From the IMG/VR virus record IMGVR_UViG_3300045988_001753, positions 1-64,000 of that record: a stretch of DNA of 64,000 nt; one strand, 5' to 3'. This DNA comes from a virus. Shown here in pieces: positions 1 to 64,000 of the stretch; the first letter of the stretch is position 1; the number at the start of each line of letters is the position of its first letter. The translations under genes were made by a program, and so were the position numbers. The notes under the pieces were generated by a model. The model saw only the letters and a program-made list of their open reading frames with translations. It did no database searches and was not told the DNA's origin.

Positions 1-11
1 AAAAAAAAAAG

Positions 12-377
12 ATGGAAAAGAATGAAGAAAAGGTTCTGGAAAGAAATCTGGAACAGAAGCATTTTGAAGATGCTGCAAAAGCCATTAAAGGTGGCAAAGA
101 GAATGGTGGTTTAACCAATGTTGAACTTGTTGAAAACTTGGTGGAAAGCTACAAAGGTAAGACAGTGCAAGCACCTGTTGAGGTGATTGTAACAAGTGCA
201 ATATTCCTCAATGTGAGAGAATTGATGGGCACTATTGAAGCCTTGAAACATACTCTTCACATTAAAATGGCAGAGGAGTTGAGAGAAAAAGCAGATAAGG
301 GAGAAGCTACAGCAAGAGATGCAATGGCTGCTCTTATGCTTGCTGCAATTATGAAGAAAGAATCTGAAGAAGATTAA
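12..377 (+). CDS. hypothetical protein (121 aa)
   Basis: ORF from the track. The ATG lies just after an A10 tract (1..10), a leader type that recurs in this window. No motif recognised. Confidence 0.55.
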   Translation: MEKNEEKVLERNLEQKHFEDAAKAIKGGKENGGLTNVELVENLVESYKGKTVQAPVEVIVTSAIFLNVRELMGTIEALKHTLHIKMAEELREKADKGEATARDAMAALMLAAIMKKESEED

Positions 378-382
378 TAAAC

Positions 383-805
383 ATGAGTGAAATCAAGTTA
401 AGTCTGAGTATTGAGCTTCGAGGAAGCACAATGTTCAGCAAGGAGGAGTGCCTTAAAACAACTCAAGAGACCATTACTACAAAGAATGGTAGAAAGAGAA
501 CAGTAACAAAAGTAGTTGAGGATTGGGACAAGATGGAGAAGCACACTATGAGAGTGACTGACAAGGATGGTACCAATCCAGAGATTATCACTTTCCATAC
601 AAGGAAGTGCAAGCCAGCTACACAGTCCCTGAACATGAGCAAAGAGGCTTATGAGTATATGATTGACAAGGATTCTTGTCCTTCATGGTCTAAGCCTGGC
701 AAGTGGGCTGCAATGAGTGAAAAGGAAAGACTTGAAGCTCATTTGCAGAGAACAGTAGAACATCTTGGGGGTACTTCGTACACTTACCAAGTGTTTGAGG
801 ACTAA
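383..805 (+). CDS. hypothetical protein (140 aa)
   Basis: ORF starts 6 nt after the previous stop and is followed by a hairpin plus T-run terminator. No motif recognised. Confidence 0.55.
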   Translation: MSEIKLSLSIELRGSTMFSKEECLKTTQETITTKNGRKRTVTKVVEDWDKMEKHTMRVTDKDGTNPEIITFHTRKCKPATQSLNMSKEAYEYMIDKDSCPSWSKPGKWAAMSEKERLEAHLQRTVEHLGGTSYTYQVFED

Positions 806-826
806 CTGGATATGTTCTCATAGTAG

Positions 827-869
827 AGGACAAGGGTATTATCAATATCCTTGTCCTTCTTTTTTTTTT
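827..869 (+). terminator. rho-independent terminator
   Basis: Perfect 9-bp stem AGGACAAGG (827..835) / CCTTGTCCT (849..857), followed by TC plus T10 (858..869). Confidence 0.75.
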
Positions 870-906
870 ACGACCTACTGACTAAGTGGGATAAAACTAA
901 GAGACT

Positions 907-1461
907 ATGGGATATGTTCCTAAATTTATACATCTTGACCATTTTATTGTCGTAGAATATCCATTTGGTGTTTATTGGAAGCATAGTTATATACAACAGA
1001 GTGCAGAAGCAATCTTCAATACATATAAAGAAGATATTGAGGAAGGTACAAGCATTACTTTTGTAGCAAGAGGCACATCAGGAGCCATGATTGCAGGTGC
1101 TATGCTTAATGAGTTACATAACATTAATCCAACTACTAAGACCTATATCCTGATTGTCAGGAAGGAAGAAGATACAAGTGCTCATTGTTCTTCATTAAGA
1201 GGAATTGATGAGGTTGGTACTACAAGGTTTATAGTTGTGGATGACTTTATAGCATCAGGTGAAACCATTGAAGCAGTTATACAAGCCTTAGATAGACAGC
1301 TTGGGGTGAGTTATCACCCATCTAATAAGTATGATATGCTTTGTGTAAGTAACTTCATTGATGCAAAAGCATTAAAGAAGAACTCATGTGATGATTACAG
1401 GAAGTGGAAAGGAATTTGTTCGAGATTTGAGTATGTAGTATGTTGCCCTAAACCAGAATAG
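907..1461 (+). CDS. type I phosphoribosyltransferase-fold protein, substrate unknown
   Basis: 184-aa ORF with the PRPP-binding loop FIVVDDFIASGETIEA, preceded by ARGTSGAMIAG. Confidence 0.6.
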   Translation: MGYVPKFIHLDHFIVVEYPFGVYWKHSYIQQSAEAIFNTYKEDIEEGTSITFVARGTSGAMIAGAMLNELHNINPTTKTYILIVRKEEDTSAHCSSLRGIDEVGTTRFIVVDDFIASGETIEAVIQALDRQLGVSYHPSNKYDMLCVSNFIDAKALKKNSCDDYRKWKGICSRFEYVVCCPKPE

Positions 1462-1462
1462 T

Positions 1463-1648
1463 ATGACAGCATTTAATGTGTTACTCCTCATTGTGCTATG
1501 TATTTGGATTATTGTAATGTATAATAAGTATTCTCCTAAGATTGATATAGTCACATCAAGGAATAAATACATTGTGCTATTATGGTATAACAAATGGTAT
1601 TGGAGTGGGGAGTGTAAGAGAACTTACATAAAACTGTTTGAAGTATGA
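1463..1648 (+). CDS. small hydrophobic protein (61 aa)
   Basis: Starts 2 nt after the previous stop. Has an N-terminal hydrophobic segment FNVLLLIVLCIWIIVMY. Its end overlaps the next ATG (ATGA). Confidence 0.4.
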   Translation: MTAFNVLLLIVLCIWIIVMYNKYSPKIDIVTSRNKYIVLLWYNKWYWSGECKRTYIKLFEV

Positions 1649-2406
1649 TAGAATTTACCCTTAATAGGAATAGGAATGGAAAGAAATCAAGATGGGCTAA
1701 GAAGTACCCAAGAAAGAGAATATTAAGGAGAGGCAGTGAGAAAGCTGCTGGATGGTATTTTCACAATTGGTATGATGATAGCTATCATTATTTCCACGGA
1801 GATTTGCATAAATTCCTGTTAAAGAATGTAGGCAGACCAGTAGATAAAGTATTTTCCGAGTTCTTGCAGAGGTGCAGAAGAGGCACTGAGAAGTATAATC
1901 TCAGAGAATGGTTCTATGATATGTTTGAAGAAAAAGAGAACATAGATTATAGAGGAGGATTCTACTTATCTAATGGTATTATTAACTACAAGAAGAAGAG
2001 CAAGAGACCTAAAGGTCCTTATGTTCCATCACCTTTTATATTATCACAATTCAACACTCAGAATCTTCCGAGTAAAAGAGAGTTGTATAATATATGTAAG
2101 AAGGCTGAGGAGACACATGAGAAGCAACTTCTTGGTACATTCTACATCTCAACTGGTTTATACAAATCAAGAAAGGCTACAGTCTATGTAGCAGCAAAGT
2201 CAGATTACAAGGCATCTTACTTTTATATGAGGATTGCCAAGATAAAGGAAATAGGTATAGGAGTCAGATTTTGGGTAAGTAAATCTCAGGATGGGAAATA
2301 CCTAATTGACCCTTATTATACCACCTATTCTGAATACAAATGGTCAAATAACAAGGAGTTGCCTGACTATGTATTTCTGACTAAAGAAGAGAAAATCTCT
2401 GACTAA
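1645..2406 (+). CDS. hypothetical basic protein (253 aa)
   Basis: ORF in an operon-like arrangement with a K/R-rich N-terminus. No motif recognised. Confidence 0.5.
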   Translation: MIEFTLNRNRNGKKSRWAKKYPRKRILRRGSEKAAGWYFHNWYDDSYHYFHGDLHKFLLKNVGRPVDKVFSEFLQRCRRGTEKYNLREWFYDMFEEKENIDYRGGFYLSNGIINYKKKSKRPKGPYVPSPFILSQFNTQNLPSKRELYNICKKAEETHEKQLLGTFYISTGLYKSRKATVYVAAKSDYKASYFYMRIAKIKEIGIGVRFWVSKSQDGKYLIDPYYTTYSEYKWSNNKELPDYVFLTKEEKISD

Positions 2407-2434
2407 GCAATATAAGTTTAACAAAAAAAAAAGC

Positions 2435-3958
2435 ATGAAAGAAGCAATTTTATTGACTGATGGCTATAAGTTAGACCATAGAAGGCAATACCCTGAAGGT
2501 ACAGAGTATGTCTACTCTAATTGGACTCCAAGAAGCTGTCATTATTACCCTGAGGCTGAGGAAGGTGCTGTTGTATTTGGAATACAATACTTTATCAAAG
2601 AGTATTTGATGAAGCAATTCCAAGAGGACTTCTTCAATAAGCCTAAGGATGTGGCAGTTGCAGAGTTTAAGAGAAGGGTAGATACATTTTTGGGACCTAA
2701 CAATGTGGGCACAAAACACATTGAGGAGTTGCATGACCTTGGCTATCTTCCCATTAGAATCAAAGCATTGCCTGAGGGTACATTGTGTCCTATCAGAGTA
2801 CCTGCATTGACATTCATCAACACTCATCCTGATTTCTTTTGGCTTACCAACTACTTTGAGACTCTCATCTCAACTACCTTGTGGTTGCCTATGACAAGTG
2901 CAATTACTGCAAGGTTGTATAAGAAGGAGTTGATAAGACATGCAAGGAAGACAGGATTTAAGGATGTAGACCTTAATTTCCTCATACATGACTTCTCTAT
3001 GAGAGGCATGGCTGGAGTAGAAGCTGCCATTATGTCTGGTATGGGTCATATGACTTCATTCTGTGGTAGTGAGACTATTCCTGCTATTGCTGGTCTTGAA
3101 GAGTATTACAATGCAGATGCTGAGAAGGAGCTTATTGCAGCTACAATTCCAGCAACAGAGCATAGTGTCATGTGTGCAGGTGGTAAGGAAGATGAATTGG
3201 AGACATTTAGGAGACTCATTACAGAGGTATATCCTACTGGATTTGTATCTATTGTCTCTGATACTTGGGATTTTTGGAAGGTAATGACAGAGTATCTGCC
3301 TAAGTTAAAGGATGAAATCCTTGCAAGGGATGGTAGGTTAGTCATAAGACCTGATAGTGGAGACCCAGTACATATCATTGCAGGCTATAAGCATGAGGAC
3401 TTTGAGACTTGGCAGGAGCAAACAGAAGTGCAAAACAGGATGAGTAGTACTGCTGAATGGGTAGGTGCATATCAAGTTCTGTGGGACATCTTTGGTGGTA
3501 CTGTCAATGAGAAAGGCTACAAGGTACTTAATCCCAAAGTAGGTATCATCTATGGTGATTCTATTACTCTTGAAAGGCAGAAAGAAATCTACAAGAGGCT
3601 TGAAGAAAGAGGCTTTGCAGCTACTAATCTTGTGCTTGGTGTAGGCTCATATACCTATCAGTATAAGAGTAGGGATTCTCTTGGCTTTGCTATGAAGGCT
3701 ACTTGGTGTCAGGTTAATGGGGAAGGAAGGGAAATCTTCAAAGACCCTAAGACTGATGATGGCACTAAGAAATCATTGAAAGGTCTTATTTGTGTTCAAG
3801 GTGATGGTGATAAGTATGTAGCTGAGGACCAAGTAACCAAGGAACAGGAAGAGAAGGGGTATTTGCAGACTGTCTTTGAAGATGGCAAGTTAGTTAAGGA
3901 GTGGACTCTAAGTCAGATTAGAGCCAATGTTGATAACTCAATTGTATTGGAGGATTAG
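2435..3958 (+). CDS. nadV: nicotinamide phosphoribosyltransferase family protein (NAMPT/NadV-like; possibly a NARP1 Namat-type enzyme)
   Basis: 507 aa with family-typical LLTDGYKLDHRRQY, IRPDSGDP and IIYGDSI. An A10 leader lies upstream (2423..2432). Confidence 0.85.
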   Translation: MKEAILLTDGYKLDHRRQYPEGTEYVYSNWTPRSCHYYPEAEEGAVVFGIQYFIKEYLMKQFQEDFFNKPKDVAVAEFKRRVDTFLGPNNVGTKHIEELHDLGYLPIRIKALPEGTLCPIRVPALTFINTHPDFFWLTNYFETLISTTLWLPMTSAITARLYKKELIRHARKTGFKDVDLNFLIHDFSMRGMAGVEAAIMSGMGHMTSFCGSETIPAIAGLEEYYNADAEKELIAATIPATEHSVMCAGGKEDELETFRRLITEVYPTGFVSIVSDTWDFWKVMTEYLPKLKDEILARDGRLVIRPDSGDPVHIIAGYKHEDFETWQEQTEVQNRMSSTAEWVGAYQVLWDIFGGTVNEKGYKVLNPKVGIIYGDSITLERQKEIYKRLEERGFAATNLVLGVGSYTYQYKSRDSLGFAMKATWCQVNGEGREIFKDPKTDDGTKKSLKGLICVQGDGDKYVAEDQVTKEQEEKGYLQTVFEDGKLVKEWTLSQIRANVDNSIVLED

Positions 3959-3959
3959 T

Positions 3960-4763
3960 ATGCAAATATTGAATCTTATTAGACCTGAAAAGAGTGATGT
4001 AAAGTATGAGGTTATACAGTTCCCTGATGGGGAACCTCATATTGTCTTGAATGGTATTGACAGGAAGGATGATTTAACTGTAGTATGTAGGATTTGTAAT
4101 CCTACAGACTTGTTTATCCTTATGCAAGTAGGTGATATTCTTAATAGACAAGGTATCTTGTTTGGCTTGGATATTGTCTATCTTATGAGTATGAGGATGG
4201 ATAGAGTAATCAGCTATGATGAGTCATTCTCTCTTAGTGTAGTTACACAAGTAATAAATGATATGTTCCCTCAAGCAGTTCATGTACTTGAGCCTCACTC
4301 ACATAAGGTGCAAGACCTTGTTGATGAATATTGGGGAGACATAGCTACTCCTATGCCAGATTTTGAAGGATACCTAAGGGTGTATCCTGACAAAGGTGCA
4401 TTACAGAGATATGGTGGAGACCCTAATAGTGATGTGATATGCAGTAAAGTGAGAGACCCAAAGACAGGACAACTCTCTGGCTTTAAGATTGAGAATCCAG
4501 AAGTCATTGAGAAGAATGTCAATCTGCCATTTGTAGTCATTGATGACTTATGTGATGGTGGAGGTACTTTCAAAGGCATTGCACAATTACTTGGCTTCCA
4601 TTATCCTGATAGGGAGAGAACTATCTATGTAACTCACATGGTCAATCCTAAAGGCATTACCACTCTCAGTGAAAACTATAAGGAGGTCTACTTTACCAAT
4701 TCATATAAGGATTGGAACAAGGAGACACTTCCTGATAATGTGAAAGTAATTGAAGTAGTATGA
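3960..4763 (+). CDS. ribose-phosphate pyrophosphokinase family protein (Prs-like; possibly a NARP1 Adps-type enzyme)
   Basis: The internal ATG at 3960 lies 1 nt after the NAMPT stop; the track start at 3927 overlaps NAMPT. Motifs: FPDGEPHI, MSMRMDRV (RQDR-like loop) and FVVIDDLCDGGGTF (PRPP loop). At 267 aa it is shorter than canonical Prs. Confidence 0.75.
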   Translation: MQILNLIRPEKSDVKYEVIQFPDGEPHIVLNGIDRKDDLTVVCRICNPTDLFILMQVGDILNRQGILFGLDIVYLMSMRMDRVISYDESFSLSVVTQVINDMFPQAVHVLEPHSHKVQDLVDEYWGDIATPMPDFEGYLRVYPDKGALQRYGGDPNSDVICSKVRDPKTGQLSGFKIENPEVIEKNVNLPFVVIDDLCDGGGTFKGIAQLLGFHYPDRERTIYVTHMVNPKGITTLSENYKEVYFTNSYKDWNKETLPDNVKVIEVV

Positions 4764-4960
4764 AAGCTGAGGTAATAGCAAAAGTTGCTGTATGGTTTGT
4801 AATCTTCATTGTCCTATTGACATTAGGACTTGAAATGATTTCAGCACCTAATACCATTGAGAATGTGATAGGATTCTTTATGGTAGTGGCAACATTATAT
4901 CTATCAGTCAGAACAAAGTGTTTAACAGCAATTAAATTAGAAAGAAAACATGAAAAGTAA
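4760..4960 (+). CDS. small membrane protein (66 aa, two hydrophobic segments)
   Basis: ATGA overlap with the upstream stop. Hydrophobic segments VAVWFVIFIVLLTLGL and VIGFFMVVATLYL. Confidence 0.5.
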   Translation: MKAEVIAKVAVWFVIFIVLLTLGLEMISAPNTIENVIGFFMVVATLYLSVRTKCLTAIKLERKHEK

Positions 4961-5735
4961 ATTGATTTTGGGACTTCTGTCCTTGTTTATGGTGTTCTCA
5001 ATGACATCATGTATGGAGAAGGTAGATGCAGGTTGTGAAGGCATCAAGGTGAATCTGTATGGCAGTGATAAGGGAGTGGATGATGCTTCTTTGGTAACTG
5101 GTATTGTATGGTACAATCCTTGGACCACCACAGTATATGAGTATCCTACTTATGTACAGACCATTGACTATGAGCCATTTACAATTAATGCAAAGGATGG
5201 TTCAGAGTTCACTGTAGACCCTACTGTATCATTGAAGATTATTGATGGTAAATCACCTGCTGTCTTTAAGAAGTACAGAAAAGAGTTGAATGAGGTAATC
5301 AAGGGTACTCTGTATAACTATGTAAAGGATGCCTTTAGAATCCAGCTCAATAAGTTTACTACTGATGACATTGTAAGTAAAAGGGATAGTATTGAGAATG
5401 CTATTGAAAGGTATTTGACTCAGGCACTTGCTAAAGAGAACTTTCAGTTGGAGCAGCTAACCTCTGGTCTCAAATATCCCCAGACTATTGTAGAGTCTGT
5501 AAATGCCAAGAATAAGGCTATTCAGCAGGCTATGCAGGTAGAGAATGAGGTTAAAGTGGCAGAAGCTCAGGCTAAGAAACTTATTGTAGCTGCTGAGGCA
5601 GAGAAGAAAGCCAATGAGTTGAGGCAACAGGCACTTACTCCTGCAATTCTTGAGAAGATGTGGATTGAGAAATGGGATGGTAAATTGCCTGTATATGGTC
5701 AAGTTCCTACTATATTCAAAGACATTAGTAAGTAA
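4950..5735 (+). CDS. SPFH/band-7 (prohibitin-like) domain lipoprotein
   Basis: Signal peptide with a lipobox-like LFMVFSMTSC. SPFH-like body and an Ala/Glu/Lys-rich coiled C-terminal part (EAQAKKLIVAAEAEKKANELRQQAL). Confidence 0.65.
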   Translation: MKSKLILGLLSLFMVFSMTSCMEKVDAGCEGIKVNLYGSDKGVDDASLVTGIVWYNPWTTTVYEYPTYVQTIDYEPFTINAKDGSEFTVDPTVSLKIIDGKSPAVFKKYRKELNEVIKGTLYNYVKDAFRIQLNKFTTDDIVSKRDSIENAIERYLTQALAKENFQLEQLTSGLKYPQTIVESVNAKNKAIQQAMQVENEVKVAEAQAKKLIVAAEAEKKANELRQQALTPAILEKMWIEKWDGKLPVYGQVPTIFKDISK

Positions 5736-5738
5736 GCT

Positions 5739-6059
5739 ATGGGATGGATTATATTAGGTATAGTGTTCCTTGTAGTGACCATTTGGTCACTCAGGGGCAC
5801 TACTTTTGCTGAATACCACTATCAGAATAGAGTGGATGAGCATCATGTTGCTGTATGGATGCTAATTATAGCTTTTATAATCTATTGTATTCCTATTATA
5901 GGTATCATGGCTTTCATAGCATACCATATATGGTTCTCCATACTTGCCAGTAGAAAGCCCCATCATAGCTATGAATATTTGATTATAGAGCTATCCAAGG
6001 AGAATGTATTACATAGGATATTGGGCACTATTGCCTGCTATTTAACAAAAGAAGTATGA
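5739..6059 (+). CDS. membrane protein (106 aa, about 3 TM segments)
   Basis: Hydrophobic stretches WIILGIVFLVVTIW, VAVWMLIIAFIIYCIPIIGIMAFIAY and HIWFSILA. Confidence 0.5.
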   Translation: MGWIILGIVFLVVTIWSLRGTTFAEYHYQNRVDEHHVAVWMLIIAFIIYCIPIIGIMAFIAYHIWFSILASRKPHHSYEYLIIELSKENVLHRILGTIACYLTKEV

Positions 6060-6529
6060 AACAGAGAGTATTCAACATACTCATCTCCTTTGCAGTAGGA
6101 GTACTTGGAGCAATTCAAGTACATTCCTACTTGAAGGAAGATGAACCACCTGAAATAGAGGTGGTACACATAGTTAATGAGGAGCAACCAGACTTCTTCA
6201 GTAAATCACCTCAAGAAGGCTTGATGGAAGCATTAGAATATTATGGGGTTAAACATCCTCAGATAGTCTATGCACAAGCTGTACTTGAAACTGGTCATTT
6301 TAAGTCAGACTTATGTCTGAATGGTAATAATCTGTTTGGCTTATACAATAGCAAGAAACACAGGTATCACACATTTGACCATTGGACTGAAAGCATAATT
6401 GCATATCTTAACTATGTGCAATATAGATACAAACCTCCGAATGACTACTATGAGTTTTTATCAGATATAGGGTATGCAGAAGACCCTGACTACATTAACA
6501 AATTAAAAGAAATTGTAAGTAGAAAATGA
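6056..6529 (+). CDS. membrane-anchored glucosaminidase-domain peptidoglycan hydrolase (endolysin candidate)
   Basis: N-terminal TM segment VFNILISFAVGVLGAIQV. FlgJ/glucosaminidase-type signature AQAVLETGHFKSDLCLNGNNLFGL with downstream HTFDHWTESI. Confidence 0.7.
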   Translation: MKQRVFNILISFAVGVLGAIQVHSYLKEDEPPEIEVVHIVNEEQPDFFSKSPQEGLMEALEYYGVKHPQIVYAQAVLETGHFKSDLCLNGNNLFGLYNSKKHRYHTFDHWTESIIAYLNYVQYRYKPPNDYYEFLSDIGYAEDPDYINKLKEIVSRK

Positions 6530-6612
6530 CAAGAGAAGAAGTGAATAGGTTGGCTTTATCTAAGATAGACAAGACCAAGTACCTTATCTTAGAGCTTATC
6601 ACTGGGATGGGT
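6526..6612 (+). CDS. SF2 (SNF2/DEAD-like) helicase, exon 1 (29 codons)
   Basis: ATG overlaps the upstream stop (ATGA). It reads MTREEVNRLALSKIDKTKYLILELITGMG, then K and a stop in the unspliced DNA. The Walker A motif is truncated after GMGK. Confidence 0.65.
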
Positions 6613-6663
6613 AAATAAAATAAGTATTTTACTTATCCTGTTGTATATATTAAATGTTATTTA

Positions 6664-6671
6664 TATCTTTG
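6664..6671 (+). promoter_or_regulatory. Bacteroidota-type -7 promoter box TATCTTTG (TAnnTTTG) inside the intron
   Basis: TATCTTTGCA lies 22 nt upstream of the endonuclease ATG at 6694. The spacing and core match the box at 35099. Confidence 0.45.
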
Positions 6672-6693
6672 CATAATTAATAAATTATTGATT

Positions 6694-7494
6694 ATGGGAA
6701 GATATAGAGAAATTACAAATGAAATTGTAGAGTTAGCAAATCAAGGATTAACTGCTACCGAAATAGCAAAAATTCTTGGAGTATGGAGACAGACAGTTTA
6801 TTATAAACTAAAGAAAATAGACAGGAGTATTCCTAACTATCATAATTCTTTGAAATTTGATAATACAGTATTTGATAATATAGATACAGAAGAGAAAGCT
6901 TACTGGTTAGGTTTTCTGATGGCTGATGGATATGTTAGTAAAAATTCAAATACTGTGGAATTAAGTCTAAAAGGCGATGATAGTGACCATTTAAATAAAT
7001 ATAATAATTTTATAAAGAATACTCAATCTATTAAATTTGGTAAAATAGTAAATAAAGGTAAAGAATACAGTAGGTGTAGGTGTACTGTAACTGACAATCA
7101 TTTTCATGATAGATTAGTAGAGTTGGGGTGCCTACCACAAAAATCTTTAACATTGAAGTTTCCTAATAAAAATATATTTGCAGAAGAGAGTCTTATTAGA
7201 CATTTTATAAGAGGGTATGTAGATGGAGATGGCTGTCTTAGCTATACAAAGACAGGTAGATTAGTTGTAGAAATAATGGGAACTAAAGAATTTCTAGGAG
7301 AAATAATATCTTTATATCCTGATTATTTTAAGAACACTTACCATAAAGATAAAAGAAGGCTATCTTCAAATACATATTGTATATCTTGTAGTTGTGCTAA
7401 TGCAGATAAATTTGCAAGTATTCTCTATGATAAATCTAATATATACTTGGATAGAAAATATAAAAGATTTGCCGTGTTAAGAAGAAATTCTTAA
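6694..7494 (+). CDS. LAGLIDADG homing endonuclease with N-terminal HTH
   Basis: Two LAGLIDADG motifs, YWLGFLMADGYVS and IRGYVDGDGCLS. N-terminal HTH-like LTATEIAKILGVWRQTVYY. The track start at 6688 is TTG; the first ATG is at 6694. Confidence 0.85.
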   Translation: MGRYREITNEIVELANQGLTATEIAKILGVWRQTVYYKLKKIDRSIPNYHNSLKFDNTVFDNIDTEEKAYWLGFLMADGYVSKNSNTVELSLKGDDSDHLNKYNNFIKNTQSIKFGKIVNKGKEYSRCRCTVTDNHFHDRLVELGCLPQKSLTLKFPNKNIFAEESLIRHFIRGYVDGDGCLSYTKTGRLVVEIMGTKEFLGEIISLYPDYFKNTYHKDKRRLSSNTYCISCSCANADKFASILYDKSNIYLDRKYKRFAVLRRNS

Positions 7495-7723
7495 TATAAT
7501 CACAGGGCAAAAACGGTGAAAGCTGAGATGCTAATACCGTGCTAACTAATTAAATTACGAAAGGTTAATTAGTAGTGTAGAGCGTAGGTCTTGAATAAAT
7601 ATAATAGACCCAAGAGTGTCCTGCATCTTAATAGGTAGAGCTAAAGATGAAAATGTACGCCGAGCTTACATTAAATGAAATGTAAGAACTGAGAGATAAA
7701 AAGCTCTTAGGATAACATAACTG

Positions 7724-8776
7724 AAAACTCGAATAGCAATAGACCTCATTAATCATATATGTGATAGGGTATTCAGGAATGATGAAAGCCCTACTACTAT
7801 ACTTATTCTTGTAGCTAAGACTGTGCACAAGCAGACTTGGAAGGATGAGATTGAGAAATGGGGAGGTATCAAGTCTGACTATATTACCATTGAATGCTAT
7901 GAGTCACTAAAGAACTATGAGAACTCATACTTTGATGTAGTAGTGGCAGATGAGATGCAGCATTTGTCAGAAGCAAGAATTGATGTATTGGAGACTATCC
8001 ATATCAATGAGTCTTTCATTGGATTGTCTGCCACTATTAAGAGAGACATGAGGGATTATTTCATTTACAACCACAAGGCTGAGGTCATTAAGTGTGGTCT
8101 CAAGGAAGCTGTAGAAGATGAAGTATTACCTGAGCCTACAGTATATCTACTGCCCTTGTCTTTAGACAAGTCTAATTATACCTATAAGGTTAAGAAGTTT
8201 GGTCGTGATATAATCACCACTCAGAAAGGTTGTTATGATAGTATCTCTTCACTTATAGAGTGGTACAAGAATAAGTACTTTAACTCAAGAAATGAGAGGA
8301 TAAAGAACTTATGGCTTTCAACAGCAGGCAAAAGGCTGAAGTGGTGTGCTGAACAGAAGGAAGCCCTTGTACTATCTCTTCTTGACAAGTTCAGGAATTA
8401 CAAGACTTTGACTTTCTGTAGTAGTATTGAACAGTCAGAGAGGTTAGGTAAATATAATATCACCTCGAAGAATAAGGCTTCAGTGAAGAACCTTGAGATG
8501 TTTAATCTTAATAAGATTAAACATATTACTGCCTGTAATATACTCAATGAAGGTGTGAACTTGACTAATTGTAGGATAGGCATATTCTGCAACTTGAATA
8601 GTTCGGAGATTGTAGTAAAGCAAAGAGTTGGTAGAATACTTAGACACAAATCTCCTATTATCATCATACCTTATTTCAAGGATACAAGGGAAGAAGAACT
8701 TGTACAGAAGATGATAGAGGAGTACTCTGAGGATTCTATCATTAGTGTTGATAGTATTAATGACATTAAGCTATGA
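7724..8776 (+). CDS. SF2 (SNF2/DEAD-like) helicase, exon 2
   Basis: The frame is open from 7721. It reads KTRIAIDLINHI...TTILILVAKT (motif Ia), VVVADEMQHL (motif II, DExx) and KQRVGRILR (motif VI). The track ORF begins at GTG 7823 only because there is no upstream ATG. Confidence 0.7.
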   Translation, partial: KTRIAIDLINHICDRVFRNDESPTTILILVAKTVHKQTWKDEIEKWGGIKSDYITIECYESLKNYENSYFDVVVADEMQHLSEARIDVLETIHINESFIGLSATIKRDMRDYFIYNHKAEVIKCGLKEAVEDEVLPEPTVYLLPLSLDKSNYTYKVKKFGRDIITTQKGCYDSISSLIEWYKNKYFNSRNERIKNLWLSTAGKRLKWCAEQKEALVLSLLDKFRNYKTLTFCSSIEQSERLGKYNITSKNKASVKNLEMFNLNKIKHITACNILNEGVNLTNCRIGIFCNLNSSEIVVKQRVGRILRHKSPIIIIPYFKDTREEELVQKMIEEYSEDSIISVDSINDIKL

Positions 8777-9372
8777 CAATATGTTTAAGTAAGGAAGGAT
8801 GTCAGAAGAACAACATTAGTCTTGCTGAGGCTCTCTTGATGCTTGCCATCCATAATAATGCTGACCTTGATACAGCTCAGAAGGAGCTGATTAAGAAGGG
8901 CTATATAACTGCTAATAGGGATGACTTATTCCAACAGATTGGATGGAGACTTACTAATAAAGGTACTGAGGTAATAGATTCTGTGATTGTGGATTCTGAT
9001 AAGAAACAGGAACCTAATGACAGGTTAATTCAGTTGGCTACAAGGCTCAAAGAGATATTTCCTAAAGGCAAAAAAGATGGCACTAACTATTATTGGGCAG
9101 ATGGAGTAGCTTTGATTGTACGAAGATTAAAGTTATTCTTTAAGAAGTATGGAAATACTTATACTGATGAGCAAATCATACAGGCAACCAGTAAGTATGT
9201 GGAAGGTTTCAATGGAAACTATACATATATGAGGCTATTAAAGTATTTCATATTCAAAGAGAAAGTTGGTGCTGCTGGTGAGATTGAGGGAGACTCAGAA
9301 TTGATTAGTTACATTGAGAATGCTGGTCAAGAAGAGAATTTAAGAAATGATTGGACTTCTACAATTAACTGA
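8773..9372 (+). CDS. hypothetical protein (199 aa), replication-module associated
   Basis: ATGA overlap with the helicase stop. No motif recognised. Confidence 0.5.
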   Translation: MTICLSKEGCQKNNISLAEALLMLAIHNNADLDTAQKELIKKGYITANRDDLFQQIGWRLTNKGTEVIDSVIVDSDKKQEPNDRLIQLATRLKEIFPKGKKDGTNYYWADGVALIVRRLKLFFKKYGNTYTDEQIIQATSKYVEGFNGNYTYMRLLKYFIFKEKVGAAGEIEGDSELISYIENAGQEENLRNDWTSTIN

Positions 9373-9374
9373 TT

Positions 9375-10586
9375 ATGAGTAGATTTAAGCAAGTAATGGG
9401 AAATCTGAGGTTAAGGAGGGAGAGAGTTCTTAATGGACTTTATAATTGTATTCCTTTCCCTTTTCCAAGATTTAGAGCATGGGTTCCAGGCATTGAAACT
9501 GCTAAGTTCATAGTGGTGACTGCCAATCAAAAGGTAGGTAAATCAAAGTTCTGTGATTACCTATTTGTATATGAACCATTGTTCTTTATATTGGAGCATC
9601 CTGAGATGAGAGTTAAGGTTCTCTACTTTACTTTGGAGATGAGTCCAGAGGAAAAGTATAATGAGTTCTTGTGTCATCTATTGTTTAGATTGGATGGGAT
9701 AGAGGTATCTCCTACTGAACTGAAAAGTACAGACAGAGACCATCCCATTGATGAGAAGATTCTTGAATTGCTTGAGACTGATAAATATCAGAGATATATC
9801 AAGGCATTTGAGGATATGGTTGAGTATATTGATGACCAAAGGAATCCCACAGGAATCAATAAGTATTGTAGGGATTATGCCTTAACTCATGGACATCTTA
9901 ACTTCAAGAAAGGTAAGAGGAAAGACCCTATCACAGATGAAATCATAGATGCAGATGTGGTAGACAATGACAATCCTTATACCCCAGATGACCCAGAGGA
10001 GAGGAGGATAATCATCATAGATAATGCCTCAAATCTATCTCTTGAAAGTGGATTGAAGAAGATGGAAACTATTGATAAGATGAGCAAGTATGGTATTACT
10101 CTCAGAAATCAATTGAAATTCATCTTTGTATTGATTCAGCATCAAGCACAGGCTCAAGAGGGTATTGAGAACCAAAAGCTGAATAAGCTTAAACCATCTT
10201 CTGATGGTCTTGCAGATTGTAAGACTACTACCAGAGATGCCAATATGGTTATAGGTCTCTATAGTCCATTCAAGTATGGACTAAGAGAGTATGAAGGATA
10301 TGATATAACCAAGTTCAGGAACCATATAAGGTTCATGGAGGTGATTGAAGATAGAGACTATGGAGCAAATGGTCAAATCTGTCCTTTATTCTTTGATGGT
10401 GCAGTGAGTACATTTTATGAACTCCCAAGACCTGATGATAAGGAGGCACTACAAAGAGTATATAACTATATGGAATCAAGGAAGAGCAAAACTGCTAAGA
10501 CTTTCTTTAGTTATGGAATAAATAAAATGAATAAAGAGTTGCACAGGTGGAAAATATTTCATAAGTTTGCAACCCTTTTCAAGTAA
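9375..10586 (+). CDS. DnaB/gp4-like replicative helicase (RecA-fold)
   Basis: Walker A VVTANQKVGKSKF and Walker B RRIIIIDNASNL. Its size and its position beside other replication-module genes fit this call. Confidence 0.6.
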   Translation: MSRFKQVMGNLRLRRERVLNGLYNCIPFPFPRFRAWVPGIETAKFIVVTANQKVGKSKFCDYLFVYEPLFFILEHPEMRVKVLYFTLEMSPEEKYNEFLCHLLFRLDGIEVSPTELKSTDRDHPIDEKILELLETDKYQRYIKAFEDMVEYIDDQRNPTGINKYCRDYALTHGHLNFKKGKRKDPITDEIIDADVVDNDNPYTPDDPEERRIIIIDNASNLSLESGLKKMETIDKMSKYGITLRNQLKFIFVLIQHQAQAQEGIENQKLNKLKPSSDGLADCKTTTRDANMVIGLYSPFKYGLREYEGYDITKFRNHIRFMEVIEDRDYGANGQICPLFFDGAVSTFYELPRPDDKEALQRVYNYMESRKSKTAKTFFSYGINKMNKELHRWKIFHKFATLFK

Positions 10587-10610
10587 AAGTAACATTATAA
10601 AACAAAAACA

Positions 10611-11381
10611 ATGGCAAAGATTTTAGTTTTGGCTAAGTCAGGCTTTGGAAAAACCACTTCCTATTGTGGTAGGGAGAAATTAGGTATTAAGGGGCTTGAC
10701 CCAAAGGAAACTTATGTTATCCAGTGTATTGGTAGGGGTGTTCCTAACCCTAACTTTAAGCTGATTGAAGGTAGCATTGGAGTAGAGAATGTAGGCAAGC
10801 CTACACAGAAACTTGTAAATGCAAATGCCCTTGGTACAGGCAATAGAGTGCAAGTAGATGGTCTCACAGGCCTTGACAGATTTGCAGCAGTGACAGAGAT
10901 TATCAATATGCTGAAGAAGTCTCCTTTCAAGAACATTGTGATTGATGACTTCAATTATCTTGCACAGGATTTCTATATGGCAAATGCCATGAAAGGTGGA
11001 TGGGATACTCCTAAGCAGATTGGCTATGGAATGGGTCTCATCTTTGATGCTTTCAAGGGACTTCCTGAGGATAAGAATATTATCTGCTGTGCCCACTATG
11101 AGGAGTATAAGGATAAGAATGGTGATTCCATTTCCTATAAGTTCAAGACCACTGGAAAGATGGTTGATGACTATATTACTCCTGAGGGTAAGTTTGATAT
11201 TATCCTCTTCGGCAAGGTAGGATATGATGCAGAAAACAAGAGACCTATCAAGCACTTTGTCAAGGAGTTTGATGGAGAATATCCTGCTAAAGACAGTCTT
11301 GGTGCATTGGATGACCTTCCTGATGAGATTCCTAATGATTTGTCTATAGTAGTAGACAAATTGAGGGAGATTTATGGATAG
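10611..11381 (+). CDS. P-loop ATPase (AAA_24/Sak4-like candidate)
   Basis: N-terminal Walker A ILVLAKSGFGKTT and a Walker B-like NIVIDDFNYL. Confidence 0.55.
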   Translation: MAKILVLAKSGFGKTTSYCGREKLGIKGLDPKETYVIQCIGRGVPNPNFKLIEGSIGVENVGKPTQKLVNANALGTGNRVQVDGLTGLDRFAAVTEIINMLKKSPFKNIVIDDFNYLAQDFYMANAMKGGWDTPKQIGYGMGLIFDAFKGLPEDKNIICCAHYEEYKDKNGDSISYKFKTTGKMVDDYITPEGKFDIILFGKVGYDAENKRPIKHFVKEFDGEYPAKDSLGALDDLPDEIPNDLSIVVDKLREIYG

Positions 11382-11664
11382 GAATGAGACTGTAAGAATA
11401 TCAAGGTTGGCTGCCTTTGGTGGACTTACTTCAACTGATATTAGTATATTGTTAGTACAATATTGTGTAGCAGAGCACAATAAGCCTTATGAAGATACTG
11501 TAAGATTTGTAACTGCATTATTAGGCAGACCTATAGAGCTGAGATTTTGTGTAGAGGCTGCATTAGAGTACTATGAGAGAAAGTTCATAGTATGTAAGCT
11601 ATGGAGTGCTCCCAATCCATTAAATAATATGGGGCAAGAAAGGAAGTTATTACAAATCTTTTAA
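11374..11664 (+). CDS. hypothetical protein (96 aa)
   Basis: Overlaps the upstream stop by 8 nt. No motif recognised. Confidence 0.45.
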   Translation: MDRNETVRISRLAAFGGLTSTDISILLVQYCVAEHNKPYEDTVRFVTALLGRPIELRFCVEAALEYYERKFIVCKLWSAPNPLNNMGQERKLLQIF

Positions 11665-11676
11665 TTAAAAGAAAAT

Positions 11677-12168
11677 ATGAAAACAAAAGTATTAAGTGTA
11701 AGACAGTTTGCTGCTATTAAGAGAGTGGCAATGAATGTGAATCCTTTGGTAGTAAAGAAAAACAAAATTGCTGCCAAGATTAATGAACTCAATAAGGAAT
11801 ATAATGACCTTGTTGAGGAGATTGAAGGATATGAGATGGGAGTAATGAAACTTACTGATGGTATGGTAAGTGAGAACTTGATTGTCAAGAAGGTAGAAGA
11901 TACTGGTAAGGTTGATAAGGATGGTAAGCCTGTAAAGGTTACTAAGTATGAACCTAAGGCTGGTGTAGTAGTGTTCAATGAGGAGGCTAATGTATATGAA
12001 ATTCATGTAGAGGAGCCTGCTATTGACAATGTTGCTCCTGAGACAGTAGATGATACTGAGAAGGCACCTGAGACAGAAGTAAAGGCTGGTGAAGAGGCTC
12101 CTTTTGACCCTACTAACCCCTTCAATGATGGCACAGAGGCTGGTGACAAACTGCCTTTTGAAGATTAA
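11677..12168 (+). CDS. hypothetical protein with acidic C-terminal tail (163 aa)
   Basis: Coiled N-terminal part. Acidic C-terminus ending ...GDKLPFED. Confidence 0.5.
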   Translation: MKTKVLSVRQFAAIKRVAMNVNPLVVKKNKIAAKINELNKEYNDLVEEIEGYEMGVMKLTDGMVSENLIVKKVEDTGKVDKDGKPVKVTKYEPKAGVVVFNEEANVYEIHVEEPAIDNVAPETVDDTEKAPETEVKAGEEAPFDPTNPFNDGTEAGDKLPFED

Positions 12169-12185
12169 TCAGAAGAATTAGGGAT

Positions 12186-12701
12186 ATGGAAAGTTGGATA
12201 GAAGTAATTGATGGATACAAGGTATCAAATCTTGGGGAAGTTTATAGCACAAGGACTAATAAGGTACTAAAGAAACATACTGATAGGTATGGATACTTAT
12301 ATGTTGGAGTGTATATAAATGGGAGGTTGAAGTTTAAGAAGGTACATAGGTTAGTTGCCAAAGCCTTTCTTAGTAATTATTCTGATGACTTACAAGTAAA
12401 TCATAAGAATGAGGATAAGAAAGACAATAGAGTGGAGAATCTTGAAATGTGCAATAACAGATATAATTGTAATTATGGCAGCAGAAAGAATGTTTTGTCC
12501 AAAGCAGTTATACAAGAAACCTTAGATGGAAACTTTGTCAAAGAATGGGCTTCCACAAGAGAAATTGAGCAAACACTTGGATTCTCAAATACTTCTATCT
12601 CTGCTTGTTGTAGAGGATTTGCCAAGGATTATCATTCTGGTAAAGTATATCCTGTGCATCAAGCATTTGGTTATAAGTGGAAATATAAAAATAATGAATA
12701 A
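12186..12701 (+). CDS. free-standing HNH homing endonuclease (NUMOD4 + HNH_3 type)
   Basis: NUMOD4-like WIEVIDGYKVSNLGEVYS. HNH_3-like HRLVAKAFLSNYSDDLQVNHKNEDKKDNRVENLE. C-terminal IENR-like WASTREIEQTLGFSNTSISACC. Confidence 0.85.
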   Translation: MESWIEVIDGYKVSNLGEVYSTRTNKVLKKHTDRYGYLYVGVYINGRLKFKKVHRLVAKAFLSNYSDDLQVNHKNEDKKDNRVENLEMCNNRYNCNYGSRKNVLSKAVIQETLDGNFVKEWASTREIEQTLGFSNTSISACCRGFAKDYHSGKVYPVHQAFGYKWKYKNNE

Positions 12702-13647
12702 CATGAATAAGAAAAAAGTTGGATATGCTTTTATGGCATTCAGTAAAGGAACAGAGAGTAAAGAAGGCAATGCAGTAAAGAGATATACAGGTGTAGCTCC
12801 TGTATTTGTTTTGGCTGTAAATCCTAACAAGGCAGAGTTAGAGAAACTCTATAATACCCAGCTTGAAAATGACCCTGAGTATCTGGGTGAAGTTGAGGTA
12901 GGTGAGGACAAGCACAAGGTACAGAATGTCAGACTTGATTTCATTGTTAAGACTGATGCTGAAAAGTGTGGTGGTATTGAGTTTACCACTAAGGTAGCTT
13001 TCTTCATTAGAAAGGAATACAGATACAATAGAGACCAGACTAAGGTACAGGTAATTGATAAGTATGGTAGAACTGCTTGGGTTACTGTAGAGCAGGCTAA
13101 GGCACATGAGATTCCTGTATATAAGAATGGCCCTGCCAACATTGATAAGGACTACAGACCTGCTTATCATGGTGAGGAAGAGCTTACTAACTTCATTAAG
13201 GCATACCTCAACATTCCTAATGTAATGAAGTATGTCAATAATACTTGGGTTATGGTAGACAAACCTGAGGATTGTGAAGCAAGACTTGAGAATATTGCTG
13301 AGTACTTCAAGGGCAATTTCAAGGAGCTGAGAGATGTTATTGCATTGCAGCCTAATAACAAGGTTAAGGTATTGTTTGGTGTAAGAACCACTGATGATAA
13401 TAAGCAGTATCAGGCTGTTTATAATCAGATGTTCTTGAAGAACAACATTACTGACTACAGTAAGTTGGATGCAGACTTGCAGGAAAGAAAGGCTGCTGGT
13501 GCATATCCTACTACTGAGTTTACTGTGGGTGACTTGAAGGAGTATGATGTAGAATCTACAGACCTCAGTAACTCTGGTGCAGCAGGTGATATGCCTTTCC
13601 CTGCTGGTGATGCTGGTGGTGGTACACCTTGGGATTTTGGTAAGTAA
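12694..13647 (+). CDS. hypothetical protein; ssDNA-binding protein candidate
   Basis: The likely start (MNNMNKKK) overlaps the HNH stop; the track extension from 12526 lies inside the HNH gene. The SSB idea rests on the position between replication genes, strong codon bias and a Gly-rich C-terminal tail (GDMPFPAGDAGGGTPWDFGK). Function is not established. Confidence 0.3.
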   Translation: MNNMNKKKVGYAFMAFSKGTESKEGNAVKRYTGVAPVFVLAVNPNKAELEKLYNTQLENDPEYLGEVEVGEDKHKVQNVRLDFIVKTDAEKCGGIEFTTKVAFFIRKEYRYNRDQTKVQVIDKYGRTAWVTVEQAKAHEIPVYKNGPANIDKDYRPAYHGEEELTNFIKAYLNIPNVMKYVNNTWVMVDKPEDCEARLENIAEYFKGNFKELRDVIALQPNNKVKVLFGVRTTDDNKQYQAVYNQMFLKNNITDYSKLDADLQERKAAGAYPTTEFTVGDLKEYDVESTDLSNSGAAGDMPFPAGDAGGGTPWDFGK

Positions 13648-13672
13648 GTAGTAATTTCTAAAAAAAAAAGCA

Positions 13673-14713
13673 ATGGCAATCAGCAAAGGTAAATCTTCTG
13701 TGAGCCTTGATGATATTCTAAGTAAAGTGACAGAAGCAGATATTCTGTCATATTACTTAGGAGTCACAGAGGTTCCTTGTATTATAAATAGTCCTCTTAG
13801 ACAGGACAGGAGACCTTCTTTTGGTCTTTATTCTACTGATGGTAGAAGAATATTTTACACAGATTTATCCACGAGGGATAGAGGAGGTCTATTTGACCTG
13901 CTTGGTCATATGTGGAACTGTGGTTATAAGGAAGTTCTAACAAGGATTAATGAAGACATTTCAAAGTTCTGTGGTGGTGCCAGTGTTCATTCATATACTC
14001 CCTGTGCTGTAAGAAGTACAAATAGCTATAACAAAGATACAGACTTGCAGTGCAAAGTCAGAGATTGGAGAAGTTATGATATTGAATATTGGGCATCCTA
14101 TGGTATAACTTTAGAATGGCTCAAGTATGCAGAGGTTTATCCCATATCTCATAAGATTGTCATAAAAGATGGTCATAGATATGTATTTGGAGCTGATAAA
14201 TATGCCTATGCTTATGTAGAACACAAAGAAGGCAAAGTTACCCTAAAAATATATCAGCCTTTCAATAAAGCTGGTTATAAGTGGAGTAACAAGCATGACA
14301 ATTCTGTAGTGAGCCTATGGACTAAAGTACCTGAGTATGGGGAGCAGATTTGCATTTGCTCTTCATTGAAAGATGCTCTATGTCTATGGGCTAATACAGG
14401 TATTCCATCTCTTGCCATTCAAGGTGAGGGGTATAGGATGAGTGATACTGCAATTAGTGAACTGAAAAGAAGATATAAACAGGTCTTCATTTGCTTGGAT
14501 AATGATGAGCCAGGACTAAAAGATGCTCAGAAGTTAGCTGAGGAAACAGGCTTTACTAATGTAGTGTTACCACCCTTTAATGAAGGGAAAGATATTTCAG
14601 ACTTGTATAAGGCTAAGGGCAAAGATGAGTTCCTTAGAATAATCAAGCCTTTATTCAACTCTTCAAGACAAGAGGACAATGATTGGAATGATTTGCCCTT
14701 TTGTATAGATTAA
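13673..14713 (+). CDS. DnaG-type TOPRIM DNA primase
   Basis: TOPRIM DxD motif VFICLDNDEPG and a degenerate zinc-finger-like N-terminus (PCIINSPLRQDRRPSFGLY). A10 leader at 13660..13669. Confidence 0.7.
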   Translation: MAISKGKSSVSLDDILSKVTEADILSYYLGVTEVPCIINSPLRQDRRPSFGLYSTDGRRIFYTDLSTRDRGGLFDLLGHMWNCGYKEVLTRINEDISKFCGGASVHSYTPCAVRSTNSYNKDTDLQCKVRDWRSYDIEYWASYGITLEWLKYAEVYPISHKIVIKDGHRYVFGADKYAYAYVEHKEGKVTLKIYQPFNKAGYKWSNKHDNSVVSLWTKVPEYGEQICICSSLKDALCLWANTGIPSLAIQGEGYRMSDTAISELKRRYKQVFICLDNDEPGLKDAQKLAEETGFTNVVLPPFNEGKDISDLYKAKGKDEFLRIIKPLFNSSRQEDNDWNDLPFCID

Positions 14714-14751
14714 AGTTTCAATAAGTTCAATTTATAAAAAAAAGTGAAAAC

Positions 14752-15507
14752 ATGGAAGCAAGAAAAATTACAGTCGTACAGACTAAGAATCAGAAGAAGA
14801 GTGTTATTATGTCAGCAGCCACGACCCTTGCTGAGTTGAAAAGTGACCTGAGAGCCAATGGTATTGACTATGATGGTATGACCTTCTTTGAAGGTACATC
14901 AAAGGTTGAATTGAAGAATGATGCTTCAGTTCTGCCACATGATGTTCCTTACAAGGGCACTATCACAAATGAGTTGGTTTTCATGCTTACTAACACCAAC
15001 AAGAAAATTAGAAGTGGTGCTGTTGCAATGAGTAGAGCTGAGGCATACAGTGCTATCAAATCTATGGGTTTACAGGATGCTTGTGTGAAGAAGTTTGGCA
15101 AGAACTTCACTATGTGTAAGACTGCTGACCTTATTGCATTGATACAGAGCAATGGTGCTTCAAAGCCTGCTCCTGCTGCTCCTAAAGCTGAGGCTAAGGC
15201 TGAGACTAAGAAGGAGGAAAAGGTAGAAGCACCTGTAAACACTCCTGAAGTAAGTGCTCCTGTAGCACCTGCAAGTAATGGTGGTGAGTGTGTTGATACT
15301 GTAGCAAGAGCTGCTATCAGCAAGTTGGTGGAAATTCTTGAGGACAATGGCACAATTGAAGATTATGAGAAAGAGAAAGTGCTTGATATTCTTGGGGGTG
15401 AAGTAGCTGTAGCTGCTGCACCATCTGAGGAGTATAAGCCTAAGTCAGCTTCTCCTTACTCTGATGATGAGATTGATGATATGTTCGCAGGAATGGGTGT
15501 CAATTAA
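14752..15507 (+). CDS. hypothetical protein; N-terminal beta-grasp/ubiquitin-like candidate, Ala/Pro/Lys linker, acidic C-terminus
   Basis: Residues 1-89 show an alternating strand/helix pattern reminiscent of ubiquitin and end in KKIRSG. A low-complexity stretch KPAPAAPKAEAKAETKKEEK follows. A8 leader upstream and a strong terminator downstream. Confidence 0.5.
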   Translation: MEARKITVVQTKNQKKSVIMSAATTLAELKSDLRANGIDYDGMTFFEGTSKVELKNDASVLPHDVPYKGTITNELVFMLTNTNKKIRSGAVAMSRAEAYSAIKSMGLQDACVKKFGKNFTMCKTADLIALIQSNGASKPAPAAPKAEAKAETKKEEKVEAPVNTPEVSAPVAPASNGGECVDTVARAAISKLVEILEDNGTIEDYEKEKVLDILGGEVAVAAAPSEEYKPKSASPYSDDEIDDMFAGMGVN

Positions 15508-15522
15508 TAAGGGTAAGTAACA

Positions 15523-15566
15523 GTAGGTAAGGAGGTTAGAAATGTCCCCTTACCTACTTTTTTTTT
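15523..15566 (+). terminator. rho-independent terminator
   Basis: 10-bp stem GTAGGTAAGG (15523..15532) / CCTTACCTAC (15548..15557), followed by T9 (15558..15566). Confidence 0.75.
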
Positions 15567-15574
15567 ACAGTAAT

Positions 15575-16876
15575 ATGAGTGGAGAAACAATTAAATTAAT
15601 TGAGGAGAAGATAGAAGAACTATATAACTCCTTGATGGACAGACCACTCCGAGTATTAAGCATATTCAATGACTTTTTTGGAGAGGATAAAGTTGATATG
15701 CAAGGATATTGGAGTTTGGACAAGTTCAAATCTTGGATGAATATAGAGCCTTTATCTACTTATATTCCTGATGGTAATATTGTAAGCATGAACAGGAATG
15801 ACTGGAGCATGTATAAAACATGGGCTATTACTGATTTACCTGGAGACCAGGTAGAAAAGGTTGTAAATGTGCTTACAAATACTACAGTAAAGGAAAGAAT
15901 TGGTAATGCTAAGTTCAATGGCATATTCATTCTTGTACATTTTCCTCATGTAAGAGTAACTAATGAGCATGACAGATTTGTGGATATTAACCATCTGTGG
16001 GCTAAGGTAAAAGTAATGTATAATGGCACATTGAATGGTGGATTTACACTTAACAGGTCAGAATATACTATGCTTCATATTAGCAGTGGATATATGCACA
16101 GTCATATCAGTGGCATTCCTACAAATGACTTTACCAGTTTTCGGAATCCTTGCACAGGCAGTGGTCCCATCAATGGTACTATTAGTGCCCTCAATAGGGA
16201 TTATGATGAGGATATGTGGAATATGTTTTGTCTTGAGCTAAGTAAATATGTAACTGTAGAATCCATTGCTGGCAGACCTTATAAATATTTGGAAAAGTTA
16301 GGTACTGGTAACATGGAGATGGGTGTAGACAGGTTTGTTACATATCTATCACCAGACTACTATGGAGATGCTCTTAGTCCTGATAAGTTGAAGGAGTTTG
16401 TAAGAGGCTTTATCAATTCAAAGAAACTTAAATTCAATTATGTAAATGGCTCTTATTCTATTGGTATGTCACTTATTGAGTTTATTGTACTTATTAGCAA
16501 TGAATTTATTAAGTGGTATAATGACCAGTTTAATAAAGAGGAGCTAACTGCCGAGTTTGCAGAATTGAAGAGGAAAGGTATCTTGAAAGAATGTATCATA
16601 GATAATGGGAAGATTTACTATGATAAAGGTAGGAACAATGTAAATAACTATGCCCAACATATAGGCAAGAAGGTTTGCATGTTCAAGGGAAGAGAGGTTA
16701 CTGTTGATATTACAGATATTGCTGAGGTAAGGAATGAGAATAAGAGTATAATTCTTAATACTCATACTGCACTATACATATTAGCAACAATACTTAAAGT
16801 GTTAAATTATAGATATGGAAGAAGTAAAGCAACCCACGAAAGTAATCAGCTTGGTACAGAAGTCAGGTACTTATAA
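15575..16876 (+). CDS. hypothetical protein (433 aa), first gene of the JAB/E1 operon
   Basis: The track start at 15542 lies inside the terminator hairpin, so the ATG at 15575 (MSGETIKL) is preferred. No secure motif. Confidence 0.5.
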   Translation: MSGETIKLIEEKIEELYNSLMDRPLRVLSIFNDFFGEDKVDMQGYWSLDKFKSWMNIEPLSTYIPDGNIVSMNRNDWSMYKTWAITDLPGDQVEKVVNVLTNTTVKERIGNAKFNGIFILVHFPHVRVTNEHDRFVDINHLWAKVKVMYNGTLNGGFTLNRSEYTMLHISSGYMHSHISGIPTNDFTSFRNPCTGSGPINGTISALNRDYDEDMWNMFCLELSKYVTVESIAGRPYKYLEKLGTGNMEMGVDRFVTYLSPDYYGDALSPDKLKEFVRGFINSKKLKFNYVNGSYSIGMSLIEFIVLISNEFIKWYNDQFNKEELTAEFAELKRKGILKECIIDNGKIYYDKGRNNVNNYAQHIGKKVCMFKGREVTVDITDIAEVRNENKSIILNTHTALYILATILKVLNYRYGRSKATHESNQLGTEVRYL

Positions 16877-18032
16877 TTATAAGCTGATTATCCCAGCAGA
16901 AGTGGAGAGAAAGATAAGATTTGCCTGCCAAAAGGTGTGGAGTACTGAATGGTCAGGTACACTATTCTTTACACATGAAGGTTCATTTGAAAATAATGAC
17001 CTTGTAATAAGATGTGTGGATATTTACATTATGGATATTGGTACTCAAGCCTATACAGAGTTTGATATGAATCCTGATGTGATAGCCTATATGTGTGAGA
17101 ATCCTGAGCTACTTGATTGCCAAATGGGTCTTATACATTCCCATAACAATATGAGTACTTTCTTTAGTGGGACAGATACTGCTACTCTAAAGGAGGAAGG
17201 TAGGGATAGAAATAACTTTGTATCTCTCATTGTGAATAATGCAGGTACTTATACTGCTGCAATTACAAGGAGGGTTAAATCAAAGCAGGTCAAAGAATCT
17301 GTGTCTTATGAGTTCTTTGGTGATGGTGAAAAGCATGATACTAAGGAATATGTAAGTAGTGCAGATGAAATTGAATGGTTCTACCTTAAAATAGAGAAGG
17401 AAGGTGAGAATTATTCCTTTCCAGACATGGCAGCAAGACTTGAGGAAATCAAGCAAGCTAAAGCAGAAAGGGCAGAGAAAGCCAAGAAAGCTCAGACACC
17501 TGTATATCAAGATGGCTATAAACCTGTTATTGCTAATTCCTATGGTACAAAGGCAGGTCCAGCAAATCTTGTCAAGAAGGAAGCTGATAAGCCTAAGGTA
17601 GTTCAGCCAACTCTCTTTGATAATGTAGATGACTTGCCATTTGAAGAGGGATATGATATACCTTATGGTCAGGTATCATTTGATAAGGTTACTTTGAAAT
17701 CTCTTGTACTTCAATTGATTACAGGTAGTATTATCATTTCTAATGATAGCAAGATTGACATTACTAAATGGGCTAAGTCAATGCCTACCCTGTATGAAAA
17801 GAGGTTTGGTAAAGGCAAAGTTGGCATGGATAATTTCAAGATATGGGCAGAGACCTATACAGAGTATCTGACATGGTATATAACAGATGAGAAATTAGAA
17901 GAGCTTGGCTTTGATGAAACAGAAATTTGTGCTATTTGTGCCCATGATATGATAGAGGAGCTTACAAAACTCCCTGAAAATGATTATATCAAAGGGTATA
18001 TTGATGCACTTCAAAAGTATTTAGTATTATGA
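16815..18032 (+). CDS. JAB/MPN+ (JAMM) metallopeptidase-domain protein with long C-terminal extension
   Basis: Upstream Glu context STEWSGTLFF. IHSHNNMSTFFSGTD matches H-x-H-x7-S-x2-D (17136..17177). Confidence 0.75.
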   Translation: MEEVKQPTKVISLVQKSGTYNYKLIIPAEVERKIRFACQKVWSTEWSGTLFFTHEGSFENNDLVIRCVDIYIMDIGTQAYTEFDMNPDVIAYMCENPELLDCQMGLIHSHNNMSTFFSGTDTATLKEEGRDRNNFVSLIVNNAGTYTAAITRRVKSKQVKESVSYEFFGDGEKHDTKEYVSSADEIEWFYLKIEKEGENYSFPDMAARLEEIKQAKAERAEKAKKAQTPVYQDGYKPVIANSYGTKAGPANLVKKEADKPKVVQPTLFDNVDDLPFEEGYDIPYGQVSFDKVTLKSLVLQLITGSIIISNDSKIDITKWAKSMPTLYEKRFGKGKVGMDNFKIWAETYTEYLTWYITDEKLEELGFDETEICAICAHDMIEELTKLPENDYIKGYIDALQKYLVL

Positions 18033-18949
18033 CAAATAGTGAAATAGAAAATAGAGTAGCAGAATCTGAGAGAGCTTTAGAAGAAGCTATTGAAGAGTTC
18101 AACTCAGTAGAAGAGTATGAAGAGGCTCTTCAGAATCTTGATAATGATTCACCTTTGACAGAGGAAGAACAGGCTATTCTTGACCAAGCTGTAGAAGATG
18201 CACATCAAGAGATACCTACAAACTCTGCAACTTTGCTTGTGGATGAAGCTACAAGTAGGTTTAGTTCTGCCATTTGGTATGAGAACATTCAGAAGAAGAC
18301 TGTCATTTTGGCAGGTGTAGGTGGTATTGGTAGTTATGTAGGCTTCTTATTGGCAAGAATGAAGCCAGCTTCCATGTTCATTTATGATGATGACATAGTG
18401 GAAACTGTCAATATGTCAGGTCAGTTATATGGTCAATCTGATTTAGGTAGACCTAAGGTATCTGCACTGGCTGAGATGATTAGAAACTATGCTGGCTATA
18501 GCAGTGTCTTTGCAATAAGTGAAAGATTCACTGATGAATCTGAGGCATCAGACATCATGATTTGTGGCTTTGATAATATGGCAGCAAGAAGACTCTTCTT
18601 TAATAAATGGGTAAATCATGTTCAATCCAAACCAGAAGAGGAGAGAAAGAATTGCCTGTTTATTGATGGTAGATTAGCAGCAGAAGAGTTTCAGGTATTG
18701 TGCATCAAGGGAGATGATGAGTACAACATCAGTAAGTACAATAATGAGTTCCTATTCTCTGATGCAGAAGCTGATGAAACTATCTGCTCCTATAAACAAA
18801 CTACCTTCTGTGCAAATATGATTGCATCTTATATGGTTAATTTGTTTGTAAACTTCTGTGCTAATCAATGTGAGCCTCTCATTGATAGAGACCTGCCATT
18901 CCTTACCACATATAATGCAGAAACAATGTATCTTAAAACTGAAGTATAA
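18029..18949 (+). CDS. ThiF/MoeB/E1-like adenylyltransferase
   Basis: Rossmann loop VILAGVGGIGSYVGFLLARM (18314..18334) followed by IYDDDIVETVNMSGQLY. Acidic 85-aa N-terminal extension. ATGA overlap with the JAB gene. Confidence 0.7.
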   Translation: MTNSEIENRVAESERALEEAIEEFNSVEEYEEALQNLDNDSPLTEEEQAILDQAVEDAHQEIPTNSATLLVDEATSRFSSAIWYENIQKKTVILAGVGGIGSYVGFLLARMKPASMFIYDDDIVETVNMSGQLYGQSDLGRPKVSALAEMIRNYAGYSSVFAISERFTDESEASDIMICGFDNMAARRLFFNKWVNHVQSKPEEERKNCLFIDGRLAAEEFQVLCIKGDDEYNISKYNNEFLFSDAEADETICSYKQTTFCANMIASYMVNLFVNFCANQCEPLIDRDLPFLTTYNAETMYLKTEV

Positions 18950-19719
18950 TGGAATTTAACCCAAGATTTGCATATAATGTAATGGATGTTTTCAATAGCA
19001 GTGAGTCTGGTAATCCAGACCAGCTTGAAATGAATCTGTCTCTTGATAGTAACAATGTATTTAGAAGAAGCCTTGTCATTGAAGTAAACAATGATGAGGT
19101 AGAGATACCTGTGATTGCAAGAGAACACTTTGAAAAGCTGGTTTCAGACAATATGGCTTATCCCGCAATTATGGGAATCAAGAGGATAATATTGCCATTA
19201 TATGATAATGCACCAAGCCAAGAAAGAAGAACCTTTGATAGTATCATAGCTCAATTATTTACTAATGTAGGATATGGTAAAAGATTGCAGAAGATAACTA
19301 CCAATAAGGGCGAAGTGTATTATGGTGGTAAAGGTATCATCTTTGATGAGAGCTACACTCCATTACTATTATGTACATTAACTGCAAGAAGTGTACATAC
19401 TGAGGATAATGGTAATGCTATGGTCTATTACAGACCTGTATGCCATGTCAGTCCCAAAGTATTCTTAGAGTCTGATAAGTTGATTAATAAAGGCATCATC
19501 AAGAAATTGATTCCTTATTATACAAGTAGGGATATAAATTTCCCAAGAAGCAATTACAGCTTCAGTAGTAATCCAGAGGACAGGAAAGTAAAGGTCATAG
19601 TAGATAATTTCAATAAGTTCTTTGTAGAACCTATTAAACCTACTCCATCTGCCTGCTCTAATGATGCACTGAATGAATGCCTTATTGACAATATTGATGA
19701 CATAATGATGTTGATATGA
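18949..19719 (+). CDS. hypothetical protein (256 aa), JAB/E1 operon member
   Basis: TAATG overlap with the E1-like stop and ATGA overlap with the UDG start. No motif recognised. Confidence 0.5.
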   Translation: MEFNPRFAYNVMDVFNSSESGNPDQLEMNLSLDSNNVFRRSLVIEVNNDEVEIPVIAREHFEKLVSDNMAYPAIMGIKRIILPLYDNAPSQERRTFDSIIAQLFTNVGYGKRLQKITTNKGEVYYGGKGIIFDESYTPLLLCTLTARSVHTEDNGNAMVYYRPVCHVSPKVFLESDKLINKGIIKKLIPYYTSRDINFPRSNYSFSSNPEDRKVKVIVDNFNKFFVEPIKPTPSACSNDALNECLIDNIDDIMMLI

Positions 19720-20393
19720 CATTAGATGAATACTTTGGAGATTGGATGAAGGTAATTGATAGGACAGAGCTTAATAATGTAATGGCTAAGGTTGGGCAAG
19801 AATACAGGAGGAAACCATTGTGTCCTGCCCAATCTGATGTATTCAGAGCATTTGAGCTTTGTCCTCTCAATGACTTGAAAGTAGTTATGTTAGGTCAAGA
19901 CCCCTATCCACAAAAGGGAGTGGCAACTGGAGTATTATTCGGGAATAGAAAGGAAGTTGATGAGGATAACTTATCTCCTTCATTAAATGTTGTTAAAGAA
20001 GCAGCAATTAATTTTGAAGTTCCACATTATTGTATTACCTTTGACCAGACTTTAGAGAGTTGGGCTAAACAGGGAATACTGATGATAAACTCTGCCCTCA
20101 CTGTAGAAATGAATAGGATAGGTTCCCATGTGATGTTATGGAGACCTTTCATATCTAAACTCTTAAAGAACCTGTCTGACTATGATACAGGGATAGTATA
20201 TGTCCTGTTTGGGAAGCAGGCTCAGACTTTTAAGCCTTATATAAATGAAAAGTTCAATCATGTATTTGAAGTGGAGCATCCTGCATACTTTGCAAGGAAT
20301 GGCAGGAAGATGCCACATGAACTGTTTGTTAATATAAGCAATACAGTAAAGGGAATTTATGGAGTACCAATAGAGTGGTACAAAGAGTATTAA
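19716..20393 (+). CDS. ung: uracil-DNA glycosylase, family 1
   Basis: VVMLGQDPYPQKGVATGVLFG (GQDPY motif), QGILMINSALTVE and a C-terminal EHPAYF region. Typical length of 225 aa. Confidence 0.85.
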   Translation: MTLDEYFGDWMKVIDRTELNNVMAKVGQEYRRKPLCPAQSDVFRAFELCPLNDLKVVMLGQDPYPQKGVATGVLFGNRKEVDEDNLSPSLNVVKEAAINFEVPHYCITFDQTLESWAKQGILMINSALTVEMNRIGSHVMLWRPFISKLLKNLSDYDTGIVYVLFGKQAQTFKPYINEKFNHVFEVEHPAYFARNGRKMPHELFVNISNTVKGIYGVPIEWYKEY

Positions 20394-20412
20394 TACTAAA
20401 AATAAAAAGAAA

Positions 20413-20979
20413 ATGAAAAAGTTTTATTTAGCAAATGGTAAAGAAGTTCAGCTTGGTGACACAATCTACAAGGTAGAGGAAATTAACCATCCTGTATTTG
20501 GCAAGGGTAAGGTAGTTGAACACATCCTTGTTACTAAAGAGGTATTGCCTAAGTTGATTGAGGCAGGTGTACTCACTGTTAAGAAGGGTGCAGACAAGCC
20601 TACATTGCCTGTTCTGAAGGATGGTGAGGTGTCTATGGACTTGGAGTTCTATGTACAGAAGATTGCAGACAGACTTGGTTGGAAGATTGAGAAGGTGTAT
20701 AACTATCTCAATAGTGTAGATACTATTCTTCCTGCTGCTGCATTCTCTATGGTACTTAGGGAAGTAGCCATTGAACTGGACAAGAAGTATGAGGACCACA
20801 TTGAGAAGAGTCCTGAGATTTATGTAATCTCTATGCTGGATGGCAGGATTACCAAGGCTAACAAAGCCCATATCAAGAATTACAGAAACTTTGCAGCATT
20901 CAGGACTATTGAGGATGCTAAGATTGCTTGCAGAATTACAAGAGACATTCTTAAAGAAATGTTCAAAAGTGGCAAATAA
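20413..20979 (+). CDS. hypothetical protein (188 aa)
   Basis: ORF with an A-rich leader. No motif recognised. Confidence 0.5.
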   Translation: MKKFYLANGKEVQLGDTIYKVEEINHPVFGKGKVVEHILVTKEVLPKLIEAGVLTVKKGADKPTLPVLKDGEVSMDLEFYVQKIADRLGWKIEKVYNYLNSVDTILPAAAFSMVLREVAIELDKKYEDHIEKSPEIYVISMLDGRITKANKAHIKNYRNFAAFRTIEDAKIACRITRDILKEMFKSGK

Positions 20980-21463
20980 GAAGATTAGGAATGCCACACA
21001 GAGTAGTTCTAAGGGTATAACATTCAAATCCCAGTTGGAGAAGAGCATATACAATACTCTTCTTCAACAAGGGTTTGAGCCTCAATATGAGCCAACTACC
21101 TTCACTTTATGGGAAGGTTTTGAACCTATCACCCCATATTATGATAAGGAGACTGACAAGCAGAAAATCAAAAGATTATCAGAGGGTATAGACACCCGTG
21201 CTTCAAAGATACTAATTCAGAAAACAGGTAAAATTGTTGGTATCAGATATACACCAGACTTTTATTTCAAATATAATGACCTCAATGTTTATATTGAAGC
21301 CAAAGGAATAGAGAATGATGTATTCTATATCAAGAAAAAGATGTTTATAAAATATCTTGATAACCTGTACACTGAAAAAGGTGAAAAGTCTATCTATTTT
21401 GAGGTATATACCAAGAAACAACTCTTGCAGGCAATAGAAATTATCAAGAGTTATGGACAATAG
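20969..21463 (+). CDS. T7 endonuclease I-like Holliday junction resolvase
   Basis: FKSQLEKSIYNTLLQQGFEPQYEP...RYTPDFYFKYNDLNVYIEAKG matches the endo I PDF...E-x-K core. Start uncertain: GTG 20969 is preferred, while ATGs at 20840 and 20915 would overlap the upstream gene by 65-140 nt. Confidence 0.65.
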   Translation: MANKKIRNATQSSSKGITFKSQLEKSIYNTLLQQGFEPQYEPTTFTLWEGFEPITPYYDKETDKQKIKRLSEGIDTRASKILIQKTGKIVGIRYTPDFYFKYNDLNVYIEAKGIENDVFYIKKKMFIKYLDNLYTEKGEKSIYFEVYTKKQLLQAIEIIKSYGQ

Positions 21464-21770
21464 AGAACCAATAGACAGAATAAAGGCTTTGATTCCCTCA
21501 TTGCCTGAGGGAGATGCAAAGCTTGCACATAAGTTCCTGAATAGTAGGGACTTTGAGTCTCTCCAACTCTTAGTTGATTCATCTCTTGTCAGAGTAAAGA
21601 AAGGTCTCAGTAAGGAAAATCCTAAAGAGGAGTATCTGAAAGCAGACCTTGGGGAAATGAGGAAATTGAAGTCAGAAATAGATACTTACTGTGAGGCTCT
21701 TGAGTTGCCAGAGCAGGAGGGTGAATATGAGGATTTCAGTAATGAGGAATACAATCAAGATTATTACTAA
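21453..21770 (+). CDS. hypothetical acidic protein (105 aa)
   Basis: Overlaps the upstream stop. No motif recognised. Confidence 0.45.
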   Translation: MDNREPIDRIKALIPSLPEGDAKLAHKFLNSRDFESLQLLVDSSLVRVKKGLSKENPKEEYLKADLGEMRKLKSEIDTYCEALELPEQEGEYEDFSNEEYNQDYY

Positions 21771-22819
21771 TGGAGAGGAAATCTTTAAGAAGTATATCTT
21801 GGGATGTGTCTGAGGAAACATATAGAGCAGACCCAGCATTAAGCTATTCAACCCTTGCAAGATATGAGAGGGAGGGATTCAATAACTTGGATAAATTATT
21901 TGACAGGTTAGAGACACCTTCTCTTACTTTTGGTAGTGCTGTAGATAGCATTATCACAGGTGGTCAAGAAGAGTTTGATGAAAGGTTTATGGTTGCTGAG
22001 TTTCCTTCTACTCCAGACTCTATTACAAAGATGGTAAAATCTTTGTTCAGTCAGTATGGAGATTCTTATAGGAGTCTTATTACAATTCCTGATGATGCAA
22101 TCATTAAGGAGACTGAATATCAGAGTTATCAGATGAACTGGAAGCCTGAGACAAGAGCTAAGGTTATCAAGGAGAAAGGAGCTGACTACTATAACCTGTT
22201 ATTTATAGCAGGCAGTAAGACTATACTTGATACTCAGACCTATCAAGATGTGTGCAATGCAGTAAGAGCATTGAAAGAGAGCAAATCCACTCAATTCTAC
22301 TTTGCAGAGGATAATCCATTTGAACCAGATATTGAAAGATTCTATCAGTTGAAGTTCAAAGGAGAGTTCAATGGTGTAAAGTATAGAAACATGGCTGACT
22401 TAATCATAGTCAATCATAAGGAGAAGTGGGTAAAGCCAGTAGATTTGAAAACAAGTTCCCATACAGAGTGGGATTTCTATAAATCCTTTGTAGATTGGAG
22501 ATATGATATTCAAGCCAGACTATATTGGGCTATTATAAGGCAGAATATGGATAAGGATGAGTACTTCAAAGACTTCAAGCTGCTTGACTATGATTTCATT
22601 GTAGTTAATAGGAGAATCCTTGTCCCATTGGTGTGGACTTGTCCATTTACACAGGCAGTAGGTACATTGAAATTTGGAAAGAATGACCAAATAGAAATGA
22701 GAAGTCCTTTTGTGATAGGAGAAGAGCTTTCTTCTTATCTCACTTCCAGACCAAAGGTGCCTATGGGAATTAGTGAGACTGGTCCTAATGATTTAAGAGA
22801 ATGGTTAAATACATTGTAA
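21770..22819 (+). CDS. PD-(D/E)XK (RecB/lambda Exo-like) nuclease
   Basis: MADLIIVNHKEKWVKPVDLKTSS gives the D...D-x-K core, with YDIQARLYW (QxxxY) downstream. Confidence 0.65.
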   Translation: MERKSLRSISWDVSEETYRADPALSYSTLARYEREGFNNLDKLFDRLETPSLTFGSAVDSIITGGQEEFDERFMVAEFPSTPDSITKMVKSLFSQYGDSYRSLITIPDDAIIKETEYQSYQMNWKPETRAKVIKEKGADYYNLLFIAGSKTILDTQTYQDVCNAVRALKESKSTQFYFAEDNPFEPDIERFYQLKFKGEFNGVKYRNMADLIIVNHKEKWVKPVDLKTSSHTEWDFYKSFVDWRYDIQARLYWAIIRQNMDKDEYFKDFKLLDYDFIVVNRRILVPLVWTCPFTQAVGTLKFGKNDQIEMRSPFVIGEELSSYLTSRPKVPMGISETGPNDLREWLNTL

Positions 22820-22820
22820 T

Positions 22821-25007
22821 ATGCAAGTAGTAAAAAGAGATGGCAGTATAGAGGAATTTAATGTTGATAAGATTATAAGTGCTGTAGAAAAAGCCTTTAA
22901 GTCTTGCAACAAGAAAATGCCTCAATATTTGTATGATATGCTGGGTGCTCTATTTGGCACTTTGGAAGGAGATACTATAGGTATTGAGGAGATACAGAAT
23001 AAGGTTGAGGATGTTCTTATGAATGATAAACACTTTGATGTGGCAAAGAGATATATCATTTATAGGGAACAGCATAAGCAGGCAAGATTCATTAGGGAAA
23101 GAATTGACTATATGAATGAGTATAGCCAATCCAATGAGAATGCAGCTACTTCATCAGAGACAGATGCCAATGCAAATGTAACTATGAAGAATGTTGCTAA
23201 TCTTGAGGGTGAAGTGTATAAGACTACCAATAGGGTTATTCAGAGGCAAAGAATGAAAGACAAGTTGAATGAAATGTACCCTGAAGTAGCCAAGAAGTAT
23301 GGAGAGGATTTGAACTCTCATATCATCTATACACATGATGAAGCAACTACTCCTGTCTTGAAGCAGTATTGTATGGCTGTGAGTCTATATCCTCTTATGA
23401 CTGAAGGAGTTGGCAATATTGATGGTATCACTCCAACACCTCCTAATGATTTGCAATCATTCAGTGGTCAAGTAACCAATCTTATCTTCTTGCTATCTTC
23501 TCAGTGTAAAGGTGCAGTGGCAGTAGGTGAATACTTTATTGCCCTTAACTATTACATTGTGCAAGAATTTGGTCCTAATTGGTATGAAAAGTTGGATGTA
23601 GTAACTACTACAGACCATTGCAGTAAGCAGAGGACTGTAAGAGATGCCATATATAAAGCATTCAAGCAGTTTATCTATGGTGTAAACCAGCCTGCTGGTA
23701 ATAGGTCATATCAAAGTCCATTTACTAATGTGTCTTATTATGACCATACTTACTTTGATTCACTGTTTGGAGAGTTCTATTATCCTGATGGTACTAAGCC
23801 TCAATGGGAAGCAGTAGATTGTCTGCAAAGGCTGTTTATGAAGTTCTTCAATAAGTTGAGAACCAAACAGATTCTTACATTCCCTGTAGAGACAATGGCT
23901 ATGGTGTATGACCCTAAGACCAATGATATTATAGACAAAGACTACAAAGACTTTACTGCTGAAATGTATGCAGAAGGTCATAGCTTCTTCACCTATATAT
24001 CAGATAGTGCTGATAGTCTTGCATCATGTTGTAGATTGAGAAATGAGCTTGCAGAGAATACTTTTAATCCTACATCAGGTCTTACTGGTGTGATGACTGG
24101 TTCATGCAATGTAATCACTCTTAATATCAATAGAATTGTACAGGATTGGTATAATAAGGAATTTTATCCCAAGTGGGGCACAAGCATTATTAATAATGAG
24201 GAATGGACTACTAAAGGGCTGAAAGATTATCTTGTAAAGATACTTGAGAGAGTATATAAGTACCATATAGCATTTAAGACAATGCTATATGAACTTGAAG
24301 ATAAGGGTATGTTTGCTGCTTCAAATGGTGGGTATATTCACATCAGCAAATTGTATAGTACTATAGGTATCAATGGCTTGAATGAGGCTGCAAGATTCTT
24401 AGGTATGACTGTTGGCAACAACAAGGAGTATATTGAGTTCCTGCAACTGGTTCTTGGTACTATCAAAGAGCAGAATAAGATACACTCTATCCATGATGCC
24501 AATAGACCATTCTTATTCAATTCTGAGGTAGTTCCTGCTGAAGGGTTAGGAGGAAAGAATTATAATTGGGATAAGGAAGATGGATATTGGGTTCCTGAGG
24601 ATGAGAATTTGTATAATTCATACTTCTATGATGCACATGATGACACCTCAGTACTTGATAAGTTCATACTTCATGGAAGACAGACTTACCAATATACTGA
24701 TGGAGGCAGTGCAGCTCATATCAATCTTGAAGACCACCTTAGCAAGGAACAGTATCTCAAACTGATAGACTTTGCAATAGCTAATGGAACCAACTACTTC
24801 ACATTTAATATTCCTAATAGTAAGTGTGATGACTGTGGCTACATTACTAAGCATCCCATCACTGAATGTCCAAAGTGTCATAGTAAGAATATCACTCAAT
24901 ATACAAGAGTGATTGGCTATCTCAGACCTATCAAATCATTTGGCAAAGACAGGCAGATTGAGGCAAGTCATAGAACTTATAGTGATGGAAGGAGTGAGAT
25001 ATGCTAA
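22821..25007 (+). CDS. nrdD: anaerobic ribonucleoside-triphosphate reductase (class III)
   Basis: ATP-cone N-terminus VVKRDGSIEEFNVDKIISAV. C-terminal Zn site CDDCGY...CPKCHS and glycyl-radical-type RVIGYLRP. Confidence 0.9.
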   Translation: MQVVKRDGSIEEFNVDKIISAVEKAFKSCNKKMPQYLYDMLGALFGTLEGDTIGIEEIQNKVEDVLMNDKHFDVAKRYIIYREQHKQARFIRERIDYMNEYSQSNENAATSSETDANANVTMKNVANLEGEVYKTTNRVIQRQRMKDKLNEMYPEVAKKYGEDLNSHIIYTHDEATTPVLKQYCMAVSLYPLMTEGVGNIDGITPTPPNDLQSFSGQVTNLIFLLSSQCKGAVAVGEYFIALNYYIVQEFGPNWYEKLDVVTTTDHCSKQRTVRDAIYKAFKQFIYGVNQPAGNRSYQSPFTNVSYYDHTYFDSLFGEFYYPDGTKPQWEAVDCLQRLFMKFFNKLRTKQILTFPVETMAMVYDPKTNDIIDKDYKDFTAEMYAEGHSFFTYISDSADSLASCCRLRNELAENTFNPTSGLTGVMTGSCNVITLNINRIVQDWYNKEFYPKWGTSIINNEEWTTKGLKDYLVKILERVYKYHIAFKTMLYELEDKGMFAASNGGYIHISKLYSTIGINGLNEAARFLGMTVGNNKEYIEFLQLVLGTIKEQNKIHSIHDANRPFLFNSEVVPAEGLGGKNYNWDKEDGYWVPEDENLYNSYFYDAHDDTSVLDKFILHGRQTYQYTDGGSAAHINLEDHLSKEQYLKLIDFAIANGTNYFTFNIPNSKCDDCGYITKHPITECPKCHSKNITQYTRVIGYLRPIKSFGKDRQIEASHRTYSDGRSEIC

Positions 25008-25477
25008 AGTATGTGGATGCAAAAGTAGTCTTTGCTGAAGTGCCAGATGAAGTAACTCTTGCTATCAACATATCTAATTGTCCATGTCAATGTAAGGGCT
25101 GTCATAGCTCTTACTTGGCAGAGGATATTGGTAATCCACTGAATAAGACAGTCCTCAGCAAACTTTTGGAAGATAACAAGGGAATATCTTGTGTGTCTTT
25201 CATGGGTGGTGATAGGGACACTATACATATAGTAGCTTTGGCAAGTTGGGTAAAAACTCATACAAACTTAAAGGTTGCATGGTATAGTGGTAGGCAAGAG
25301 ATTAGTGATATAGTAGCAAGGCAATTAAGGTGGTTTGACTACATTAAACTTGGACCTTATAAGGAGGAGTTTGGTCCACTTAACAGTAGGACTACCAATC
25401 AAAGATTTTACAAGGTCAGTGGTAGAGAGTTGGTAGACATAACAAATAAATTTTGGAAACATGAAACTGAAAATTAA
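25001..25477 (+). CDS. nrdG: anaerobic RNR activating protein (radical SAM)
   Basis: Cys cluster CPCQCKGCHS near the N-terminus. 158 aa, overlapping the nrdD stop. Confidence 0.8.
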   Translation: MLKYVDAKVVFAEVPDEVTLAINISNCPCQCKGCHSSYLAEDIGNPLNKTVLSKLLEDNKGISCVSFMGGDRDTIHIVALASWVKTHTNLKVAWYSGRQEISDIVARQLRWFDYIKLGPYKEEFGPLNSRTTNQRFYKVSGRELVDITNKFWKHETEN

Positions 25478-25997
25478 AGTAAAAGTATTGACTGGGGGCT
25501 GTATGCCTGTAATTAGTGAGAATGGTGATTGGATAGATTTGAGGTCTGCCATAAATATCACCATCCCTGCACCACAGGCTGATGTCCTTAAAAGAAAAAC
25601 TATTGAAGGAGAGAGAGTAGGTCATAGGGATGTAGAGATTCCTACCTATTATATCCCTCTTGGAGTGGCAATGCAATTGCCCAAAGGATTTGAAGCTATT
25701 ATTGATTCAAGGAGTAGTGGTCCTAAGAAGTTAGGATTATTCATCCCAAGTGGTCAAGGTGTAGTGGATAACACATATAATGGCAATGATGACCAGTGGC
25801 ACTATGTATGTTCTCCTATGAGAGAGACCACTATTGAAGCAGGTGATAGAATCTGTCAATTTAGGATACAGCTTAGTCAGAAAGCTACTATGTGGCAGAA
25901 GATTAAATGGCTGCTAAGTTCAGGTATTGAGCTTGTGGAAGTAGATGACTTGGGTGATGATAACAGAGGAGGATTTGGTACTTCTGGCATCAAGTAG
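25461..25997 (+). CDS. dut: dUTP pyrophosphatase
   Basis: Motif 3 GQGVVDNTYNGNDD and C-terminal motif 5 NRGGFGTSG. Confidence 0.85.
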   Translation: MKLKIKVKVLTGGCMPVISENGDWIDLRSAINITIPAPQADVLKRKTIEGERVGHRDVEIPTYYIPLGVAMQLPKGFEAIIDSRSSGPKKLGLFIPSGQGVVDNTYNGNDDQWHYVCSPMRETTIEAGDRICQFRIQLSQKATMWQKIKWLLSSGIELVEVDDLGDDNRGGFGTSGIK

Positions 25998-26023
25998 TAA
26001 CTAAAAAAAAAAAAGCATGAAGC

Positions 26024-26521
26024 ATGGTATTAGAAATAATTGGTATTATGCTTGCAGTAATCATCTTATCTATCATCATTAATGGTGTAGAAGATTATTG
26101 CAAGCAGAGTAAAAGGGTAAATATGTCTTTCAAAGAGGCTATGGATTTGGTAGAGTTGCCTGTAGTAACATTCCTTAATGGAGATAAGAAACTTAACTTC
26201 TTGTTGGACACTGGAAGTAATATCTCTCAAATCAACAGCTCTATTCTTCCTCTTCTTGACCATAAGAAGATAGAGGCAAAAGACATGGATGTGACAGGAA
26301 TTGAAGGTAATAAGGTAAATACTGAGTTCTGTGAAATGACAATCACTTATAAGGGGCAAGAATTTGTAGGTGATTTCTGTATTCACAACTTGGATGATGC
26401 CTTTGCTATTGTTAAGGAAGAGTCTGGTGTGCAGATTCATGGTATCCTTGGCAGCCTGTTCTTCCAAAAATATAAATATGTCTTTGACTTTGAAAGTCTT
26501 ATTGCTTATTCTAAGAAATAA
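26024..26521 (+). CDS. membrane-anchored retropepsin-like aspartic protease
   Basis: N-terminal TM segment VLEIIGIMLAVIILSIIING. Active-site FLLDTGSNISQIN (D-T-G) and flap/dimer region IHGILGSLFFQKYKYVFDF. A12 leader upstream. Confidence 0.65.
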   Translation: MVLEIIGIMLAVIILSIIINGVEDYCKQSKRVNMSFKEAMDLVELPVVTFLNGDKKLNFLLDTGSNISQINSSILPLLDHKKIEAKDMDVTGIEGNKVNTEFCEMTITYKGQEFVGDFCIHNLDDAFAIVKEESGVQIHGILGSLFFQKYKYVFDFESLIAYSKK

Positions 26522-26790
26522 TGGAAGATATTATAAAACTTAGGTCCAGATATGGAGCTGTAAACTATCTCAAGAAGATGCCTAAGCCTGATGGTTCTGA
26601 ATCAAAAACTTATGTACTCAAAACTGATATGCCTACATTGAGAGTAGGTGAAGTTCAAGGAGGAAATAAGTTTATTGACCCATCAGGAGGTCCAATGATT
26701 GTGGTAGGCTATGAGCTTGAGGAAGCCAAGGCAGTTGTCAAATCTATAGACTTTGTTAAGGGTTATGGATATACTATAACATTTGAATAA
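26521..26790 (+). CDS. hypothetical protein (89 aa)
   Basis: TAATG start-stop overlaps on both sides. No motif recognised. Confidence 0.45.
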   Translation: MEDIIKLRSRYGAVNYLKKMPKPDGSESKTYVLKTDMPTLRVGEVQGGNKFIDPSGGPMIVVGYELEEAKAVVKSIDFVKGYGYTITFE

Positions 26791-29099
26791 TGATATATTT
26801 TGTTACTGGTCAGAGAGAACTATTTGAGTTTCCTGATGCTAAGTATAAGTGTATCTCTGTAGAAGAGTCTCTTAAAATATTAGAGCCTCTTCGAGTAGTA
26901 GGTTTAGATACTGAAACTACAGGTACAGAGATATGGCAAGGTAAATTGCTTACTCTTCAGCTTGGTAACAAGGAAAATCAAGTTGTGATAGACTGCATGA
27001 CTATTGATGTCAAGCAGTATAAGGATTATCTTGAAAGTGACAGACTATTCATCATTCATAATGCAAAGTTTGATTTAAGATGGCTGTATAAGGAACATAT
27101 TGTAGTCAGAAATGTCTATGATACTTATTTAGCTGAGAAGATTCTATTTCTTGGATTCCCACCTGGCATTGTATCTTTGTCCTTGCAGGCTTGTTGTGAT
27201 AGGTATTTACATATCTATCTTGACAAGACTGTCAGAGGACAGATACATGCAGGTATGACAGAAGAGGTTATAGTTTATGCAGCAAATGATGTTGTGCATC
27301 TTGAGGATATTATGAACTTGCAGCTTGTTACTATCAATGCAAGGGGTCAGAAAGTGGCACTTGATATTGAGAATGAGTTTGTAAGAGTCCTTGCATACAT
27401 TGAATATTGTGGCATTAAACTTGACCCTGTTAAGTGGAAGGCTAAGATGGCTAAAGATGCAGAGAGGTTAAGGATTGCTGAGCAGAAACTTAATGATTGG
27501 GTAGTAGATTATGTAATGAAAAAGGATGACCCTTCCCTCATTGCAAGAAACTATGATACTCACAAGAAAGGTAAGCCAGCCAAACTTGCAGATAATGTGT
27601 ATGTGGTAATACCACAACCTTCATTATTCTCTGAGTTTGATACTGGACCTCAATGTATTATTAACTGGAATAGTTCCAAGCAGGTAATCAGATTGTTTGA
27701 AGAACTTGGGTTTGACCTATTGGTTAAAGACAAGAAAACAGGCAAGATGAAAAAGTCTGTGGAGTCTAAGTTTATAGAATTGCAGGCAAGTAAGAGTAGT
27801 ATTGTTCCTTTATACTTGGAATATTCAGCAGCTTTCAAGGTAGTAACATCTTTTGGTCAAAACTTCCTTGATGCTATTAACCCTGTTACACAAAGAATCC
27901 ACCCAACATTCAATCAAATGATGGATACTGGTAGATTGAGTTGTGGTTCAGGAGGAAAAGGTAAAGGAGGTAAGACTAAAGATGATGATATTGCAGAGGA
28001 GGAAGATGAAAGCAAGGACACTTCTACACAGGCAAATGATAAGAGTGTCAATGTTCAGCAGCTTCCAGCCACAGAAGAAACAAGAGCAGCATTTGTACCT
28101 GAAAAGGGACATTTGTTAGTAGATTGTGATTATGGAGACCAAGAAGGTCATGTGTTCACTGAATTGTCTAATGATAAGGAGTGGATTGCATTCTACAATG
28201 ACCCTAACCAAAGAGATGGACACTCCTTTGTAGCCAAGATGTGTTTCCCTAAAGACCTTGATGGGGTTGCAGAGAAGGATGTCAAGAAGGTAAGAAAAGA
28301 CCTTAGAGATTTGGCTAAGAAAGCAAGGTTCTGTTTCAATTATAATGGTCAGGCTCCCACAATGGCAACTAATTGTAATATTCCTGTGGACTTTGCAACT
28401 GAGATTTATAACAACTATTTCAAGAGATTTAATGGTATAGCAAGCTATTTCAAGGTACAAAAGAGAGACATGTGGAATAGAGGCTATATCCTAATCTCAA
28501 AGATAACTGGGCTAAGGGCATATATCTATGACTATCCTATACTGAAAGGTATTGAAAGGAGAAAGAATGGTATGGAAGATTTCTGGGATATATACAAAGC
28601 TGCAAGAGATAGTGGCAGAGTAATATCTGAGATTCCACCATCTGTCATGCAAGAAATTGCAAAGAAGTTTGCCCAAGGTGTTCCTATTGAAGAAATAGCT
28701 GTTAGGTATTCATATAAGGTTAAAAAGGCAGGTAAGGTGGAGGAAAGATTCATTGATATTAACAGGGAGACTGTATATGTGTCAGTGATGAAACACTTAT
28801 GGAAGAGAAAGAGTGCTTCTGATAATCAGTCATGTAACTATCCTTCTCAAGGTACTGCTGCTGCAATGACTAAGATAGCAGGTATTAGATACTTTAATCA
28901 TTTGGTTAATGATGGTCTTATATTCAAAGTCCTCATTCCTAATGATGTACATGATGAGTATCTGATAGAGCCACCTGAGGAAATTGCAGAGCAGGAAGCT
29001 AAGAAGTTAAGTGAGTGTATGGAGTATGCAGCAGCAATCTTCTGTAAGAAAGTAACTATTAGAGCTGTGCCAGAAATTGCCCCTTGTTGGGTTCATTAG
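26790..29099 (+). CDS. polA: family A DNA polymerase with 3'-5' exonuclease domain
   Basis: ExoI VVGLDTETTG, ExoII FIIHNAKFDLRWL, ExoIII YAANDVVHLEDI. TGRLS...NVQQLP, motif A LLVDCDYGDQEGHV, motif B RDLAKKARFCFNYNG and motif C NDVHDEYLIE. Confidence 0.9.
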   Translation: MIYFVTGQRELFEFPDAKYKCISVEESLKILEPLRVVGLDTETTGTEIWQGKLLTLQLGNKENQVVIDCMTIDVKQYKDYLESDRLFIIHNAKFDLRWLYKEHIVVRNVYDTYLAEKILFLGFPPGIVSLSLQACCDRYLHIYLDKTVRGQIHAGMTEEVIVYAANDVVHLEDIMNLQLVTINARGQKVALDIENEFVRVLAYIEYCGIKLDPVKWKAKMAKDAERLRIAEQKLNDWVVDYVMKKDDPSLIARNYDTHKKGKPAKLADNVYVVIPQPSLFSEFDTGPQCIINWNSSKQVIRLFEELGFDLLVKDKKTGKMKKSVESKFIELQASKSSIVPLYLEYSAAFKVVTSFGQNFLDAINPVTQRIHPTFNQMMDTGRLSCGSGGKGKGGKTKDDDIAEEEDESKDTSTQANDKSVNVQQLPATEETRAAFVPEKGHLLVDCDYGDQEGHVFTELSNDKEWIAFYNDPNQRDGHSFVAKMCFPKDLDGVAEKDVKKVRKDLRDLAKKARFCFNYNGQAPTMATNCNIPVDFATEIYNNYFKRFNGIASYFKVQKRDMWNRGYILISKITGLRAYIYDYPILKGIERRKNGMEDFWDIYKAARDSGRVISEIPPSVMQEIAKKFAQGVPIEEIAVRYSYKVKKAGKVEERFIDINRETVYVSVMKHLWKRKSASDNQSCNYPSQGTAAAMTKIAGIRYFNHLVNDGLIFKVLIPNDVHDEYLIEPPEEIAEQEAKKLSECMEYAAAIFCKKVTIRAVPEIAPCWVH

Positions 29100-29100
29100 T

Positions 29101-29412
29101 ATGGAGACTTGGAGAATAGCTATTCCTATAGTAGTACTTGTATTATGTACCATAGGTGCGTGGTATGTAGTAAAACTAAGATGGGAAGAGATAAGGAGTA
29201 AGATGTATGTATATCCTAAGAATGGTCATCATTACTTACCACTTTTCAGATGCAGGATGAAATGTCCTGCAACTGGTGAGTGGTTTGATGCACTAATCTA
29301 TCAGGATTACAATACTAAGCATTTGTATGTCAGAGATAGGAAGGACTTCTTTGATAAGTTTGTAAAACTTTTAGACTGGGAAAATGGAACAAAAGAAAGT
29401 GGACAATGTTAA
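29101..29412 (+). CDS. small membrane protein (103 aa)
   Basis: The ATG at 29101 lies 2 nt after the polA stop; the track start at 29077 is inside polA. TM segment WRIAIPIVVLVLCTIGAWYVV. Confidence 0.45.
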   Translation: METWRIAIPIVVLVLCTIGAWYVVKLRWEEIRSKMYVYPKNGHHYLPLFRCRMKCPATGEWFDALIYQDYNTKHLYVRDRKDFFDKFVKLLDWENGTKESGQC

Positions 29413-29635
29413 TCATCCCCCACACTATACATGGCTTAAAGATAAATGTGGGATTGAGGTGATTGATATAACAAGACACATGGATTTTTGCTTAGGCAAT
29501 GCTATTAAGTATATACTTAGGGCAGGACATAAGCAGGATGCAAGCCTTACAGATAATCAGAAGGAAATTGAGGATTTGAAGAAGGCTATATGGTATATCA
29601 ATGACAGGATAAAGCAATTAGGTGGTGAAGTATGA
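29384..29635 (+). CDS. DUF3310-family phage protein
   Basis: NHPPHYT...GIEVIDI...GNAIKYILRAGHK...EDLKKAIWYI is the typical DUF3310 pattern. Confidence 0.7.
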   Translation: MEQKKVDNVNHPPHYTWLKDKCGIEVIDITRHMDFCLGNAIKYILRAGHKQDASLTDNQKEIEDLKKAIWYINDRIKQLGGEV

Positions 29636-29775
29636 CATTTATAATTCATTTCAAAGATGGACATAGAGAGACCTATAATAATAGGTATAATGAGGATGTA
29701 GAGCATGAGAGAGATGCAGCTTGGGATGATGTCTATGCTACATTTCCTGATGCAGAGTACATTGAGTCTTTCTAA
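29632..29775 (+). CDS. small ORF (47 aa) below the track threshold
   Basis: ATGA overlap with the DUF3310 stop. Reads MTFIIHFKDGHRETYNNRYNEDVEHERDAAWDDVYATFPDAEYIESF. It fills an otherwise non-coding gap. Confidence 0.3.
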   Translation: MTFIIHFKDGHRETYNNRYNEDVEHERDAAWDDVYATFPDAEYIESF

Positions 29776-29798
29776 GTCCATCATAGGAGGGTAGAAAG

Positions 29799-29981
29799 AT
29801 GAGTGGGATTAAAGTTAGTGTTAAAACAAAGGCTAAAGAGACTCTGAAACTATCTAACCATCTAAGGTCATATCTTTTTGAACAGGAGTATGGTGAATTG
29901 AGTAACTGTACTCCTGCTCAAAAGAAAACCCTTAGAGATGCTTTGTTAGTTTTGAACTCTGTGGTCAGCAAGAGTAAATAA
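29799..29981 (+). CDS. hypothetical protein (60 aa)
   Basis: ORF in the co-oriented gene string. No motif recognised. Confidence 0.4.
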   Translation: MSGIKVSVKTKAKETLKLSNHLRSYLFEQEYGELSNCTPAQKKTLRDALLVLNSVVSKSK

Positions 29982-29982
29982 T

Positions 29983-30273
29983 ATGACAGAGAAGCAACTG
30001 AGATGGCAGAAAAGGAATAGAATACTTTGGAGGTTAAAAGGTATGGTAGGCTTTCCCTTTGAGGAAGGAGTACTTACACCTCTTGAGAATGATAGACTGA
30101 ATACTGCCTTTGGTATTATTAGAGGAGTAATCCAAGATTCAGTAGAGTCAAGTATTGAATTAGGATTTAATGCTAAGAAGAGGTGTCACTTTTGTGGAAA
30201 ACCTGTTGTGGAAGGTAGTGAATATTGTAAAGAACACAAAGAATACATGGAGGAAAGACAATGCCAAAGATAA
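29983..30273 (+). CDS. hypothetical protein with C-terminal Cys/His cluster (96 aa)
   Basis: CHFCGKP...EYCKEHKEY suggests a zinc-ribbon-like site. Confidence 0.45.
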   Translation: MTEKQLRWQKRNRILWRLKGMVGFPFEEGVLTPLENDRLNTAFGIIRGVIQDSVESSIELGFNAKKRCHFCGKPVVEGSEYCKEHKEYMEERQCQR

Positions 30274-30719
30274 TTTTATGCCGAGGTATTCAAGGTAGTG
30301 GTAAGACTACATGGGCTAAACAATGGGTACTTGAAGACCCTGAGCATAGAGTAAGATTCAATAATGATGATATAAGAAATATGCTTGGTAAGTATTGGGT
30401 TCCCAGTAGAGAAGGTCTTGTAAAAGACTTAAAGGATTTATTCTTGTGGAAAGCTATGTCTTATAGATTTGATATTGTTATTGACAATATGAATCTTAAT
30501 CCAAAGGAGTTGGAGTACTATGAAAGAGTACTTAATGATTGGAATAATGCTAATGAATATGCTCCCACTGTGATAGGACCTAAGTATGAATTGGAAATTA
30601 AAGATTTCTTCATACCTCTTCAAGACTGTATAGAGAGGGACTCAAAGAGACCTAATCCTATAGGGGAAGAGGTCATAAGGAAGACTTATGAGAAGTATAA
30701 AGACATTCTGAAAGTATAG
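30261..30719 (+). CDS. P-loop kinase, polynucleotide kinase (T4 Pnk kinase domain)-like
   Basis: IILCRGIQGSGKTTWAKQW Walker A, then RFNNDDIRNML and DIVIDNMNL, as in PNK/AAA_33 kinases. Confidence 0.6.
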   Translation: MPKIILCRGIQGSGKTTWAKQWVLEDPEHRVRFNNDDIRNMLGKYWVPSREGLVKDLKDLFLWKAMSYRFDIVIDNMNLNPKELEYYERVLNDWNNANEYAPTVIGPKYELEIKDFFIPLQDCIERDSKRPNPIGEEVIRKTYEKYKDILKV

Positions 30720-30720
30720 T

Positions 30721-30924
30721 ATGAGACAATATACATCAAGAGAGTTCATAAAGATAGTGGAATTTAATGGTTTCTATTATAGCAGACATAATGGAGACCA
30801 TGCTATCTATGTGAATGATAAGGGAAGGCATATCAGCATACCTAAGAATCTTGAATGTGTAATTGCTCGTAGACTGATTAAAGAGAATAACTTGGTAACA
30901 GACATTAAAAAGAAAAAGAAATGA
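30721..30924 (+). CDS. hicA: HicA-like mRNA interferase toxin-family protein
   Basis: 67 aa. YTSREFIKIVEFNGFYYSRHNGDHAIYVN..GRHISIPKN...ARRLIKE follows the HicA/YcfA pattern, with GDH in place of GSH. Confidence 0.6.
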   Translation: MRQYTSREFIKIVEFNGFYYSRHNGDHAIYVNDKGRHISIPKNLECVIARRLIKENNLVTDIKKKKK

Positions 30925-31274
30925 CTGAAAGTGGATATTATCCCCCAGGGGCAGAACATGACCCTAATGCACCCTGGAATCAGGCTGACAATCCTGAAAG
31001 GGAAATTGAGGTCACAGTAAGTGTCACCCTTAGTAAAACTGTAAAGATTAAGGTATCTGACTATGAGATTACTGACTCTGGAAAGGATGAAGATGGTGAA
31101 TATTTTGAGGATATAGACTACTCAAACTGTGACCTTAAAGGTGCAGTTGAAGAGCAGATTGTATTACCTCAAAAGGCTTGGGATTATATAGCTCCTAAAT
31201 CAAAGAAAGAAGTTAATGCTATCTTTGACTTAAAGGGCTGGAATGTTGATGACTTTGAAGTTATAGAGGAATAA
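30921..31274 (+). CDS. hypothetical acidic protein (117 aa)
   Basis: ATGA overlap with the hicA-like stop. N-terminal YYPPGAEHDPNAPWNQ. Very acidic. Confidence 0.5.
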   Translation: MTESGYYPPGAEHDPNAPWNQADNPEREIEVTVSVTLSKTVKIKVSDYEITDSGKDEDGEYFEDIDYSNCDLKGAVEEQIVLPQKAWDYIAPKSKKEVNAIFDLKGWNVDDFEVIEE

Positions 31275-31275
31275 T

Positions 31276-31476
31276 ATGGCAACAGCAACTAAGATTCAAT
31301 TAGTAGAATTTAACAAGGATGAGGCATTAAATGGTGCCTCCCTTGCATTCTCTTCTAATGGACAGTTGAGTGGAACAGTCAGTGACTATGTACTTAATTT
31401 TCAATTGAATGATATAGGCTCTGTTACAGAGAAATACTCTGGACAAGTACAAAAAAAAAATGTATTATTTCAATGA
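31276..31476 (+). CDS. hypothetical protein (66 aa)
   Basis: ORF with an A10 tract in its 3' end that overlaps the next start. Confidence 0.4.
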   Translation: MATATKIQLVEFNKDEALNGASLAFSSNGQLSGTVSDYVLNFQLNDIGSVTEKYSGQVQKKNVLFQ

Positions 31477-32098
31477 TAATGGTGTATGTTCTGATGGTAA
31501 TGAACTCCATAATCTGTTTATTGTAGATGCCAAGATTATTGCAACCTCAGGCACAACAGCTACCAGAGGAGATGCAGGCTCAGAAGAGAATATTGATATA
31601 GATGTATTACAGCCAAGAGAATACTTTGCAATGTATGCTTTGCAGGGTATATTGGCTAAAGTGGAAAATCCTTTGACATTGGATGATGGGCAGGTTACTC
31701 TCATATCAAGTATGGCATTTAAGATTGCCCAAAGTATGATGAGTACAGCAGCAGATTACAGAGCAGCTACCCAATCAGAAGAGACTCCTCCACCATCTGT
31801 AGATGTGGATATTAACAATGTTACATCCACTACTGACAAGTTATTGTATAATATGAGTCAGTCTATGGTTGGAATGCAGGAGAGTTTGAAGGATATTAAG
31901 AACACTATGTCTGGTCAAGAAGGTGAAATTCAGAAGGTAGAGTTAAGTGCAGTATCTGTATCAGAGGTACCTGTAAGGGTTACTAATGCTTACTTGAATA
32001 CTTATGTGGACAATATGCCTACTGTTCCTTCAGAGCCTGTATCTATCACTGGTACAGTAAGTGTGGATAACTTTCCCTCAAGTGGGACAGAATCATAA
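31460..32098 (+). CDS. hypothetical protein (212 aa)
   Basis: The ATG is formed at the end of the A10 tract. No motif recognised. Confidence 0.5.
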   Translation: MYYFNDNGVCSDGNELHNLFIVDAKIIATSGTTATRGDAGSEENIDIDVLQPREYFAMYALQGILAKVENPLTLDDGQVTLISSMAFKIAQSMMSTAADYRAATQSEETPPPSVDVDINNVTSTTDKLLYNMSQSMVGMQESLKDIKNTMSGQEGEIQKVELSAVSVSEVPVRVTNAYLNTYVDNMPTVPSEPVSITGTVSVDNFPSSGTES

Positions 32099-32101
32099 GA
32101 T

Positions 32102-32902
32102 ATGATAGACAACTTTGAATTAATCAAGAGTCTTTTCTACTTCAATGAAGCAAATGATATGTTCTTTCATTTACAGATTGTTCAGAGAGCCAAAGACCAT
32201 AAGGGTGAGAACAAGAAAGTAAAGGAAAGTGCAATCAAAACTTACTTTATTAGAAGTAGAGAGCATCTTGATAGAGTGAAAGAAGAAGTGATATTTCTCT
32301 GTGAACATTATGGTGCAAGAGCCTATATCAATGTAGCTGGAAAGGATTTCAAGAATCTGCAAGACTTATTACTTGCTAAGTTAGCAGAGTATAATCTGAA
32401 TGGTACTGTAAGAGACCCAAGGAGAATACTCAATAGTGCAGCAGGGGAATTGAAGTCAAGAAATCCTAAATGGGTAGTTGATATAGATGATATATCTATG
32501 ATGAATGCTATTGCAGATAAACTCTTTGAGTTATATGCAGAGGCTTGGAAAAAGAAAGGTTCTGATATTTCAGTAGAGGCACTTAAAGAAGTAGGATATG
32601 ACTACATTTATGCCCAAATACCTACTAAACAAGGTATTCATCTCATTGTGAGACCTTTTAATCTACAAGCCTTTCATAAGGCATTTCCTGATGTAGATAT
32701 ACACAAAAACTCAATGGGAACTGTTTTATACATTCCTAATAGTCTCAACCATAGATATGTTTGCAGTGAATGTGGTAGCCCCAATATTCAAGTACAGGCA
32801 TGGGTAAATGCTAATACCAATGAGTATGTAGATGACATAACTGATAATGCTGAATGTTGGTGTGAGGATTGTGGTAAACATACTAAACTTAAAGAAGTAT
32901 AA
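32102..32902 (+). CDS. hypothetical protein with C-terminal zinc ribbon (266 aa)
   Basis: CSECGSPN...CWCEDCGKH near the C-terminus. Confidence 0.5.
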   Translation: MIDNFELIKSLFYFNEANDMFFHLQIVQRAKDHKGENKKVKESAIKTYFIRSREHLDRVKEEVIFLCEHYGARAYINVAGKDFKNLQDLLLAKLAEYNLNGTVRDPRRILNSAAGELKSRNPKWVVDIDDISMMNAIADKLFELYAEAWKKKGSDISVEALKEVGYDYIYAQIPTKQGIHLIVRPFNLQAFHKAFPDVDIHKNSMGTVLYIPNSLNHRYVCSECGSPNIQVQAWVNANTNEYVDDITDNAECWCEDCGKHTKLKEV

Positions 32903-33153
32903 TGAAAGTATTAAAGATTTATTCAAAGACTTGTGGACCTTGTAAGACACTGGAGAGCAATCTCCAGCTTGCAGGTATTCCACATGAAAGTATAGATGTT
33001 CAATCTGTAGAGGGCTATGATGTTGTAGCCAAGTATGAGATAAGGACAGTACCTACTCTCATCTTAGTAGATGATGAGGGAAATGTTGTAAAAAGGCATA
33101 GTGGTCTGTTAGGTGTTCAAGAATTAAAAGAGTTCTGCAATGAAGCTAATTAA
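32902..33153 (+). CDS. trx: thioredoxin
   Basis: 83 aa with the CGPC active site (SKTCGPCKTL) and a cis-Pro region RTVPTLIL. Confidence 0.8.
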   Translation: MKVLKIYSKTCGPCKTLESNLQLAGIPHESIDVQSVEGYDVVAKYEIRTVPTLILVDDEGNVVKRHSGLLGVQELKEFCNEAN

Positions 33154-34138
33154 GCCAAGTTTTGAAATATGGAATCAGCCTGCTGGTCTTGAAGGAGTTT
33201 ATAAACAGATTGAGAGAGTAGGTAGAGTATGTTATAAGTCTGAGGATAAGATAACAGAAGATTCTGCCAAGCCTTTTGTGGATAGGATGATTAAGTCTGG
33301 TCATGGTGCTATGTTGGAACATGGTACAGTGTATTTGGATGTGCCTAATTCAGCAGAAGACTATAATTTAGTTCCTTTCTTTGCCTCAAATCCTTACTCC
33401 AAGGTAGTTATAAAACCTTTGGATGATAGAGTGCATAACTATGTTACTACTAATTTCAGAGTAATAGTAGAGAACTTTGCTGAGGAGTATATACCAGATA
33501 TACTTCAATACTTGTGTGAGCCTACAGAGTGCCATGAGAAGAGAATTACTGTTCACTTTGTATGTGACAGGGGTGTATCACATGAATTTGTAAGGCATAG
33601 AGTTATGTCTTTTGCTCAGGAAAGTACAAGGTATTGTAACTATTCTAAGGATAAGTTTGGAAATGAACTCACCTTCATTATTCCTTGTTGGTTAGATATA
33701 CCAGAGGGAAAGGCATATTGGCATGATGGAATAAACTATAGAGTTGGAGCTACAGAGGAAAATATATTTGGAGAATCTGTAAACCCTAAAGCTTGGTTTA
33801 ATAAAGAAAGCAATTGTGTAGAAGTGCATGATTATATTCAAGCTTTAGATAATGCCGAAAAGGCATATCTCAGGTTAATGAGTGCTTGGGAAAACAGAGT
33901 TACTGATAGGAGATATGTTACAGGATTCAAAGGAAATCCTTGGACTCCACAGCAAGCAAGAGCAGTATTACCTAATGCCTTAAAGACAGAATTGGTTATG
34001 ACTGGATTTGTATCTGATTGGAATCACTTCTTTGACCTAAGAGCAAGAGGTACTACAGGTGCTCCACATCCTCAGGCTAAGGAATTAGCAGAACCTCTAA
34101 TGAAAAAGTTTATTGCAAGAAAGTATATTAATAACTAA
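33140..34138 (+). CDS. thyX: flavin-dependent thymidylate synthase
   Basis: ThyX signature VRHRVMSFAQESTRY (RHRxxSxxxxSxR) and a C-terminal DLRA...PHPQ region. At 332 aa it is longer than minimal ThyX. Confidence 0.85.
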   Translation: MKLIKPSFEIWNQPAGLEGVYKQIERVGRVCYKSEDKITEDSAKPFVDRMIKSGHGAMLEHGTVYLDVPNSAEDYNLVPFFASNPYSKVVIKPLDDRVHNYVTTNFRVIVENFAEEYIPDILQYLCEPTECHEKRITVHFVCDRGVSHEFVRHRVMSFAQESTRYCNYSKDKFGNELTFIIPCWLDIPEGKAYWHDGINYRVGATEENIFGESVNPKAWFNKESNCVEVHDYIQALDNAEKAYLRLMSAWENRVTDRRYVTGFKGNPWTPQQARAVLPNALKTELVMTGFVSDWNHFFDLRARGTTGAPHPQAKELAEPLMKKFIARKYINN

Positions 34139-34149
34139 AAAAAAAAAGT

Positions 34150-34389
34150 ATGGCTTTTGGTACGAAGAAATCAGTTGTAGCTGCACTTTCTTTCAGTGAA
34201 AGAATGGCAAGCATTAAGTCTATGTTTAAGACTGCACATGAGAATGCAAGTAATCTCCATGCAGAAATGGAGTCAGAGATTGCAAAGAAGGAATCTCAAA
34301 TTGCTGCATTGCAGGAAGACATCAAAACTATTGGTGTTACTAAGCAAGAGGCTGAAACATTTATGTCTAATATAGAAAAGCTTATTTGA
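34150..34389 (+). CDS. hypothetical coiled-coil protein (79 aa)
   Basis: A11 leader at 34137..34147. Heptad-like charged sequence. Confidence 0.45.
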   Translation: MAFGTKKSVVAALSFSERMASIKSMFKTAHENASNLHAEMESEIAKKESQIAALQEDIKTIGVTKQEAETFMSNIEKLI

Positions 34390-34390
34390 T

Positions 34391-35017
34391 ATGATTGAGC
34401 AAATAAATCAGTTAAAGCAAGGTTCCATTATTAGTGAGAGTTCTCACTATATTGTGAACAGAGTATCAGGCCCTAATGCTTGGCTTACTCATTTTGAGAG
34501 TGGTGAAGAGGTTCAGATTGGTATGAGCTATTTGAAGAACTATACTAATTCTGCTGACCTGTTTGAGACTACAGTAAAAGTAACTAAGGAAGATAAGAAG
34601 GATGGTACTCTTGGTATTAGAAGTATTTGGGAGAACATTCACTCTGGTCAAGTATTTACTGTATGCTTCAAGAAGCAGGATAAGCCTAAGAGTAAGAGGA
34701 AGTTACAGGAAGAGATTGATGCTATTGTAGAGCAGTTCTCAAATAGTATTGACACAGTTAAGAACAATAAGAAAGGTGTTGCAAATGCAGCAAAGAATCT
34801 TATTACTGAGCTGGTTAATAACCCTGTACTTCCTTATGAAGAAGGTGAAGATAGAGTTCTTAGAGGCTATAAGATTCAATTTGAATCAAGAGATGGCAGA
34901 TATGATTGTGTAGATATGGATATTACTAAGACTGATAAAGAGTCAGGTATTAGACCAGTCAATATCAACACTATCAAGTGGCTTATATTCAATGGTGTCA
35001 AGTACATTGTTGAGTAA
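34391..35017 (+). CDS. hypothetical protein (208 aa)
   Basis: ORF followed by a terminator. No motif recognised. Confidence 0.5.
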   Translation: MIEQINQLKQGSIISESSHYIVNRVSGPNAWLTHFESGEEVQIGMSYLKNYTNSADLFETTVKVTKEDKKDGTLGIRSIWENIHSGQVFTVCFKKQDKPKSKRKLQEEIDAIVEQFSNSIDTVKNNKKGVANAAKNLITELVNNPVLPYEEGEDRVLRGYKIQFESRDGRYDCVDMDITKTDKESGIRPVNINTIKWLIFNGVKYIVE

Positions 35018-35023
35018 TCTTAT

Positions 35024-35065
35024 AAGGAGGAGTAAGTTAATCACTTATTCCTCCTTAACTTTTTC
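35024..35065 (+). terminator. rho-independent terminator
   Basis: 14-bp stem AAGGAGGAGTAAGT (35024..35037) / ACTTATTCCTCCTT (35043..35056) with one G-U pair. A short T5 run follows at 35060..35064. Confidence 0.55.
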
Positions 35066-35098
35066 CCATAATACCTTGTGTATTACAATTAAATTCCT

Positions 35099-35106
35099 TA
35101 CCTTTG
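35099..35106 (+). promoter_or_regulatory. Bacteroidota-type -7 promoter box TACCTTTG (TAnnTTTG)
   Basis: TACCTTTGCA lies 22 nt upstream of the ATG at 35129, in one of the few non-coding gaps. Confidence 0.5.
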
Positions 35107-35128
35107 CACAAATAATACTTTTAATTAT

Positions 35129-38100
35129 ATGAGTTGTTTAATTATAACACCAGAAATTAGAGAATTAGCTAAGAAGTTTCCTAATGAAACAGAGCAATCA
35201 ATACTTAACTTGGTTGGACTGTGGCAGGAAAAGAATAATAAGTCTGTTGAGGATATTCCATTAGGTAGTGAACTCAATGATTTTATTAAGGAGCTGAGAA
35301 GTAGTGAGGCTACTGAACAGCTTGATGAGGCACTTAGCAGTTCTTTTAATACTCCAAGGATTACTTCTGTTGAGGAACAGCAAAAGGTGGACTTACTCTT
35401 TGACCCAAGAACAAGAAGAGATAGAGTGACACTTATTGCAAGATTCTTCAGTAATGAAGTTGATAATGCCTTGCAGGAAATGACTGATTCTTTGAAGAGA
35501 AGAATTGATGATGCCAGTGGTGTAGAGAAGGAAGAATTACAGGCTGAGCTTAATAGCTTGGATAGATTCTCTGCTATAAAGAAGTACACTCCTGCTGGTA
35601 TATTCAAGAGAGTAGCTAACATCTTCAATTCTTATATACAAGATACAGAAGAGGGCAGAATACAGCAAGAACTTAATGCAATCAATTCTATGAGAGGTGC
35701 AGATAAGTTCTCTGATGAGCAGAAATTAGAAGCTGCCAAGAAGAAAGCTGCTTATAAGAATCAGGAGTATAAGAAGATAGTTGATGACCCTTATGTCTAT
35801 AAGGCTCTTGCTGAGGAAGCAAGTACTTTACTTGTAATGACTGAGGGTATTAGGATAGACCCTAACTACATTGCACCTGCTGATGCAAACCTCAATGATG
35901 ATGACCCTGATGGTAACAGTGAGGTAGATAATGAAGCAGAGGATTGGAGACAAGAAGAGGCTTATAAGGATGGATGGATGACTAATTTCAGACAGGTAAG
36001 TTCACATGAGTCTCTGTCACAAGCTGTAAGAAAAGTAATCAGACAAGTACCTAAACTTGACTATAGAGGCAAGTATGAAAAGGATGATTTAGGTTTCACA
36101 AGATACCTTGATGCTGACTATGTTCATGCTACTTTCATTGACAAGTTAAGGAACATGATTAACTCTGATGATATGCTTCCTTTGATGCAGGATTTGCAAA
36201 GAATCAAGCCTTGGGTTAAGCAAGTAACCAAGTTACTTCAAGGTGATGAGACTTTGTTCTCTCAATTCTACCAAGACTTCAGGAAGGACTTTATGCCTTA
36301 CTGGATTCAAAAGAAGAAGATGATGCCTGATGGTACTTTCAAGATGGAAACTATTGCCATCAATAAGCCTGAAGGTGTGTATTACCTCCTTGATGCTTGG
36401 AGAGATAACTATGAGAATGGAGTACAGCTTGATGATGATAGTGTATATGAGAAGAATGGGGAAATAAACAAGGATAATGCAGCTAAAGGTTTACAATGGA
36501 CTGAGACATTGAACAATATGTTCCAGAACCTTGATACAGAATCCAGACTTCAACTCTTAGAGAGAGAAGATGTATGGAATACCATAATGAAGTTACTTCA
36601 TATGTTAGGTATTGATGCCAATCCTTCTGTATTGAAGACTGCATTAACTGATATAAAGACAGCTCCAGGTATCACATTTACTGACCCAATTATGCTTCTT
36701 TTACCACAATTGAATGTTATATTCAGTGGTATTAAGAAAGGTGAAGTCAAGTCTGAGACAAGGGAGGATGGTACTGAGAAGAGAGGAGACCTTATCAATA
36801 CTTTTGGCTCTGCTTACAATATGATTGCAAGCATGATGGCAGAAGTTACTGAGGATGCTATTGAAAGTAGTGTCAGAGAGAATGATAAGTCTTACTATTC
36901 TCATGTTACTCCTAACTACTTAGGTAAACTTATTAAAAATCTCAAGAATGTTATGAATGACAAGGAGAGATTTGAACAGTTTATGCAGACTGAGTTCAAG
37001 GATTATGAGTGGTTCTTTAAGGATGGTCATTGGAGAAATGACTGGCTAAGACAGCTTGCAGAGTCTGATGAATTGAGAAGAGGTCTTAACCATAAAGTAG
37101 TATTGAACTCTGATAAGGTAGATTATACTAATTGGGATGATTTGGATTATACTTTGGCTCTTCTTACAGAATATTGGGGAGACCCTGATTCTGCAAAGTC
37201 AAGTATAAAGTATGCTTGGTATCATGTTCCTATTCTCTCAGATAGCCCTTCTGCTGAGTTTATCAGATTCAGAAAGTACACAACAGGTGATGTACTTGAT
37301 GAAAATGGTAAGAAGAGAACCTATGATGATGTTATTCTTGATAAGTTGGTAGACTTGGTTAATCAAGAGTATGACAGAATTATGCTGGTTAGGGAAAGAG
37401 ATGAGGCTTATCAGAGTGGAGATAAGAGTGTAGAACCTATTGCCAACTATGATATTGTCAGAAAGAAAGATGGGAGTATAAAGAGTATGGGAGGTGCAGA
37501 ATTTAAGTTCCTTCCTGCACTTAACAACCTCAGATATGACAATGGAGAGGCATTCATTGATAGGCTAAGCAGACTTAAATCCAAGGGTACTGGTGCTGAA
37601 CTTAGGAACTTTCTAAGAACTACTCTTAATGACATGATGGAAGATGGTTTTGAACAGACCTATAGAGATTGGATGAGGGTAGGACTTTTGGATGAGCTTC
37701 CTAATGGCAAGTACAAGTATCTTCCTTTTGAGGGTCAGTCCAAGCAGAATGCAATAACTGCAAAGGCACTTATCAAGGCTAAAGATGCCTTAGGTTCATT
37801 GTGGAATACCAATATGGAACTGATGCTTAGAGCCTATAACAATAATAGTGCTTTTGATAGTAGGGAAGCCAATAACCTGATGGAGCAGATTAAGAATTTG
37901 CTGACAGATAAGGCAACAAGAGGTGAGATGGAATTGAAAGATGCTCAGTCAATCTCAAGAAGTCTGTTTGTTAAGAACAATGCTAAGGATGCACTTAGGG
38001 AATACTATTGGAACAGTAAGTTAGCTACTTCACAGATTATCCAGCTTACTACTACTGACCTTGCCTTCTATAAGAACCTTGAGGACTTTCAGAAGAGATA

Positions 38101-41100
38101 TAAGGAGGTTCATGCTCCTGCCCTTAGACTGAATACTAAGGCTACTTATAAAGGTGAGAGAATTGGTAGGGACTGGGAAAGAACCATCTACTTGAAGGAT
38201 GATGAGATAGTATCTTCTGTACTTGAAGACATCAAGACTGTACTTGATGAAAGGGTTAGAAGAAATGAAATGACCAAGATAGACAGAGATAATATCATCA
38301 GCAAGTTTAGAAATGTGAATGTAGCAGATGCTCAGGCATATAGAAGTTTGAGTTCCTATAGGGCAATACTTGGCATGTCAGGTCAGTGGACAGATGATAT
38401 GGAGCAGGCATATAACAACTTCAAGAATGGAGATTGGAATATTAAAGACTTCAATATCATTTGGCAGACTAAGAAGCCTTATGTTTATACACAAGTCAAT
38501 AATAACAGTGGCATTGAAGGTCATACTGGAATTAAGACTCCTGTACAGCATAAGAACTCAGAGTTCCTATTACTTGCTATGCACGAACTAATTGCTGGTC
38601 CTTTAGGAAGGTCAGGTAAGCTGAAAGCCATAAATAAGTTTATGGAGGATAATCAGATTGATGTAGTTCAGTTTGAATCTACTACTAAGGTTGGAAAACA
38701 AGGTGTAATAGATTTGAATGATGTTAATACAGAGGCTGATGTAATCCAAAGACTTAAAGATACCACAGGTATTGGATTTGGTAATGAGAATCCTAATGTA
38801 GTACATAAGGTATCTTATGAAGATTATGGTATTCAGACTGCAACTCCTGAACATGCTATTGATGCAGTTCAGTTAGTAGGTACTCAGATTAGAAAGTTAA
38901 TTACTGCTGACATCTCTGATGACACAATCATTGAGGTTAATGGTAAGAAGATGACTAAGAAAGAGTGGCTTGACCTGTATAATGCTATCAATACAGAGAA
39001 TATTCTTCAAGCATTTGCTGATGTAGATAAGATATTCAAAGACCCAAAGAAGGTAGAGGAAATCTTACTTGAAGAGATAAGAGGTAATCAAAGATATGGT
39101 ATGGATATGATGAGGGCTTGTACTCTTGATGAGAACAATAACTTCAATATACCTCTCTTTGACCCTGTGCAATCTCAAAGAGTACAGACACTTCTTAATA
39201 GTGTAATCAAGAGTAGAATCACTAAACAGAAGATTAGAGGAGGAGCTTTAATTCAGGTGTCTGATTATGGCTTAACTGACCAACTGAGTATTGTATTCAA
39301 AGATAAGAATGGCAATCCTTTGAATTACGAACTTTACAAAAAGAAGTATCCTAATGCTACAAGAGAAAGCTATGAAGAATTTGTCAAGAATGCCCAAAAG
39401 GAAGGTAAGTTGTCTATCATGTATCTTGAGTGCTATATGCCTGCATATAGTAGAGAGTTTTATGAGCCTCTCATGGACCCAAATACTCACCAGCTTGATG
39501 TAACTAAACTTCCTGAGGATTTGAGAAAGTTGATTGGATATAGAGTTCCAACAGAGGATAAGTACTCAATGGCTCCTCTGTATATTAAGGGATTCCTTCC
39601 TCAACAGAATGGTTCTGCAATCATGCTTCCTGCTGAGATTACTACTCTATCAGGTTCTGACTTTGATGTGGATAAGATGTATATCATGTTGCCAGAGTTT
39701 AGAATACTGGATAGGTATAGAATCAAGGATGCTTGGGATGACTTCTATACTGACCCAGCTAATGCTGACATTGTAGAAGAAATTGATAGGAACATAGGAA
39801 TTGCTTTTGAAGACTATCAAAGAAAACACCCTGAGGATGAGCTTGATATAGATGATTATATTGAGTTTGTTCAAGACCAAGGTGTCAGAAAGTACCAGTT
39901 CTCTGAAACTGCAAGGGACAGATTCAAGGAGTGGTTCAAGTCAAGAAAAAAGCAATACTCTCTGGGTAAGGGTAAGATTGTAAAGGTAAAGTATGACTTC
40001 AACAAGTCTCCACAGGAGAATAGTCTTGAGGCAAGAAATAACTTGCTGATAGATATGATGTATGGAGTCCTGACTAATGCAGATACAGCTTCAAAGATTC
40101 TTAACCCAGGTGGTTTTGACTATCAGAAGAAGTCTGCAAGAATAATGACTATTCTCAATGATTCTTATGAGAGTGATTTGGTTAAGGCTCTAAATGAAGG
40201 TGGTGTTAAGTTTAATAAGACTATTAAAAGGGCAGGAAAGGAAATAAAAGCCCCAATATCTTCCTACCTTTTTGACTTGCCATTAGAGTTATCTAATGAG
40301 GAGAGAGAGGAAAGGAAGAAGAAAGGGGAGCCTTTCATAAGTCTTACTGAATTAGCAGAGAAAACAAAGGTCAAAATGGACCCATTATCACCAAGAACTC
40401 AAGTAATGTTACATCAACAGAACATGACTGGTGCTAAGTTGATTGGTATTTATGCCAACCATAATGCAAACCATGCTTTGATGCAACATACTCAGTTGGC
40501 TTTGGATGAAGAAAATGGCTCATTTGTATTGAATGGAAAGAGACTTACATCTCTACATGATATTATGAATGGTGACAAGGAATTTATCTCAAAGAATAAT
40601 GCTGGATTCTTGGCTGCTTCTGTGGACAATGTTAAAGACCCTGTGCTTGCAGCACTTAATCAGAATACTTTCACTGCTGATGCTTCTATGCTTCTTTCAA
40701 GATTAGGTTATAATCCTATTGAGATAGGTCTGCTAATGATGCAGCCTATAGTTCAAGAGATTACTCAGACCTATTTTAGAGAGAGTAGAGAAGGTAAAGG
40801 TAAAGATACCATCATTGATGAAGTATTGGATAAGTATAAGGAGAAGGCTGCTCTTAATAATGACTTGACTTATGATAACTACAAGAATAATAGCTTCTAC
40901 ATTGAAGAGCTTGCAGATAACATAATGCTTGCTAAGGAAGCTGTTACTGACAGGTCTCAGACTTCTGATTTCAGAAAGATTGAGTTCTATCAGAAACAAG
41001 TTGCAGTTGGATATTTGTTCAAGAGAATTATGAACTCTGCTGATGCTTTGGGACAGTTAGTACAGGCTACAAGGTCTGATACCCAAGGAGGTGCTGCTGG

Positions 41101-42601
41101 TCCTACTATTGCAGATACAGAGTTAAAGATGCAGAAAGTGAAAGACCTGTTAGACCAAATAGAGAATAATGACAAGTTCCCATTGAAGAATGCCAATGTA
41201 ATACTTGATGGTCTGTTATCAGACAATCCTGACACTGACACTCTAAGAGAAAGACTATTGTCAGCTCCTCTCCCTTTCTTACAGGCTTTCTATACTCTTG
41301 GCTTGCAGAAGACAGAAGAAATGTTAGGGTCTTATTTCCCTCAATATACTGAATCATTCAGGACTGTAATTGATGACCTTAGAGACATGACTAAGACTGG
41401 TAAGTTGAATGTAAAGACTATGAATAGTATTTATAATGACTTGCTTGCCTATATCATGTCAAAGAATGGATTCTTTGGTTCTGAATTGATTGTAAACCCT
41501 GACTCAGAAGTAGGTGATATTATTGTAACTTCCTCTGATAAGAGAAAGGATTTCATCAATAACTTCCCTGAATACTTCAAGAGAGTGGTTACAGATAATG
41601 AGGATATAGCTGACCTTGAATTTATTAAGAGGCTCAAGGTAATTAGGGCAAATGACAGTAATCCTGTAGACACAGTAGTGTTTAAGAATGTGGGTCAGTT
41701 AAGTCCTACTTTGAGAGAAAGATATATGAGGGATTGGGCATCTCTATTATATATGAGTAACCCAGAAGCTCAGAAACTTGCTCTTAATCTATTCAGATAT
41801 AGCTATTATAGAAATGGCTTTGCATTTGGACCTTCAACCTTCATCCATTTGGCACCTGTGGCAGTGAGAAATGCTATCCCAGAGTACATAAGTACATTGA
41901 GAACTCTCTTGTCATCAAGTGATGATTATAGTCAATTTGTAGACCAATATGTCTATAACCACTTGGATAACAGAAAGTTGGTTCCTGAAATCCCTGATAC
42001 AGCCTCTGTCCAATTCATAGGAGAGGATAATGAAGTTAAGGATGAAGTTACATTTGTAATTGATGATAATGCTACCTTTGGAGATAAGAAAGTTATCAAG
42101 AAAAGGATAGATACTCCTGATGGTCCTGCTTATGACTTCTTTAGGTATATAGGTAAGAGAATTAGAGGAAACTATGTCTATTACAAACTGACTTCATTAG
42201 GTACTGAACAAACTAATGTTGCAACCTATGAAAGGATTGAACCATTAGGCTTCAGAAACAGCTTTATTGAATATGAATATGGTAAGGATGTGGAAGAGAT
42301 GGAAACTGTAATTGATAAGAACAGGAAAGATTATGACCCTTATGCAGATACATTGTCAAGATTTGACCTTGGAGATGCTGAGGTTGATTATGATTCTATG
42401 CCTGACTATCAAGATATGCCTCAAGAGTATTGGGATTCTATTCCACAAGTAGATACTGATGCTTTCCAACAGGTATATGGTACTCCTCTTGATACTTCTG
42501 CTCCAAAGGCTGATGATGTAACAGCTATTCAACCTAATACAGAGTATAAGGATGAGAATGGTGATAGTATTTGTGGTGCTCCAACATTATATAGTTTATA
42601 A
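35129..42601 (+). CDS. giant virion-packaged RNA polymerase (crAss-like vRNAP, two-barrel/QDE-1-like)
   Basis: Uninterrupted 2490-aa ORF. Metal-binding DxDxD motif LSGSDFDVDKMY (39659..39673). The size and context match crAss-like phage vRNAP genes. Confidence 0.7.
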   Translation: MSCLIITPEIRELAKKFPNETEQSILNLVGLWQEKNNKSVEDIPLGSELNDFIKELRSSEATEQLDEALSSSFNTPRITSVEEQQKVDLLFDPRTRRDRVTLIARFFSNEVDNALQEMTDSLKRRIDDASGVEKEELQAELNSLDRFSAIKKYTPAGIFKRVANIFNSYIQDTEEGRIQQELNAINSMRGADKFSDEQKLEAAKKKAAYKNQEYKKIVDDPYVYKALAEEASTLLVMTEGIRIDPNYIAPADANLNDDDPDGNSEVDNEAEDWRQEEAYKDGWMTNFRQVSSHESLSQAVRKVIRQVPKLDYRGKYEKDDLGFTRYLDADYVHATFIDKLRNMINSDDMLPLMQDLQRIKPWVKQVTKLLQGDETLFSQFYQDFRKDFMPYWIQKKKMMPDGTFKMETIAINKPEGVYYLLDAWRDNYENGVQLDDDSVYEKNGEINKDNAAKGLQWTETLNNMFQNLDTESRLQLLEREDVWNTIMKLLHMLGIDANPSVLKTALTDIKTAPGITFTDPIMLLLPQLNVIFSGIKKGEVKSETREDGTEKRGDLINTFGSAYNMIASMMAEVTEDAIESSVRENDKSYYSHVTPNYLGKLIKNLKNVMNDKERFEQFMQTEFKDYEWFFKDGHWRNDWLRQLAESDELRRGLNHKVVLNSDKVDYTNWDDLDYTLALLTEYWGDPDSAKSSIKYAWYHVPILSDSPSAEFIRFRKYTTGDVLDENGKKRTYDDVILDKLVDLVNQEYDRIMLVRERDEAYQSGDKSVEPIANYDIVRKKDGSIKSMGGAEFKFLPALNNLRYDNGEAFIDRLSRLKSKGTGAELRNFLRTTLNDMMEDGFEQTYRDWMRVGLLDELPNGKYKYLPFEGQSKQNAITAKALIKAKDALGSLWNTNMELMLRAYNNNSAFDSREANNLMEQIKNLLTDKATRGEMELKDAQSISRSLFVKNNAKDALREYYWNSKLATSQIIQLTTTDLAFYKNLEDFQKRYKEVHAPALRLNTKATYKGERIGRDWERTIYLKDDEIVSSVLEDIKTVLDERVRRNEMTKIDRDNIISKFRNVNVADAQAYRSLSSYRAILGMSGQWTDDMEQAYNNFKNGDWNIKDFNIIWQTKKPYVYTQVNNNSGIEGHTGIKTPVQHKNSEFLLLAMHELIAGPLGRSGKLKAINKFMEDNQIDVVQFESTTKVGKQGVIDLNDVNTEADVIQRLKDTTGIGFGNENPNVVHKVSYEDYGIQTATPEHAIDAVQLVGTQIRKLITADISDDTIIEVNGKKMTKKEWLDLYNAINTENILQAFADVDKIFKDPKKVEEILLEEIRGNQRYGMDMMRACTLDENNNFNIPLFDPVQSQRVQTLLNSVIKSRITKQKIRGGALIQVSDYGLTDQLSIVFKDKNGNPLNYELYKKKYPNATRESYEEFVKNAQKEGKLSIMYLECYMPAYSREFYEPLMDPNTHQLDVTKLPEDLRKLIGYRVPTEDKYSMAPLYIKGFLPQQNGSAIMLPAEITTLSGSDFDVDKMYIMLPEFRILDRYRIKDAWDDFYTDPANADIVEEIDRNIGIAFEDYQRKHPEDELDIDDYIEFVQDQGVRKYQFSETARDRFKEWFKSRKKQYSLGKGKIVKVKYDFNKSPQENSLEARNNLLIDMMYGVLTNADTASKILNPGGFDYQKKSARIMTILNDSYESDLVKALNEGGVKFNKTIKRAGKEIKAPISSYLFDLPLELSNEEREERKKKGEPFISLTELAEKTKVKMDPLSPRTQVMLHQQNMTGAKLIGIYANHNANHALMQHTQLALDEENGSFVLNGKRLTSLHDIMNGDKEFISKNNAGFLAASVDNVKDPVLAALNQNTFTADASMLLSRLGYNPIEIGLLMMQPIVQEITQTYFRESREGKGKDTIIDEVLDKYKEKAALNNDLTYDNYKNNSFYIEELADNIMLAKEAVTDRSQTSDFRKIEFYQKQVAVGYLFKRIMNSADALGQLVQATRSDTQGGAAGPTIADTELKMQKVKDLLDQIENNDKFPLKNANVILDGLLSDNPDTDTLRERLLSAPLPFLQAFYTLGLQKTEEMLGSYFPQYTESFRTVIDDLRDMTKTGKLNVKTMNSIYNDLLAYIMSKNGFFGSELIVNPDSEVGDIIVTSSDKRKDFINNFPEYFKRVVTDNEDIADLEFIKRLKVIRANDSNPVDTVVFKNVGQLSPTLRERYMRDWASLLYMSNPEAQKLALNLFRYSYYRNGFAFGPSTFIHLAPVAVRNAIPEYISTLRTLLSSSDDYSQFVDQYVYNHLDNRKLVPEIPDTASVQFIGEDNEVKDEVTFVIDDNATFGDKKVIKKRIDTPDGPAYDFFRYIGKRIRGNYVYYKLTSLGTEQTNVATYERIEPLGFRNSFIEYEYGKDVEEMETVIDKNRKDYDPYADTLSRFDLGDAEVDYDSMPDYQDMPQEYWDSIPQVDTDAFQQVYGTPLDTSAPKADDVTAIQPNTEYKDENGDSICGAPTLYSL

Positions 42602-42604
42602 GAT

Positions 42605-45600
42605 ATGGCAAGAAGTTGTGCAATTATTCCAAAGGTAAAGAATAGAAATGGTCAAGTAGTGGACAGCAAGTTATTTAAGGACTTGCTGTCCTTCACTTCA
42701 AACAATAGAAGTGAGGCTACAAGACTATATCTTATCACAAAAGCTGACTCTTTTATAAGAGATTGGAATCCAAGGCTAACATTAGATGAAAACAATGAAC
42801 CTACATTGAGAAGTTTGCTAAAGCAGACTAATCTCAGTAAAGTCATTCCAGAAACTAAAGTACTTGAGAGACTTAATAGGGAGATTGGGTACTATAAGAA
42901 AGGAATGGACAGACCAGCCCTATGGGTAAACAATGATGAGAATTATCAAAAGTTGAAACAAAGGGCTATAGCCTTTAATCAGAACTCAGAGTATAGGGAT
43001 GATTATGTGGCTAATATAGTTAAGATTCAAGACAGTGAATCTCCAAGAGTATTCATTGGAGTAAAGGTTGAGAAAAGAAACAGGTTTAACTCTATTAATG
43101 CAGATAAGATGGAATACAATGAAAACCTTAATAACAGGTTGAGGGGTATTCTTGAGTCTCATGGAATAGGGATAGGTGCTTTGACTGACCTTGAAAAGAG
43201 AATGGGTGTTCATGGTGTGACTGATTTTGATGTTGCAAGAAATGCAGCAAATGGTCTTGTTGAAATGATTAGGCTTGCTGATGGTATTCAAGGTGAAAGA
43301 GCACTTCCTGAGGAATTTGCACACTTTGCCATTGAAGCTATGGGAGATAATCCACTTATCACAAGACTTATCAATAATATATCTTCCAATGGACTGGCAA
43401 GAGAAATTATAGGTGAGGACTATGATACCTATGATACTCTATATCATAGTGATGAGATTAAGTTGGCAAAAGAAGCTGCGGGTAAATTACTTGCAAAGCA
43501 TCTTCTTCAAGGTGAGAATATCCCATCTGCTCCTTATAAGAATCTACTGCAAAGAGTAATCCAAGCAGTTAAGAATTTCTTTAAGAATATTAGTGCAAGT
43601 CCTATACAAAGAGCCATGAAGGAGGCTGACAAGAACTTTGGTTCTTTAGCGCAGCAAATACTTAATGGCAGCATGGATGAGGCTATTGATGTTAGCAATA
43701 TAGCTTCAAATGGGGTATTTTACAGTACCTCAGAGAGAGTGGCAAGAGATAAGAAGTTACTTCAAGGAATCATTGAGAATGAGTTGAAGAGATTGAAGAT
43801 TTATGAAAAGAGAAATCCTAATAGCCAGTTTAGTGCTAATCAAAGGTTACTAATTGATAGATTGGATATTGAATTAGCTGATAACAATGAGATTGAAGGT
43901 ATTTATACTTTTGTTGAGAATGCTCTTGAAGAATTAACCAAGGTAAGTGACAGGCTTACTATGCTACAAAATACTCCTGCTACTAATGTTAATGAGAGAG
44001 CCAGAGTACTAAGAGATGTCAGAAACTACTTGTATAGTTACAAGCATATTACTGATGATATTAGGAAGGCTCTTATTGATGAAGAGAAGTATGCAGACAA
44101 TAGATATGGTCAGAGAGTAAGGGTAGTATTGGACAATACAACTACATTACTTGGAGACTTGTTTGTTAGATACAACAATGTGGCAATGCCTCTCTTTGTT
44201 GATTTCATTAAACCTTTTGTAGGAGAGAGTATAACTGTTCCTTTTGGCAAGTTCAAAGGCAAGACTATGACTGCTGAAGACTTGGTTAAGATAGCTGACA
44301 AGGACATATCTTTCTTTGACAGATGGCTTGACTCTATGGCAGACTCTTCAGATTATATGCTGAAAGTTATGGACCAAGCTGTCAAGAAGAGTAAAGAAAA
44401 TGCAAGGTTGGAGACTATCAATGTTATGAAGGAGCTTCAAGCTGCTACCATTAAGTTAGAGCAAGCTGGAGTTAAGAGCACTGATTGGATGTTTGAAAGA
44501 GACAGTAAAGGCAATCTTACAGGTAATTATATCTCTGAGATTAATCAAGGTCTATTCAAAGAGAAAGTCAGGGAAATGTTCAAGTCTCTTAATGAGAAGT
44601 ATGGTAAGAATCCTGTAGGAGATAATGCAGAGAAGTACAGAAAGGAGAGACAAGCTTGGTTTGATGCTAATATGGAGGTAGTCAATGGAAAGAAGCAACC
44701 TAAAGTATCAATCTATGGCAATAAGGCTTATCAGAACTTGAATCCTGCCCAGAAAGAATACTACAACAAGATTATGGAGATAAAAGCCAAGCTGGATTCA
44801 TACCTTCCTGACAAGTACACTACCTTAACTAATGCAGTTAAAATCAGAAAGAACCTACTTGAAAGAGTAAAGGCATCTGATGGTGTAAAGTCAGGTAGTA
44901 CACAAGTATGGGAAGCTGTTAAAGACCAATTCATTAGAAGAACAGATGACACTGAGTTTGGAGATAGGGCTACAGTAAAGGACTTTGAAGGTAAAGAGGT
45001 GCAAGTACTTCCTATCTACTATACTAAGATGAAAGAGGGTGAAAGCCCTAATGACCTATCTACTGATATAGTATCTACTCTCACAGCTTATGCAGCTATG
45101 GCTAATGACTTCAATGAAATGAATAAAGTAATTGATGTTCTTGAGCTTGGTAGGGATATGCTAAAGGAGAGGGAGATTATACAGACAAGAGGTGGTAAAC
45201 CACTGGTTGAGAAGTTTAAGTCTGTAGGTAGGAGAGTAGAATCTACTCTCACTAAGTCTGGTGATGAAACAAGATTTATGCAGAGACTAAATGACTTCTT
45301 TGAGATGCAGGTCTATGGTAGATACATGGCTGATGAAGGCACATTTGGTAATACTAAAATTGATAAAGGAAAGGTGGCTAACTTTGTTAATAGGATGACT
45401 TCTCTTAATACATTAGCTGTCAATGTACTATCAGGTATTTCCAATGTGGCTACTGGTGGAGTTATGATGAGGATTGAATCTTTCTCTGGAGAGTTCTTTA
45501 ATGAATCTAATACTCTAAGAGCTGACAGGAACTATGGTCAAGCCCTACCTGAATTTCTTGCAGAGATTGGTAATAGAGTCAAGACAAGTAAACTTGCTTT

Positions 45601-46660
45601 GTGGGATGAATTATTCAATGTAATGCAGGAATATGAGACTGATGTTAAGGAAGTAAATTTTGACAGAAAGACTTGGTTCAGTAGAATGTTTGGTACCTCT
45701 GCTTTATTCCTTATGAATAATGCTGGTGAACATTGGATGCAGAATAGAACCTCATTAGCACTTGCAGATGCTTATAAAATGAAAGCTCCTGATGGTAAAA
45801 TAGTGTCTCTATGGGATGCTATGGAAGTGGTTCCTATTGATAAGAATAACAAGAAATTAGGTGCTAAGTTACAGTTAAAGCAAGGTTATACTAAGGAAGA
45901 TGGGTCTGCATTTACAAGAGATGATATTATAGCATTCAGTAGGAAATCTGCTGCTATAAATCAGAGAATGCACGGTATTTACAATAAGGCTGACAGAAGT
46001 GCAGTACAAAGGTTAGCTGTGGGTAGAATGGGTGTCATGTTTAGAAAGTGGATTAAGCCATCTTTGAACAGAAGATTCAAGTCTGCCACATATAACTATG
46101 ACTTGCAAGCATGGACAGAAGGTTACTATAATACCACAGGTAGGTTCTTGATGCAGCTTGCTAAGGAATTGAAAGAAGGTCAGTTTACATTAGCTGCAAA
46201 TTGGAACCAACTTTCCAAGACTGAGAAAGCAAATATCAAGAGAGCTGCAACTGAAGTAGGACACTTCTTAGCAGTAGCACTTGTACTTGGTCTTATGGAC
46301 TGGTCAGATGACAAGGATAGACCTTGGTTGGCTAAGATGGCAGAATATCAGGCAAGAAGATTATACACTGAATTAGGTTCATTGATTCCTGGACCTCAGA
46401 TGGTTGGAGAAGGATTGAAGATTATAAAGTCTCCTGCTGCTGGCATTAATACTCTTGAAAATACTCTTGATTTAATTGGACTTATGAATCCATTTAATTA
46501 TGAAGTATTTGCTGGAGAAGATGCTTTGATACAATCAGGCAGATATAAAGGAGAGTCTAAGGCAACAAGACTATTCTTTGAATCTCCACTTATTCCAATG
46601 AACAAAACTATTTATAGAGGTTTGCATCCTGAGGAAGGTATTCCATTCTTTAAGCAATAA
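42605..46660 (+). CDS. giant virion/cargo protein candidate (1351 aa)
   Basis: Starts 4 nt after the vRNAP stop. Has a C-terminal hydrophobic segment VGHFLAVALVLGLMDW and is followed by a strong terminator. No catalytic motif recognised. Confidence 0.5.
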   Translation: MARSCAIIPKVKNRNGQVVDSKLFKDLLSFTSNNRSEATRLYLITKADSFIRDWNPRLTLDENNEPTLRSLLKQTNLSKVIPETKVLERLNREIGYYKKGMDRPALWVNNDENYQKLKQRAIAFNQNSEYRDDYVANIVKIQDSESPRVFIGVKVEKRNRFNSINADKMEYNENLNNRLRGILESHGIGIGALTDLEKRMGVHGVTDFDVARNAANGLVEMIRLADGIQGERALPEEFAHFAIEAMGDNPLITRLINNISSNGLAREIIGEDYDTYDTLYHSDEIKLAKEAAGKLLAKHLLQGENIPSAPYKNLLQRVIQAVKNFFKNISASPIQRAMKEADKNFGSLAQQILNGSMDEAIDVSNIASNGVFYSTSERVARDKKLLQGIIENELKRLKIYEKRNPNSQFSANQRLLIDRLDIELADNNEIEGIYTFVENALEELTKVSDRLTMLQNTPATNVNERARVLRDVRNYLYSYKHITDDIRKALIDEEKYADNRYGQRVRVVLDNTTTLLGDLFVRYNNVAMPLFVDFIKPFVGESITVPFGKFKGKTMTAEDLVKIADKDISFFDRWLDSMADSSDYMLKVMDQAVKKSKENARLETINVMKELQAATIKLEQAGVKSTDWMFERDSKGNLTGNYISEINQGLFKEKVREMFKSLNEKYGKNPVGDNAEKYRKERQAWFDANMEVVNGKKQPKVSIYGNKAYQNLNPAQKEYYNKIMEIKAKLDSYLPDKYTTLTNAVKIRKNLLERVKASDGVKSGSTQVWEAVKDQFIRRTDDTEFGDRATVKDFEGKEVQVLPIYYTKMKEGESPNDLSTDIVSTLTAYAAMANDFNEMNKVIDVLELGRDMLKEREIIQTRGGKPLVEKFKSVGRRVESTLTKSGDETRFMQRLNDFFEMQVYGRYMADEGTFGNTKIDKGKVANFVNRMTSLNTLAVNVLSGISNVATGGVMMRIESFSGEFFNESNTLRADRNYGQALPEFLAEIGNRVKTSKLALWDELFNVMQEYETDVKEVNFDRKTWFSRMFGTSALFLMNNAGEHWMQNRTSLALADAYKMKAPDGKIVSLWDAMEVVPIDKNNKKLGAKLQLKQGYTKEDGSAFTRDDIIAFSRKSAAINQRMHGIYNKADRSAVQRLAVGRMGVMFRKWIKPSLNRRFKSATYNYDLQAWTEGYYNTTGRFLMQLAKELKEGQFTLAANWNQLSKTEKANIKRAATEVGHFLAVALVLGLMDWSDDKDRPWLAKMAEYQARRLYTELGSLIPGPQMVGEGLKIIKSPAAGINTLENTLDLIGLMNPFNYEVFAGEDALIQSGRYKGESKATRLFFESPLIPMNKTIYRGLHPEEGIPFFKQ

Positions 46661-46664
46661 TAGC

Positions 46665-46716
46665 AAATAGGGAGAGTGAGTAAATTAAGTTTTACTCCTC
46701 TCCCTATTTTTTTTTT
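46665..46716 (+). terminator. rho-independent terminator ending the plus-strand block
   Basis: 12-bp perfect stem AAATAGGGAGAG / CTCTCCCTATTT extended by GAGTAAA / TTTACTC, with loop TTAAGT. A T10 run follows (46707..46716). Confidence 0.85.
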
Positions 46717-46725
46717 ACATAAATG

Positions 46726-46782
46726 AAAGGGTCAAAAATACCCCTATACTAATTACAGCATAGGGTTATTCTTGACCCCTTT
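46726..46782 (-). terminator. hairpin, candidate terminator of the minus-strand block
   Basis: GGGTCAA (46729..46735) pairs with TTGACCC (46772..46778), and inner CCCTAT pairs with ATAGGG. The tail on the minus strand is T-rich. Imperfect. Confidence 0.4.
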
Positions 46783-46804
46783 ATAAAAAATTTCATCCTG
46801 CTGA

Positions 46805-49800
46805 TTAAAAGGCTATACACTTAACAGCTTGGTCTCTCTCCTTTTGAGAGATTGAATCAAACTTCTCTGCTGTCCAACCTTTCTTCAATAAATTCTCCTG
46901 CATAGAATCACTTAAAGTATTAAATGATGTAGTAGTTGAAGTAGTACCTCTCAATTCACTGATAGTAGGAACTTTGAATGTACTATCTGCATACTTACCC
47001 TCATTAATTCTTCTATAGTAATCTATTAGGGAAGGTCTAAAGTTATTCCAGTTAGTAACCTTAGCAAAGAGTTCCTTGAAGAAATCAAGTATTCTCTTAC
47101 CTAAGCCCCTATTCTGTCTTGTCATTACATACTCTCTGAAACCCTCTGCCATATCTTCCTCAAGAGAGAGATTATCTTTCTCACCATATAACTTTCTTGC
47201 TTCATCATATAATGCCTGTCTCTCATTATTGTCAAGAAGGAGATTAAATACAGCATGGAATGCTTCATGGTATGCAGTACCTTCAGCAGCTATGTCAGAC
47301 AATGTGATTACACCTTTATCAAATTGACCCCAAGCTAAGGCACCTTGTCTGCCTACTTTAATAAGACCTTTTACTACTTGTACTTTATCATTCTCACTTA
47401 ATTGAGGTAGCACTCTACTAATCCAATTAAGTTCCTTTTCCTGATTCCATACTGTAGCTTCTGTGTCATTTACTCTTCTTAGGGTAAATTCATCCTCAAA
47501 CTCTTCATCATGGTCATTTATTGCCTGTTCCTTTTGAGCAGTATAGGCAGCACCTGTCTGGGTATTACCTTGATTAATAGTTGCAGGAGTTTCCACAGTA
47601 GTGATAGGAGTAGCACTTACAGTAGGTACTGCATCAGGGTCAAACAATATAGTCTTTTCTGATGCTAAGTCTTTCATTCTTTGAGGATTACCTAATAAAG
47701 CCTTTCTCATGGAATCCTCAACTTGAGATTCACTCATACCTCCTTGTACAGGGTTATTCTTTATAAGTAAGAATGTTTTACCATTAGGGAATACTGCATA
47801 GTAATTATTTGAAGCTACATGAGATTCTTCTCCCTGTCTGCCAAATCCCTTGGTTATATTAGGAACCTTGGTTATATGGACATCTACTTCTGTAATACCT
47901 GCAATAGGAGTTAAATACCCTTTATGTAATTTACCATCCAACTCAAAGTAACCTACTCCCTCATCAGCATTATTCATACTGTGTTCAGGTGTCAAATCTT
48001 CAATAGGGTTCTGTGTCTCTAATGAAGTCTCAAAGATAGGTAATACTGTCTGAGCTTGTGCTGGAGTAGCAGGAGTTCCTGTAGATTTATCTACTTTAAC
48101 TGCACTTGCTAAAGGCACATTAACAGCAGGATTGTATGCAATAGGAATACCCTTTTCACTTTGTACTGCTGATACATTCTCCTTATCATAACTCAATACA
48201 AATGGCATTACAGCTAACTTAGTAACTGGTACACCATACTGAGATTCAAATAAGTTCTTGTAAGCAGAAAGTTGTAAAGTATAGTAATCCTTCGCACTCA
48301 TTCTCTGAGTAGCAGATGGAGTAGTAAAGTAATTAACCTTATGACCATATCTGTCTGTAAAGTCATAGAAGCTGTATCTACTTGTCTTTACATCATAGAT
48401 TCTAAAGTTACCATCCTTATCAACAGAGAGAATATCAACCTCACCTGCAACTCTTGTACCATCAGGATATTTCTGGAACAATACAATATTGTCAGCAAGG
48501 AATCTTTCTCCCATTTGTTCCATGTTTGACTTAACTCTATTAAGAGTGGTAATTAAATCTATGAAAGCACTCTCTGACATATTAGATGGTCTTGCTATCT
48601 TAGATACATCTCTTATAGTAAAGTACTGTCTAATAATACTATCTATTGCTGAGCCAGCATCAAGTGCTCTTTGTGAATTAGTACCAGACATCTTATCTCT
48701 TACTATATTCACAATAGTATCTCTACTCTTAGCATCAGTCTTTCCTTGATAACCATCAAGATTAATCTTATACTTGTTTTCAAGGAACTTCAAGTAATTG
48801 TCAAATTGAGTAGGAGTATCAACTAACTGTGATAGCTTGGTTCTTACTTGTGTTAGAGCCTCTGTTTGCTTAGGAGATTCTACCCAATTAGAACCTAATC
48901 TACTATGCACTCTACTATATTGGTGGTATTCACCATCATCTTCAAGTACATAGTAAAACTCACCATCAGTTCTTGTCTTGTCTATTCTCTTTTGGTTCTC
49001 ATATATTTCACTGATAACCTCCTTAGACTTGGCAACTCTATCTTCTCTTTCTTTCTTCCTACCTGCAATAGTATCCTTAACATCTTGTGCCTCTTGACCA
49101 CTGAGATATGTCTGCTTGCTTCTATCAAGTACTTTACCATCAGGAGTAAGAACCTTGTTATCTACCATCATTGAAGAGTTAGTAGAATCCCCGAAGTTAT
49201 CTTGTGCCCAAGCTAAATCAAACAATATTCTGTTACTGTCAGTAACTTCTACAGTCCTACCTTGGTCATCTCTGATAGTGTTTGTCTTTAAGTCTACATA
49301 GTATGGCTTATTTGAGAATATAGATACTATTCTTGTGCCTGCAATAGCACCCTCAGTACCACCTACAGGAGTTTCTACTTTCCTCTTAGGTTGAGGAGCT
49401 ACAGAAGCTGGACTTATAGCCTGATGTAAGTTACCTTCATTATCAAAGTAATCAGTTGTAAACCAATTACCTCTTACTGAAGCCTCAGTAATATTTGAAG
49501 TAAGGATATTAGAGTTTATCAACCTATTGTTGTATGCACCTTCATTTATTCTCCTTGTGCTGACCTGCAAAGGAAGATTAAACTTAATAAGGTGTCCAAG
49601 TATTTCATTGTATATATCCTCAGGATTCTTAGGAGTACCTAATGCACTTGTATCTCCTAAATCTTCAAGAGCAGTTACATCAAAGTTTATACCCCCAATC
49701 TCTGCACTCTTACTACTTGTAGAGAAATATACATCATACTTATCCTCCTTGATTTGCTCCTTTCCATTAATGATTACCTTCTCATAAGTACCATCTGGCT

Positions 49801-52800
49801 TTCTTACCTTCTTACTGATAACAATACCATCACCTGCCCTACTACTAAACCAAGTAACCATAATATCCTGCATATACAAGTCTTGTGCCAAGTCTTGCAT
49901 TGCAGCAGATACATCATCCTGTGATGTAGCAGTTGATAACTTAGTAATGGCATTCTTTATATCTTCTCCAACAGGAGTAGAACTTATGTTACTATCATTC
50001 AGATTAAACTCTTCATTGTTGAAGTGCTTAACCCTTACAGCAGCAGGAGAATACTTACCAGCTCCATTAGGTATAAGCAGATATAATCTACCTTCCTTTT
50101 GGCTCATATCCACTGGCTTGATAATAAGACTATCATCAATCTTACCATTAGTGGTAAGAACACCATTCTTTATAATACCAAAGACAGGCTTTCTATCAGT
50201 TGAAGATACATTAGGTATCTCAGATAGACTTCTCTCAGTATTACCATAGGGAATCCTACCTACCATTACCTTAGATACCTTTGTAACAGGTGTGGCAATG
50301 AACTTACCAGTCTTATTTTGCCTGTTAGCATATTCACCTCTTATCTTCTCTTCAAGACCCTTCAAACCCTCATACCTTGAAACACTATAATCAGACTCAT
50401 CCAAACTACCTACTACTTGGTTGTTTCTTTTGTCTACAATGAAGATTGTATTCTCATTATAGTCTGGGTCAATCATAAAGCCAAGTTCATCACCTGCCTT
50501 TAAGTTACCCTCATTTACATATCTGAATGCTCCTTGGTCTCTTAGATAACCATAAATGCCAGAGAAGTCTACATTCTTTTCTCTCTCACTTACTACAATA
50601 TCAAATGGTCTAAAGTCTCCTTCCTTACTTGCCTCTATATGCAGTTCAGGTATAGCAGGTCTATAGAATTGATTAGAAGTATCTCTACTTGGTCTCTGTG
50701 GAGTTTCTACCCTTTCATTGGCTTTCTTATTCTCCTCATTAACCATCTCAGCAGTTATATTACCTACAGGTAATTCTGTTGTAGGTAAGTCCTCACTACT
50801 TGTTACAGTAGGAGTAGTAGATGTACCACTATCCCCCGTAGTATCTCTTCTATCATCACCTCTTACAGTCCCCTCTCTTTTCTCTACAGGCTTCTTATAT
50901 TCAGGTGAGAATCTATCCTTGAATCTATTGTCATTATTTACCTGAGACATTGCATTCTGCAAAGCATATTGAGCCTCTTGGAATCTTGTTGCAGACAACT
51001 CAACATCACCCTCAGAATCTTCATCAAAGGCATTCTCATTATTGATATAAATTGAGTTGGGATTAGCCAACTGTTCAAGGTTTTCAGAGTTACTGAACTG
51101 GTCTTGAAGGAGCTTCATAGCATCTTGTTTAACCTGTGGTTCTGCATCTGACTCATTAAGAACTCTTCTCACCTCATTATTGTATTGTGAAGTTTCTCTG
51201 TAGTTCTTAGCCATCTCACTACCTTCATCCTCAAGTTCTTTTAGAACTCTATCCCTATTCTCTATATCATCTTGGGTATCTATGATACCCCTGAACTCCT
51301 GTAAATTCTGTGCAGCATTCAAAGATACTTTCAAGTCATCAGACTTCTTCTTAGCTTCTTGTTGCACAGCTTGTTCATCAGCTCTTGCATGGTCTTCTGC
51401 TTGCTTTTGAGGATTTTCAAGATACTCTTTCAGCTTTGCATTATATGTCTTTGAGGCATTACCTAACTTAACAATATCATTTAGCTTAGTTGTAATATCT
51501 TCTTTCTCATCTGCACTAAGTACAGTCTCATCTACCTCATTAATTTCCTTGATAAGACCATCTACAAACTTAGGATTAGTTGCCAATGTATGAGCCAATG
51601 TCTTATCATCCTGACTTCTTACAAGATTAAGAGTATTTATTGCACCTTGAATAGCTCTTACATTCTCATCTGCTTGTCTGTATCTGTCAGTTAAATCAGC
51701 ATGAGTTTGACCTTCAAAATCTCTTATCTGCTCATTGAACCTAAGGAATGAATCTAAGTTACCTAATACACTACCTATTGCAGATTTTACTTCTCCAGAC
51801 ATAGCTGTTGCCCTTTCAGCCCAGTTGCCTATCTGAGACTTCATCCATGTCAATTCTTCAAGCTGGTCATCTGATAATTGCTGACCTGTCTTAATATCAA
51901 GCTCATCTTTTATCTTCAGATAATTGTTGATAGTGTTGGTCATTTCATCATGGTTCTGCTGCAACTTCTCTATCATTTCCTGCTTGCCTTCTGGAGTAGC
52001 ATACATAGGATTACCATTCTTATCAACAAATGGACCTACCTTAGAGCCATCTTCAAGAGTAGTTGTAGTGTTTTCCACAATAGAGGCAAGATTTTCATCT
52101 GATGTATCAAATGCTGTGTTAATTAAGGTAGTGAGGTCTTCCATTCTACCTGCACTATCAAACATGGCAATATCAGATACTAATTGAGCATGTTCTGCAT
52201 TCTTGAAGCTGAACTCATCACCTTCCTCAGCAGCTCTATTCATATCATTCTGATACTTATTATGCCTGATAAGACCTTGATAGTAGTTCTTAAATTCAGG
52301 AGAGTTTATCCTGCTATTCATGTAGTTAGCAATCTCATTCTCTCTTGCTATCTTCTCATTATAGTCTCTCCATTCATTTATGGCACCACCCTCAATAGTG
52401 ATTGGAGACTGAATACCACCTTGTGCATTTCTTACACTTCTGAATCTTGGCATACCTAATGCACCTGTCAAAGAACCAATAAAGAACTCTTCCCATACAG
52501 AGCCATCATTTACTGTCTCATTGATTCCCTCAGCAAATGATTTAGTCCAACTTAGTGTTTCTTGAGAAGCTTCTGGGTCAGTCTTTGACTTATAGAAGTT
52601 GTTTACATCAGTAGAGTAATAATTACCTGCTATTCTACTTGCAGCACCCTGTGCCATTTCCTCAGTACCTTCAGATAATGCACCCTTTGTTATTGCAGTA
52701 GCAGCACCTAATCTTGTAGTACCAGCAGTATATTCTCCTGCCTTACCTACTATATTAGTAGCCTTTCTTGCAGTCTTGAATCCATTAGCATATAACTTGC

Positions 52801-53866
52801 CAAACTGGATTATATTAGATGCAGTAAGGATAGGTATATTCATAAGCAAGTCTGCATTACCCATCTTTAGTCTATCCTCATTCAGTTTACCAAGTGCTGC
52901 ATTGTAAGCTTCTCTTTCCCTTGCAATAGCATCCTGATATTTTACATAAGCTGGGTCTACAAACTGATTGCCTTCTACACCACTTCTTACAAGCTCCTTT
53001 CCTGCATTAGCTTCATATTCAGCCTGTATTGCATCTAACCTTTCCCTTAGACTGTCATCAAGCTGTGCTTTATGAAGCTCAAACCAATCCTTACTATTGT
53101 TGAGTGCTTCAATTCTGCCCTCATTTACTGCTGAGATAGTAGCACCTACAGCAGTATTAACTATTGCTGGAGCCTTTGAAGACTTAGCAATAGCACCAAT
53201 GAGTTGAGGTAGCTTAGTTACCTTCAATCCAGCAGCAGTAACACCACCACTATAGAAAGCACCTACTGTGAAACCTAAGTTCTTGATAAACTTATCACCT
53301 AAGAAGTTAGCAGTGAAGATATTTTCATACCAAGGCTGCTCTTGTTCTGCCCTTGTATAATAGTTAGGTAATGCCTGCTCAGACCATTCATTAACAGACT
53401 GCATAGCTTTAGAGAAGTCATTATCCCAAAGACCAGACCATCTGCCTTCACCTATTGCAGTACCAGCTCCAAATATCAAACCTACAGTACCATCAAGGAA
53501 AGTAGTACCTGCAAGTATAGCACCTTTAGCAAGACCTGCTCCTATTTGTGCATACCAAGGCTGATTCTCTGCTCTTATATCTCCCAGTTCTTGGAACTGA
53601 GCTTCTGTTGCAGTAGGTTCATCAAACATACTCTCACCCCAAGGTGTAGCAGTTCCCTCTAATGAAGTTGCAACCATTTGCTCACCATGTGCCCTTGCAT
53701 CATACAATGAAGTAGGAGCAGTATTTGCTCCTACATTCATGCTGAATGACTGAAACTCAGGACTAAGGTTAGTGTATGGCTCTTGATTTGCTTCCTGCAA
53801 ATCTCTGAAAGTCATTGGACCACTCTTAGTAATATCTATATCCTTTACTTTAGTTTCTTTTGCCAT
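46805..53866 (-). CDS. giant multidomain virion/ejection protein with PD-(D/E)XK nuclease-like and HExxH zincin-like motifs (2353 aa)
   Basis: Gly/Ala-rich hydrophobic N-terminal segments and a long charged coiled region. AGEVDILSV...FRIYDVKTS at about 48386..48450. YHEAFHAVF (HEAFH at 47255..47269) with EEDMAEGFREY downstream. Confidence 0.6.
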   Translation of the reverse strand: MAKETKVKDIDITKSGPMTFRDLQEANQEPYTNLSPEFQSFSMNVGANTAPTSLYDARAHGEQMVATSLEGTATPWGESMFDEPTATEAQFQELGDIRAENQPWYAQIGAGLAKGAILAGTTFLDGTVGLIFGAGTAIGEGRWSGLWDNDFSKAMQSVNEWSEQALPNYYTRAEQEQPWYENIFTANFLGDKFIKNLGFTVGAFYSGGVTAAGLKVTKLPQLIGAIAKSSKAPAIVNTAVGATISAVNEGRIEALNNSKDWFELHKAQLDDSLRERLDAIQAEYEANAGKELVRSGVEGNQFVDPAYVKYQDAIAREREAYNAALGKLNEDRLKMGNADLLMNIPILTASNIIQFGKLYANGFKTARKATNIVGKAGEYTAGTTRLGAATAITKGALSEGTEEMAQGAASRIAGNYYSTDVNNFYKSKTDPEASQETLSWTKSFAEGINETVNDGSVWEEFFIGSLTGALGMPRFRSVRNAQGGIQSPITIEGGAINEWRDYNEKIARENEIANYMNSRINSPEFKNYYQGLIRHNKYQNDMNRAAEEGDEFSFKNAEHAQLVSDIAMFDSAGRMEDLTTLINTAFDTSDENLASIVENTTTTLEDGSKVGPFVDKNGNPMYATPEGKQEMIEKLQQNHDEMTNTINNYLKIKDELDIKTGQQLSDDQLEELTWMKSQIGNWAERATAMSGEVKSAIGSVLGNLDSFLRFNEQIRDFEGQTHADLTDRYRQADENVRAIQGAINTLNLVRSQDDKTLAHTLATNPKFVDGLIKEINEVDETVLSADEKEDITTKLNDIVKLGNASKTYNAKLKEYLENPQKQAEDHARADEQAVQQEAKKKSDDLKVSLNAAQNLQEFRGIIDTQDDIENRDRVLKELEDEGSEMAKNYRETSQYNNEVRRVLNESDAEPQVKQDAMKLLQDQFSNSENLEQLANPNSIYINNENAFDEDSEGDVELSATRFQEAQYALQNAMSQVNNDNRFKDRFSPEYKKPVEKREGTVRGDDRRDTTGDSGTSTTPTVTSSEDLPTTELPVGNITAEMVNEENKKANERVETPQRPSRDTSNQFYRPAIPELHIEASKEGDFRPFDIVVSEREKNVDFSGIYGYLRDQGAFRYVNEGNLKAGDELGFMIDPDYNENTIFIVDKRNNQVVGSLDESDYSVSRYEGLKGLEEKIRGEYANRQNKTGKFIATPVTKVSKVMVGRIPYGNTERSLSEIPNVSSTDRKPVFGIIKNGVLTTNGKIDDSLIIKPVDMSQKEGRLYLLIPNGAGKYSPAAVRVKHFNNEEFNLNDSNISSTPVGEDIKNAITKLSTATSQDDVSAAMQDLAQDLYMQDIMVTWFSSRAGDGIVISKKVRKPDGTYEKVIINGKEQIKEDKYDVYFSTSSKSAEIGGINFDVTALEDLGDTSALGTPKNPEDIYNEILGHLIKFNLPLQVSTRRINEGAYNNRLINSNILTSNITEASVRGNWFTTDYFDNEGNLHQAISPASVAPQPKRKVETPVGGTEGAIAGTRIVSIFSNKPYYVDLKTNTIRDDQGRTVEVTDSNRILFDLAWAQDNFGDSTNSSMMVDNKVLTPDGKVLDRSKQTYLSGQEAQDVKDTIAGRKKEREDRVAKSKEVISEIYENQKRIDKTRTDGEFYYVLEDDGEYHQYSRVHSRLGSNWVESPKQTEALTQVRTKLSQLVDTPTQFDNYLKFLENKYKINLDGYQGKTDAKSRDTIVNIVRDKMSGTNSQRALDAGSAIDSIIRQYFTIRDVSKIARPSNMSESAFIDLITTLNRVKSNMEQMGERFLADNIVLFQKYPDGTRVAGEVDILSVDKDGNFRIYDVKTSRYSFYDFTDRYGHKVNYFTTPSATQRMSAKDYYTLQLSAYKNLFESQYGVPVTKLAVMPFVLSYDKENVSAVQSEKGIPIAYNPAVNVPLASAVKVDKSTGTPATPAQAQTVLPIFETSLETQNPIEDLTPEHSMNNADEGVGYFELDGKLHKGYLTPIAGITEVDVHITKVPNITKGFGRQGEESHVASNNYYAVFPNGKTFLLIKNNPVQGGMSESQVEDSMRKALLGNPQRMKDLASEKTILFDPDAVPTVSATPITTVETPATINQGNTQTGAAYTAQKEQAINDHDEEFEDEFTLRRVNDTEATVWNQEKELNWISRVLPQLSENDKVQVVKGLIKVGRQGALAWGQFDKGVITLSDIAAEGTAYHEAFHAVFNLLLDNNERQALYDEARKLYGEKDNLSLEEDMAEGFREYVMTRQNRGLGKRILDFFKELFAKVTNWNNFRPSLIDYYRRINEGKYADSTFKVPTISELRGTTSTTTSFNTLSDSMQENLLKKGWTAEKFDSISQKERDQAVKCIAF

Positions 53867-53869
53867 ATC

Positions 53870-55675
53870 TTAATATCCATAAGGATTAAACTCTTGTTCT
53901 TTTGTCTTATTCTGTACTCCTAATTGAGAATGGAATAAGTAGGCTTGCTGTATAGCCTGTGCATATTGTTGCTGTGCATAAGTAATTTCATCTGGAGTAG
54001 CCTGATGTACATTACCTCTTGCATCAGTATATTGCCCTGTATTGACTACTTGTTGCCATTGATTTGCAGCAGCCATTGCCCTATCTCTATTCTGCTCATT
54101 AGTTGTATTGATACCAGCAGGCATTCTGAATCTTCTCACATTGCCCTTGTCATCTTGTATCATTACAGTAGTACCATAAGGACTGAATCTTGTAGCAGTT
54201 ACTTTGTATTTATCACTCTTCAAGTCTTCCATAGTGATTTCCTCACCTGTATCCCTGAATTGCTTAGACTTGCTATCATAATCTACCTCTTTAAGACTTA
54301 ATCCTCTACCAGCAGTCATAATAGCATCCTTCATATCACCCTGTTGGGCACTTGCAATAGGGTAGTCATACTCAGTAACTCTTGTAGCATCATATCTTGC
54401 AGTTCTTGCTGCTGGAGAATTATTAGCATATCTATTCCATACATTACCAAGATTGCCAGGCTGCCACTTGCCCTTTGTCACACTATAAGCACCTATGCTG
54501 TCCATGAACTGCCTGAATGCAGTAGGAGTGAATTTCTTACTGCCATTCTGCATTTGTGTTTCTACATTCATAAGTCTTGCAGTACCACTACCAGAACCTG
54601 CTGATGTTACTCTTGGGGTAGCATTTCTGGTATATTCCTGCCAACCAGCCCAAGTCATTCTCATCTGACCATGATTATCTTTGTAGAAGTACTTAGAGTA
54701 TCTTTTCATATCCTCCTTATACTTCTTCTCATCCTTACTTAGTTCTCTACTACTGTAGATATTCAAAGGATTGATAGCTAAACTATTAAGCCTTGCTTGT
54801 CTCTGCTCTTCTGCCTTTCTTGCAGCAGCTCTTTTCTCTGCCCTAATCTGCATAGCTTCTTGTTCAGCCATCTTAGCTCTCCAATTATCAAGAGTCTGGT
54901 ATTGAGTCTCACCAACTGCACTCCATAGACCTTGCTTAGCATAGTCAATAGCCCTTGCAATAGTGGCTTGGTCTCCCCAGTTCCTAACTCCACTTGAATT
55001 AATGGCATCTTCAACAATTCTTGTAAGTTGAGGAGCAGCATTAGGATTATCCTGTATAGCCTGTAATACTGCTTGAGAACTGAAGCCTTTCTGCATCATA
55101 GTCTCATAGTATGAATTACCTAAGATGCTTCTCCACTTCCTTGGCTTCTCTTGCATTTCCTTAGCCAATGCAGATGCAGCACTTGCAGCCTGTGCAGTAA
55201 TTAACTTACCTGAATATGCTTCATAAGCTAATTGAGGATTCCTTATGTAATCATCAAGACTTGTAGTTGCAGCTCTTCTACTCAACATCAATGTTGGGTC
55301 TTGAAGGAGTGCTTTTTGTTGCTCTTCTGCTTGCTTCTGTCTTGCTGTATAGGCTTGTTCAATAGGAGTTATCTCCTTACTGTACCTTGCTCTCATATTG
55401 AGCATATCCCTTCTACTTGCAGCATTAAGTCCTTCTCTTGCTAACTGACCTGCTTGCTCTTCAAGGTCATTTGCATAGGTCTTGTACATCTTGTAAGCAT
55501 AAGGGTCAGTCTGTTCATTAGCCATTTCCTCCCATACACTTGCCTTAGTAGCAAGCTCTCCATACTGGTTCTCCAACTCTTGATGAGCCTGAGTAGCCAT
55601 CAAGGTTGGAGCCAGCATCTCTTGATAAGAGAATGGCTTGAATTGTGAATTTATTACTAAACTATAATTAGCCAT
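53870..55675 (-). CDS. virion structural/internal protein candidate (601 aa)
   Basis: Tightly packed between giant structural ORFs. Gln/Ala-rich helical N-terminal half. No motif recognised. Confidence 0.45.
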   Translation of the reverse strand: MANYSLVINSQFKPFSYQEMLAPTLMATQAHQELENQYGELATKASVWEEMANEQTDPYAYKMYKTYANDLEEQAGQLAREGLNAASRRDMLNMRARYSKEITPIEQAYTARQKQAEEQQKALLQDPTLMLSRRAATTSLDDYIRNPQLAYEAYSGKLITAQAASAASALAKEMQEKPRKWRSILGNSYYETMMQKGFSSQAVLQAIQDNPNAAPQLTRIVEDAINSSGVRNWGDQATIARAIDYAKQGLWSAVGETQYQTLDNWRAKMAEQEAMQIRAEKRAAARKAEEQRQARLNSLAINPLNIYSSRELSKDEKKYKEDMKRYSKYFYKDNHGQMRMTWAGWQEYTRNATPRVTSAGSGSGTARLMNVETQMQNGSKKFTPTAFRQFMDSIGAYSVTKGKWQPGNLGNVWNRYANNSPAARTARYDATRVTEYDYPIASAQQGDMKDAIMTAGRGLSLKEVDYDSKSKQFRDTGEEITMEDLKSDKYKVTATRFSPYGTTVMIQDDKGNVRRFRMPAGINTTNEQNRDRAMAAANQWQQVVNTGQYTDARGNVHQATPDEITYAQQQYAQAIQQAYLFHSQLGVQNKTKEQEFNPYGY

Positions 55676-55676
55676 A

Positions 55677-58028
55677 TTACTTCTTCTTAATAGTTAAATA
55701 ACCACCCTTAGCTTTCTTTTTCTTAGCTTTATTGGCAGCATCTCTTACTTCCTTCTTCTCTGCTTCACTAAGACTTTCATATCCATTCTTATATGTAACA
55801 TTACCCTTGCTATCAATAGAGTAGTATAGTGCAGGATTACTCATAATCATATTTCTACTATACTCTTCTCTACCAATATCTCCAAGAGAATTAAAGAAGT
55901 TAGTAAGGTTAGCACTCATACTTGCACCTCTTCTTGCATCAACAGCATCTCTTACTGCCATAGCCTGTGCAACACCACTTAGTCTTGAACTTCTTGCCTT
56001 TAATGCAGCTTCTTGATTTGCCATTGCAGCCTTGAGTCCCATCTCAGCATTAGCCATGTTAGTACCTCTATTAAAGGTCTCAACAGCTTGTCTTTGTGCC
56101 AAGTTATACTCTTCAGCCTGTCTTGCAAGGTCTCCTAATCTACCTTGAGCATTATAATCTGCTGCAAGCAAGGCTGCATTTCTTGAAGGACTTGTAGTAT
56201 TCATAATAGCCCTTCTTGTAGCACCTGCCTGTGCATTAAGTTTATTCAAATAGAAGTTTCTGTCAAAAGGTCTATATTGTAAATAGTTACCTATTGGAGT
56301 ATATCCTACTGGAGTATAATTACCTGCTTGATTAGCTGCTTCAAGTATTGTATCTGCACTTGTATAGTCTGGTCTACTAAATAAGTTCTGACCTAATCCT
56401 ATTGCAGCTCCTACTACAGGGGCATATCTTAGCCAAGTCAGCTTGCTATTATTATCCCCTTTATCACCCTCATCAGTACCTGACATGGCTTCATTCCATA
56501 CATCTTCTGCACTGATAGGTTCCAATAAAGTACCATAGTCTTGCCAATCTCCATAATCTACACCATCTAAGAAGTTAGGCATATCACCAAGACCATCAAA
56601 TAATGTACCCATTTTACCACCATGAGCATATTGTACTCCTTCTTGACCTACTTGATTCTGTTGTCTTACAGTCTCTTGGGCTTGTTGTAGTCTGGACATA
56701 GAGCTTAGAAGTCCTCTCTTGCTTATTGGGTCATTAGGTCTTTCCTTTGATTCATCACCTAACTTCTCTGCTATTGCAGCAAAGGAGTATCCATCATAAG
56801 ACTTAGGGAGATTAAAACTCTCCAATAGACCACCATCAGCAAATAATCTGTTACTGAATACATAGTCATTGAATATAACCTCACCTTGCTCTACAAGATT
56901 TGGGTTTCCCTCAGCATCCATTCCCATAGGTACACCCTCCATTGGATTCTCCTCATGGGTTCCACCATTACCAATTACTCTAAGACCATTATCCCACTCA
57001 GCACCATGAGTAAGTAAATCTCCTCCAAAAGCATGATGCCATTTCCTTGCATTAGCAGCAAAAGTAGCTCTCTTCCTTACAGCAGGGTCACTACTTCTTT
57101 TACCCCTTGCAATACACTCTGAAGTAACTTTACCCCCACAATACTTAGTGAATTTACCTCTATTCTCAGGCTTGATATGTATCTTACCTCCTTTAGCAAA
57201 AGTATTCAATTCTGATGATTCAAATGAGTTAGGTAATGAAGTCAGCTTACCTTTATTTGCAGCATTAAGAGCCTTAATGCCTAAGTTCTCCTTAGCTAAC
57301 TCATAACCTATTGCCCCACTTCCATATCCTCCCCATATACCAAGAGGACCACCAAAGGCAGCAAAGCTTGCCATAGCATTAAGGTCAGACTGAGTATCTG
57401 CTGCATCTGCTGCATTCTCATAAGAAGTCAATGCTCTATTTCTTGCAATATCCTGTTGCTTCTTTAGTTCCTTATATTTGTTTTTAGCCTTATTGCTAAA
57501 CCAACCATCTTTACCAATATCTGATTTAGTAAAGTCTTTGCCAAAGTCCTGATTAGCCCACTGGTCCATAACTGAATCAGCACTACTGCTATCTACCATA
57601 ACAGTATTTATAGCTTTGTTGCTTCCTTCAACTTCAGCAATCTTCTCCTTATTTAACTTGGAGCCAAACATCCTATTTGTAAGACCTCCAATAATACCAG
57701 TACCAGCAGATATGATGCCTCCAAGTACAGGATTAACTGCACTTACTGCACCACCTATAGTGCCACCAATATTACTGATTGCACTACCTGCACCTGATTC
57801 AAGTCCTCCACTAATAGCACCACCTGCAATATTACCCACTGCACTACCTATGCCACTTGCTAAGCCTCCTTTCAGCATACCAGCAACATTGCCTCCACTG
57901 AAAGTGCCTTTCAAGTCAAAAGGCTTAGTTCCACCTAAAGCATTCTTGAAATCACCACCCCAACTATAGTAATGAGGGTTGTATGTAAATGGTCTGTTAG
58001 ACTTTCTTATAACTTTTCTTTTAGCCAT
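55677..58028 (-). CDS. glycine-zipper-rich virion/ejection protein candidate (783 aa)
   Basis: About 75 residues of GxxxG-type repeats (GGLASGIGSAVGNIAGGAISGGLESGAGSAISNIGGTIGGAVS...). Lys-rich C-terminus. Confidence 0.5.
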   Translation of the reverse strand: MAKRKVIRKSNRPFTYNPHYYSWGGDFKNALGGTKPFDLKGTFSGGNVAGMLKGGLASGIGSAVGNIAGGAISGGLESGAGSAISNIGGTIGGAVSAVNPVLGGIISAGTGIIGGLTNRMFGSKLNKEKIAEVEGSNKAINTVMVDSSSADSVMDQWANQDFGKDFTKSDIGKDGWFSNKAKNKYKELKKQQDIARNRALTSYENAADAADTQSDLNAMASFAAFGGPLGIWGGYGSGAIGYELAKENLGIKALNAANKGKLTSLPNSFESSELNTFAKGGKIHIKPENRGKFTKYCGGKVTSECIARGKRSSDPAVRKRATFAANARKWHHAFGGDLLTHGAEWDNGLRVIGNGGTHEENPMEGVPMGMDAEGNPNLVEQGEVIFNDYVFSNRLFADGGLLESFNLPKSYDGYSFAAIAEKLGDESKERPNDPISKRGLLSSMSRLQQAQETVRQQNQVGQEGVQYAHGGKMGTLFDGLGDMPNFLDGVDYGDWQDYGTLLEPISAEDVWNEAMSGTDEGDKGDNNSKLTWLRYAPVVGAAIGLGQNLFSRPDYTSADTILEAANQAGNYTPVGYTPIGNYLQYRPFDRNFYLNKLNAQAGATRRAIMNTTSPSRNAALLAADYNAQGRLGDLARQAEEYNLAQRQAVETFNRGTNMANAEMGLKAAMANQEAALKARSSRLSGVAQAMAVRDAVDARRGASMSANLTNFFNSLGDIGREEYSRNMIMSNPALYYSIDSKGNVTYKNGYESLSEAEKKEVRDAANKAKKKKAKGGYLTIKKK

Positions 58029-58046
58029 ATCATACTAATTTGTTTG

Positions 58047-58054
58047 CAAAGATA
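58047..58054 (-). promoter_or_regulatory. Bacteroidota-type -7 promoter box TATCTTTG (minus strand)
   Basis: The reverse complement of 58047..58054 reads TATCTTTG(CA). It lies 18 nt upstream of the ATG at 58028. Confidence 0.45.
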
Positions 58055-58088
58055 AGCAAAGTATTTGAATTATACAAGGATATTATCC

Positions 58089-58127
58089 AAAAAGTAAAGG
58101 GAAGATAAGTAATAAACTTACCTTCCC
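58089..58127 (-). terminator. rho-independent terminator (minus strand) after the 1623-aa gene
   Basis: On the minus strand GGGAAGGTAAGT / ACTTATCTTCCC (one bulge) is followed by TTTACTTTTT. Confidence 0.55.
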
Positions 58128-58135
58128 CCCTATTA

Positions 58136-61100
58136 TTACTCAAAGTAATGCACAATCATATCATGCAATACAGTCTTATTTACATTCTCTTCTTCCATAG
58201 ATAGCTTGATATATAACCAAGGATTCCTCATTCTATCTCTACCTTTCTTAGTAGAACCAACAGCATTAGCTCTTGGTATGTTAGCCCTCCAAATTCTAAA
58301 CTTCTTCTTCAAGTCAGAAGGTCTTCCTAAGATATTATTTAGAGTAGAAGTACCTTGTTGATATTCATTCCATACAGTTAGAGTATCAAATGTTGTATTG
58401 AGCAGATTACCATTCTTGTCCCAGCTATCTGACCTGAACTCAAGGTTATTAAATATCTTGTCTACAGGCATATCTGGGTTAGCTATTATGGTAGTATAGA
58501 ATGGCTGATATACTCCAAAGAACATATTATAGTCTCCTTCATTATGCAACCAAGGTCTATACAATGTACCTGTACCTTCAACATTAAGAGCAATTCCTCT
58601 GTCTTCAAGGTTAGTGAAGTAAGGCATCTTCTCATAACTATAGAATGAGCTGAACTGACCTAATGGCTCAGAGAATGCTAAACACTCATCCTTGCTAATA
58701 AAGAATACATCACCATTAACCTTGTCATAGTAGGTAACAAATCCATCAAAGTCTACTGGGTTCCATATATCTATACTATCAGAGGCTCTGTTAATCCAAG
58801 AGTGGAAACCTAATCTATCTGATAGATTATCCAACTGACCATTGAATAAGAATATTCCTTTTGTGATGTCATCTATAAAGTAAATACCATTAGATGTTTC
58901 ACACATGGACCATTTATTAGTACATCCTATTCTATCAGAGATATATCTCTTACCATTAACCTTTCCACTGTTTGCAATCTCAATAGGGACTCCATCAGTA
59001 GAAGAAATCTGCATATTCTCATTATATAGGATTTGGCTGATACCTCTATCTTGGAAAGCAAGTATATTGTTATTAAACCTTCTCAGTGCCCTTACATTTC
59101 CCTTATCCCCATCAAGGTCAAGGGTAGATGCAAGAGTGATGTTAGTCCAAGTATCTATTAACTCTCCAGCAGTTTTAGTCTTAGTCCAAGTAATTGAATT
59201 ATGGAAGTTATCCAAGTTCAACTTGTTTGGATTAATTGTCCTATAGTTGAAGAAATTATTAGGTTGAGAATATACATCATTCATCAAGTTAAAGTTCTCA
59301 GGAGTAATTGAGAAATTACTTGTTTGTCCTCTGTTCCTATCATATCTACCATCAATATTTACCCTTGTTTCACACATGAATGATACAATATCAGTTACTG
59401 CATTCTGGTCTTCAAGAGTGAAAGGGTAAGTCTTGATATGGTCATATCTTTGGAAATAGGTATCACCTTCTTCCCACCTGATAGTAATACTGCTCTTGAC
59501 TCCATTGTTAGTATCTACAAGAGAAATTGGGTCTCCACAAGGTAGCCATACATTATTTTCAAATGCCTCTTCTGTCTGACCTCCAAACCTATTCTGTACA
59601 CTATCATTATACAATTCTCCTAACCATAGCCATCCATGTTGAATACTTGATACAGCAGATATAGGACCTCTTGGAGCACCAGTAATAATAGTATCTTGTG
59701 ATACACTCTTGGTACTTCCTGACTTATCCCAATACATGTGTTGCCCACTTGGAGCACCTGAGTTCTGTGCATTTACAAACCAAGTATCATCATAATCACC
59801 ATCCTTGATATTAGGTAATATCCTTTGAGCACCTGATGTAGTATAGTTTAGAGCTAATACAGCATGAGGAGTAGACTTATACTTGATTCTAACAGGGTCA
59901 GTACCTGTAATTTGGTCAGTAAATCTACTATCTACCTGCATATACCCACTACTAAACAAAGTATGTGCATTAGTCTCTGCACTTTGAACTCCAGTAGTCA
60001 TAATAGGATAACCATCCTTCTTATCACCAATTCTTGAGATAGTAAGAAGCTTATCTACATTACCATAGTAGTTAATATCTGTAAGACCTGAGTTCTCTTG
60101 TGCAGGTAATCTAACAAGTGATACTTCATTAGAATCAAATACTGCAACTCCTGATATACCAGTTCTTGTGCCATTACCACTCACATAAGCATTCCATATA
60201 TTACCTGAATCCAAGTAGACTGACTTATATGAATACCTCATATTAGACATCTTCTTCTTGTCAAGCATAGCTGACCTATACCCATCAGTAGCAAACTTAG
60301 TGTTATTAAGTGAGCCATTTCTGTGCCAAGGATATACAACAAATCCAGTAGTATAGTGATGAGTATTACCTGTATCTTTCTTGTATGCAGTTAATTCATC
60401 AAACCAGAATGCTCCAGAGATTAATCCTCTCCATCCAAAATGAGAATCACCAAGATGTGACCCAAGCCCTTCATAACTAAAATCATTCTCTACACCAACA
60501 GGTTCTTTATAGAATCCAGCAGGCAACTCTGAACTATCATAGAAGTTATTAACAGGAGTAGAAGTCTGAATATCAATATCTGAGGCAAATGCAGTTAGGG
60601 GAACCATACCTACTATCCTCAGTTTCAATCCTGATGTATCAATACTTCTTACTTCATTATCAAACTCAATGTCAGGTGAGTGGAAAGTTAATATTGATTG
60701 GTCAATGTAGTAATTCTCTGCATTGTTAGATACCCAACTTGCAACATCTGAGTCAGTTGCAGTATCATCAACATAAGGACCAGAAGGAGGATTCCAAATA
60801 CATTGGATTTCTGCATTTCTATTACTATTGCCTGGAATAGGTCTATTATGCCTAAACTCTGCCCAAGCTCCCTTATTGACTACATCAATATTGTATTGTG
60901 TCTCTCCTGAAGTAACTATAGTCCTATTATTAGACATGATACCTGCCCTTGAATATGCAGATGGGTCTCCTAAGAATCTTCCTAATCCTACCCAGTCTCC
61001 ACCCCAAGCACCTTCATCATTCTGAACATAGTGGAAAGCCTTGTATTCATCAAATGGTGCATTAGGTCTTGTAAACCAAGATGACTGTGCAAATGGAGAA

Positions 61101-63007
61101 TTACCAAATCTATCGGATATATTATACACAGTAGGGCAAAGAATGCCTTGACATACAGCTTCTCTATCATTAATGGTAGGATATACTACAACAGGTCTTA
61201 TTCTAACATATCCATTGCTAAGAAGCCTGTCAATAATAGTAGTATCATTTAATGTAAATTCAGCTACTGGTAATCCTATCTTATTATCACTATAAAAGGT
61301 AGTGTCTATATGAACAGTGTTTCTAACATCATTAATCCATATAGGTTCTGACCATTTACCTGTATAGTGCTGAGCCTGAATACCAAATCTGTAATACTCA
61401 AGATATTTGAATGTCTTAAACTGATAAGAGTTCATCTTGAGTTGGTTACTATAAGGATAGTAGCCCTTAGCTTCTGGAGAACTTATACTTTTATTATAGG
61501 TAGAGAAGGTAATACTCTTGCCTTTGAAGTAGCTTCTAATAGTAGAGTCAAGAGTTTTTCTCTTTGTCTCAATGTCTCCAAGGAACAGAGTATTATCCTT
61601 TTGAGCCATTGTACCAAACACTACTTCCTCTCCACCAATATATAACAATTCAGTAGGGTCTACAGAATCTCCTGATGAGCCATTGTCAGTGTAAGTAACT
61701 TTAGCTATACTAAGAGTACCAGTCATATTACCATTATTAGCCAATTGCATACTTGCCTTATTACCATTGGTAATAGTAATAATGAATGATGTGCCTGTAT
61801 CCCAAGTCAGGTAGTCACCTCCAAAGTTTATACCATAATATTCATTAGTATCAAATGTCCAAGACTTGTAGTTTGACCCTGAGTAAGAAGGTTCATATTG
61901 GTCAAGTGTTTTATCTGCCTTATAACCATCCCTTAAATACATAGTCATCTTATTAGCTGGGAGATTAATCTCATAACTACTAAGCTTATAATTTGACCTT
62001 CCTGTAGGAGGAGCTAAATCTACAACTCTCCTAACATCTGGAGTTGCATTTATGCTTGTTCTATGTATTGAATATATTCTGATGTAGTCAAATCTCTTAT
62101 CTACATTAGTCACCTCTATATTGAAACTGTTACTTACTCTATCCTCAGGACTTGCACCTCTGTTATTATATGAGATGTAGTAAAGTGGAGAAGTATAGAA
62201 GATGTTACTCTCCTGACCATACTTGTTAAAGTAGGTAAAGGCATACTGTATAACTCCAGGAGCAAAACTACCATTAGCTACAATATTCCTTTCAATAGTG
62301 ATTTCCTCATTCAGACTAAGTGTCCTCACAAAGTTGAATGAATCAGTATTCCATTTGCTTACTACATCAGATGCAGCAGCTATGTTAATTACTCTTGGCT
62401 GATTTAGACCATCAGTCCAGTACACCTTTCTAATATCAGTGTTCTCATAGAAAGAAATAGTCTCTATAGGATGCTTGTAATTAAATCCTAAGTCTCCTCT
62501 AAACAGTCTCTTTCCAGTTAATGCACCATTGTTGAACCATAGCTTATAGATTCTATCATCCAACATAGAATCTACATCTATATTCAACTTGTATGGACAA
62601 TCTACAAGGGTAATATCTCCAATAGAACTTAGGTCAGGAGTAATATCATTTGCAGTATCTTCCCCAGCAGTAAGGTCAGTAATGAGAACATCACAAGGGA
62701 ATATATCAGGTGCCTCGAATATATTAGGAGTTATATCTGCTAATCTATAATCATCATCTCCAGCAGCAAAGATAATAAGCTCATTATTAACCAATGCCTG
62801 TCCAATAGGAATACCTTTAATATGGTCCCCTACACCTGCTATACTTGATTTCTTATTACCTTTCTCATTTATCAAACTAAGCAGAGTACTCTCATCAGTT
62901 GGCATTACCCTAACATTCTTATTCTCATAAGAATATTCAGAGTTAAATGCAGAAGCTGATAAGTCCCTCTGCATTCCTTTTGTTTTGAATTGTACAACTT
63001 TCTGCAT
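58136..63007 (-). CDS. very large tail/virion structural protein candidate (1623 aa)
   Basis: Uninterrupted ORF rich in Asn/Ser/Thr/Gly/Tyr/Trp, suggesting beta-rich structure. It sits in the structural block. No enzymatic motif recognised. Confidence 0.5.
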   Translation of the reverse strand: MQKVVQFKTKGMQRDLSASAFNSEYSYENKNVRVMPTDESTLLSLINEKGNKKSSIAGVGDHIKGIPIGQALVNNELIIFAAGDDDYRLADITPNIFEAPDIFPCDVLITDLTAGEDTANDITPDLSSIGDITLVDCPYKLNIDVDSMLDDRIYKLWFNNGALTGKRLFRGDLGFNYKHPIETISFYENTDIRKVYWTDGLNQPRVINIAAASDVVSKWNTDSFNFVRTLSLNEEITIERNIVANGSFAPGVIQYAFTYFNKYGQESNIFYTSPLYYISYNNRGASPEDRVSNSFNIEVTNVDKRFDYIRIYSIHRTSINATPDVRRVVDLAPPTGRSNYKLSSYEINLPANKMTMYLRDGYKADKTLDQYEPSYSGSNYKSWTFDTNEYYGINFGGDYLTWDTGTSFIITITNGNKASMQLANNGNMTGTLSIAKVTYTDNGSSGDSVDPTELLYIGGEEVVFGTMAQKDNTLFLGDIETKRKTLDSTIRSYFKGKSITFSTYNKSISSPEAKGYYPYSNQLKMNSYQFKTFKYLEYYRFGIQAQHYTGKWSEPIWINDVRNTVHIDTTFYSDNKIGLPVAEFTLNDTTIIDRLLSNGYVRIRPVVVYPTINDREAVCQGILCPTVYNISDRFGNSPFAQSSWFTRPNAPFDEYKAFHYVQNDEGAWGGDWVGLGRFLGDPSAYSRAGIMSNNRTIVTSGETQYNIDVVNKGAWAEFRHNRPIPGNSNRNAEIQCIWNPPSGPYVDDTATDSDVASWVSNNAENYYIDQSILTFHSPDIEFDNEVRSIDTSGLKLRIVGMVPLTAFASDIDIQTSTPVNNFYDSSELPAGFYKEPVGVENDFSYEGLGSHLGDSHFGWRGLISGAFWFDELTAYKKDTGNTHHYTTGFVVYPWHRNGSLNNTKFATDGYRSAMLDKKKMSNMRYSYKSVYLDSGNIWNAYVSGNGTRTGISGVAVFDSNEVSLVRLPAQENSGLTDINYYGNVDKLLTISRIGDKKDGYPIMTTGVQSAETNAHTLFSSGYMQVDSRFTDQITGTDPVRIKYKSTPHAVLALNYTTSGAQRILPNIKDGDYDDTWFVNAQNSGAPSGQHMYWDKSGSTKSVSQDTIITGAPRGPISAVSSIQHGWLWLGELYNDSVQNRFGGQTEEAFENNVWLPCGDPISLVDTNNGVKSSITIRWEEGDTYFQRYDHIKTYPFTLEDQNAVTDIVSFMCETRVNIDGRYDRNRGQTSNFSITPENFNLMNDVYSQPNNFFNYRTINPNKLNLDNFHNSITWTKTKTAGELIDTWTNITLASTLDLDGDKGNVRALRRFNNNILAFQDRGISQILYNENMQISSTDGVPIEIANSGKVNGKRYISDRIGCTNKWSMCETSNGIYFIDDITKGIFLFNGQLDNLSDRLGFHSWINRASDSIDIWNPVDFDGFVTYYDKVNGDVFFISKDECLAFSEPLGQFSSFYSYEKMPYFTNLEDRGIALNVEGTGTLYRPWLHNEGDYNMFFGVYQPFYTTIIANPDMPVDKIFNNLEFRSDSWDKNGNLLNTTFDTLTVWNEYQQGTSTLNNILGRPSDLKKKFRIWRANIPRANAVGSTKKGRDRMRNPWLYIKLSMEEENVNKTVLHDMIVHYFE

Positions 63008-63009
63008 AG

Positions 63010-63717
63010 TTATTGTAATTTAATGTATTCCTTATTACCAAGAGATGAGAATCCATTATTAAACTCACTTGTCCTTTGTATGAGTGTATTCCACATTCTT
63101 GATATACTCTCCATCTCAGACTGTGATGGAATAGTAAATTCACTCTGCAATTGACCAGCCAACCAAGCATATTGTTGCTGAGTATTCTGTAATACAGCAG
63201 GAGCAATCTTACCCATATCAAATAGAATAGTAAATGCCTCTCTCTTGATATATGCTTCAAGTGCCTTCAGGAATACAGGGTTATCAATAAGTAGTGGAAA
63301 TCCATCCTTATCTACTGGGATTGCCTTATAGGACACTGACACATCTCCTGTCTTGAAGGATACATATAATACTTGTCCTTGTGTTTTGAAGGACAACTCT
63401 TGTGGTATCTTGTAGCCAGCACTTCTGTCATAGTGTTCTCTTGGCATGAAATTATATGTCATGCTTCTAAGGCATACACCAGTTTTACACTCTTTAATCT
63501 GATTGATAGATATTAAATCACAAGGAAGCTTAGCTCTAAAATCCTCTATATGAAGAACCTCTTCCTTATCTTGATATAACTTTGGCATACCAAATATACC
63601 AATGAAGTCAATGGTATATTGTACAGCCTGCTCAAGAGTTACATCTTGAAGAAGAGGATGTCTCAGTACTCTACTTAGAGCTTCTCTTATATTTATGTAG
63701 TTATATTCTTTTACCAT
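63010..63717 (-). CDS. structural-module hypothetical protein (235 aa)
   Basis: Its stop lies 2 nt upstream of the next gene's start. No motif recognised. Confidence 0.5.
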   Translation of the reverse strand: MVKEYNYINIREALSRVLRHPLLQDVTLEQAVQYTIDFIGIFGMPKLYQDKEEVLHIEDFRAKLPCDLISINQIKECKTGVCLRSMTYNFMPREHYDRSAGYKIPQELSFKTQGQVLYVSFKTGDVSVSYKAIPVDKDGFPLLIDNPVFLKALEAYIKREAFTILFDMGKIAPAVLQNTQQQYAWLAGQLQSEFTIPSQSEMESISRMWNTLIQRTSEFNNGFSSLGNKEYIKLQ

Positions 63718-63719
63718 AA

Positions 63720-63989
63720 TTATATCTTGAAAGCATCTATCTTTCCTTCTTTTATTCTTTGTTTTAATCTCTTCTTCAGTTCTCTATTAACATTAAATTC
63801 ATAGAAGACCTGATTATTATAGTCTGCTAACTGCTTATTATAGTAGACCTTAAAGATTTCTTTTTCCTCCACTTTAACCAGTGTTTTTTCCTTATAGGCT
63901 TCCTCATCTTCATACCATAATTTAAGAGTTTTATCCCAGTCTATAGGTAGGTTAGTCTTAACCTTTTCACCATCAAAACTAACTCTCAC
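63720..63989 (-). CDS. structural-module hypothetical protein (89 aa)
   Basis: ORF near the window edge. Lys/Glu-rich. Confidence 0.4.
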   Translation of the reverse strand: MRVSFDGEKVKTNLPIDWDKTLKLWYEDEEAYKEKTLVKVEEKEIFKVYYNKQLADYNNQVFYEFNVNRELKKRLKQRIKEGKIDAFKI

Positions 63990-64000
63990 ATCATATTTCC

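Follow-up and report, generated by a model that had tools for sequence, protein, structure and literature searches.

A candidate NARP1 cassette for NAD+ reconstitution in a crAss-like phage of Bacteroidales

Described NAD+ reconstitution pathways and the layout of the locus

When bacterial defences destroy NAD+, NAD+ reconstitution pathway 1 (NARP1) uses the resulting fragments to rebuild it. It has been validated as a pair of enzymes, Adps and Namat, in the Bacillus phages SpβL1 and FADO, in Escherichia phage Bas63 and in Vibrio phage ICP1 (Osterman et al. 2024; PMC12774641; PMC13586617). The NARP2 pathway of Vibrio phage KVP40 and other T4-like phages likewise uses a NAMPT-family enzyme for phage NAD+ restoration, a Nampt that acts together with a bifunctional Nmnat/Nudix protein. 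The DNA analysed here, a stretch of 64,000 nucleotides (the window), is part of the ~98-kb genome of a crAss-like gut phage (Crassvirales, Steigviridae). As in the validated NARP1 loci, it carries adjacent genes for a NAMPT-fold and a PRPS-fold protein and no NMNAT (Table 1). Sequence comparison and a structural model, with the chemistry taken from homology, make it very likely that positions 2435-4763 constitute a NARP1 cassette of a crAss-like Bacteroidales phage. Validated NARP1 pairs differ in that their hosts are Firmicutes or Proteobacteria and that their gene order is adps then namat, whereas namat comes first in the present locus.

By homology to the SpβL1, Bas63, FADO and ICP1 enzymes, we infer both chemical steps and an anti-defence role. 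NAD+ would first be split into ADP-ribose and nicotinamide by a NADase defence of the host, with effectors such as SIR2 or TIR. The 267-aa Adps would then pyrophosphorylate the terminal ribose of ADP-ribose at its 1'' hydroxyl, taking the beta,gamma-pyrophosphate from ATP and releasing ADPR-pyrophosphate (ADPR-PP) and AMP. The 507-aa Namat would take up ADPR-PP, with an aromatic clamp gripping the adenine where the pocket opens, and exchange the pyrophosphate for nicotinamide, yielding NAD+ directly without an NMN intermediate and without an NMNAT.

Table 1. Features of the locus, in window coordinates
Feature	Position	Strand	Basis or remark
Terminator-like hairpin (15-bp stem + T-run)	826..858	+	Consensus scan
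Type-I phosphoribosyltransferase (PRTase) gene, 184 aa	907..1461	+	Pfam PF00156; neighbour of the pair
crAss-like-phage-specific 253-aa protein gene	1645..2406	+	Neighbour of the pair
namat, predicted nicotinamide ADP-ribose transferase (NAMPT-family), 507 aa	2435..3958	+	Sequence comparison
Two-gene cassette, indel relative to related crAss-like contig L010	2451..4834	+	blastn of window 1-9000
adps, predicted ADP-ribose pyrophosphokinase (truncated PRPP-synthetase fold), 267 aa	3960..4763	+	Sequence and AF2 model

The adps ORF, with its stop at 4763, could begin at the ATG at 3960 or at an upstream ATG at 3927. Homologues support the former, as a length of 266-267 aa and the start MQ(I/V)LNL recur in the proteins of cr85_1 (an uncultured crAss-like phage, MT774390; Kahnovirus) and of dozens of metagenomic relatives. 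The coordinates and lengths proposed in the first-pass annotation, including this start 1 nt after the namat stop on the same strand, are confirmed, and the motifs it quoted (LLTDGYKLDHRRQY, IRPDSGDP, IIYGDSI, MSMRMDRV and FVVIDDLCDGGGTF) are all found. Because stop and start lie 1 nt apart, namat and adps are probably translationally coupled. The adps stop is itself overlapped by the ATG of the next ORF (4760). The pair occupies an accessory slot of variable content, which is followed by a conserved SPFH/Band_7 gene. The hairpin lies just 5' of the PRTase gene, and the transcription unit holding the cassette may begin there; the consensus scan gave no terminator-like site of comparable strength between 907 and 4763.

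In Pfam searches none of the called ORFs of the 64-kb window, some 34 kb of the genome lying outside it, showed an NMNAT (CTP_transf_like) or a Nudix domain, and motif scans found neither HxGH nor SSTxIR in any real ORF of the window, which bears out what had been read from the sequence at first. Both motifs are also absent from the complete genome of cr85_1. A NARP2 system (Nampt plus Nmnat) was accordingly rejected for the window. The extended forms of NARP1 were rejected as well: no Macro or RyR domain was found by Pfam in any ORF of the window, and it contains neither a Macro-domain ADPR-1''-phosphatase (Adpp, as in NARP1-AP) nor an RyR-domain glycosidase (as in RyDEP).

The NAMPT-family protein and its predicted substrate

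On profile scores, the family assignments of both proteins are far beyond chance. The 507-aa protein matches Pfam NAPRTase (3e-39) and NAMPT_N (1e-10), PHROG 448 (1e-203) and NCBIfam NF006629 (561 bits against a cut-off of 405), and the 267-aa protein matches PHROG 619, 'ribose-phosphate pyrophosphokinase' (5.6e-47). When the 507-aa sequence is compared with the PDB using phmmer, the top match is the crystal structure of SpβL1 Namat (9w5x/9w5w, E=2e-163), while human and Xanthomonas Nampt reach only ~1e-65. It shares 55% identity with the crystallised SpβL1 Namat and 47-55% with the experimentally validated FADO, Bas63 and ICP1 Namat, compared with only 30-33% with the NARP2-type Nampts of T4-like phages (RB43, 44RR, VS1). 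Judged by identities and PDB E-values, the protein thus groups with the Adps-associated Namat, away from the Nmnat-associated Nampt. Three diagnostic motifs separate the NARP2 Nampts from the present protein in the same way (GGGLLQ versus GSYTYQY, QGDxI versus YGDSI, and AREHST versus ATEHSV).

Namat is defined by a motif in the selectivity-clamp helix, GSxΦxΦxΦTRD, whose third and seventh residues are aromatic (PMC12774641). The corresponding segment of the 507-aa protein is G404-S-Y-T-Y-Q-Y-K-S-R-D414 (GSYTYQYKSRD), with tyrosines at positions 3 and 7 and the motif Thr replaced by Ser, whereas Nampts have GGALLQKVDRD (Xanthomonas) or GGGLLQ (phage) at this site. The clamp loop, S34-C-H-Y-Y38, is long, as in Namat. 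In sequence, SCHYY resembles SDKWF of Bas63 and SNKYF of FADO, whose fourth residue stacks. The clamp-loop Arg40 is His36 here and is followed by Tyr-Tyr, a difference from the validated systems.

The catalytic core comprises D9, Y11, F187, R190, E213, R305 and D307. Compared with SpβL1 Namat (D13, Y15, F189, R192, D215, R306, D308), all are identical except E213, a conservative replacement of D215. Of the SpβL1 residues that contact NAD+, 17 of the 20 checked are identical or conservatively substituted, and R306, whose mutation abolishes NARP1, corresponds to the conserved R305. Unlike in the validated enzymes, the nicotinamide-contacting Asp (D215) is Glu across the whole crAss lineage (SFCGSET in the present protein); the D215A mutation lowers the activity of SpβL1 Namat 8-fold.

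These features bear on whether the pair might instead serve ordinary nicotinamide salvage. In that case the Prs-like enzyme would raise PRPP, the NAMPT-like enzyme would make NMN from PRPP and nicotinamide, a host adenylyltransferase would complete NAD+, and the phage would gain NAD+ for its replication with or without an active defence. Both proteins do lie within the Prs and NAMPT superfamilies, and validated Namat enzymes retain PRPP-to-NMN activity in vitro (PMC12774641), so that some such flux could occur. However, the 507-aa protein has the adenine clamp, which is needed for the use of ADPR-PP and dispensable for PRPP chemistry (PMC12774641). NMN-route phage Nampts, moreover, are paired with a phage Nmnat in 94% of cases, and the 64-kb window has none. 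With the properties of the 267-aa protein described below, we regard salvage as very improbable and retain NARP1 as the preferred reading.

The Prs-like protein

The AF2 model of the 267-aa protein (pLDDT 93) adopts a predicted two-domain PRPS fold, and Foldseek aligns it to PRPP synthetase structures with a TM-score of about 0.75 (TMq 0.70-0.77). As in cellular Prs, it keeps the Asp, His and Lys residues that bind ATP and ribose. In other respects it departs from the cellular enzymes: it has 267 aa compared with ~315 aa, its PP loop reads CDGGGTF in place of IDTGGTL, and its catalytic hairpin KVRDPKTGQ in place of KRRPRANV. In alignments it ends where Adps proteins do, ~27 residues short of the end of E. 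coli Prs, and the C-terminal alpha11-alpha12 module is absent.

Residues were mapped by alignment to the Adps of ICP1, SpβL1, Bas63 and FADO. The essential residues H121, D161, K185, D212 and D213 of ICP1, together with K162 of SpβL1, are kept and correspond to H113, D144, K163, D195 and D196, K163 being the catalytic Lys. The PP loop, D195-D-L-C-D-G-G-G-T-F204 (DDLCDGGGTF), is of the Adps type (DD[IL]CDGGxTF). At the three loop positions that discriminate Adps from Prs, the protein has the Adps states C198, G200 and F204 instead of the I, T and L of Prs. Among the 128 nearest full-length cluster representatives, the signature is of the Adps type in 111 and of the Prs type in one.

A canonical Prs was therefore rejected on this CDGGGT loop and on profile scores: the protein passes no curated NCBIfam Prs model, with 31.5 bits on TIGR01251 (cut-off 113; E. 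coli Prs scores 423) and 34.9 bits on the best Prs equivalog (cut-off 296). The same data argue against salvage, as the protein falls far under all curated Prs models and lacks both the Thr of the ribose-5-phosphate loop of Prs (DTGGT) and the regulatory C-terminal helices. SpβL1 Adps, incubated with ATP and either ribose-5-phosphate or ADPR (Fig. 2D of the SpβL1 study), is reported not to behave like Prs. For the SpβL1 pair, Adps reportedly formed no PRPP from ribose-5-phosphate, and Namat yielded only NAD+ when ADPR-PP and PRPP competed.

The protein is nevertheless distant from its validated counterparts, with only 25-30% identity. By blastp it lies closer to the Adps references, at 53-100 bits, than to E. 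coli Prs, at 30 bits. An Adps-only HMM gives it 135 bits, just above the 125 bits of E. coli Prs, and a small NJ tree included just one Prs as outgroup, so that monophyly with Adps is not rigorously established. Since the validated Adps proteins score 96-138 bits on TIGR01251 and are thus nearer to the Prs profiles than the 267-aa protein is, the latter is a divergent branch, and its preference for the acceptor may have shifted. Taken together, the sequence-level features by which the literature tells Namat apart from Nampt, and Adps apart from Prs, all point to NARP1, the clamp loop tentatively, and these comparisons support the NARP1 assignment.

Neighbouring genes, mobility and lineage of the pair

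Two genes precede the pair on the same strand. The 184-aa product of the first is a type-I PRTase with the canonical PRPP loop RFIVVDDFIASGETI (Pfam PF00156, 1e-8, 35 bits against a cut-off of 26.3). For the 253-aa protein, searches of Pfam, PHROG, NCBIfam and PADLOC gave no match. Its N-terminus (residues 1-46) is basic and predicted to be disordered, and its AF2 model (pLDDT 73) has no sequence or fold match in the PDB. It has 181 homologues; the long contigs among the matches listed are all ~100 kb, and those examined are crAss-like.

Accessory enzymes are known to be recruited by NARP1 loci elsewhere, such as the Macro-domain phosphatase Adpp (NARP1-AP) and the glycosidase RyDEP. The PRTase, the 253-aa protein or both could likewise cooperate with Namat and Adps in a four-gene module, where they might, for instance, supply a further product of NAD+ breakdown or consume PRPP or ADPR-PP. 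The shared strand and the position of the hairpin relative to the four genes fit such a module, and the same four-gene block occurs in several independent metagenomic contigs (L016-L019). Among related phages, however, the genes assort independently by clean indels. The PRTase is found alone in bajarodcaudo virus 1 and with the 253-aa gene in contigs without NARP1 (L010-12), the 253-aa gene occurs alone (L013-15), and NARP1 occurs alone in cr85_1 and L022-26. No ADPR-related domain, Macro and RyR included, is found in the PRTase or the 253-aa protein, and the model of the latter matches no known fold. We therefore give a four-gene module a slim chance. The same-strand location noted in the first-pass annotation holds, whereas a linkage to the pair does not: the PRTase and 253-aa genes are neighbours in a variable slot that vary independently of the two-gene NARP1 cassette.

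The pair itself moves like a cassette, related phages differing by a clean indel of 2.4 kb. In a blastn comparison, window 1-9000 and L010 are collinear up to 2450 and again from ~4835, with ~150 bp in L010 in place of the cassette. The namat-then-adps adjacency is kept in distant crAss-like contigs, and the pair is also found in Bacteroides phages DAC15/DAC17 and in Prevotella Lak megaphages.

The closest database relative with the pair is cr85_1, whose proteins share 93% (Namat) and 83% (Adps) identity with the present ones. It has the same Namat/Adps sub-lineage, gene order, 1-nt spacing and site upstream of the SPFH gene. Both of its proteins are entered in Tables S1 and S2 of Osterman et al., the Namat as 'Adps-associated' and the Adps as a Prs/Adps homologue for which the column 'Namat within 10 genes' reads 'Yes'. 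The NARP1 pathway is thus already described and close relatives of the present pair were catalogued by its definers; the initial NARP1 call is supported by sequence features and fold, but the novelty attached to it was too high. In cr85_1, namat has an in-frame TAG at the position of a CAA in the window and is annotated as two CDS, whereas the window copy is intact.

Phage identity and the NAMPT-like protein

The window encodes crAss-like phage markers (Crassvirus muzzle, cargo and ring proteins and giant RNA-polymerase-like proteins), and at the DNA level it shares 84-87% identity with two relatives, uncultured phage cr85_1 (Crassvirales, Steigviridae, Kahnovirus) and bajarodcaudo virus 1; more distant matches are Bacteroides phages. 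The phage also encodes an anaerobic ribonucleotide reductase (NrdD with ATP-cone and an NrdG-like activase), ThyX, dUTPase, UDG, a ThiF/E1-like protein, a thioredoxin and a HicA-like small ORF. This set is typical for crAss-like phages and unrelated to NAD+. The ORF map of the first-pass annotation was reproduced for all four genes of the locus, including the true ATG of adps, 1 nt past the namat stop. That codon is taken as the start because the homologues are 266-267 aa long with the N-terminus MQ(I/V)LNL.

Features of the window, with positions in nucleotides
Feature	Position	Length	Remarks
Gene gain/loss hotspot	806-4960		Upstream of the conserved pair of small membrane ORF and SPFH/Band_7 gene
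Type-I PRTase gene	907-1461	184 aa	PF00156, 35 bits
Orphan gene	1645-2406	253 aa	Zero Pfam, PHROG, NCBIfam matches
NAMPT-family gene (namat)	2435-3958 (+)	507 aa	
Prs-like gene (adps)	3960-4763 (+)	267 aa	ORF open from 3927; internal ATG 3960
Hydrophobic ORF and SPFH/Band_7 gene	4760-5735 region	66 aa (hydrophobic ORF)	
SNF2/DEAD-like helicase gene	6526-8773		Interrupted
Insertion in helicase gene	6616-7723	1.1 kb	
LAGLIDADG/HTH homing-endonuclease ORF	6688/6694-7494		Inside the insertion
ThiF/E1-like / ribonucleotide reductase gene set	18029-18949 and 22821-25477		
HicA-like small ORF	30721-30924		

The 507-aa protein matches NAPRTase (3e-39) and NAMPT_N (1e-10) in a Pfam scan, PHROG 448 'nicotinamide phosphoribosyl transferase' (1e-203) and NCBIfam NF006629 (561 bits, cut-off 405). 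Searching all PDB sequences, its best match is the crystal structure of SpβL1 Namat (9w5x/9w5w, E=2e-163), the entries to which the paper on the Namat structure (PMC12774641) refers, with human and Xanthomonas Nampt at about 1e-65 in the same search. Identity reaches 55% across 476 aligned residues with SpβL1 Namat and 47-55% with the Namat of FADO, Bas63 and ICP1, whose NARP1 systems are experimentally validated; with the Nampts of the T4-like phages RB43, 44RR2.8t and VS1 it is 30-33%.

Namat is defined by a 'selectivity clamp' with two parts (PMC12774641). In the helix motif GSxΦxΦxΦTRD, residues 3 and 7 are aromatic and stack against the adenine when ADPR-PP or NAD+ is bound; a variable loop contributes an additional stacking residue. 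The helix motif in the 507-aa protein reads GSYTYQYKSRD, compared with GSFTYQYNTRD in SpβL1 Namat, whereas the same position is GGALLQKVDRD in Xanthomonas Nampt and GGGLLQ in phage Nampts. The clamp loop, SCHYY, resembles those of Bas63 (SDKWF) and FADO (SNKYF). Of 20 SpβL1 ligand-contact residues checked, 17 are either unchanged or conservatively replaced, R305 (R306 in SpβL1) among them; the exceptions are D215 (E213 in the window protein), A362 (S), F392 (Y), T398 (S) and R40 (H36). The Glu (SFCGSET) at the nicotinamide-contacting Asp (GTDT) is common to the crAss-like Namat relatives examined, whereas the Asp is invariant in all non-crAss Namat/Nampt sequences aligned. In SpβL1 Namat, the D215A substitution lowers activity about 8-fold. 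In some public metagenomic gene calls (P0018, P0035, P0163), Namat is joined to Adps or to the 253-aa protein; these probably reflect the 1-nt spacing or assembly errors and are unlikely to be real fusions.

Adps signatures in the Prs-like protein

The 267-aa protein matches PHROG 619 'ribose-phosphate pyrophosphokinase' (5.6e-47). Against TIGR01251, the curated Prs model, it scores 31.5 bits (cut-off 113), while E. coli Prs scores 423 bits and validated Adps proteins 96-138; its distance from Prs thus exceeds theirs. Pairwise BLASTP gives 53-100 bits to eight non-crAss Adps and 30 bits to E. coli Prs. An HMM made from eight Adps sequences was dropped as sole discriminator, being weak on its own: the 267-aa protein scores 135 bits and E. 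coli Prs 125. The contrast against the Prs model, combined with residue signatures, is more informative.

Alignment to ICP1 Adps, with numbering that matches the published D212-D213-I-C215-D216 and SpβL1 K162, pairs the catalytic residues H121, D161, K185 (SpβL1 K162), D212 and D213 of ICP1 with H113, D144, K163, D195 and D196 of the window protein, and all residues found important by Adps mutagenesis are kept. At the three PP-loop positions separating Adps from Prs, the window protein has the Adps state (C198, G200, F204), whereas E. coli Prs has I223, T225 and L229. Its catalytic hairpin, SKVRDPKTGQL, fits the Adps pattern K-x-R-[DN]-x-x-T-G, in contrast to DKRRPRANV in Prs. The C-terminus coincides in the alignment with Adps C-termini and is devoid of the alpha11-alpha12 module, the loss of which is a defining signature of the Adps family (PMC13586617).

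Exhaustive phmmer over 1.84 billion cluster representatives retrieved 5328 relatives at E<=1e-3. Among the 128 full-length proteins in the best 150 of these, which have a median length of 277 aa, the Adps PP-loop signature is present in 111 and the Prs signature in one. A neighbor-joining tree with a single Prs outgroup puts the crAss/Lak proteins within the Adps group. The AlphaFold2 model of the 267-aa protein (pLDDT 93) adopts the two-domain fold of PRPS and matches the E. coli, B. subtilis and human enzymes at a TM of about 0.75; structure comparison matched Prs structures only, in a PDB set that excludes the ICP1 Adps entries.

Proposed assignment of the pair to NARP1

An NMNAT was searched for in the window, which covers about two thirds of the phage genome. 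The Pfam scan detected no CTP_transf_like, Nudix or Macro domain in any called ORF of the window, and HxGH or SSTxIR motifs occur there in short junk frames only, which bears out the earlier remark that no NMNAT or Nudix signature is seen in the ORFs of the window. The complete genome of cr85_1 contains neither NMNAT motif in ORFs of at least 80 aa, and no such annotation. The known NARP1 accessories, Macro-domain Adpp and RyDEP, are absent from the window.

NARP1 is the best-supported reading of the namat-adps pair, and the first-pass annotation was correct in proposing it. Family placement, specificity signatures, fold, the lack of an NMNAT in the window and cassette behavior are shown by the analysis. 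From homologues, we infer both chemical steps and the anti-defense role. Adps would transfer pyrophosphate from ATP onto ADP-ribose, yielding ADPR-PP, which Namat would condense with nicotinamide into NAD+, bypassing NMN; an NAD+ pool drained by host NADase defenses could thereby be restored.

NARP1 was defined by Osterman et al. (bioRxiv 10.1101/2024.02.11.579819). In their survey it occurred in 859 phage genomes (4.3%), and a Namat adjoined 97% of Adps-clade proteins. Among the Namat homologues of their Table S2, cr85_1 MT774390_00115 is classed as 'Adps-associated', and Table S1 includes MT774390_00114, DAC15, DAC17 and Lak phage proteins among the Prs/Adps homologues, the rows for cr85_1 and DAC15 reading 'Namat within 10 genes: Yes'. 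The cr85_1 pair shares 93% (Namat) and 83% (Adps) identity with the window proteins. Our literature search found no paper on NARP1 in crAss-like phages specifically. NARP1 is an established mechanism, the lineage already figures in the tables of the original paper, and no new mechanism is added here.

Compared with the validated NARP1 systems, the gene order in the window is reversed, its Adps is very divergent, its Namat has Glu for the nicotinamide-binding Asp, and its clamp loop has His-Tyr-Tyr. These four differences are compatible with membership and leave a small chance of altered specificity. The crAss/Lak Adps and Namat might instead form an extended or altered pathway, rather than plain NARP1, tuned to the NADase defenses of gut Bacteroidales; for example, another ADPR derivative or pyridine base could be accepted, or the PRTase could act on PRPP or ADPR-PP. 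This idea draws on the most Prs-distant Adps branch, the Asp to Glu change in Namat, the reversed order, and the fixed position of the pair beside the crAss-specific type-I PRTase and 253-aa orphan in some phages, and we regard it as very unlikely.

Presence and absence of the genes at the locus

The slot of namat-adps is variable. It is bordered on one side by a conserved 140-aa gene and on the other by a small membrane ORF, after which comes the SPFH/Band_7 gene. BLASTN reveals clean indels there among relatives. Phage cr85_1 is devoid of window 888-2399 (PRTase and 253-aa gene), bajarodcaudo virus 1 of 1547-4746 (253-aa gene and NARP1), and three related contigs (L010-12) of 2451-4834 only, which is exactly namat and adps. 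The 253-aa gene stands alone in L013-15 and namat-adps alone in L022-26 and cr85_1, while the four-gene block of the window recurs in L016-19. Given these clean presence/absence indels, namat-adps behaves as a self-contained two-gene cassette. Across related crAss-like phages, the PRTase, the orphan and NARP1 occur in almost every combination with clean junctions, and a TROVE (Ro60-like) gene is found near the locus in other lineages.

The PRTase-fold gene and the basic 253-aa protein noted earlier as lying upstream are indeed present; as shown parts of the pathway they were rejected, since relatives display these presence/absence combinations through clean indels. They are independent residents of one hotspot. 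Homologues of the PRTase, which has a canonical PRPP loop, number 271; they are highly conserved and, where context was checked, sit on crAss-like contigs. The substrate search returned sub-threshold matches only (orotate, adenine and uracil PRTases and retron PRTase effectors). The 253-aa protein has at least 181 homologues, on crAss-like contigs wherever context was checked. A strongly basic N-terminal stretch with predicted disorder (residues 1-46) precedes a folded alpha/beta body (AF2, pLDDT 80-95). Pfam, PHROGs, NCBIfam, PADLOC and a profile search of PDB sequences yielded nothing for it, and Foldseek found no fold match to its model in the PDB. A sigma-70 promoter scan gave a count not above shuffled expectation.

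CrAss-like phages are among the most abundant human gut viruses. The presence of NARP1 in some of their lineages and its absence from close relatives implies that NAD+-depleting defenses shape which Bacteroidales strains can be infected, and the natural pairs of genomes with and without it are usable for testing defense-shaped host range.

Downstream, the adps stop codon and the ATG of the 66-aa hydrophobic ORF overlap (ATGA), and this ORF in turn overlaps the start of the lipoprotein-like SPFH/Band_7 protein (PHROG 200); the latter two are kept at every related locus examined. In cr85_1 (MT774390), namat has an in-frame TAG at about 4502-4504 where the window has CAA (Gln51) at 2585-2587, and is therefore annotated as two CDS in GenBank. 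Recoding of TAG to Gln is unsupported, as the 22 tRNAs of cr85_1 include no CUA suppressor, which makes a nonsense mutation or sequencing error more likely.

Rfam gave zero matches at the gathering threshold over the whole window, the suspected helicase intron included. The SNF2/DEAD-like helicase gene is interrupted within its Walker A motif (…ELITGMGK / KTRIAIDL…) by the insertion with the homing-endonuclease ORF. The insertion is probably a mobile group I intron; in four related phages or contigs the insertion is missing and the gene is intact (378-379 aa).

Follow-up and report, generated by a model that had tools for sequence, protein, structure and literature searches.

Within the window (the whole stretch of phage DNA analysed, 64,000 nucleotides in length), the gene for the SF2 replication helicase is divided into two exons by an insert that carries an open reading frame (ORF) of its own (Table 1). 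As previously described, ATG 6526 overlaps the upstream stop codon in an ATGA. The short first ORF does read ...LILELITGMGK, although it comprises 30 codons, with its TAA at 6616-6618, rather than the 29 first reported; 29 would be left after splicing. Further downstream, the helicase reading frame opens at 7721 (after the TAA at 7718-7720) and contains no start codon before GTG 7823, as had been noted, and the part of exon 2 upstream of this GTG is conserved in sequence as well as open. The proposed joining of 6612 to 7724 is indeed in frame and restores motif I: the combined segments (6526..6612 + 7724..8776) encode a 379-aa SF2 helicase that reads ELITGMG|KTRIAIDL across the TGMG|KT junction, with VVADEMQH and QRVGRILR further downstream and with the Pfam domains ResIII and Helicase_C. 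The predicted spliced junction consists of the exon 1 end ...GGGATGGGT and the exon 2 start AAAACTCGA, and the intron-less form of the insertion site reads ...ATAACTGGAATGGGTAAGACCAAAGTAGCA... The helicase is kept across crAss-like phages, with 88 of 89 phage records covering at least 80% of the protein.

Table 1. Features of the interrupted helicase gene and its insert, in window coordinates (RNA elements and splice sites are predicted)
Feature	Position	Strand	Remarks
Helicase exon 1	6526..6612	+	29 codons, ending ...ACT GGG ATG GGT (TGMG); collinear with intron-less homologues
Divergent exon stretch, co-conversion-like tract	6548..6612, continuing 7724-7733	+	relative to intron-less relatives
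Putative intron	6613..7723	+	1,111 nt; first bases AAAUAA, last bases ...GAUAACAUAACUG; an exact addition when compared with L001, L002 and ~60 IMG/VR relatives
P1 5' strand	6610..6616	+	GGU|AAAU; 5' splice site after U6612; complementary to 7467-7473
P1 loop (L1)	6617..7466	+	leader 6617-6693 (AT-rich, GC ~0.14) and most of the endonuclease ORF
Putative homing endonuclease ORF	6694..7494	+	266 aa; N-terminal HTH and two LAGLIDADG motifs (YWLGFLMADGYV, FIRGYVDGDGCL)
P1 3' strand / internal guide sequence	7467..7473	+	AUUUGCC; G7471 pairs with U6612
P2 hairpin	7477..7494	+	UUAAGAA-GAAA-UUCUUAA; includes the ORF stop codon; covariation
P3 5' strand, J3/4 and P4-P5-P6-P6a domain	7503..7576	+	RNAalifold, pair counts; P3 5' strand 7503-7509
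P4	7513-18/7535-40	+	
P5	7521-23/7530-32	+	
P6	7541-43/7574-76	+	
P6a	7546-53/7565-72	+	
Catalytic core	7577..7661	+	J6/7 GUA; P3 3' strand 7617-23; J8/7 AAAAUG
P7	7580-86/7656-61	+	G7580, bulged A7581 and GCGUA 7582-86, paired with UACGCC 7656-61
P7.1	7587-91/7606-10	+	
P8	7624-29/7644-49	+	covariance model alignment to Twort covers P7, P8 and J8/7
3' domain	7662..7723	+	P9 7665-72/7679-86; P9.1 7689-95/7704-10; tail GAUAACAUAACUG, terminal G7723
Helicase exon 2	7724..8776	+	starts AAA ACT (KT); 350 codons and stop

That the gene is interrupted by an insert was borne out by the suggested alignment with intron-less helicase homologues, since those of bajarodcaudo virus 1 (93% at the amino acid level), cr85_1 (79%) and ~60 IMG/VR contigs (up to 98%) continue without a break across the junction. 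The helicase of 6526..8776 is thereby confirmed as one gene, cut within its Walker A codons between Gly and Lys. Given that ~60 close relatives have the gene uninterrupted, 6613..7723 can be delimited exactly as an insert of 1,111 bp, and the interruption is not a chance finding. The junction slides by 3 nt, with AAA at both sides, and only 6612|7724 combines an exon U with an intron G; the group I boundary rule invoked in the preliminary description thus holds (U6612 and G7723), as does the remark that the insert is more AT-rich than its surroundings (GC 0.285 versus 0.37 for the window). Related phages have an intein in the same helicase, at motif II.

The ORF within the insert had been identified as a double-motif LAGLIDADG gene, and this is upheld by Pfam (LAGLIDADG_3, 2e-8; HTH_7, 1e-5), by its match to phrog_4645 'endonuclease' (8e-52) and by alignment, in which both motifs (LGFLMADGY and IRGYVDGDGC, each with an acidic residue) are conserved. 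Endonuclease homologues in sister introns share 35-57% identity. A PDB sequence search with the endonuclease returned weak HTH matches only, and no LAGLIDADG structure. By these sequence features, the product would be a monomeric two-motif LAGLIDADG homing endonuclease.

RNA fold and family of the insert

Relatives of the final ~260 nt of the insert occur in 142 phage records and on at least 120 IMG/VR contigs. Copies of this RNA family are always located at the 3' end of gene-splitting inserts, and copies without an ORF also break genes precisely. The structure proposed here was first drawn by hand on the same 37 member sequences on which pairing was later scored, and 92.5% of cells are paired in it, against 31-43% with the partners slid. 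Among these 37 members, compensatory change is found at 44 of 59 pairs, P3/P7 pseudoknot included; P3 is paired to 98%, covarying at 4 of 5 pairs, and P7 to 100%, covarying at 2 pairs. RNAalifold independently finds P3, P4, P5, P6, P6a, P7.1, P8, P9 and P9.1, in agreement for all nested helices. The stem-loop-rich RNA noticed earlier at 7495..7723 is therefore structured and covarying, although it begins at 7467, within the 3' end of the ORF.

The predicted P1 helix comprises 7 bp (6610-16/7467-73), of which only three involve exon bases, with a U6612·G7471 wobble. The same pairing is present in Walker A members and closes 7-bp hairpins in the ORF-less relatives L055 and L117, ORF-less members having only 5-9 nt in the P1 loop. 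In other members, exon and guide change together at the predicted splice sites (GGAGGU/GCCUCC, GAAGCU/GGUUUC and GGGGU/GCCCU). When 5' splice sites were sought automatically, from guide pairing combined with an open frame, false positives were too many, and only sites with motif or domain continuity were kept. Since 6610-6616 pairs with 7467-7473, the endonuclease ORF sits in the P1 loop, its last codons encoding P1' and P2. The 81 nt at 6613..6693, once considered as ribozyme core, are not core and belong to the P1 loop. The UUU at 7468-70 of the guide can also pair with the first AAA of exon 2 (P10).

Within P7, the G7582-C7660 pair is invariant in 37 of 37 members, A7581 is unpaired (A or C in the family), and the pair flanking the bulge covaries between G-C and A-U (19:18). 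Such a P7, bulged and with a G-C pair that never varies among the members, is what a guanosine-binding site should look like, and we predict it to be one. P7.1, between P7 and P3', is one covarying hairpin to which some members add a second hairpin within its loop, and it is because of this extra hairpin that the intron is provisionally called IA-like. The 3' end reads GAUAACA-N(2-6)-G in each of the 37 members, and the window copy preserves the complete set of family helices as well as all invariant core positions. The modelled fold thus supports a group I topology for the RNA of the insert, with P1 U·G, P3/P7 pseudoknot, P4-P6, bulged P7, P7.1, P8 and P9.

The Rfam group I covariance model (RF00028), recommended in the preliminary description, gave no match at E<=1 over 6400-8000, at E<=10 over 7480-7740 (the 261-nt core) or in the whole window. 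We take this for a false negative, since the positive control (Twort phage introns) was found at 64-101 bits while none of five other family members was. Because RF00028 misses the family, the absence of a group I core cannot be judged by Rfam alone. RF00028 specifies P7 at the sequence level, and gaps in its seed are documented (PMC11878797). A covariance model built on the 3' half of the family RNA (R1) scores 144 bits on the window, the best of all its matches, and also matches introns I2 and I3 of Twort orf142, group I introns whose self-splicing is experimentally proven, at full model length (33.5 and 31.9 bits; E 1.7e-5 and 3.9e-5, roughly calibrated), with the alignment stopping at the Twort 3' splice site. 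The GenBank record of the Twort gene states group I introns, and Rfam confirms them. A sequence-only nhmmer profile of the family misses the Twort introns, and the link was found by the structure-aware model only. The P4-P6 sequences and two central P7 pairs differ (GACUA/UAGUC in Twort versus GCGUA/UACGC in the window), and it is for this reason that RF00028 and nhmmer fail to connect the two.

Interpretation of the insert

Taken together, the fold model and the family links support reading the insert as a group I-type intron. We consider it very probable that 6613..7723 is a mobile, possibly IA-like group I intron with a LAGLIDADG gene in its P1 loop, inserted in the Walker A codons of an SF2 (ResIII/SNF2-type) helicase gene. 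Selfish elements of this kind are known; here the RNA belongs to a family that is missed by the standard Rfam model. Self-splicing, endonuclease activity and the endonuclease target are what we infer from these data. In the pre-mRNA, the exon end GGU and the intron AAAU would pair with the guide AUUUGCC (U6612·G7471), and a free guanosine, held at the P7 G-C pair beside bulged A7581, would attack after U6612. The guide UUU would next pair with the AAA of exon 2 (P10) while G7723 takes the same pocket, and ligation of the exons would give ...GGU AAA ACU... (TGMGKT) and the 379-aa helicase.

Presumably, the endonuclease cuts intron-less helicase alleles of co-infecting phages, and repair would copy the intron plus flanking exon sequence into the cut allele. 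In comparison with the intron-less relative L130, a tract of 75 nt holds 20 of the 51 mismatches present over 1,140 nt (Fisher p = 3e-12), and this clustering of exon divergence at the junction suggests that the intron arrived by homing, and recently. The helicase intron is absent from all 72 related helicase loci searched. The exact junction 18-mer, used to look for the same allele elsewhere, occurs at 2 viral and 91 metagenome loci; these were rejected as chance matches, as neither intron nor helicase is present there.

The insert might instead be a group I relic that does not splice or depends on a helper (e.g., maturase activity of the LAGLIDADG protein), leaving the helicase inactive or scarce in this phage. 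Splicing is predicted from sequence, P1 has three exon pairs only, and an allele unique among the 72 relatives, with a junction 18-mer not in related DNA, could reflect a recent and possibly harmful event. We nevertheless regard a relic as improbable, since all family helices and invariant core positions are intact in a copy that is the top match of R1, exon 2 remains conserved and open before GTG 7823, and the helicase is conserved in crAss-like phages.

Still less probable is a free-standing homing endonuclease gene that has left the helicase in pieces, as a 30-aa peptide and a protein started at GTG 7823, with no RNA splicing. The ORF list does give two separate ORFs, and free-standing endonucleases have made split genes in T4-like phages. 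This reading was rejected because the break falls inside the P-loop, so that the downstream piece begins 33 codons past KT and loses motifs I and Ia, because the ORF is followed by 260 nt of conserved, covarying RNA that always stops at the exon boundary, and because ORF-less RNA copies also interrupt genes precisely. Least probable of all is another intervening element or an assembly artefact: although an intein is known at motif II of this helicase, an intein here is rejected by the in-frame TAA 3 nt after the junction and the lack of a Hint domain match, a group II intron by the ends (AAAUA...ACUG rather than GUGYG...AY), an ORF that encodes a LAGLIDADG enzyme and no reverse transcriptase, and the lack of an Rfam group II match, and an artefact is opposed by an insert exact to the base and by sister copies in independent assemblies.

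Walker A sites and comparison with known elements

The GGT|AAR Walker A site is shared by family members inserted in genes for unrelated ATPases, which to date comprise an SF2 helicase, a RecD-like SF1 helicase, an AAA+ ATPase and an AAA_24 ATPase. These occurrences may belong to a large, as yet unmodelled group I branch, in part of which the guide UUGCC and a co-evolving LAGLIDADG enzyme match Walker A codons that are almost universal (GGU|AAR), so that the element could hop from one P-loop ATPase gene to another, unrelated one, and among phages whose hosts are distant from each other (Bacteroidota, Bacillota), the helicase copy in the window being one recent landing; we hold the arguments for this wider view to be evenly balanced. 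The shared site would offer a concrete, testable route by which intron and endonuclease reach new genes.

For annotation, the locus would become one spliced 379-aa helicase instead of a 30-aa ORF and a truncated, GTG-started ORF, and the same correction would apply, in many phage genomes, to split genes for ATPases, RecD-like helicases and terminase large subunits, and to what appear to be genes for tape-measure proteins and anaerobic ribonucleotide reductases. Because this common family escapes RF00028, phage introns are probably undercounted in scans based on that model, and the alignment and covariance model obtained here could seed a new one.

Among the closest known systems are the group I introns of Staphylococcus phage Twort orf142, of which I2 is reportedly the subgroup IA2 ribozyme of crystal structure PDB 1Y0Q (Golden et al. 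2005). The window intron and the Twort orf142 introns are alike in predicted helix order, in having an additional hairpin located between P7 and P3', in the bulged P7 with its G-C pair, in a J8/7 of GAAnAUn type and in a near-identical 3' domain (P7'-UGAAC-P9-AGAAG-P9.1-GUAACAUAAUUG). Unlike the window intron, with its ORF in the P1 loop, the Twort introns lack an endonuclease ORF and are each shorter than 300 nt.

The T4 introns of td, nrdB and nrdD (I-TevI-III) are likewise phage group I (IA) introns in genes of nucleotide and DNA metabolism, are optional among relatives, and home by endonuclease with co-conversion of flanking exons. Their endonucleases are of GIY-YIG or HNH type and lie in P6 or P9 loops, whereas the window ORF encodes a LAGLIDADG protein with an extra HTH, in the P1 loop. 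Inteins reportedly occur in the P-loops of phage ATPases (Kelley et al. 2016, mBio) and resemble the window element as selfish elements that land at the conserved Walker A coding sequence of unrelated ATPases; they splice at the protein level, whereas the window element would be an RNA intron.

In crAss-like phages, core genes of replication and structure, among them an ATPase (ATP_43b), have been described as carrying group I introns, and a LAGLIDADG 'intron-encoded endonuclease' is noted there (Yutin et al. 2021, PMC7886860). In the passages of that study drawn on here, the introns are reported for the Delta and Zeta groups and were recognised via protein domains only, without RNA structure, and the helicase site is not among the listed insertion sites (PMC7886860). 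The window likewise belongs to a crAss-like phage, from the gut, although it is Steigviridae-like, its nearest named relative being Kahnovirus cr85_1. The intron of the cr6_1 ATPase belongs to the same RNA family as the window intron and occupies the same Walker A position.

A helicase gene interrupted at its Walker A codons

The ATG of the helicase gene (6526) shares ATGA with the stop codon of an upstream glucosaminidase-domain gene and opens a short ORF, MTREEVNRLALSKIDKTKYLILELITGMGK, which is ended by TAA at 6616-6618. Downstream, the helicase frame opens at 7721, right after a TAA at 7718-7720, and its first start codon is a GTG at 7823. Joining 6612 to 7724, as put forward in the preliminary description, restores an in-frame protein of 379 aa with a perfect motif I (TGMGKT) and the motifs VVADEMQH and QRVGRILR, for which Pfam matches (ResIII and Helicase_C) and PHROG DNA-helicase families were found. 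Because AAA is present on both sides, the position of the junction is ambiguous by up to 3 nt, and only 6612/7724 leaves the U at the exon end and the G at the insert end that had been read there as a group I boundary. The insert of 1,111 nt has a GC content of 0.285 against 0.37 for the window, in line with its reported AT-richness. The endonuclease ORF is in frame with exon 1, and the only stop codon between them is the TAA that ends the short ORF; the frame then stays open through 6619-7494.

The window belongs to a crAss-like phage, with bajarodcaudo virus 1 and Kahnovirus cr85_1 as the nearest records. The joined helicase aligns in one piece to 88 phage records, and the DNA of the two closest records in the alignment reads ...ACTGGGATGGGT/AAAACT... 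continuously, with no insert. Intron-less homologues, the comparison proposed earlier, therefore run uninterrupted across the junction. In about 60 of 72 related IMG/VR loci (75-98% amino acid identity) the gene is a single block of 1,137 nt, and the RNA family described below was found in none of these 72 loci. A search of viral and metagenome collections with the exact 5' junction 18-mer returned chance matches only, none of them at a locus with the intron or the helicase. These alignments show that 6613-7723 is an insertion and not the native gene layout. Both the original observation and its interpretation as a group I intron, for which splicing is predicted, were right in substance.

The RNA family and its group I core

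BLASTN detects relatives of the insert's terminal ~260 nt (7462-7723), at 66-78% identity, in 142 phage records, comprising Staphylococcus, Clostridioides and Bacillus phages, other crAss-like phages and a cyanophage. These matches stop at the final bases of the insert, and in annotated records the match sits between two parts of one gene (RecD-like helicase, ATPase or terminase large subunit). At least 120 IMG/VR contigs with the conserved core motif were retrieved, and 37 compact family members were aligned with the window. Other conserved phage genes interrupted by the family are anaerobic ribonucleotide reductase-like (loci L054 and L038, with insertion sites apparently one codon apart), tape-measure-like (L081) and terminase large subunit (L006) genes.

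Coordinates of the modelled intron RNA in the window and of Walker A junctions in other loci of the family
Feature	5' strand, or exon 1 end	3' strand, or exon 2 start	Remark
P1	6610-6616	7467-7473	U6612 opposite G7471
P2	7477-83	7488-94	
P3	7503-09	7617-23	
P4	7513-18	7535-40	
P5	7521-23	7530-32	
P6	7541-43	7574-76	
P6a	7546-53	7565-72	
J6/7	7577-79		GUA
P7	G7580, 7582-86	7656-61	A7581 bulged
P7.1	7587-91	7606-10	
P8	7624-29	7644-49	
J8/7	7650-55		AAAAUG
P9	7665-72	7679-86	
P9.1	7689-95	7704-10	
3' tail			GAUAACAUAACUG, last base G7723
L004	925	2071	
L005	1567	2652	cr6_1 ATPase intron
L051	414	1493	counted on intron-bearing strand
L055	2425	2680	
L117	6354	6624	counted on intron-bearing strand

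Across the alignment, standard pairs occupy 92.5% of cells, compared with 31-43% when partners are slid by 1-3 columns; compensatory changes occur in 44 of 59 pairs, and none of 500 shuffles reaches any of the observed measures. These counts support a P3/P7 pseudoknot, with P3 98% paired and four of its five pairs covarying; P7 is 100% paired, G-C and A-U alternating 19:18 in the pair that precedes the bulge and 29:8 in the third pair. RNAalifold, in which pseudoknots cannot be drawn, independently gives all nested helices, with P3 and P4 extended. As modelled, the RNA has several features of group I introns: the order of the helices, a J6/7 of 3 nt, J3/4 and J4/5 that are rich in A, and in P7 a bulge followed by an invariant G-C. 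A hairpin placed, as here, between P7 and P3' is a typical trait of subgroup IA. The stem-loop-rich RNA previously placed after the ORF hence proved to hold a conserved, covarying core, but it starts earlier, as P1' and P2 overlap the end of the ORF.

The Rfam group I model (RF00028), suggested as a check, gave no match at 6400-8000 (E<=1), in the whole window (gathering score) or at 7480-7740 (E<=10). This is not decisive, since Rfam reports no group I intron in other annotated loci of the family either, while all three orf142 introns of Staphylococcus phage Twort are detected as positive control at 64-101 bits; the model therefore works, yet is blind to this RNA family. P7 is given by sequence in the Rfam alignment (AGACUA with AUAGUC), and the window's family has GCGUA with UACGC. 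The Rfam seed has been described as incomplete and may miss phage variants (2025 study, PMC11878797).

A covariance model was built for the 3' half, beginning with J6/7 and running through the end of the intron. It scored 144 bits on the window and 136 and 118 bits on two Staphylococcus phage members (L007 and L006, respectively). The Twort orf142 introns, which are proven ribozymes, matched over the full model length, with 33.5 bits for I2 (E 1.7e-5) and 31.9 bits for I3 (E 3.9e-5), the E-values being only roughly calibrated. The alignment pairs P7, P8, J8/7, P9 and P9.1 and stops at the 3' splice site of Twort, GUAACAUAAUUG/AA; the I2 sequence was verified by a 100% BLAST match to AF132670. 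I2 and I3 were thus detected by the structure-aware model, whereas a sequence-only profile of the family had no match in Twort.

Guide sequence and endonuclease

In P1, GGU/AAAU pairs with AUUUGCC, and the guide UUU can also pair with the AAA at the start of exon 2 (P10), which accounts for the 3-nt ambiguity of the junction. The guide varies in step with the exon end, as in GGAGGU/ with GCCUCC and GAAGCU/ with GGUUUC (both anaerobic ribonucleotide reductase-like genes) and GGGGU/ with GCCCU (tape-measure-like gene), the splice sites of members in other genes being predictions backed by motif continuity. Because the P1 strands of ORF-less members (GGUAAUA with UAUUGCC) close a small hairpin, with a loop of 5 nt in L055 (254 nt) and 9 nt in L117 (269 nt), the 81-nt AT-rich leader and the endonuclease ORF of the window would lie inside the P1 loop (6617-7466). 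The final codons of the ORF (...K-R-F-A-V-L-R-R-N-S-stop) encode P1' (UUU GCC = Phe-Ala) and P2. A perfect 7-bp hairpin, AUAAGUA-UUU-UACUUAU, is located in the P1 loop at 6620-6636, just inside the 5' end of the intron.

The ORF of 266 aa has an N-terminal HTH and, as initially reported, two LAGLIDADG motifs, each with an acidic residue. Sister introns carry homologues at the same position (35-57% identity), which have in common a C-terminal ...YL(D/E/Q)RKY...FAV that overlaps the guide; a sequence search for a solved structure of the endonuclease found none. The Bacteroides -7 promoter box is TAnnTTTG, which TATCTTTG at 6664-6671, 23 nt upstream of the endonuclease ATG, fits, and this site could be an endonuclease promoter. 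In the sister intron of contig L121, the corresponding position holds TATCCTTG.

Insertion sites and mobility

Members of the family lie between the Walker A Gly and Lys codons (GGT/AAR) in at least four unrelated ATPase families, namely the SF2 helicase of the window, a RecD-like SF1 helicase (AAA_30) of Bacillus phage PJN02, an AAA+ ATPase of crAss-like cr6_1 and a relative, and an AAA_24 protein; a fifth gene with such a site has a weak AAA_5 match only. Pfam domains of the joined proteins are continuous across these junctions, and the guide UUGCC is present in all five tabulated loci. In the Delta and Zeta groups of crAss-like phages, protein domains have revealed group I introns that carry endonuclease genes, LAGLIDADG among them, and the interrupted genes include an ATPase (part of PMC7886860). 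That part of the account of crAss-like introns mentions neither the helicase site nor the RNA structure nor the Rfam blind spot. The window insert is a further example of an already known kind of element, and in our view the most interesting extension of the finding is that an unmodelled family of introns may target Walker A codons.

The intron is present in the window and absent from 72 relatives. Of 51 nucleotide differences from L130, a relative 98% identical, 20 are concentrated in CDS positions 23-97 (window 6548-6612 and 7724-7733), where divergence is about tenfold higher than elsewhere (27% vs 2.9%; Fisher p = 3e-12). The changes are mostly synonymous in exon 1 and turn KV into RI in exon 2, and the divergent tract is asymmetric about the intron, reaching ~65 nt into exon 1 and ~10 nt into exon 2. 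This pattern would be expected if homing had copied flanking exon from a diverged donor, and it looks like a co-conversion tract.

Contig L121, which matches window 35331-39285 at 94% identity, has an insert of 1,076 nt (reverse strand 5749-6824) with an RNA core 89% identical to that of the window and its own HTH-LAGLIDADG ORF. The insert interrupts a 2,490-aa ORF (window ORF 35129-42601) at window 38695/38696, ..AAGGTTGGT/AAACAAGG, and the empty site in the window is preceded by GGA instead of GGT (A for U). The helicase interrupted by the window's intron has other insertions in related phages. In two of them (L193 and L196, 1595-2500), an in-frame insert in motif II (ADE/C...GN/CQH) within a continuous 685-aa ORF looks like an intein. 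In another relative, L191 (3419-4311), the gene is split after ACNILNEG, in the motif V region, by ~890 nt, which may be an intron of another class or a free-standing endonuclease and to which neither Rfam nor our covariance model gave a match, and the 215-aa ORF therein resembles, by eye, HNH/NUMOD-type homing endonucleases.

Follow-up and report, generated by a model that had tools for sequence, protein, structure and literature searches.

Gene sets in which a ubiquitin-like protein (Ubl), a JAB peptidase, and an E1-like enzyme are combined are known as bacterial anti-phage systems. At the locus described here, a virus appears to have a protein-tagging pathway of its own. The window, a 64,000-nt stretch of the virus record IMGVR_UViG_3300045988_001753, comes from a Steigviridae-type crAss-like gut phage. 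The region was 80% identical at the nucleotide level to bajarodcaudo virus 1 (98% covered) and syntenic with gp79–gp74 of PhiCrAss001, the cassette genes being orthologues of gp79–gp75. The phage is described as lytic, and the cassette is phage-encoded, not host-encoded. The ORFs of a preliminary description of this DNA were all re-found as given, together with its coupled junctions: a 62-nt overlap (16815/16876), ATGA at 18029, TAATG at 18947–18951, and ATGA at 19716, which couples the uracil-DNA glycosylase (UDG) gene to the protein E gene.

Table 1. Features of the cassette and its neighbours (positions in the window)
Feature	Coordinates	Strand	Basis and remarks
DnaG/Toprim primase	13673..14713	+	Pfam Toprim, PHROG DNA primase; adjoins the cassette 5', conserved neighbour
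Protein A, 251 aa	14752–15507	+	ORF list
Ubl beta-grasp domain, residues 1–89 of protein A	14752..15018	+	AF2, Foldseek; predicted modifier
Predicted JAB cleavage site, between S88-G89 and A90	15013..15021	+	Low pLDDT, conserved Gly, free-standing Ubl ends
Clade-specific C-terminal "cargo" of protein A	15019..15507	+	AF2 secondary structure
Protein B, 433 aa	15575–16876	+	ORF list; alternative ATG at 15542
JAB/JAMM metallopeptidase, 405 aa	16815–18032	+	Exact JAMM motif
E1-like adenylation enzyme, 306 aa	18029–18949	+	Pfam ThiF
Protein E, 256 aa	18949–19719	+	ORF; translationally coupled on both sides
UDG, 225 aa	19716–20393	+	Pfam UDG, 2.4e-13

Four genes form the conserved core: those for the Ubl, protein B, the JAB, and the E1, in this order and 3' of the primase gene. 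This order was found at about 160 loci with strict co-occurrence of the genes. The cassette is carried by hundreds of relatives of this crAss-like phage, and its distribution is phage-only. Among 80 divergent cassettes, the JAB gene was present in 79, including those with a free-standing Ubl, and protein B in 71. The primase gene lay upstream in 71/80 of these loci. A UDG gene lay on one side or the other, no more than about 6 kb away, in 41/80; in FpV4 it lies between the primase and Ubl genes. The surroundings are genes of nucleotide and DNA metabolism. Part of the shared synteny could be due to the common ancestry of crAss-like replication modules and not to function. We found no earlier description of the cassette other than GenBank labels.

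The JAB and E1 assignments of the preliminary description were upheld. The JAMM motif it had reported was complete and matched exactly, with E45 (in EWSG) and H108-S-H110-x7-S118-x2-D121. H108 was present in 74/74 distinct homologues, and H110, S118, and D121 in all non-truncated ones; E45 was invariant in a 14-sequence alignment, and W46-S47-G48 occurred in 70–72 of the 74 homologues. The Pfam Prok-JAB score was 21 bits (E = 3.2e-4), under the 25-bit cut-off. The JAB domain spans about residues 1–165, and the remainder is a clade-specific C-terminal helical region. The protein is predicted to be a Ubl-processing and deconjugating enzyme.

The E1/ThiF Rossmann domain was likewise located in the 306-aa protein (Pfam ThiF, 63.9 bits against a cut-off of 28.1; 1.6e-17). 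A variable acidic N-terminal extension (residues 1–75) precedes the ThiF-type domain (76–306), which has a conserved G96-x-G98-G99-x-G101 loop and a D120/D122 motif; the key residues are R77, N128, G131, Q132, K143, D182, R187, D213-G-R215, and C253. The nucleotide loop, D120, N128, Q132, K143, D182, R187, and Cys253 were found in 71–73 of 73 distinct E1s, with shortfalls due to gaps, and R77 in 69/73. Even the E1 of a jumbo Xanthomonas phage has Cys253 and the D-G-R motif. Position 131 is Gly; some members have Asn, Ser, or Val there, and none has Arg; canonical E1s have here the Arg of NxxRQ, which contacts the ATP phosphate. Judging from the sequence, adenylation may be altered because this Arg is absent, and the clade-specific invariant R215 may compensate for it.

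With PADLOC, the E1 matched the CBASS E1-E2 model at 3.5e-12 and BilD at 4e-5, and its best single-sequence PDB match was Cap2 (1.5e-5). PDB profiles of UBA5, MccB, TcdA, ThiF, MoeB, and Cap2 all scored alike and weakly, so by sequence comparison the E1 forms a viral clade of its own. The label "thiamine biosynthesis protein ThiF" given in GenBank for PhiCrAss001, FpV4, and others, together with the Pfam ThiF match, would make this an auxiliary gene of thiamine or molybdopterin biosynthesis. We consider this highly improbable: the highest NCBIfam scores, those of ThiS-adenylating ThiF models, reached 67.6 bits against a cut-off of 159, all ThiF and MoeB equivalog cut-offs were missed widely, Pfam and NCBIfam detected no ThiS, ThiG, ThiH, or MoaE partners in the cassette, and the gene is always linked to a JAB, an SG-tailed Ubl, and protein B in phage replication modules.

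The guess that the N-terminus of the 251-aa protein is beta-grasp-like was borne out by AF2 and Foldseek. The first ~81 residues were predicted as strand-strand-helix-strand-strand (pLDDT 77–87), and the Foldseek matches were DIX, ubiquitin, SUMO1, ISG15, and NEDD8 (probability 1.0, E about 2e-3, TM 0.45–0.72 normalised to target), while ThiS/MoaD were absent from the top 50. The domain terminates in K84-K85-I86-R87-S88-G89, that is, in Ser-Gly, not Gly-Gly. S88 and G89 showed no variation in the alignments, the K-x-K/R-S-G tail was near-invariant, and K-[VI]-K-S-G persists in phages whose E1 is just 36–51% identical to the FpV4 E1 used as query. Residues 87–90 had pLDDT <50, i.e., they form a flexible linker, and right after the tail Gly both sequence and length are variable. 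Five free-standing Ubls of divergent relatives (75–83 aa) end 1–5 residues past SG. In one relative, a homing-endonuclease remnant splits the gene at this very point; the Ubl and cargo of locus L022 are two separate ORFs divided 2 aa past SG.

The cargo comprises a helical region (residues 95–135), which we infer to be SAP/HeH-like, a disordered linker (137–180), and then two helices; it also has an acidic motif, Y-S-D-D-E-I-D-D-M-F. Pfam and PDB searches with it gave no match. It was detected in 22/80 divergent loci only and is elsewhere missing or replaced by unrelated tails. Since the partners C-terminal of SG vary, the Ubl could be a cleavable chaperone or timer for the cargo, released by the JAB, and the E1-like protein, in which the canonical phosphate-binding Arg is missing, could act as a subunit in binding or regulation rather than as an enzyme of activation. 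Eukaryotic ubiquitin–ribosomal protein fusions and lambda TAPI/TAPK are models for such an arrangement. Processing by a phage Ubl and JAB with no conjugation has been proposed for lambda tail assembly (PMC1779556). For the present cassette we regard processing alone as unlikely: cargo-free Ubls, with their 1–5 extra residues, are still accompanied by the JAB, E1, and B genes, and the (near-)invariance of E1 residues D182, K143, N128, Q132, R77 (69/73), and Cys253 argues for catalysis.

Protein B gave a confident AF2 model of three domains (pLDDT 86.4). Its BFVD matches were uncharacterised crAss-like proteins only. Clustering at 50% identity gave 2546 clusters. Protein B has the invariant signature Y173-x-H175-S176-H177 ... 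C193-x-G195 ... E229-S230-x-x-G233-x-P235, and these invariants (one Cys with His, Ser, and Glu) hold at just 15–21% identity to the window protein. Because the signature is invariant, protein B is probably a thiol enzyme. The proposal that it is an E2 was not supported: Foldseek gave no fold match in a PDB copy with release dates as late as April 2026 (best E = 0.59), and hhalign (probability 0.1%), Pfam, and PDB sequence profiles gave no UBC match. We predict it to be a candidate conjugating component specific to phages, a role assigned from its position and the invariant Cys only. The second E2 candidate, the 256-aa protein E, had no match in Pfam, PHROG, or PDB, and its alignment contained no invariant Cys, Ser, or His. 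Among the divergent loci it was detected in 20/80, all of them in the Steigviridae/FpV4-like subset, and because of this clade-restricted occurrence it is an accessory outside the conserved core, not an E2.

The invariant Cys of protein B and the neighbouring genes of nucleotide and DNA metabolism would also suit a sulfur-carrier pathway, in which the JAB-trimmed Ubl is adenylated by the E1 and made into a thiocarboxylate, with which protein B thiolates a nucleic acid or small molecule of the replication module. Ubl trimming by JAB is found in such pathways, for example CysO/Mec+ and QbsE/QbsD. The Ser-Gly tail is unlike the Gly-Gly of the sulfur carriers known to us, and Foldseek ranked ubiquitin, SUMO, and NEDD8 rather than ThiS/MoaD. 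No CxxC zinc motifs were read in the E1 sequence, and Pfam and NCBIfam revealed no rhodanese, cysteine desulfurase, or PP-loop domain in the cassette. The top NCBIfam scores of the E1 belong to ThiS-adenylating models, but their cut-offs are missed by far. Although sulfur-carrier systems classically combine a Ubl, an E1, and a JAB and have no E2 (Iyer et al. 2006, PMC1779556), we consider this alternative doubtful.

We favour, with a probability of about 0.5, a phage-encoded, Bil- or SAMP-like pathway of Ubl processing and conjugation. The preliminary suggestion of a phage-run Ubl system thus stands as the best reading, owing to the co-occurrence at ~160 loci and the processing-site Gly; neither of its E2 candidates was supported. 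Protein A would be made as a Ubl precursor and cut by the JAB after S88-G89, giving a Ubl of ~89 residues with a C-terminal Gly and releasing the clade-specific cargo. The E1-like enzyme would bind the basic K-K-I-R-S-G tail and adenylate G89 with ATP. The activated Ubl might then form a thioester on Cys253 of the E1 and/or Cys193 of protein B, the latter in an E2-like role without a recognisable UBC fold, and, in the replication phase, be joined to Lys residues in proteins of the phage or the host; the JAB could reverse the tag as well. This reading is favoured by a Ubl fold close to ubiquitin, SUMO, NEDD8, ISG15, and DIX, by the invariant S88-G89 in a flexible linker with the corresponding free-standing ends and the L022 split, by the conserved catalytic residues of the JAB, those of the E1 with Cys253, and protein B Cys193, and by tight gene coupling and the shared gene order. 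Against it stand the lack of a detectable E2 in protein B, the absent NxxRQ Arg, the Ser-Gly tail, no PADLOC match to BilA, BilB, or BilC, and synteny that possibly reflects shared ancestry.

The bacterial anti-phage system Bil (BilABCD; especially Type II, formerly CEHH/6C) has the same four components, namely a Ubl, a Cys/His partner, a JAB, and an E1. The gene order also matches that of Bil, which we take from the gene names to be bilA-bilB-bilC-bilD. The Bil Ubl, like that of the phage, is nearer to ubiquitin than to ThiS/MoaD, and BilB, too, was not recognised from sequence until its structure was seen. In Type II BilA, up to nine non-conserved residues come after the conserved Gly, and BilC cuts past that Gly (PMC10557695), which resembles the phage Ubl. 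Unlike Bil, the cassette is located on a lytic phage, in a replication module adjoining the primase; BilD was matched at just 4e-5, no E2 fold was matched by the 433-aa, three-domain protein B, and the E1 is minimal, consisting of one adenylation domain in which Gly replaces the Arg of NxxRQ. Type II CBASS shares the E1 adenylation domain and JAB (Cap2, an E1-E2 fusion, and Cap3), but the phage E1 has no fused E2, the JAB was not matched by Cap3 models, and the cassette has a dedicated beta-grasp Ubl and no CD-NTase substrate.

Host Bil and type II CBASS depend on conjugation that JAB can reverse (PMC10557695), and the E1 is weakly similar to Cap2 and BilD. The cassette could therefore act in counter-defence: the JAB might free virion proteins of Bil conjugates or remove Cap2 products, the E1 and Ubl might be decoys that jam host pathways, or both. 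This seems quite unlikely: a simple deconjugase needs neither its own Ubl with a conserved tail nor an obligatory partner B, PADLOC Cap3 and BilC models did not match the JAB, and the cassette lies within a conserved replication module, not a variable anti-defence island. As a sole function, it is less likely because the phage has its own Ubl and E1.

Conjugation as proposed for the cassette has cellular precedents. In archaea (SAMP/UbaA/HvJAMM1) and in Thermus (TtuB/TtuC), a Ubl, a JAMM peptidase, and an E1 of one domain suffice to conjugate and deconjugate proteins in the absence of an E2, so a missing recognisable E2 does not exclude conjugation. Unlike the phage Ubl, the Ubls of these systems have a Gly-Gly terminus and also serve as sulfur carriers (tRNA thiolation, MoCo synthesis); the systems are cellular and have no protein B equivalent.

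Mobile elements provide further comparisons. PRTRC systems of plasmids and ICEs adjoin genes of DNA replication, partition, and repair (ParB, SSB, UvrD, RdgC) and have a similar order: Ubl (PRTRC_C), a protein of ~420–440 aa, E2-like PRTRC_B, JAB (PRTRC_A), and ThiF. Their Ubl tails, K-S-K-G (Alteromonas) and T-K-G plus 13 aa (Rhodanobacter), recall the phage K-x-K-S-G, and PRTRC ThiF was among the plasmid matches covering most of the phage E1. In contrast, NCBIfam scores were 34.3 for PRTRC_ThiF (cut-off 144.75) and 12.8 for PRTRC_A (101.8), HMM and hhalign comparisons of phage proteins A, B, and E with PRTRC_C, the 444-aa protein, and PRTRC_B showed no similarity, and the phage has neither a ParB partner nor a separate PRTRC_B-type E2. 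In phages lambda and T1, TAPI is a Ubl with a conserved C-terminal Gly and a linker-fused C-terminal domain, and the JAB of the adjacent TAPK is predicted to cut at this Gly (PMC1779556), an arrangement like that of protein A and its JAB. TAPI/TAPK belong to the tail morphogenesis module, have no E1, and carry the JAB fused to NlpC/P60, whereas the cassette includes an E1, in which a Cys is conserved, and is part of the replication module.

The window carries, in the replication module of a Steigviridae-type crAss-like phage, five genes (A, B, JAB, E1, and E) which, with a probability of about one half, encode a phage-run pathway of ubiquitin-like protein (Ubl) processing and conjugation. A preliminary description, made from the sequence alone, had noticed the JAB/E1 operon and named the 433-aa and 256-aa proteins as E2-like or substrate candidates. 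The observation proved to be real and more complete than seen then, including a Ubl with a processing glycine, while the E2 candidates failed the available tests.

Genes of the cassette and the adjoining UDG gene in the window, with their orthologues in Bacteroides phage PhiCrAss001
Gene	Position	Strand	Length	Basis	PhiCrAss001 orthologue (label)
A	14752-15507	+	251 aa	ORF listing	gp79 (hypothetical)
B	15575-16876	+	433 aa	start favoured by homologues over ATG at 15542	gp78 (hypothetical)
JAB	16815-18032	+	405 aa	ORF listing	gp77 ("metalloprotease domain")
E1	18029-18949	+	306 aa	ORF listing	gp76 ("thiamine biosynthesis protein ThiF")
E	18949-19719	+	256 aa	ORF listing	gp75 (hypothetical)
UDG	19716-20393	+	225 aa	ORF listing	gp74 (UDG)

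The gene junctions reported earlier hold in the DNA: a 62-nt overlap of the B and JAB genes, followed by ATGA, TAATG, and ATGA. A DnaG/Toprim primase is encoded upstream of the cassette (Pfam, PHROG), and a UDG, a PD-(D/E)XK-like nuclease, and a class III ribonucleotide reductase are encoded downstream. The cassette region shared 80% DNA identity with bajarodcaudo virus 1 and showed protein-level synteny with PhiCrAss001 (Steigviridae). The same cassette was found in DAC15, Dulem virus 41, and Flavobacterium phage FpV4, as well as in the 80 close IMG/VR relatives examined, except for a few loci cut by contig ends.

The B/JAB overlap is conserved, with a length of 62 nt in the window, in the related locus L001, and in PhiCrAss001, and of 80–180 nt in Dulem virus 41, FpV4, and divergent loci. 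In the window (16815–16876) it spans the disordered C-terminal tail of B (pLDDT <50, residues 415–431) and the N-terminus of JAB. The JAB gene lies in the +1 frame relative to B, and no B-JAB fusion proteins were seen. In some close relatives (loci L025, L034, L042, L043, L046, L057, and L059), only a 103-aa C-terminal fragment of UDG was present, displaced by approximately 0.9–1.5 kb and lying approximately 2–3 kb downstream of the E1 gene, which suggests that the UDG gene is interrupted there by a mobile insertion (intron or homing endonuclease).

A divergent set of 80 loci was obtained by querying IMG/VR with an alignment of E1s in which the FpV4 protein stood first. The E1s of this set were 36–51% identical to that of FpV4, FpV4-like contigs themselves being excluded, and the components were counted by profile searches of the ORFs. 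E1 was present in all 80 loci, the JAB domain in 79, protein B in 71, and the Ubl domain in 60. The C-terminal part of A (22/80), the C-terminal region of the JAB protein (20/80), and protein E (20/80) were detected only in the clades that had supplied the profiles, and this drop may partly reflect a detection limit. The order Ubl, B, JAB, E1 was constant; the primase was located upstream of the cassette in 71 of the 80 loci and UDG within approximately 6 kb in 41. Four genes make up the core, a phage-specific cassette linked to the primase.

Protein A is predicted to be a Ubl precursor with a conserved processing glycine. The AF2 model, built on a 26-sequence alignment, bears out the earlier guess of a beta-grasp fold in this upstream protein: residues 1–81 form a strand-strand-helix-strand-strand arrangement with pLDDT of 77–87. 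Confidence drops exactly at residues 87–90 (R-S-G-A; pLDDT <50), and helices, a disordered linker, and an acidic C-terminal helix follow after residue 90. The best Foldseek matches of the Ubl domain in PDB were all beta-grasp proteins (DIX, ubiquitin, SUMO1, ISG15, NEDD8, and UBX), with a probability of 1.0, E of approximately 2e-3, and TM up to 0.72; ThiS and MoaD were absent from the best 50 matches.

Residues K84, K85, I86, S88, and G89 were invariant in the alignment of A, and past G89 the protein varied at once in length and sequence. The tail K-[VI]-K-S-G was retained in divergent phages, with rare variants, e.g., K-I-A-S-G. Free-standing Ubls of 75–83 aa, which stop 1–5 residues past the Gly (SG-NKN, SG-NEKKH, SG-K, SG-TSI, and SG-F), occurred in five divergent loci; in other divergent loci unrelated extensions were found behind the Gly. 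In the related locus L022 (2551–3480) the A gene is split two codons past S-G: a 91-aa ORF ends with K-I-K-S-G-K-F-stop, an insert ORF (...NIIANYNSISEASRFTGISCGAI) resembles the DNA-binding region of homing endonucleases, and the C-terminal cargo of A forms a separate 163-aa ORF behind the insert. The A gene of another related locus, L047, is also split, with a Ubl ORF of likewise 91 aa. The conserved Gly, the short or variable sequence behind it, and the obligatory JAB together constitute a precursor-processing signature. Experiments have demonstrated the same Gly-plus-extension pattern in Type II BilA/BilC (PMC10557695), and such processing was proposed for lambda TAPI/TAPK (PMC1779556), which, unlike the phage cassette, have no E1. 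A SAP/HeH identity of the A cargo was confirmed by no profile (Pfam, PDB).

The JAMM motif described earlier for the JAB protein is exact (E45 and H108-S-H110-x7-S118-x2-D121). Its His, Ser, and Asp were conserved in 74 homologues, truncated ORFs aside, and E45 was invariant in a 14-sequence alignment. The gathering score of Pfam Prok-JAB (PF14464) was missed (21 vs. 25 bits, E = 3.2e-4), and the match to PDB JAMM1 had an E of only 0.28; the JAMM assignment therefore rests on the motif together with a weak profile match. A cassette serving for processing only is quite improbable in our estimation.

The E1 protein has a clear ThiF-family domain at residues 84–227 (Pfam PF00899, 63.9 bits vs. 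the cut-off of 28.1) and weaker matches to CBASS E1-E2 models (3.5e-12), PRTRC-ThiF (1.5e-8), and BilD (4e-5). PDB profile matches were UBA5 (8e-12), MccB, TcdA, PaaA, ThiF, MoeB, Cap2, and BubCD. Placement among ThiF, MoeB, TcdA, UBA5, MccB, and Cap2 (NCBIfam, PDB profiles) gave weak and similar scores for the Rossmann half only, and since the PDB matches are confined to this half, E1 is at present assignable neither to cofactor/tRNA enzymes nor to conjugating E1s. The NCBIfam equivalog cut-offs for ThiF, MoeB, and TcdA were missed widely (best 67.6 vs. 159 for PRK08644; MoeB 35 vs. 449), and ThiS/ThiG and MoaD/MoaE partners were absent from the cassette (Pfam, NCBIfam). Existing GenBank labels are ThiF, metalloprotease, and "E1 enzyme family protein"; the role in thiamine biosynthesis that the label of PhiCrAss001 gp76 implies is scarcely credible next to these scores and absences. 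Sulfur-carrier chemistry is less improbable, though still unlikely.

Among 73 distinct E1 sequences, the Gly-rich nucleotide loop (G96-x-G98-G99-x-G101), the ribose-binding Asp motif (D120/D122), K143, and the Mg-binding DN motif (D182-N183) were conserved in 71–73, and N128, Q132, R187, the N-terminal R77-F78, D213-G-R215, C253, and T258 were also essentially invariant. The Arg of the N-x-x-R-Q motif, which in E1s contacts the ATP phosphates, is missing in the window E1 (N128-M-S-G131-Q132); in alignments the Arg of Cap2 and UBA5 falls on G131. Position 131 was occupied by G (60), N (9), S (2), or V (1) across the 73 homologues and never by R. R215 may substitute for the missing Arg. C253, a candidate thioester/acyl-persulfide site invariant in 73/73 E1s and also present in the jumbo-phage E1, would by its sequence position be equivalent to ThiF C184 or MoeB C187. 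The E1 of a Xanthomonas jumbo phage has the Arg-less motif, D-G-R, and the Cys in common with the window E1, and the Arg-less, D-G-R E1s define a viral sub-clade. The N-terminal extension of E1 (window 18029–18253) is acidic and differs greatly in length among homologues; E1 as a whole measures from approximately 225 to approximately 390 aa. In PhiCrAss001-like E1s the extension holds an extra segment of approximately 100 residues, alignable between the related loci L060 and L082.

The AF2 model of protein B, based on a 47-sequence alignment (37–94% identity), was confident (pLDDT 86.4, pTM 0.70) and showed three parts: helices at the N-terminus, an alpha/beta domain in the centre, and a mixed domain at the C-terminus. 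The central domain comprises strands 118–129, 135–147, 153–161, and 173–175, a long loop, and helices 198–208 and 212–225. In the model, the four strands, Cys loop, and two helices of residues 118–225 resemble the UBC order only loosely. The earlier suggestion that this 433-aa protein is E2-like did not hold, no UBC match being obtained with Foldseek, hhalign, Pfam, or PDB profiles. The best Foldseek match in PDB had E = 0.59, with E2 absent among the best 50 matches listed, and BFVD returned uncharacterised crAss-like proteins only. With hhalign, a three-sequence eukaryotic E2 alignment gave a probability of 0.1% and PRTRC_B of 0.6%. The E2 search was also negative with PDB profiles from three alignments of rising diversity, and no Pfam E2 match was found among 38 divergent B members.

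In protein B of the window, the invariant C193-x-G195 comes 16 residues after Y173-x-H175-S176-H177, the two being separated by a loop whose length varies; this resembles, and does not match, an HPN-type motif before a catalytic Cys. In members only 15–21% identical to the window protein, Y173, S176, H177, C193, G195, E229, S230, and P235 were invariant and N130, R161, G233, and H175 nearly so, while C219, E131, and E221 were not conserved. A single invariant Cys at a helix N-cap, together with the invariant His, Ser, and Glu close to it in the sequence, points towards a thiol enzyme. Since every test of E2 membership failed, we regard B not as an E2 but as a candidate conjugating enzyme whose fold is unassigned. 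A Zn site formed by H175/H177/C193/C219 was dropped, as C219 and E131/E221 vary in divergent members. A second, degenerate JAB (H-S-H) was also rejected (hhalign probability 0.5%; JAMM S/D positions not conserved). The B family comprises 2546 clusters at 50% identity (E ≤ 1e-3) and is phage-restricted; only three "bacterial" loci were found, one of them on a 94-kb contig, and these look like phage contigs binned into MAGs. It is possible, though doubtful, that B is a new-fold, phage-specific, non-UBC analogue of E2/E3 and that Crassvirales tag host or replisome proteins with their own Ubl during infection.

The other E2-like candidate, the 256-aa protein E, has no invariant Cys and was detected in only a minority of the divergent cassettes. 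Neither an E2 nor a Ubl identity was supported (no match in Pfam, PHROG, or PDB; no catalytic-type invariants; position outside the core), and E counts as an accessory protein. From its co-occurrence with the clade-specific cargo of A and the C-terminal region of JAB, which phylogeny confounds, it may serve one or the other as an adaptor.

Among known systems, BilABCD (Ubl, E2, JAB, E1) was the best architectural match to the phage cassette. With the Bil family HMMs, only BilD matched a phage protein, and that weakly; A, B, and JAB had no match at E ≤ 1 (PADLOC). B, like BilB, is constantly placed between the genes for the Ubl and the JAB. BilB itself was known only as "CEHH", from its conserved residues, before structural examination (PMC10557695).

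PRTRC, an uncharacterised plasmid/ICE cassette, was the second-best match; two examples were compared. The Rhodanobacter cassette has the order ParB, hypothetical, PRTRC_C, 444-aa protein, PRTRC_B, PRTRC_A, and ThiF, with SSB, UvrD, and RdgC a few genes on, and the Alteromonas cassette encodes a 72-aa Ubl ending with K-S-K-G, a 421-aa protein, a 252-aa E2-like protein, and ThiF. Gene order, an element-borne site by DNA-handling genes, and basic single-Gly tails are common to PRTRC and the phage cassette. The unannotated protein of approximately 420–444 aa in the two PRTRC plasmids (L090 and L091) sits between the Ubl (PRTRC_C) and the E2-like PRTRC_B and has the size and position of phage B, without detectable sequence similarity. 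Phage A, B, and E showed no homology to PRTRC proteins, the likeness at the sequence level being confined to E1, and the NCBIfam PRTRC cut-offs were missed (PRTRC_A 12.8 vs. 101.8; PRTRC_ThiF 34.3 vs. 144.75). In the SAMP and TtuB systems no E2 is needed: conjugation can proceed with a Ubl, an E1, and a JAMM peptidase. Type II CBASS Cap2/Cap3 differs from the phage cassette in its E1-E2 fusion and its CD-NTase as the "Ubl": the phage E1 (306 aa) has no E2 domain, its matches to Cap2 models cover the Rossmann part only (PADLOC), and no nucleotidyltransferase was found among the five cassette proteins (Pfam, PADLOC). Counter-defence is very unlikely.

A further locus was observed in Xanthomonas phage PhiXhv-12 (L086, a jumbo phage; 2754–7506), between the DNA ligase and topoisomerase genes. 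It encodes a 140-aa protein ending with K-A-S-G-G, an 892-aa Cys-rich protein with I-H-P-H...S-L-C-L-G, and then the Arg-less D-G-R E1; no JAB was detected there. The 892-aa protein has no Pfam domain and no HMM similarity to B or JAB, and exact peptide patterns revealed no relatives of this E1 in IMG/VR. The locus may represent a second type of phage Ubl cassette, with a Ubl that does not need trimming.

The current view of prokaryotic Ubl/E1/JAB cassettes assigns them either to the host's defence against phages (CBASS type II, Bil, and Bub) or to sulfur-carrier metabolism. In the present case such a logic is hard-wired into the replication module of a large lytic-phage lineage, which takes in the cultured models PhiCrAss001 and DAC15 as well as Flavobacterium phage FpV4, and the usual host-versus-phage assignment of Ubl systems would be reversed. 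If conjugation does take place, ubiquitin-like tagging serves these phages as an offensive means or in their own replication, and the partner enzyme B would have a fold not yet tied to Ubl chemistry. Should B prove to be the non-UBC analogue of E2/E3 proposed above, a ubiquitination-like pathway run by a virus would be seen for the first time in bacteria, and this in phages that are among the most abundant in the human gut. A search of papers outside subscription journals found none that ties Ubl, E1, or JAB systems to crAss-like phages, and the main texts of the PhiCrAss001 description and of the Yutin 2021 survey do not mention the cassette genes. The presence of the cassette in cultured, abundant gut phages makes the pathway amenable to direct testing: after trypsin, conjugation through the K/R-S-G tail would leave a diagnostic Ser-Gly remnant on lysines. 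The E1 variant (Arg to Gly, with a new invariant D-G-R) is in addition a natural experiment on E1 catalysis.

Some other features of the window were recorded. A free-standing HNH homing endonuclease (12186–12701, + strand; Pfam HNH_3 8.7e-9, NUMOD4 1.7e-7) is located in the replication module, and the 3' end of its ORF overlaps the long version of the next ORF (12526–13647). No tRNA or tmRNA genes were found by ARAGORN in 1–64000. Both GC skew and AT skew flip sign near 46 kb, which marks where the rightward replication/early module gives way to genes transcribed leftward.
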